The translations under genes were made by a program, and so were the position numbers. A stretch of 5,051 bases of DNA from a virus (taxonomy: Duplodnaviria; Heunggongvirae; Uroviricota; Caudoviricetes). The stretch is from IMG/VR virus record IMGVR_UViG_2690316028_000009. One strand, written 5' to 3'. Below the pieces are notes generated by a model that was not told where the DNA came from, searched no databases, and saw only the letters and a program-made list of their open reading frames with translations. Shown here one piece after another: positions 1-5,051 of this stretch. Numbering within the stretch: the first letter of the stretch is position 1; each line of letters opens with the position of its first letter.

Positions 1-126
1 GAGGGATTTCAAACCCGCCATCAATACCACCCCAGGCAGCGTCAGCATTAAGCCCGTTATCGGGCACATGACAGTCGTATTGGCTGCAAGCCCAACACGC
101 TGCATTGCATAATCGAAAAATGACAT
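1..126 (-). CDS. Possible 5' end of a gene running off the left edge (42 codons seen, hydrophobic N-terminus MSFFDYAMQRVGLAANTTVMCPITGLMLTLPGVVLMAGLKSL); product unknown
   Basis: ATG at 126-124 with an AAAGG Shine-Dalgarno-like motif 9 nt upstream; open to the window edge. The opposite strand also carries an open frame entering from the edge and stopping near 110, so strand assignment is uncertain. Confidence 0.2.
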   Translation of the reverse strand, partial: MSFFDYAMQRVGLAANTTVMCPITGLMLTLPGVVLMAGLKSL

Positions 127-509
127 GGTGGTTAACCTTTCAATGAATGGGGCTTATTATACCATGCATAGCTCAATTATTAATCAATCATCATCGCATG
201 CTTGATGCCATTTAACTTTGTCGCAGGCACTCAGTGAATGTCTGCTGTAATGCCTGCTCAGCCAAGTTGAAGCACACCGTGTTCTTTTGAATCAGAGAAT
301 GCAACAAACCCAGTGTATTCGGGGATAGTGTTCCGTCATCAGCATCAAATGCTGAAATGGTTGCGTGAAGAATCAAAAATGCTCCAAATCCCGCGCCGCT
401 GCTGCCCCTCGATGGTCAGAATCGTCAAGGAGGACCCGTTAAAAGGTAAGCAGAAAATCTGTGGTTAGAAGTGAAGGCTTTGACAACGTTCTAAATTTTA
501 TGACAGAAA

Positions 510-544
510 TAAAAAAGCATTACCTTTCAAGATAATGCTTTTTC
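510..544 (-). terminator. Bidirectional intrinsic terminator downstream of the gns gene
   Basis: Perfect 7-bp inverted repeat AGCATTA (516-522) / TAATGCT (533-539) with a 10-nt loop, flanked by an A-run (510-515) and a T-run (540-544), so it reads as hairpin plus U-tract on either strand. Confidence 0.6.
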
Positions 545-567
545 ACTCGAACTGAGTCTTATAACAA

Positions 568-741
568 TTAGATTAATGTGATTTTAATATCATAGCTTTC
601 AAGCCCAGTCATTTTTTCACGAGCATTAAACTGGATATCGGAAACTTCTTTTCCTGTCTTTTTTTTGAGTTCAATAATTTTTTTTGTGATGAATTCAGAA
701 ATATCCGCTTCAGTTTTTCTTTTTAAATCTTCGACGTTCAT
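568..741 (-). CDS. gnsB: GnsA/GnsB-family small protein, 57 aa (MNVEDLKRKTEADISEFITKKIIELKKKTGKEVSDIQFNAREKMTGLESYDIKITLI)
   Basis: My own translation; absent from the ORF track, presumably below its length cutoff. GAGAGG Shine-Dalgarno 6 nt upstream of the ATG. The sequence closely matches E. coli GnsA/GnsB as I recall it (shared core NTGKEVSEI.F.AREKMTGLESYD.KI). The choice of gnsB over gnsA is contextual (next to a CspI-like gene) and not secure. Confidence 0.8.
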   Translation of the reverse strand: MNVEDLKRKTEADISEFITKKIIELKKKTGKEVSDIQFNAREKMTGLESYDIKITLI

Positions 742-945
742 TGTTTACCTCTCTTGATCTCTAACGTATCAACGCCAGGCATGTTACATTCCCCGTAGAG
801 CACTTGTATAAGCGCTGATATGTTTAAAAGATAGAATAGAAAGACTCAATTATCAATAGTTTGCAGTACAATCTTCATGCAAAAGAGCTCGCGACCACAC
901 AAACCACTGTACTAAAATCCGGGTCGGTCACGAAACAACCAGATC

Positions 946-1176
946 TCATTTCAAAAGCTTCGAGGCTGCCTCGAGGATCTCTTCTGAACTGACATCACGA
1001 TCAGAGGCTACATAAACTATTTTATGGTCTCCTGTCAGAGATGGAAATCCCGCTGACATCACGGGTAGGTGTGCTTTTTCCCCATTGGGAAACTCACGCA
1101 TTATCGTAGTAATACCTTTCATTACGGTTACAACAACTGCTGGTTCTGCATTAAAAAAAACGATGACTTTTTTCAT
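946..1176 (-). CDS. Hypothetical 76-aa protein between csp and gns; positional counterpart of the small cold-shock-associated genes (ymcE / ynfN) in E. coli csp-gns clusters
   Basis: ORF with ATG start and protein-like, non-repetitive composition; weak Shine-Dalgarno. I do not recognise the family from sequence, so the call rests on gene order only. Confidence 0.5.
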   Translation of the reverse strand: MKKVIVFFNAEPAVVVTVMKGITTIMREFPNGEKAHLPVMSAGFPSLTGDHKIVYVASDRDVSSEEILEAASKLLK

Positions 1177-1221
1177 AATTTTACCGTGATGTCTCTTACA
1201 GAGATTGTCGGTTCAGCATAC

Positions 1222-1243
1222 AAAAAAGGCTCCATAAGGAGCC
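1222..1243 (-). terminator. Intrinsic terminator on the minus strand
   Basis: Minus-strand reading GGCTCC-TTAT-GGAGCC followed by TTTTTT (plus-strand 1228-1243 stem, 1222-1227 A-run). It lies about 200 nt downstream of the csp stop. Confidence 0.65.
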
Positions 1244-1448
1244 TGAAATTTATTTTCTGAATTCTAACGAAGACTGACCAGAACGAATGTACAGTGCAAT
1301 ATTATCAAATGTAATCATTGTTGATTTGCAAAAAATACATTTTGCTCCGAAAGGATTTTTTTCAGTAACATCAAAGTTTGACGTTCGGTACTGAGATCCG
1401 TGGCAACACGGACATCTGAAGTGAATATTATTAGTAATAACAGTTACC

Positions 1449-1661
1449 TTATACAGCCACGACATTAACTGCCGTGGGGCCTTTAGGTCCCTGTTCAACA
1501 CTAAATTCAACTTCCTGATTCTCATTCAACGTCTTGAAATCATTACTCTGGATAGCAGAGAAGTGAACAAACACATCTTTACTACCATCTTTTGGAGTGA
1601 TAAAACCAAAACCTTTTTCAGGATTAAACCATTTAACTAAACCAGTCATTTTATTAGACAT
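1449..1661 (-). CDS. cspI: Cold shock protein, CspA family (CspI/CspG-like), 70 aa
   Basis: Translation [53 protein letters not shown]... carries the RNP1 (KGFGFI) and RNP2 (VFVHF) motifs. Start taken at the third Met of the track ORF (1661), which gives the canonical MSNKMTG N-terminus and an AAGGTAATG Shine-Dalgarno context like E. coli cspA. The paralog label is from memory of E. coli Csp sequences. Confidence 0.9.
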
Positions 1662-1900
1662 AAACATTACCTTTATTGAGTAAGCCCTTGGGCAGAATGG
1701 TCCGAAAAAAAATTATCAGAGAGAAAAGCTAACAAGGAAATCTCAACAGGAACAAGGAATAAAATTATTACAGCGACTGCTTCAGATAAATTCGTTACAA
1801 ACCAGACATTCATTAACGCATGATTAACCAGACATAGCAAGGTTTAGTTTTGTAAGTAAATCTCAGTGGGTTTTGATCTTAAAAATTAATTTAAATAGCT
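1662..1900 (-). promoter_or_regulatory. csp promoter and long 5' UTR (cold-shock thermosensor-type leader)
   Basis: Candidate -35 TTGCTA (plus coordinates 1835-1840) and -10 GTTAAT (1812-1817) at 17-bp spacing, preceded by a very AT-rich UP-like tract (about 1841-1900); this predicts a leader of roughly 145 nt. CspA-family mRNAs are known to have long regulatory 5' UTRs. Exact boundaries not determinable from sequence alone. Confidence 0.4.
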
Positions 1901-2233
1901 TAAATCGAAAATTATGTCATGCTGCGTAAGACCTTTATCTATCACCCTAAGTTGTCAGGGATTTTGACTCAAGGAAGAGTCGTATTTCCTTCATAGTAAA
2001 AATTCACAAATTTATCCACGAAAACCGTCAACATCTTAATTTATAGAGCTATTATTTTTCCTCTACGGTTCATTGTTAGTATTTTTACGGACTCATAAAT
2101 CCGCTCACATGTCATTCCTGCTCGGTAGTTTTCATCAGCGCGTTCAGCATGGTATCGAGCTTCTTCTGCCAGGCTTCCTGGCATGTCTACGAGCATTGTG
2201 GTGTCATGGCGGATGGAAAGTTATGTTGATTCG

Positions 2234-2437
2234 TTAGTTATCGAGCTGTAGAACGCTATGCTCTAGCGACTCGGAATAGGCAATCAGCCCGGTGTACTCA
2301 GGGATAACCTCGCCATCATCCGCTTCGAACTCAGGGATTGTTCCGGTAGTGATGGTATATTGTGGCTGGCCATCTTCTTTTGCGAAGGCAGCCAGGTCTT
2401 CAATCTGCTTAGCTGTAAGAACTACTGTAATGCTCAT
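2234..2437 (-). CDS. Hypothetical small acidic protein, 67 aa (13 Asp+Glu against 2 Lys)
   Basis: ORF with ATG start and protein-like composition; GAGGA lies immediately before the ATG with no spacer. No family recognised. Confidence 0.5.
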   Translation of the reverse strand: MSITVVLTAKQIEDLAAFAKEDGQPQYTITTGTIPEFEADDGEVIPEYTGLIAYSESLEHSVLQLDN

Positions 2438-2572
2438 TCCTCAGTTGTTAAAAAGCCCCGCTATTGCGAGGCTTGATTGATTATGGCTAACGACTACATC
2501 GTAACGGTTATAAAAGAAGCTATTAGCCAACATGTGGTGTATGGTTGTTAACCGCCCACCAGGACAATCAAC

Positions 2573-2746
2573 ATGTCGATACTCAAAGATATCAAGATGC
2601 GTACTTTACGCCATGTGAAAAGTACTTGTCCTCATTGCTCCCGCCAGTCAAAGCACAGTCTGTCGAGAATAAAAAACAATATAACGTTAATTTGCCCCTT
2701 CTGTGGAAACATCTATCTTCCATCGGAAAGCAAACCAATAAAGTAA
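2573..2746 (+). CDS. Hypothetical Cys4 zinc-ribbon protein, 57 aa (MSILKDIKMRTLRHVKSTCPHCSRQSKHSLSRIKNNITLICPFCGNIYLPSESKPIK)
   Basis: My own translation in a frame not listed by the ORF track. ATG with AGGA 8 nt upstream; CPHC-x18-CPFC motif typical of zinc ribbons. Preferred over the overlapping track ORF 2545..2754, which needs a TTG start and has no motif. Confidence 0.5.
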   Translation: MSILKDIKMRTLRHVKSTCPHCSRQSKHSLSRIKNNITLICPFCGNIYLPSESKPIK

Positions 2747-2821
2747 CTGATTGACTACCAAATAAAACTCATACTCTCAGAATGTGGCAAAGCAGACATA
2801 ACCTTTTATTGTTGTTCTCAT

Positions 2822-3052
2822 TTAAGAGAATGTAACACCCAGAGTGGAGAGGTTTTTTTTCTTCTCCACAATACGGCGATCAAGTTCAGCCACTGCATGC
2901 GGGCGTATGGCATCAAGAAAGGCGTTATCCTGATAGGTAGACTGGATTGTCACACCAAGTCCGGCACCACTTTCCAGTATGCTTTTCTGAAGTTGTAGTT
3001 CTTTTATATCGTTATTGAGGTAATACGCTTCACTTAGGTTTTCTGCGTTCAT
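2822..3052 (-). CDS. Hypothetical 76-aa protein
   Basis: AT-rich ORF with ATG start and weak Shine-Dalgarno; its start directly abuts the breakpoint where the GC-rich integrase remnant begins. No family recognised. Confidence 0.4.
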   Translation of the reverse strand: MNAENLSEAYYLNNDIKELQLQKSILESGAGLGVTIQSTYQDNAFLDAIRPHAVAELDRRIVEKKKNLSTLGVTFS

Positions 3053-3078
3053 CTTCTACCCGTAAAGTAGAATTAAAC

Positions 3079-3411
3079 AGCGAGGCGCTGGCCGCGCTGC
3101 AGGCGCAGAAACAATTCACTTTCATGAAAAGCGAGTTTATTTTCAGCGACCCTAAAACGGGAGAGCCCTGGGCGAACGCCGACGCAATACGAAAAAAAGC
3201 ATGGGTGCCAACCCTCAAAAAAGCTGGCGTTCGATACCGTAACCCGTACCAGACCCGCCACACATTCGCCACCAGACACATTAGCCAGGGCGTAAACCTT
3301 TTCTGGCTTGCCGGGCAGATGGGGCATAAAGGGCCGGAAATGCTGTTCCGCAATTACGGTAAATACCAGGCTGAATACGACGGGAAAACCGCCATTTCAG
3401 CAGCTCTGTAG
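3079..3411 (+). pseudogene. Tyrosine recombinase (phage integrase family) C-terminal remnant; N-terminal roughly two-thirds missing
   Basis: The reading frame is open from about 3019, but only from about 3079 does it look integrase-like: ...YQTRHTFATRHISQGVNLFWLAGQMGHKGPEMLFRNYGKY..., i.e. the R-H-x-x-R / LxGH / Tyr catalytic region. No arm-binding or core-binding domain is encoded upstream. The segment is visibly GC-richer than the flanking DNA. The two minus-strand track ORFs overlapping it look like GC-driven artefacts. Confidence 0.7.
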
Positions 3412-3529
3412 CGTCGTGAGTATTTCAAAATGTTGGACGGAATCAGGACGTTAGAGGGACCACGATATGCACGTAAAATGCACTTGAGGCCTTTCAAAAA
3501 AGACAAAACATTAATATTCAATAGGTTAA

Positions 3530-3570
3530 GCATTATTCGGACACGGGTTCAACTCCCGCCAGCTCCACCA
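3530..3570 (+). other. ssrA: Partial copy of the 3' end of tmRNA (ssrA), T-arm/acceptor 3' strand ending CCA; att-site core repeat, not a functional tmRNA gene
   Basis: GGACACGGGTTCAACTCCCGCCAGCTCCACCA matches the E. coli tmRNA 3' terminus (as I recall it) with one mismatch. Neither the tmRNA 5' end (GGGGCTGATTCTGG...) nor the body is present anywhere in the window. Confidence 0.8.
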
Positions 3571-3606
3571 AATATTGATGTACTGAAGTTCAGTAAAGTC
3601 TACTAA

Positions 3607-3638
3607 GCCCGCACAGCACAAGCTCTGCGGGCTTTTTT
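3607..3638 (+). terminator. Intrinsic terminator after the ssrA 3' fragment
   Basis: GCCCGCA (3607-3613) / TGCGGGC (3626-3632) stem followed by TTTTTT (3633-3638). Confidence 0.65.
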
Positions 3639-3693
3639 ACGTCTATTGTAGTCTAGTGAGAATTGCTGAGAACTACGAGTTATGGCACCCTGA

Positions 3694-3733
3694 ATGGGAC
3701 CCACGAAGATGGGTCCTAAAATCGAGGGTCCCA
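3694..3733 (+). promoter_or_regulatory. Three phased 10-bp direct repeats immediately upstream of the integrase start
   Basis: ATGGGACCCA (3694-3703), ATGGGTCCTA (3709-3718) and GAGGGTCCCA (3724-3733) at exact 15-bp spacing; the last overlaps the Shine-Dalgarno region. Confidence 0.3.
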
Positions 3734-3736
3734 AAC

Positions 3737-4966
3737 ATGGCCAAAATCGCTAAGAAGCTCACTGACACTGAAATCAAAAGCACCAAACCTGCCGAAAAAG
3801 AGGTTAACCTTTTTGACGGCGATGGTTTGCTGTTGCGAATCGCTCCCCTGGCGAAGGGAGGGAAGAAAAATTGGTATTTCAGATATGCAGTGCCTGTGAC
3901 CAAAAAGCGAACTAAGGTGAGCTTAGGAACCTATCCTCACCTTACACTTGCGAAGGCACGAGCTTTACGTGATGAATACTTGTCGTTGCTTACAAATGGT
4001 ATAGACCCCCAAGTTCATAACAACCAAAAAGCCAATGCACTGAAAGATGCCACGGAACATACATTTCAAGCAGTAGCCAAGAAGTGGCTTGATGAGAAAG
4101 TCAAAACGTCAGGCATCTCCCAAGATCATGCTAACGACATCTGGCGAAGCCTAGAGAGAAATATCTTTTCCACATTGGGTGATACCCCAATTAAGGAGAT
4201 TCGCCCTAAAATGCTTAAACAGCATTTAGAACCCATAGAAAAACGAGGTGTCCTTGAAACACTTCGCCGCATCATATCCCGCCTGAATGAAATTTTCCGC
4301 TATGCAGCAACAGAAGAACTCATAGAATTCAACCCGGCAGACAACCTGGGGCAACGGTTCAGCAAGCCAAAAAAACAGAATATGCCAGCATTACCCCCTT
4401 CCGAACTCCCTCGCTTCTTGGTTGCTCTAAACAATGCTTCTATCCGTTTGGAAACAAGGCTACTGATTGAGTGGCAACTTCTCACATGGGTTCGCCCAGG
4501 TGAAGCTGTTCGCACAAGATGGTCAGATATTGATATTGAAACTGGCATGTGGAACATCCCGGCGGAGTTTATGAAAATGAAGAAGCCTCACAAAGTTCCA
4601 CTGAGCAAAGAAGCTTTGCGAGTTTTGGATTTAATGAAAGTCATCAGCGGGCATAGAGAGTGGGTGTTCCCCAGTATCAAAGCTCCACTCAATCACATGC
4701 ATGAACAAACAGCTAATGCGGCCATAATCCGTATGGGTTTCGGAGGTGAGCTTGTAGCTCACGGTATGCGATCCATTGCTAGAACGGCTGCTGAGGAGTC
4801 TGGCAAGTTTAGGACTGATGTCTTAGAAGCCGCCCTTGCCCACTCGAAGAAAGATGAAATAATTGCAGCCTACAATCGTGCAGAGTATCTCACTGAACGG
4901 GTGGTTCTCATGCAATGGTGGAGTGACTATGTTTCGTCTCAAAAATGCAAAGTTATTGCCGCATAA
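3737..4966 (+). CDS. intA: Site-specific tyrosine integrase, P4 family (ssrA-associated island integrase), 409 aa
   Basis: N-terminus MAKIAKKLTDTEIKSTKPAEKEVNLFDGDGLLLRIAP...WYFRY is typical of the P4-type arm-binding domain; C-terminus carries HGMRSIARTAA ... AAYNRAEY (catalytic His, Arg and Tyr). GAGGG sits 9 nt upstream of the ATG at 3737. The track ORF begins at a GTG at 3656, which I consider an over-extension. The gene symbol is by analogy to the CP4-57 ssrA-linked integrase and is not sequence-verified. Confidence 0.9.
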   Translation: MAKIAKKLTDTEIKSTKPAEKEVNLFDGDGLLLRIAPLAKGGKKNWYFRYAVPVTKKRTKVSLGTYPHLTLAKARALRDEYLSLLTNGIDPQVHNNQKANALKDATEHTFQAVAKKWLDEKVKTSGISQDHANDIWRSLERNIFSTLGDTPIKEIRPKMLKQHLEPIEKRGVLETLRRIISRLNEIFRYAATEELIEFNPADNLGQRFSKPKKQNMPALPPSELPRFLVALNNASIRLETRLLIEWQLLTWVRPGEAVRTRWSDIDIETGMWNIPAEFMKMKKPHKVPLSKEALRVLDLMKVISGHREWVFPSIKAPLNHMHEQTANAAIIRMGFGGELVAHGMRSIARTAAEESGKFRTDVLEAALAHSKKDEIIAAYNRAEYLTERVVLMQWWSDYVSSQKCKVIAA

Positions 4967-5051
4967 CTCTCCCATGATGGATTAACTATCTTGATTTAGG
5001 GAAGGTGCGAACAAGTTCCTGATATGAGATCATCATATTCATCCGGAGCGC

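Follow-up and report, generated by a model that had tools for sequence, protein, structure and literature searches.

An annotated YnfU-family Cys4 zinc-ribbon gene in a putative prophage remnant of a virus record

YnfU of Escherichia coli K-12, encoded in the Qin prophage, was found in 2019 by ribosome profiling of stalled initiation complexes, was confirmed by epitope tagging, and reached the highest level among the proteins newly found in that study (Weaver et al., bioRxiv 10.1101/511675). Its gene was detected independently by PIRT-Seq (PMC12350097), and later literature gives the protein just a "possible metal-binding function" (PMC11704790).

We analyzed a 57-aa open reading frame (ORF) in a stretch of 5,051 nucleotides, hereafter the window, from a Caudoviricetes record (IMG/VR IMGVR_UViG_2690316028_000009). 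An earlier note, made from the letters of this DNA, had presented the ORF as an unreported zinc-ribbon gene in a frame overlapping a longer ORF, and had proposed that its product might control the mobile element that carries it, in the manner of Ogr/Delta, Com, or TraR/DksA. Overall, the best explanation (probability, about 0.9) is that the ORF is a genuine YnfU-family gene. The YnfU family is already described and annotated, and the gene is not new.

Reading frame and family membership

The product of the ORF was MSILKDIKMRTLRHVKSTCPHCSRQSKHSLSRIKNNITLICPFCGNIYLPSESKPIK (six-frame ORF list, 30-aa threshold), with cysteine knuckles at C19-P-H-C22 and C41-P-F-C44 (CPHC-x18-CPFC). The start codon, the spacing of the Shine-Dalgarno AGGA, the cysteine motif, and the overlapping 69-aa TTG ORF given in the earlier note were all present in the sequence (Table 1). 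The Shine-Dalgarno position holds AGGA or GAGGA in the aligned Citrobacter braakii, Raoultella, and Klebsiella oxytoca homologues as well. The 57-aa ORF was missing from the ORF track because it falls below the usual 60-aa listing threshold, and the track thus displayed the wrong frame (the 69-aa ORF) at ynfU; a listing at a minimum of 30 aa does report it. The cysteine motif is not a product of chance or composition: across 2,000 shuffles of the window, no open segment of 50 aa or more contained a CPxC...CPxC pair, and 2.8% of the shuffles gave any CxxC...CxxC pair.

Table 1. Features of the window and of two chromosomal loci (window positions unless a locus is named)
Feature	Position	Strand	Remark
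Second YnfU paralogue, first 23 codons (MSFFDYAMQRVGLAANTTVMCPI...)	58-126	-	homology stops at base 58
GnsA/GnsB-family gene	568..741	-	cold-shock cargo cluster, 568-1806
76-aa phage protein	946..1176	-	phrog_3425
YmcF-like Cys4 small protein (PF23641)	1250..1438	-	listed ORF extends to 1525
Full cspA thermoregulator 5' UTR	1390..1806	-	Rfam RF01766, 141 bits
CspG-like gene	1449..1667	-	cargo cluster
Rz-type spanin 3' fragment	2041-2196	-	DUF2514 model positions 124-160 of 161
67-aa protein gene, flanks ynfU	2234-2437	-	phrog_9518, E = 4e-38, nearly end to end
G+C-rich hairpin, then UUUUU	2450..2474	-	just upstream of ynfU cassette; terminator-like
Conserved upstream block	2497..2572	+	travels with ORF; probable promoter and 5' leader
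Upstream motif GGTTATAAA	2506-2514	+	conserved in alignment
Upstream motif AGCTATT	2518-2524	+	conserved in alignment
Upstream motif GTGTATGGT	2537-2545	+	conserved in alignment
69-aa ORF, TTG start	2545..2754	+	overlaps cysteine ORF in different frame; not a gene
Shine-Dalgarno AGGA	2561-2564	+	8 nt (caatcaac) between AGGA and ATG
ynfU-type CDS, 57 aa	2573..2746	+	ATG at 2573-2575, TAA at 2744-2746; YnfU-family zinc-ribbon protein
76-aa protein gene, flanks ynfU	2822-3052	-	phrog_5415, E = 3e-35, nearly end to end
Tyrosine integrase, C-terminal third	3124..3411		gene intact (1173 bp) in E. coli E94
tmRNA 3' fragment	3369..3570		30 bits, below threshold
Partial IsrM sRNA match	3561..3638		46 bits vs gathering score 376
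P4-type integrase, complete	3737..4966		
Lone chromosomal ynfU	L004 3965-4174 (C. braakii); L005 4001-4168 (Raoultella)		adjoins dcp-like Peptidase_M3 gene

A locus scan with one genome per species gave four loci with relatives of the gene (L003 to L006). The copy in Citrobacter youngae CCUG 30791 (L003) was identical to the window's gene; the frame test compared the window with the three divergent homologous loci, from C. braakii (L004), Raoultella scottii (L005), and K. oxytoca (L006). Read in the cysteine frame, the variable columns numbered 9, 6, and 37 at codon positions 1, 2, and 3, which places 37 of 52 at the third position, and dN/dS (Nei-Gojobori) was 0.03 to 0.15 for all pairs. The same method and loci gave about 0.7 to 2 for the 69-aa frame, which was interrupted by one stop in L004, at least four in L005, and three in L006. 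This pattern of substitution indicates that purifying selection acts on the cysteine frame and that the cysteine frame is the gene. Together with the conserved Shine-Dalgarno sequence, the low dN/dS is an indirect sign that the window's copy is probably translated. The frame-conservation comparison that the earlier note had proposed thus bore out its claim that the Cys4 frame is true and the 69-aa frame spurious. The 69-aa ORF is the longer of the two and the one displayed by the track, but the probability that it is the true gene, with a fortuitous cysteine frame inside it, is practically nil: it needs a TTG start, had no family match in Pfam or NCBIfam searches, and is exposed as an artefact by a dN/dS of about 1 or above and by stops in 3 of 3 divergent homologues.

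An HMM search against zinc-ribbon families, also suggested in the earlier note, matched YnfU above cut-off in both NCBIfam and Pfam. The NCBIfam model NF038384 ("YnfU family zinc-binding protein") scored 76.4 bits (cut-off, 36; E = 8.8e-22), with protein residues 1-52 aligned over the full length of the model (positions 1-52 of 52), and Pfam PF23499 (YnfU) scored 54.9 bits (gathering threshold, 27; E = 8.4e-15; positions 1-48 of 49). Window positions 2400-2900 were 100% identical to DNA of the RefSeq genome of E. coli EC2641, where the gene is annotated as WP_213083834.1, YnfU family zinc-binding protein, with coordinates that map exactly to the 57-aa ORF. In a collection of 5.8 billion proteins, all 12 close homologues (12/12) were named YnfU family; their hosts were Citrobacter, Salmonella, Kluyvera, Klebsiella, and Raoultella. 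The alignment with E. coli K-12 YnfU was ungapped over 48 aa (42% identity, 65% positives; pairwise E = 1e-13). The ORF almost certainly encodes a genuine YnfU-family Cys4 zinc-ribbon member. What the earlier note had said of a real gene for a Cys4 zinc ribbon on a mobile element stands, and its description of the gene as unreported does not: the family has curated models (NF038384 and PF23499) and has been known since 2019, RefSeq names this exact protein at identical coordinates, and the K-12 homologue is translated. The discovery value is accordingly small.

The family as a whole is small. An exhaustive HMMER search of 1.84 billion representatives returned 49 cluster representatives at E <= 0.001 (clusters defined at 50% identity), most of them 47 to 75 aa long. 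We aligned 32 of these with the window protein, K-12 YnfU, and one paralogue; C19, P20, C22, and C44 were invariant, C41 was present in at least 90%, and the spacer between the knuckles was gapless throughout. Basic character is uniform across the family (median pI, 9.6; median net charge, +6); the window protein has a pI of 10.1 and a net charge of +9.

To judge from the motif, which is also the basis for zinc binding by K-12 YnfU, the four cysteines would hold one zinc ion and fold a three-stranded ribbon. An AlphaFold2 model built from nine sequences (mean pLDDT, 69.8) shows a sheet of three strands lying between the knuckles and around them, and a disordered N terminus of 11 residues. Foldseek comparison of this model with the PDB gave nothing significant (best E = 0.38), the non-significant matches being TFIIS, ZifS, the ATCase regulatory chain, and RPB9-type ribbons; against viral models, the best match (E = 0.028) offered nothing usable for function. 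To our knowledge, no structure has been solved for a YnfU-family protein. A sequence-profile search of the PDB returned weak or motif-driven matches to eL42/L44e, bL33, HVO_2753-like proteins, and PA0128. Its top match, a designed C2H2 poly-zinc-finger protein (E = 1.7e-8), spans two fingers and was rejected as homology because it reflects the repeated CP-x-C-x3-(F/S) pattern.

Some copies annotated as YnfU family are decaying, so that selection on the gene is not universal. Two Citrobacter database proteins (P0011 and P0012) are frameshifted near the second knuckle, and a third (P0001) carries C41G. The frameshift of P0011 falls directly after the C-P of its second knuckle and leaves the tail ...CPLLWKHLSSIGKQTNKVTD; past their frameshifts, both P0011 and P0012 continue in the frame to which the spurious 69-aa ORF of the window belongs.

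Upstream block and genomic surroundings

Three otherwise unrelated loci share DNA homology with the window from about 2497-2506 to about 2747-2756 only, a span made up of the ORF, a few bases past its stop, and roughly 70 bases ahead of it. The upstream motifs are recognisable in part before K-12 ynfU and before the paralogue of the homologous prophage (L001). These limits of homology indicate that ynfU and its roughly 70 upstream bases form a compact mobile cassette, documented here as a unit on which strong purifying selection acts in prophages as well as outside them. Judging by its conservation, the upstream block is probably the gene's own promoter; a scan for consensus sigma-70 sites returned none on the + strand upstream of ynfU.

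In the gap that separates the upstream block from the point where the 67-aa gene starts, the - strand carries a hairpin with a U run (9 pairs; -15.1 kcal/mol; z = -3.5 versus shuffles). From its sequence, this hairpin looks like a terminator of transcripts running antisense through ynfU. A simple terminator scan did not report it. An Rfam search with permissive thresholds over 2400-3750 found nothing credible over ynfU itself; the sub-threshold leader and isrJ (sRNA) matches that it gave at 2446-2549 on the - strand are of a kind typical of terminators and are accounted for by the hairpin with its U run.

Similarity to other genomes indicates that the surroundings of ynfU are a prophage remnant of 3 kb, which is joined to an integrase truncated at its 5' end, next to a tmRNA 3' fragment. 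Window positions 58-3061 matched part of a prophage in E. coli EC2641 and C. youngae at 99.9% identity. At the left edge, homology breaks inside the first knuckle of a second YnfU paralogue, with unrelated sequence beyond, and this paralogue was therefore truncated by rearrangement (junction 57/58); in E. coli EC2641 it is intact, at 54 aa (MSFF...CPICGHKST...CPKCKSLFVIHR). At the right edge, similarity to the prophage lysis region stops at 3061 (junction 3061/3062), and the arrangement from there to 4966 resembles what is left of a deleted prophage, with a second island in tandem at ssrA. ARAGORN reported no tRNA or tmRNA gene, the tmRNA being present as the 3' fragment alone.

Within the remnant, the two proteins whose genes flank ynfU (67 and 76 aa) had no Pfam, NCBIfam, or PADLOC match. 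In the homologous prophage, which is intact, the strand opposite ynfU carries genes for a holin, a lysozyme, Rz (DUF2514), and a 76-aa protein up to the ynfU site; past ynfU follow the 67-aa protein, an Rz fragment, cspG-like and ymcF-like genes, a 76-aa protein, a gnsAB-like gene, and the second YnfU paralogue. The window's Rz fragment shares about 81% identity with the end of the intact Rz gene, which is situated further along in the homologous prophage (L001, 4684-4802). This partial duplication of Rz suggests that the segment with ynfU, between the two Rz ends, was inserted or duplicated by recombination. The cold-shock cargo cluster of the window, on the - strand, resembles that of Qin.

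Other copies of ynfU were found in both similar and very different settings. In Qin of K-12, ynfU is on the + strand, with essQ and cspB on either side, and a gnsB-ynfN-ynfR-ynfQ-cspI cluster follows rzpQ. The YnfU relative of phage HannyBb is encoded on the opposite strand and has a Q-like antiterminator on one side and the holin on the other; a K. oxytoca prophage (L006) has ynfU between its lysis genes (endolysin) and the small terminase. The copies of C. braakii and Raoultella are solitary among housekeeping chromosomal genes, with neighbours that encode a dcp-like Peptidase_M3, a periplasmic binding protein, a short-chain dehydrogenase, a GntR/FCD regulator, and a class A beta-lactamase; no phage genes were found within 4 kb of either. 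The C. braakii gene also adjoins ydfG- and ydfH-like genes. In E. coli K-12, dcp-ydfG-ydfH lie near the Qin prophage, and the two lone copies may be all that is left of a prophage at an equivalent site.

Placement in the late region, opposed to the lysis genes, was thus seen in the homologous prophage, Qin, HannyBb, and the K. oxytoca prophage. It is a habit of the family and not a strict requirement, because stand-alone chromosomal copies exist. The association of ynfU with csp genes is partial, and a strict rule was rejected: the association was present in the window, Qin, HannyBb, and L001 and absent from L004, L005, and L006.

Proposed role and competing explanations

We propose that the ynfU cassette is cargo expressed in the lysogen (a "moron") and would not be part of the late operon, because the gene runs against the late genes, survives where no prophage is left, and has a K-12 homologue that is well expressed in the defective Qin. 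A promoter of its own would give the cassette expression in lysogens independent of phage late transcription, and the protein would act on the host and probably not control the element. No significant homology that assigns YnfU a function was found in Pfam, NCBIfam, PHROGs, PADLOC, or PDB-profile searches; the matches in PHROGs (19.3 bits, without functional category) and PADLOC (17.6 bits, without assignment to a defence system) were marginal. We tentatively favor nucleic-acid binding, to RNA more probably than to DNA, at somewhat less than even odds, because of the conserved positive charge and, weakly, the resemblance to ribosomal zinc ribbons.

It is rather unlikely, by our estimate, that YnfU instead binds and modulates a larger host protein, with the ribbon as a module for protein interaction. 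Such a target is the mode of action that Weaver et al. expected for many small proteins (bioRxiv 10.1101/511675), and it is consistent with persistence of the cassette outside prophages and with Foldseek matches, all non-significant, that include protein-bound zinc domains such as the regulatory chain of aspartate transcarbamoylase. However, no partner gene is conserved beside ynfU, the neighbours being entirely different between loci, and a strong positive charge throughout the family is more typical of nucleic-acid binders.

A narrower form of the nucleic-acid reading would make YnfU proteins RNA- or ribosome-binding ribbons that temperate phages deliver as cargo for expression in the lysogen, together with the Csp RNA chaperones and YmcF/YnfQ. 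We regard this form as doubtful. If true, cargo ribbons would retune host translation or RNA metabolism, for instance in the cold or in stationary phase, which would explain the strong positive charge, the weak resemblance to ribosomal ribbons, and the retention of the gene after prophage decay or alone in a chromosome.

Control of the mobile element itself, by a transcriptional or translational activator like Ogr/Delta, Com, or TraR/DksA, was the idea of the earlier note. YnfU is indeed small, basic, and phage-borne, with four cysteines and a gene in the late region near Q and the lysis genes. However, none of the three families was among the best 25 of the 33 Pfam matches, and the zinc-ribbon matches listed, other than YnfU, were all under their cut-offs. 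The gene is also transcribed against the late genes, is retained in defective prophages stripped of most of their genes (Qin, where it is also expressed, and the window's remnant), and bears the mark of purifying selection where it stands alone in a chromosome with no phage genes within 4 kb. The analogy thus found no support in the Pfam matches listed or in genomic context, and we consider element control quite improbable.

The heavy deletion of the window's prophage, with the integrase truncated at 3061/3062 and the second paralogue cut at 57/58, and the existence of degraded alleles elsewhere (frameshifts, C41G) could also be taken to mean that this copy of ynfU is a functionless relic, intact in appearance and no longer expressed or selected. 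We hold this to be very improbable: the ORF, Shine-Dalgarno sequence, and upstream block are intact and 99.9 to 100% identical in other genomes, the lineage shows strong purifying selection, and the K-12 homologue is well expressed from an equally defective prophage (bioRxiv 10.1101/511675).

As a family of 49 clusters at 50% identity with a uniformly basic character, YnfU is a reasonable, if modest, target for functional work on small proteins.

Comparison with known systems

The regulators Ogr/Delta (phages P2 and P4), Com (phage Mu), and TraR/DksA resemble YnfU in their small size, in being carried by phages or plasmids, and in a set of four zinc-binding cysteines. Their genomic setting differs, as the ynfU cassette persists without any element. 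Ogr/Delta proteins have the spacing Cys-x2-Cys-x22-Cys-x4-Cys, which differs from the C-x2-C-x18-C-x2-C of the window protein, and their family (PF04606) was not in the best 25 of the 33 Pfam matches (E up to 1), the remaining ones having E > 0.26. Com (PF10122) was not among the Pfam matches listed, and no mom-like gene lies downstream of ynfU, where the following gene is encoded on the opposite strand. TraR/DksA (PF01258) was not among the Pfam or NCBIfam matches listed.

YmcF/YnfQ proteins (PF23641) are also small and Cys4, and their genes share the prophage cargo cluster with ynfU, next to csp genes. Kinship with YnfU was rejected, as hhalign gave a probability of 10% over 13 columns.

The eL42/L44e, bL33, and HVO_2753-like ribbons share with the window protein a small size, a very basic composition, and four cysteines. 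Profile matches to these ribosomal ribbons had E values of 0.00026 to 0.06 (NCBIfam L44e, E = 0.09) and cover one knuckle and its flank only, so that they would serve as a lead to the mode of action and not as a family assignment.

The N-terminal ribbon of PhnA/YjdM (PF08274; PA0128, PDB 2akl) is likewise Cys4, with a span similar to that of the window protein. The matches (PF08274 in Pfam, E = 0.0034; PA0128 in the PDB profiles, E = 0.021) were far below family thresholds, and PhnA/YjdM proteins have a second domain that is absent from the window protein, which leaves a resemblance at the level of the fold only. Weaver et al. independently saw a weak similarity between YnfU and the PhnA/YjdM ribbon (bioRxiv 10.1101/511675).

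The closest described system is YnfU of K-12 (b4776, Qin). The two proteins differ in subclade, the window's being of the Citrobacter/Klebsiella type (MSILKDIKMR...) and that of K-12 beginning MSERKNSKSRR..., and the genes differ in position, the window's ynfU lying downstream of the Rz position and that of K-12 between Q and the holin. They are alike in length (57 and 56 aa), in basic character, and in two CPxC knuckles 18 residues apart, and both genes lie in the lambdoid late region of a defective prophage, opposite the lysis genes and by cold-shock genes.

Follow-up and report, generated by a model that had tools for sequence, protein, structure and literature searches.

Introduction

Tandem accretion of mobile elements and the occurrence of P4-type integrases at ssrA, the tmRNA gene, are established, and the kind of feature described here is already known. 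Tandem ssrA islands bounded by 20-bp ssrA repeats have been documented (PMC3146451), in a report that cites Williams 2003 for the sublocations of insertion within ssrA, and ssrA-linked elements have been tabulated by integrase type (PMC10107115). The locus analyzed here is the same in kind as the documented tandem islands, with integration at the ssrA 3′ end and a P4-type integrase immediately after ssrA.

One such element is the cryptic prophage CP4-57 of E. coli K-12, which encodes the integrase IntA, has its attL in ssrA, and supplies the functional 3′ end of that gene, which is damaged when the element excises (PMC10107115). CP4-57 resembles the island in the present sequence in having the ssrA CCA, a homologous GC-rich terminator, and a P4-type integrase on the same strand ~150–200 bp further on. 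It differs in integrase lineage (47% identity), in the spacer, and in the repeats upstream of the integrase gene. The cargo of the present island, as seen in relatives, is also unlike that of CP4-57 and includes a serine recombinase, two ParB-like genes, and a type I restriction-modification system.

Phage LMessi and the ssrA prophage of E. coli MS 115-1 share with the present sequence the integrase family, the P arm, and the core, with ~94% identity to LMessi over attP. Unlike these two, the present sequence holds only the last 117 integrase codons and late cargo, with no lysis, replication, immunity, or early genes. Another lambdoid E. coli prophage at ssrA is the Stx1 prophage CP-1639, which presumably encodes that toxin. 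Its record includes ssrA and matches around the core, but the match covers only part of the att region, at 85% identity, and CP-1639 is a different phage.

The window examined here is the whole 5051-bp contig LLYK01000038.1 of assembly GCA_001484375.1. The contig stops short of the full ssrA, the left end of the prophage, and the right end of the island, and relatives were used for these. The window is very probably the place where a lambda-like prophage that has suffered a deletion meets a neighboring P4-type integrase island, both located at the ssrA 3′ end. Positions 3412–3736 can with high confidence be read as a hybrid att site, namely the attR (P arm, core, and B′) of the lambdoid prophage. 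B′ in this hybrid is the left end of a P4-type integrase island, which probably occupied the place just downstream of ssrA before the phage came. A full, working ssrA would be located upstream of the contig in the source genome. The features of the window are as follows.

58–3056, − strand: late-operon cargo of a lambdoid prophage, 99.9% identical to the EC2641 prophage over 58–3061
3057–3061, no strand assigned: deletion junction with TA/CCC microhomology, from a three-way alignment with EC2641 and the MS 115-1 integrase
3058–3411, + strand: 3′ remnant of a lambdoid tyrosine integrase, 117 of 390 codons, in frame and ending in a stop
3412–3543, + strand: phage P arm of attR, identical to the attR of MS 115-1 and collinear with the attP of LMessi
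3544–3570, + strand: 27-nt identity core (O), CGGGTTCAACTCCCGCCAGCTCCACCA, invariant in attP, attB, attL, and attR
3571–3736, + strand: left end of the island, 100% identical to the DNA directly after the full ssrA in many E. coli genomes
3737–4966, + strand: intact P4-type tyrosine integrase, 409 aa, with PF13356, PF22022, and PF00589
5000–5051, + strand: end of an IS5-family element (ISKpn26-like), terminal 52 nt, 100% identical to the end of an ISKpn26-family copy in E. coli C1

The Lambdoid Prophage Remnant

The earlier note on this DNA, made from the sequence alone, had described an integrase remnant that reads toward the ssrA copy from the left. The reading frame at 3058–3411 (+), which matches the C-terminal part of PF00589, bears this out. 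The match spans profile positions 67–167 of 172 only. The remnant corresponds to residues 274–390 and keeps the HxxR motif and the region of the catalytic Tyr. Neither the arm-binding nor the core-binding domain is left, and the first catalytic Arg is also missing: the TGLRSSEL Arg box seen in the intact homologue falls 5′ of the breakpoint. The left-hand gene is not a functional lambdoid tyrosine integrase.

What remains of the gene is well preserved. Positions 3057–3300 have 100% nucleotide identity to the intact 390-aa integrase of E. coli MS 115-1, and the frame is unmutated except for one Q/L difference. The integrase had been called decayed, which is right in that it is a remnant and wrong in that its state is not one of mutational decay: the three-way alignment and the intact frame show a clean 5′ truncation by deletion. 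To judge from these alignments, the gene was truncated by an illegitimate deletion and not by slow decay. The truncation, together with the lack of any xis gene, would leave a prophage remnant that is unable to excise on its own.

The complete form of this prophage is seen in E. coli MS 115-1. The order there is smpB, full ssrA, a 41-kb lambdoid prophage, its integrase, an ssrA 3′ copy, and a P4-type intA. The prophage genes are those for tail, head, terminase, lysis, Q, replication, cI, and integrase. Window positions 3058–3543 are identical to the integrase-proximal end of this intact 41-kb prophage, including 3400–3543, which are identical to the DNA between the MS 115-1 integrase and the core. 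The full ssrA of MS 115-1 is located 41 kb upstream of the ssrA 3′ copy. A full ssrA upstream and a second copy of the core, both anticipated in the earlier note, are thus found in this relative, where the prophage lies between the full gene and the 3′ copy.

The deletion junction at 3057–3061 joins the start of a 76-aa late-region ORF to integrase codon 274. By exact match, it was not found in 5426 complete E. coli genomes nor among the GTDB species representatives. A chimeric contig of a fragmented draft genome could present such junctions, given its small size here (5051 bp), the IS at its end, and its mosaic makeup relative to every complete E. coli genome. However, three further assemblies share the 34 nt of the deletion junction exactly, which makes four independent assemblies in total and indicates that the junction is real. 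The hybrid att junction to its right recurs in two other genera as well as in 8 closed E. coli genomes. An assembly artefact is therefore extremely improbable.

The left part of the window carries the cargo that the deletion brought next to the integrase remnant. It encodes a GnsA/B-family toxin, a YmcF-like gene, and a CspG-like cold-shock gene with a cspA-type 5′ UTR. This UTR is recognized by the Rfam cspA thermoregulator model with 141 bits (gathering score, 78). A DUF2514 (Rz-like) remnant, a YnfU-family gene, and small ORFs are also present, as assigned with Pfam. In E. coli EC2641, this cargo of ~3 kb lies between the Rz/lysozyme/holin lysis genes and the terminase of a prophage. The suggestion that the cold-shock module is cargo of a mobile element is borne out by its place in the prophage late region of EC2641, at 99.9% identity.

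The deletion probably took place within one prophage. The gene orientations fit, and the lost segment would have held the lysis, Q, replication, immunity, and early genes. Judged by MS 115-1, the deleted length may be ~13 kb. Alternatively, the junction may stem from a rearrangement between two prophages, a reading considered because the left part of the window resembles the EC2641 prophage, which occupies another chromosomal site.

The ssrA 3′ Copy and Its Terminator

To the right of the integrase remnant, TTCGGACACGGGTTCAACTCCCGCCAGCTCCACCA at 3536–3570 (+) is identical to the 3′ end of E. coli ssrA, TTCGGACGCGGGTTC...CCACCA, at 34 of 35 positions. None of 200 shuffled sequences matches the ssrA 3′ end even with 3 mismatches allowed. 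The sole mismatch is a G to A change at 3543, in the first pair of the T-stem. To its right, the exact 27-mer at 3544–3570 agrees with ssrA at all 27 positions (chance expectation ~6e-13) and comprises the 3′ half of the T-arm, the 3′ strand of the acceptor, and the CCA.

No tmRNA gene is detected in the window by ARAGORN. The Rfam tmRNA model (RF00023) scores 30–34 bits, which is below its gathering score of 47, and its alignment is confident at the 3′ end only. The complete tRNA-like domain and the tag reading frame of a tmRNA gene are missing, and the feature is an ssrA copy without a tmRNA body.

Downstream is a 12-bp interrupted hairpin at 3605–3634, followed by a T run at 3633–3638. The 75-nt terminator stretch folds at −27 kcal/mol with z = −4.35, a value equalled by none of 200 shuffles. 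With a GC-rich hairpin directly before a T run, 3605–3638 has the makeup of a Rho-independent terminator. The earlier description of an orphan tmRNA 3′ copy without a body, with one T-stem mismatch and a terminator downstream, agrees with these results (34 of 35 nt, nothing from ARAGORN, z = −4.35). It had put the copy at ~40 bp, from 3530 to 3570. The copy is there, but that start is ~6 nt too far to the left, and the real extent is 35 nt (3536–3570).

A stranded ssrA piece with a strong terminator might also work as a small-RNA gene, be it of the IsrM type or one part of a two-piece tmRNA. The Rfam IsrM model does give 46 bits (E ~1e-11), and the tmRNA_permuted model gives 25 bits. However, the match to IsrM (RF02763, 329 nt) is limited to 8 nt at the start and the terminator, lacks the 272 nt of the body, and falls below the gathering score of 376; the 25 bits of tmRNA_permuted are likewise below its gathering score of 47, and ARAGORN reports nothing. 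No sigma-70-like promoter able to drive the orphan fragment is found on the + strand in 3000–3900, and the att comparison given below accounts for the stretch base for base. A functional small-RNA gene is highly improbable on these grounds. As specific candidates, an IsrM gene was rejected since only the terminator is shared (46 against 376 bits), and a functional or two-piece tmRNA was rejected on the ARAGORN result and on scores below gathering.

The P4-Type Integrase Island

The earlier note had placed an intact P4-family integrase 166 bp to the right of the copy, and such a gene is present at 3737–4966 with three Pfam domains. It starts 166 bp after the CCA and encodes 409 aa. All three domains are above their cut-offs and full length, with E-values of 5.6e-23 for PF13356, 3.4e-24 for PF22022, and 8.1e-20 for PF00589. 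The protein is 47% identical over 407 aa to the CP4-57-type IntA of MS 115-1. Its domain set, its homology to a recognized P4-type integrase, and its ssrA-adjacent position in relatives mark it as P4-type. This integrase is still intact while that of the prophage is truncated.

The left end of the island holds a small hairpin at 3577–3600 and GGGACCC/GGGTCC(C) repeats at 3688–3740, just before the integrase start. The terminator at 3605–3638 also belongs to it, and where the island adjoins ssrA this terminator serves ssrA. A chimeric query composed of the full E. coli ssrA and window positions 3571–3900 aligned over its whole length in 965 of the 5426 complete E. coli genomes, and in many of them the identity was 100%. 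Examples are E. coli C and ETEC M9682-C1. The state without the prophage, with ssrA directly followed by the island, therefore exists in related genomes.

The island is not confined to E. coli. A 36-mer of the terminator is found exactly in 15 GTDB species representatives, which include other genera of Enterobacterales. A match to a P4-type integrase lies downstream of the terminator in all 15, as fragments only in two of them. True ssrA 3′ context is directly upstream of the island in 12 of the 15, and in 10 ARAGORN finds a complete tmRNA gene 32 nt upstream of the terminator. In 13 of the 15 representatives, the integrase next to ssrA or to an ssrA 3′ copy is 75–99.8% identical to that of the window.

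Comparison of Kluyvera cryocrescens with E. coli delimits the island at its left side. The smpB side has diverged, the last difference in ssrA is at nt 315, and from there 99.8% identity extends through the island. This switch in identity indicates that the horizontally shared DNA begins in the last 48 nt of ssrA, and a boundary at this place is as expected for an element that integrates there.

The far side of the island is less well preserved. The distal parts of the island are broken up by IS elements in E94, C1, ETEC M9682-C1, and E. coli C, and a short-word BLAST search of the loci from these four did not find a distal copy of the core, nor was an empty site of the island itself encountered. 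Only chance matches of 9–15 nt were obtained, with loci that reach the core gene glaH in E94, C1, and ETEC M9682-C1. The island is probably mobile, as suggested by its integrase type, its position, and its identity across genera. In the window, the IS is inserted 33 bp after the integrase stop, at TTAG, where ETEC M9682-C1 has uninterrupted island DNA. The break of the contig at its right end is attributed to this IS5-family element.

Resolution of the att Site

Having an orphan copy between two integrase genes, the window was compared with the other products expected of site-specific recombination. A predicted attP was built from window positions 3058–3570 and the sequence after the full ssrA in MS 115-1. 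Phage LMessi (PP925823, 37-kb genome) matches this prediction over 913 of 913 nt, in one piece and at 93.8% identity. The integrase, P arm, core, and P′ arm are contiguous in this free phage, and LMessi is a free element with the core between the arms seen in attL and attR. The four sites align as follows around the common core.

attP, phage LMessi: left flank P arm, TTCGGACA; right flank P′, CTTTTGATAGG...
attB, ETEC M9682-C1: left flank ssrA, TTCGGACG; right flank island, AATATTGATG...
attL, E. coli MS 115-1: left flank ssrA, TTCGGACG; right flank P′
attR, window: left flank P arm, TTCGGACA; right flank island

In the four-way alignment, the flanks are swapped exactly at the 27-nt core. The P arm ends in an 8-nt ssrA-like stretch, 3536–3543, whose last base is specific to the phage: position 3543 is A in attP and attR and G in attB and attL. 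The A at 3543 was therefore contributed by the phage, which places the strand exchange to the right of 3543, inside the 27-nt core.

Other properties of the site are those of an att site. The orphan copy of the target-gene 3′ end is identical over the crossover core (27 of 27 nt, and 34 of 35 nt for the whole copy). Integrase genes lie beside it, with the remnant ending 124 nt to the left and the intact gene starting 166 nt to the right. The P arm contains TGCACGTAAAATGCAC at 3468–3483, a TGCAC-N6-ATGCAC motif. The P arm has this one copy and the P′ arm of LMessi has two, the LMessi-type P′ arm sequence being CTTTTGATAGGACTGCA..., and all of these are candidate arm-type integrase sites.

The proposal that two elements meet at ssrA is well supported by these comparisons. 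The left side matches the integrase-proximal end of the MS 115-1 prophage, the right side follows the full ssrA in 965 of 5426 genomes, and the attP is present in LMessi.

Recurrence and Order of Events

Among complete E. coli genomes, 8 have the tandem prophage–island layout, as recognized by the hybrid att junction, and so do Superficieibacter electus and Photorhabdus heterorhabditis. The particular pairing of the window, an integrase allele of the LMessi/MS 115-1 type together with its island allele and the prophage deletion, does not occur in any of the 5426 complete E. coli genomes. In MS 115-1, this type of phage integrase lies beside a different, intA-type island, which indicates that the two elements are independent modules.

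The order of events is likely to have been island, phage, and deletion. The P4-type island would have come first, directly on ssrA, and would have supplied the last ssrA nucleotides and the terminator. A lambdoid phage of the LMessi/MS 115-1 type would then have integrated in the 27-nt core by tyrosine-integrase recombination. Such an integration would give the working ssrA a new 3′ flank, the P′ arm of the phage, and would leave the old ssrA 3′ end and terminator stranded at attR, before the island integrase. Finally, an illegitimate deletion within this prophage would have taken out the lysis genes, integrase codons 1–273, and all that lay between them. The island-first order is favored by the widespread state of ssrA plus island, by an IS-broken island without a detectable distal repeat, and by a phage integrase allele that is that of the intact prophage.

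The same final map would result from the reverse order, in which the phage entered ssrA first and the P4-type island later entered the orphan core at the prophage attR. The orphan copy has a perfect 27-nt core that includes the CCA and could have been a secondary attB for the P4-type integrase. However, prophage-free ssrA plus island is common (965 E. coli genomes and 12 of the 15 representatives, 10 of these with a tmRNA found by ARAGORN), and the island looks old in E. coli, being disrupted by IS elements and having no distal repeat that could be found in four relatives. The prophage integrase allele, in contrast, is 100% identical to that of the intact prophage, which points to a recent arrival, and the same phage integrase type adjoins a different, intA-type island in MS 115-1. 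These observations make the reverse order quite unlikely, and entry of the phage into an ssrA that already bore the island is preferred. The earlier note had proposed a second element entering an attB that was rebuilt by an earlier ssrA island. The tandem att arrangement in that proposal is supported by the four-way alignment, with the island first and the phage second as the likely order.

It is very unlikely that the stranded ssrA end and terminator are transcribed as a tRNA-like or IsrM-like small RNA or are still usable by the P4-type integrase as a secondary attB. If the latter were true, the P4-type integrase could excise or capture DNA independently of ssrA, and the locked remnant with its cold-shock cargo would be mobilizable in a composite island.

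Implications

The finding is mainly a result of annotation, in that the contig is assigned to the variable region downstream of ssrA. The site also illustrates how an att site can be worked out to the single base from attP, attB, attL, and attR. For the biology of the locus, the cold-shock, Gns, and YnfU genes are assigned to a defective, locked-in prophage. The ssrA 3′ end and terminator would have come from the island, and not from the chromosome, before the phage arrived.

Cargo of the Prophage Side

The features below lie on the minus strand in the prophage portion of the window.

1-126, minus strand: YnfU-family open reading frame, its first 23 codons common to the copy in the E. coli genome EC2641
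1216-1292, minus strand: sub-threshold Rfam match to the Salmonella sRNA STnc220 (43 bits; gathering score, 60)
1390-1806, minus strand: Rfam cspA thermoregulator (141 bits; gathering score, 78)
2041-2196, minus strand: DUF2514 (Rz-like) remnant of 51 amino acids, matching profile positions 124-160 only

The cspA thermoregulator match extends from the 5′ UTR of a prophage-borne CspG-like cold-shock gene through its coding sequence (1449-1661) to its 3′ end. Because one YmcF-like and one GnsA/B-family gene are close by, the phage cargo includes a complete cold-shock module. Just past the YmcF-like gene is the stretch resembling STnc220, which contains a terminator-like hairpin.

In EC2641, the cargo block is flanked on one side by the DUF2514 remnant and on the other by an intact DUF2514 gene, which suggests that the cargo was inserted through duplication or recombination inside the spanin gene. 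At the left end of the window, the YnfU-family reading frame departs from the EC2641 copy after codon 23 into unrelated sequence (1-57) that continues off the contig, and this marks a second breakpoint or rearrangement.

The Integrase Island and Its Probable Transfer between Genera

Two features bracket the P4-type integrase gene of the island.

3688-3740: GGGACCC, GGGTCC, and GGGTCCC repeats, directly upstream of and overlapping the integrase start
5000-5051: end of an ISKpn26-like element of the IS5 family, inserted at TTAG, 33 bp past the integrase stop

The repeats may be arm-type or autoregulatory sites of the integrase; in the CP4-57-type island of E. coli MS 115-1, this position is taken by analogous repeats, GGCCCA/TGGGCC. 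The contig terminates in the ISKpn26-like element, whose insertion separates the island from the genes that usually neighbor it, two of them ParB-like and one for a serine recombinase.

When the E. coli sequence is compared with that of Kluyvera cryocrescens NBRC 102467, the left end of the island and its integrase (window 3536-5000) show 99.8% identity, whereas the smpB side reaches only ~75-85%. Judged from this disparity in sequence, the comparison points to a recent movement of the island between genera.

Relatives of the Island Terminator in Salmonella

The island terminator is also present in a Salmonella enterica subsp. diarizonae locus (L026, 6380-6460). The ssrA end ahead of it, CGCCAGCCACCA, is degenerate, being two bases short and without the T-arm. 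Only a fragment of the P4-type integrase follows the terminator, and the locus is an internal junction of a different, more eroded kind.

IsrM is an sRNA encoded on a Salmonella island. Window 3561-3638 gives a 46-bit Rfam match to IsrM that is confined to its first 8 nt and the terminator, and over its last ~50 nt the IsrM consensus has exactly the sequence of the ssrA-proximal terminator of the island. The isrM gene of Salmonella LT2 is flanked by STM2762 and STM2763, shares its strand with STM2763, and is located ~66 kb downstream of smpB (PMC2330248). Given this position and the identical terminator, Salmonella IsrM may occupy the equivalent island junction and may have borrowed its terminator from the island.

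Follow-up and report, generated by a model that had tools for sequence, protein, structure and literature searches.

In this work, we have analysed a window of 5051 bp, which is the entire contig LLYK01000038.1 of the E. coli draft assembly GCA_001484375.1. A fragment of a phage integrase gene lies in it between the late-region genes of a lambdoid prophage, at its left, and a displaced piece of the ssrA gene followed by an intact integrase of another family, at its right. The features that concern us are these:

2822–3052, minus strand: phage gene of 76 aa (phrog_5415, E=4e-34), 100% identical to EC2641 L003 8765–8995
3049–3058, minus strand: what the deletion left of an Rz-like spanin (DUF2514) gene, namely its last 10 nt with the stop
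3057–3058, no strand: deletion junction, with a 2-bp 'TA' common to both parents in a four-way alignment
3058–3411, plus strand: integrase remnant, codons 274–390 and the stop of a 390-aa lambdoid-phage tyrosine integrase
3124–3411, plus strand: the sole callable ORF in this remnant, 95 aa, deposited in GenBank as KUH12949.1, 'hypothetical protein'
3412–3535, plus strand: P arm of attR, phage-derived, 37.9% GC, collinear with the attR of E. coli MS 115-1 and the attP of Escherichia phage LMessi
3536–3570, plus strand: displaced 3' fragment of ssrA (tmRNA), the att core, 35 nt with CCA at its end; from 3536 onward the window aligns with thousands of E. coli ssrA genes
3571–3640, plus strand: host sequence from downstream of ssrA, with the terminator hairpin at 3605–3634 (inverted repeat I1, also picked up as a terminator-like site); 99.2% identity to the ssrA 3' flank of many E. 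coli
3737–4966, plus strand: intact P4/CP4-57-type integrase of 409 aa, belonging to the next island (PF13356, PF22022 and PF00589), 99.5% identical to that of E. coli C1

The genes at the left of the window are typical accessory genes of the late region of lambdoid prophages, and comprise a GnsA/GnsB toxin homolog, a CspG-like cold-shock gene, YmcF, YnfU and three small genes of phage-only PHROG families. When the window was compared by megablast with 5426 complete E. coli genomes, positions 58–3061 matched the EC2641 prophage with 99.9% identity. The 76-aa gene is the last intact gene of this late-region parent. In EC2641 the upstream DUF2514/Rz-like gene (L003 8992–9507, equivalent to window 3049 onward) ends on the ATG of the 76-aa gene, stop and start codons overlapping, and the sequence continues past the point of the junction into the DUF2514 spanin, lysozyme and holin genes. 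The original prediction, made from the letters of the window, placed the start of the 76-aa gene exactly at a breakpoint, which was nearly right: the gene starts at 3052, and its start codon is 5 nt from the junction. The complete module of the 76-aa gene was found only in EC2641 among the 5426 complete genomes, and there it sits in a prophage remnant beside the nap operon (napB), not at ssrA. The EC2641 element is itself a truncated remnant at this non-ssrA locus: at L003 10448–11333, the next gene after the holin gene is a pseudogene of a DNA methyltransferase, and it overlaps the end of napB.

Other observations were made in this left part. A second Rz-like spanin (DUF2514; phrog_312, phrog_14926) is represented by a C-terminal fragment on the minus strand at 2041–2196, and the EC2641 equivalent of this fragment is annotated as a pseudogene. 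The module formed by a 67-aa gene, YnfU and the 76-aa gene (2234–3052) therefore has a dead spanin 3' end on one side and, on the other, a spanin that in EC2641 is intact, an arrangement that points to an older mosaic join or a segmental insertion in the lysis region. On the minus strand, positions 1390–1806 match the Rfam cspA thermoregulator over its full length (141 bits, gathering score 78); this element leads the CspG-like coding sequence (1449–1667, minus strand), and YmcF (1250–1438) comes next, with an STnc220-like terminator region after it that scores 43 bits, below the gathering score. The first 57 positions of the window have no match in EC2641 and a weak one (90.6%) in the Escherichia phage record Phi06_2987 S, and are probably another mosaic boundary or a repeat that broke the contig.

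To the right of these genes, the translation of 3058–3408, in the frame of the original prediction, is free of stops over 117 aa and matches the Pfam profile PF00589 (Phage_integrase) at positions 67–167 of 172, with 28.8 bits (cut-off 27.1; E=1.3e-6), while the shorter translation of 3079–3408 reaches 25.3 bits, just below that cut-off. By tblastn, residues 274–390 of the E. coli MS 115-1 integrase, annotated as a 'site-specific integrase', match 3058–3408 with 99.1% amino acid identity (E=1e-79), and a single change, L377Q, distinguishes the stub from the MS 115-1 protein. That only the catalytic C-terminal third of an integrase is present had been proposed beforehand, and the homology and profile searches bear this out: a recombinase catalytic domain is truncated at residue 274, and what is left is the C-terminal 30% of the protein. 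Residues 1–273 have no counterpart in the window by tblastn, except a weak paralogy to the downstream intA gene, so a frameshifted but otherwise complete integrase does not lie upstream in the window. The event would be recent, since the stub is nearly free of mutations.

The intact homolog has an Arm-DNA-bind_2 domain (PF12167, residues 12–80) and a SAM-like core-binding domain (residues 95–180), and the stub has neither. We placed the catalytic residues through a phmmer alignment to the Tn1549 Int structures 6en0, 6emy and 6emz, in which engineered substitutions at the catalytic site flag Arg-I and the Tyr. The catalytic set of the intact homolog is Arg-I R235, Lys-beta K269, Y337 at the His-I position, Arg-II R340, His-III H363 and the nucleophile Y373. 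The stub, which begins at T274, retains Y337, R340, H363 and Y373, while R235 and K269 lie upstream of the break and are absent, leaving the catalytic set incomplete. With these two residues and both DNA-binding domains gone, the stub is not expected to act as a recombinase, and would be a non-functional integrase pseudogene.

The stub and its intact neighbour come from different families, as had been predicted. The 3737–4966 integrase, of the P4 type (CP4-57 IntA-like; NCBIfam NF007246, PRK09692, 444.6 bits with a cut-off of 434), shares with the family of the stub the PF00589 superfamily and action at the 3' end of ssrA. However, it is only 25% identical to the intact homolog of the stub, in a partial alignment (E=4e-5), and the N-terminal architectures differ: PF13356 (Arm-DNA-bind_3) with PF22022 (Phage_int_M) in the neighbour, and PF12167 with the SAM-like domain in the homolog, in which neither PF13356 nor PF22022 gave a match. 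The possibility that the stub is a fragment or duplicate of the 3737–4966 gene was rejected on these two grounds.

What follows the stub reads as an attachment site. In elements integrated at tRNA or tmRNA genes, a displaced fragment of the target gene marks the end of the element (Islander, PMC4383910). The ssrA fragment at 3536–3570 has the phage P arm at its left and the host ssrA terminator at its right, as an Islander-type attR does. In an alignment of the attR of the window with the attL and attR of MS 115-1 and the attP of LMessi, position 3543 carries the phage-type A, the base in intact ssrA being G; this position is on the P side of the core, so that the crossover took place 3' of 3543. 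Tandem islands at tRNA and tmRNA genes are bounded by such displaced target fragments (PMC4383910), and CP4-57 resides at ssrA (PMC10107115). As in the Islander-type tandem arrays, the same 35-nt ssrA fragment is here followed by the integrase of the next island; the upstream element has, in addition, lost the N-terminus of its own integrase. On its sequence, then, the region appears to be an attR, the end of a lambdoid prophage that integrated at ssrA and stands in tandem with a P4-like island.

Several candidate features in this part of the window were set aside. No complete tmRNA gene was detected in the window by ARAGORN. The Rfam tmRNA match at 3369–3570 is a sub-threshold global alignment (30 bits, gathering score 47), of which only 3536–3570 is true ssrA, and a partial Rfam match to the IsrM sRNA (46 bits, gathering score 376) covers only the ssrA terminator hairpin. 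A scan of 2400–3800 for promoters and terminators gave counts at the level of shuffled sequence, and a hairpin at 3090–3078 on the minus strand was given no weight. Further right, the homology of the window to E94, related strains and the metagenome contig L010 stops at 4999, which is 33 nt past the intA stop. A module of the P4-like island has its boundary here, and the cargo of the island varies among strains.

The base composition of the stub had drawn attention to it, and its GC content is indeed above that of its left neighbours: 53.0% in 3059–3411 as against 39.9% in 1–3056, with 43.3% in the 76-aa gene. Of all 353-bp stretches in the window, the richest in GC starts at 3077–3080 and stands about 2.1 SD above the window mean, and the maximum-likelihood change point falls after 3077. 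The intact integrase gene has 52% GC along its full length. The high GC of the stub is thus a property of the whole gene and no separate anomaly, and the step arises where two phage modules of different composition are joined. A sharp compositional breakpoint near 3070 had been predicted, and the step is real. The homology breaks at 3057/3058, not within 3070–3079, and about 20 bp to the left of the compositional breakpoint.

The join could be placed to the base pair. The megablast homology on the left ends at 3061, passing through a 1-nt gap, and the ungapped identity to EC2641 stops at 3058, while the homology on the right begins at 3057. To the right of the junction, 3057–3576 matches MS 115-1 at 99.6% (99.6–99.8% across comparisons), the ssrA-linked integrase region of E94 follows to 4999 with about 94% identity (94.3%), and the int gene and attP of phage LMessi share 95.5% nucleotide identity with the window. 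MS 115-1, E94 and LMessi, which carry the intact homolog, are thus collinear with the window to the right of 3057. With a slash at the junction, the four-way alignment reads ...CTTCTA/ACCCTG in EC2641, ...CCGGTA/CCCGTAAAG in MS 115-1, and ...CTTCTACCCGTAAAG in the window. The right parent is cut in int codon 274 (at about int nt 819) and the left parent 10 nt before the end of the spanin gene.

The junction is rare. No genome spans it among the 5426 complete E. coli genomes, and it is absent from the GTDB species representatives. Moreover, the window is a short draft contig of 5051 bp flanked by repeated prophage DNA, a setting in which two sequences might be joined by the assembly itself. However, four other assemblies share the junction, three of them with 100% identity, namely an independent Logan run assembly, whose match covers 1684–3573 of the window, and two ENA metagenome assemblies. 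The fourth, the metagenome contig OODL01008812.1, is 99.93% identical (2 SNPs) and spans 2089–4999, after which it diverges. An identical junction in four other assemblies excludes, for practical purposes, an assembly chimera.

The loss of the 5' part of the integrase had been attributed to an insertion or a deletion that left a mosaic element end, and a mosaic end is what we find, with both parents cut inside a gene and collinearity on each side. As to the mechanism, no IS ends, target duplications or repeats were found at the junction. Both parental genes being cut mid-gene, and the junction being free of IS ends and repeats, the signature is that of an illegitimate deletion and not that of the insertion of an element. 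It could still be argued that a foreign segment entered an otherwise complete integrase gene whose 5' part lies further left, beyond the contig, given that the window ends 3 kb to the left of the junction. We consider this very unlikely. Besides the bare junction, the left parent is cut inside the spanin gene, 10 nt before the end of its stop, and not at the terminus of an element, and its homology in EC2641 runs for >8 kb into terminase and portal genes. A true interruption of the same int family by an IS, moreover, looks different: in the E. coli draft genomes L011–L013, int nt 778 directly adjoins an IS that carries an rve transposase.

These draft genomes came from the 90%-identity cluster of the 95-aa ORF, which contains other C-terminal integrase fragments, of 115–116 aa and 96 aa, on long contigs of E. 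coli and Klebsiella; the fragments in this cluster are ascertained by length. In the Klebsiella prophage L015, the homology begins at int nt 863. A recombination hotspot at codon ~274 was considered and ruled out, the breakpoints being different (nt 778, nt 863 and nt ~819 in the window), and the similar lengths of the fragment ORFs follow from the available start codons (V277 GTG, M296 ATG). The truncations in the window, in L011–L013 and in L015 are independent decay events.

We propose that a temperate lambdoid phage of the LMessi / MS 115-1 type, whose integrase belonged to the Arm-DNA-bind_2 family, would have entered E. coli ssrA at its 3' end, where a P4-like island was already resident downstream. 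The ssrA-integrating lambdoid integrases of MS 115-1 (WP_016240236.1) and LMessi (XNS37527.1), of the Arm-DNA-bind_2 family, formerly DUF3596, have the same P arm and the same ssrA core, and in MS 115-1 also the same place beside a P4-type intA. An intact ssrA at the far end of the element is seen only in the relative MS 115-1, where the undamaged layout is smpB, ssrA, a 41-kb lambdoid prophage with int as its last gene, the ssrA fragment and intA. Unlike these integrase loci, the window is without residues 1–273 and without all the upstream early genes. In both MS 115-1 and LMessi the lysis genes lie upstream of int on the opposite strand, and the interval from the spanin to the equivalent position in int, about 12.0 kb in LMessi and about 13.0 kb in MS 115-1, holds, between the lysis cassette and int, the Q, replication, immunity and early-left genes. 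A single illegitimate deletion of some 12–13 kb within such a prophage, at the 2-bp microhomology, would have joined the 3' end of the Rz-like spanin gene to int codon 274. It would have removed the spanin, endolysin and holin genes, the antiterminator Q, the replication genes, the cro/cI immunity region, the early-left genes, with the excisionase if there was one, and int codons 1–273. The remnant prophage would then be locked in the chromosome, unless Int and Xis were supplied in trans. We give a probability of roughly 0.8 to an internal deletion in one prophage at ssrA as the explanation of the stub; the origin of both junction sides in one prophage, and with it the size of the deletion, are what we infer from the sequence comparison.

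The gene order and orientation in the window, with the late genes on the minus strand at the left and int on the plus strand at the right, are those expected from a single internal deletion of the lambdoid map. They also bear on whether the two sides came from separate elements, two prophages or a prophage elsewhere and one at ssrA, through illegitimate recombination between different sites that produced a large chromosomal deletion, an inversion or a translocation. There are reasons to take this seriously: the left module is found at 100% identity only in EC2641, in the remnant beside napB, none of the sampled ssrA prophages with the integrase of the stub carries that module, and the 5-kb contig is too short to link the left part to attL. 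The module and the integrase occur together in one prophage in none of the 5426 complete genomes, and the module is present in 0 of the 99 complete genomes that carry the integrase, so that the undeleted parent is unsampled. However, lambdoid late regions are highly mosaic, which makes the absence of the module from relatives weak evidence, and a deletion between distant prophages would cost many core genes. Together with the simple match to the lambdoid map, this leaves a rearrangement between two prophages unlikely, if the least so of the alternatives to a deletion within a single prophage, which is more parsimonious.

Does the stub have a role? E. coli K-12 cryptic prophages carry defective integrase pseudogenes, such as intQ of Qin, and intG. 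The stub resembles these in being a truncated integrase at the edge of a decayed lambdoid prophage, with csp, gns and ynfU-type accessory genes alongside, but its integrase is of another lineage, and neither its attachment site nor its breakpoint is theirs. It is a case of ordinary prophage decay, of a known kind, with no new biology. One may imagine that the 95-aa ORF (3124–3411) or a longer product is expressed and functional, for instance by poisoning the Int tetramers of incoming related phages that target ssrA, or that the deletion was a selected 'domestication' that fixed the csp/gns/ymcF/ynfU accessory genes while disarming the prophage. We hold either to be most improbable; if it were true, the recurring C-terminal stubs of this integrase family in E. 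coli and Klebsiella would reflect selection and not ascertainment.

For annotation, KUH12949.1, now a 'hypothetical protein', is better marked as an integrase pseudogene, and the region is best annotated as the putative attR of a defective prophage that shares the ssrA site, in tandem, with a P4-like island. For the biology of these prophages, the locus would offer an example, resolved to the base pair, of how a single microhomology-mediated deletion inactivates a prophage: one such event may do away with lysis, regulation, replication and integration at a single stroke, and spare the accessory genes.
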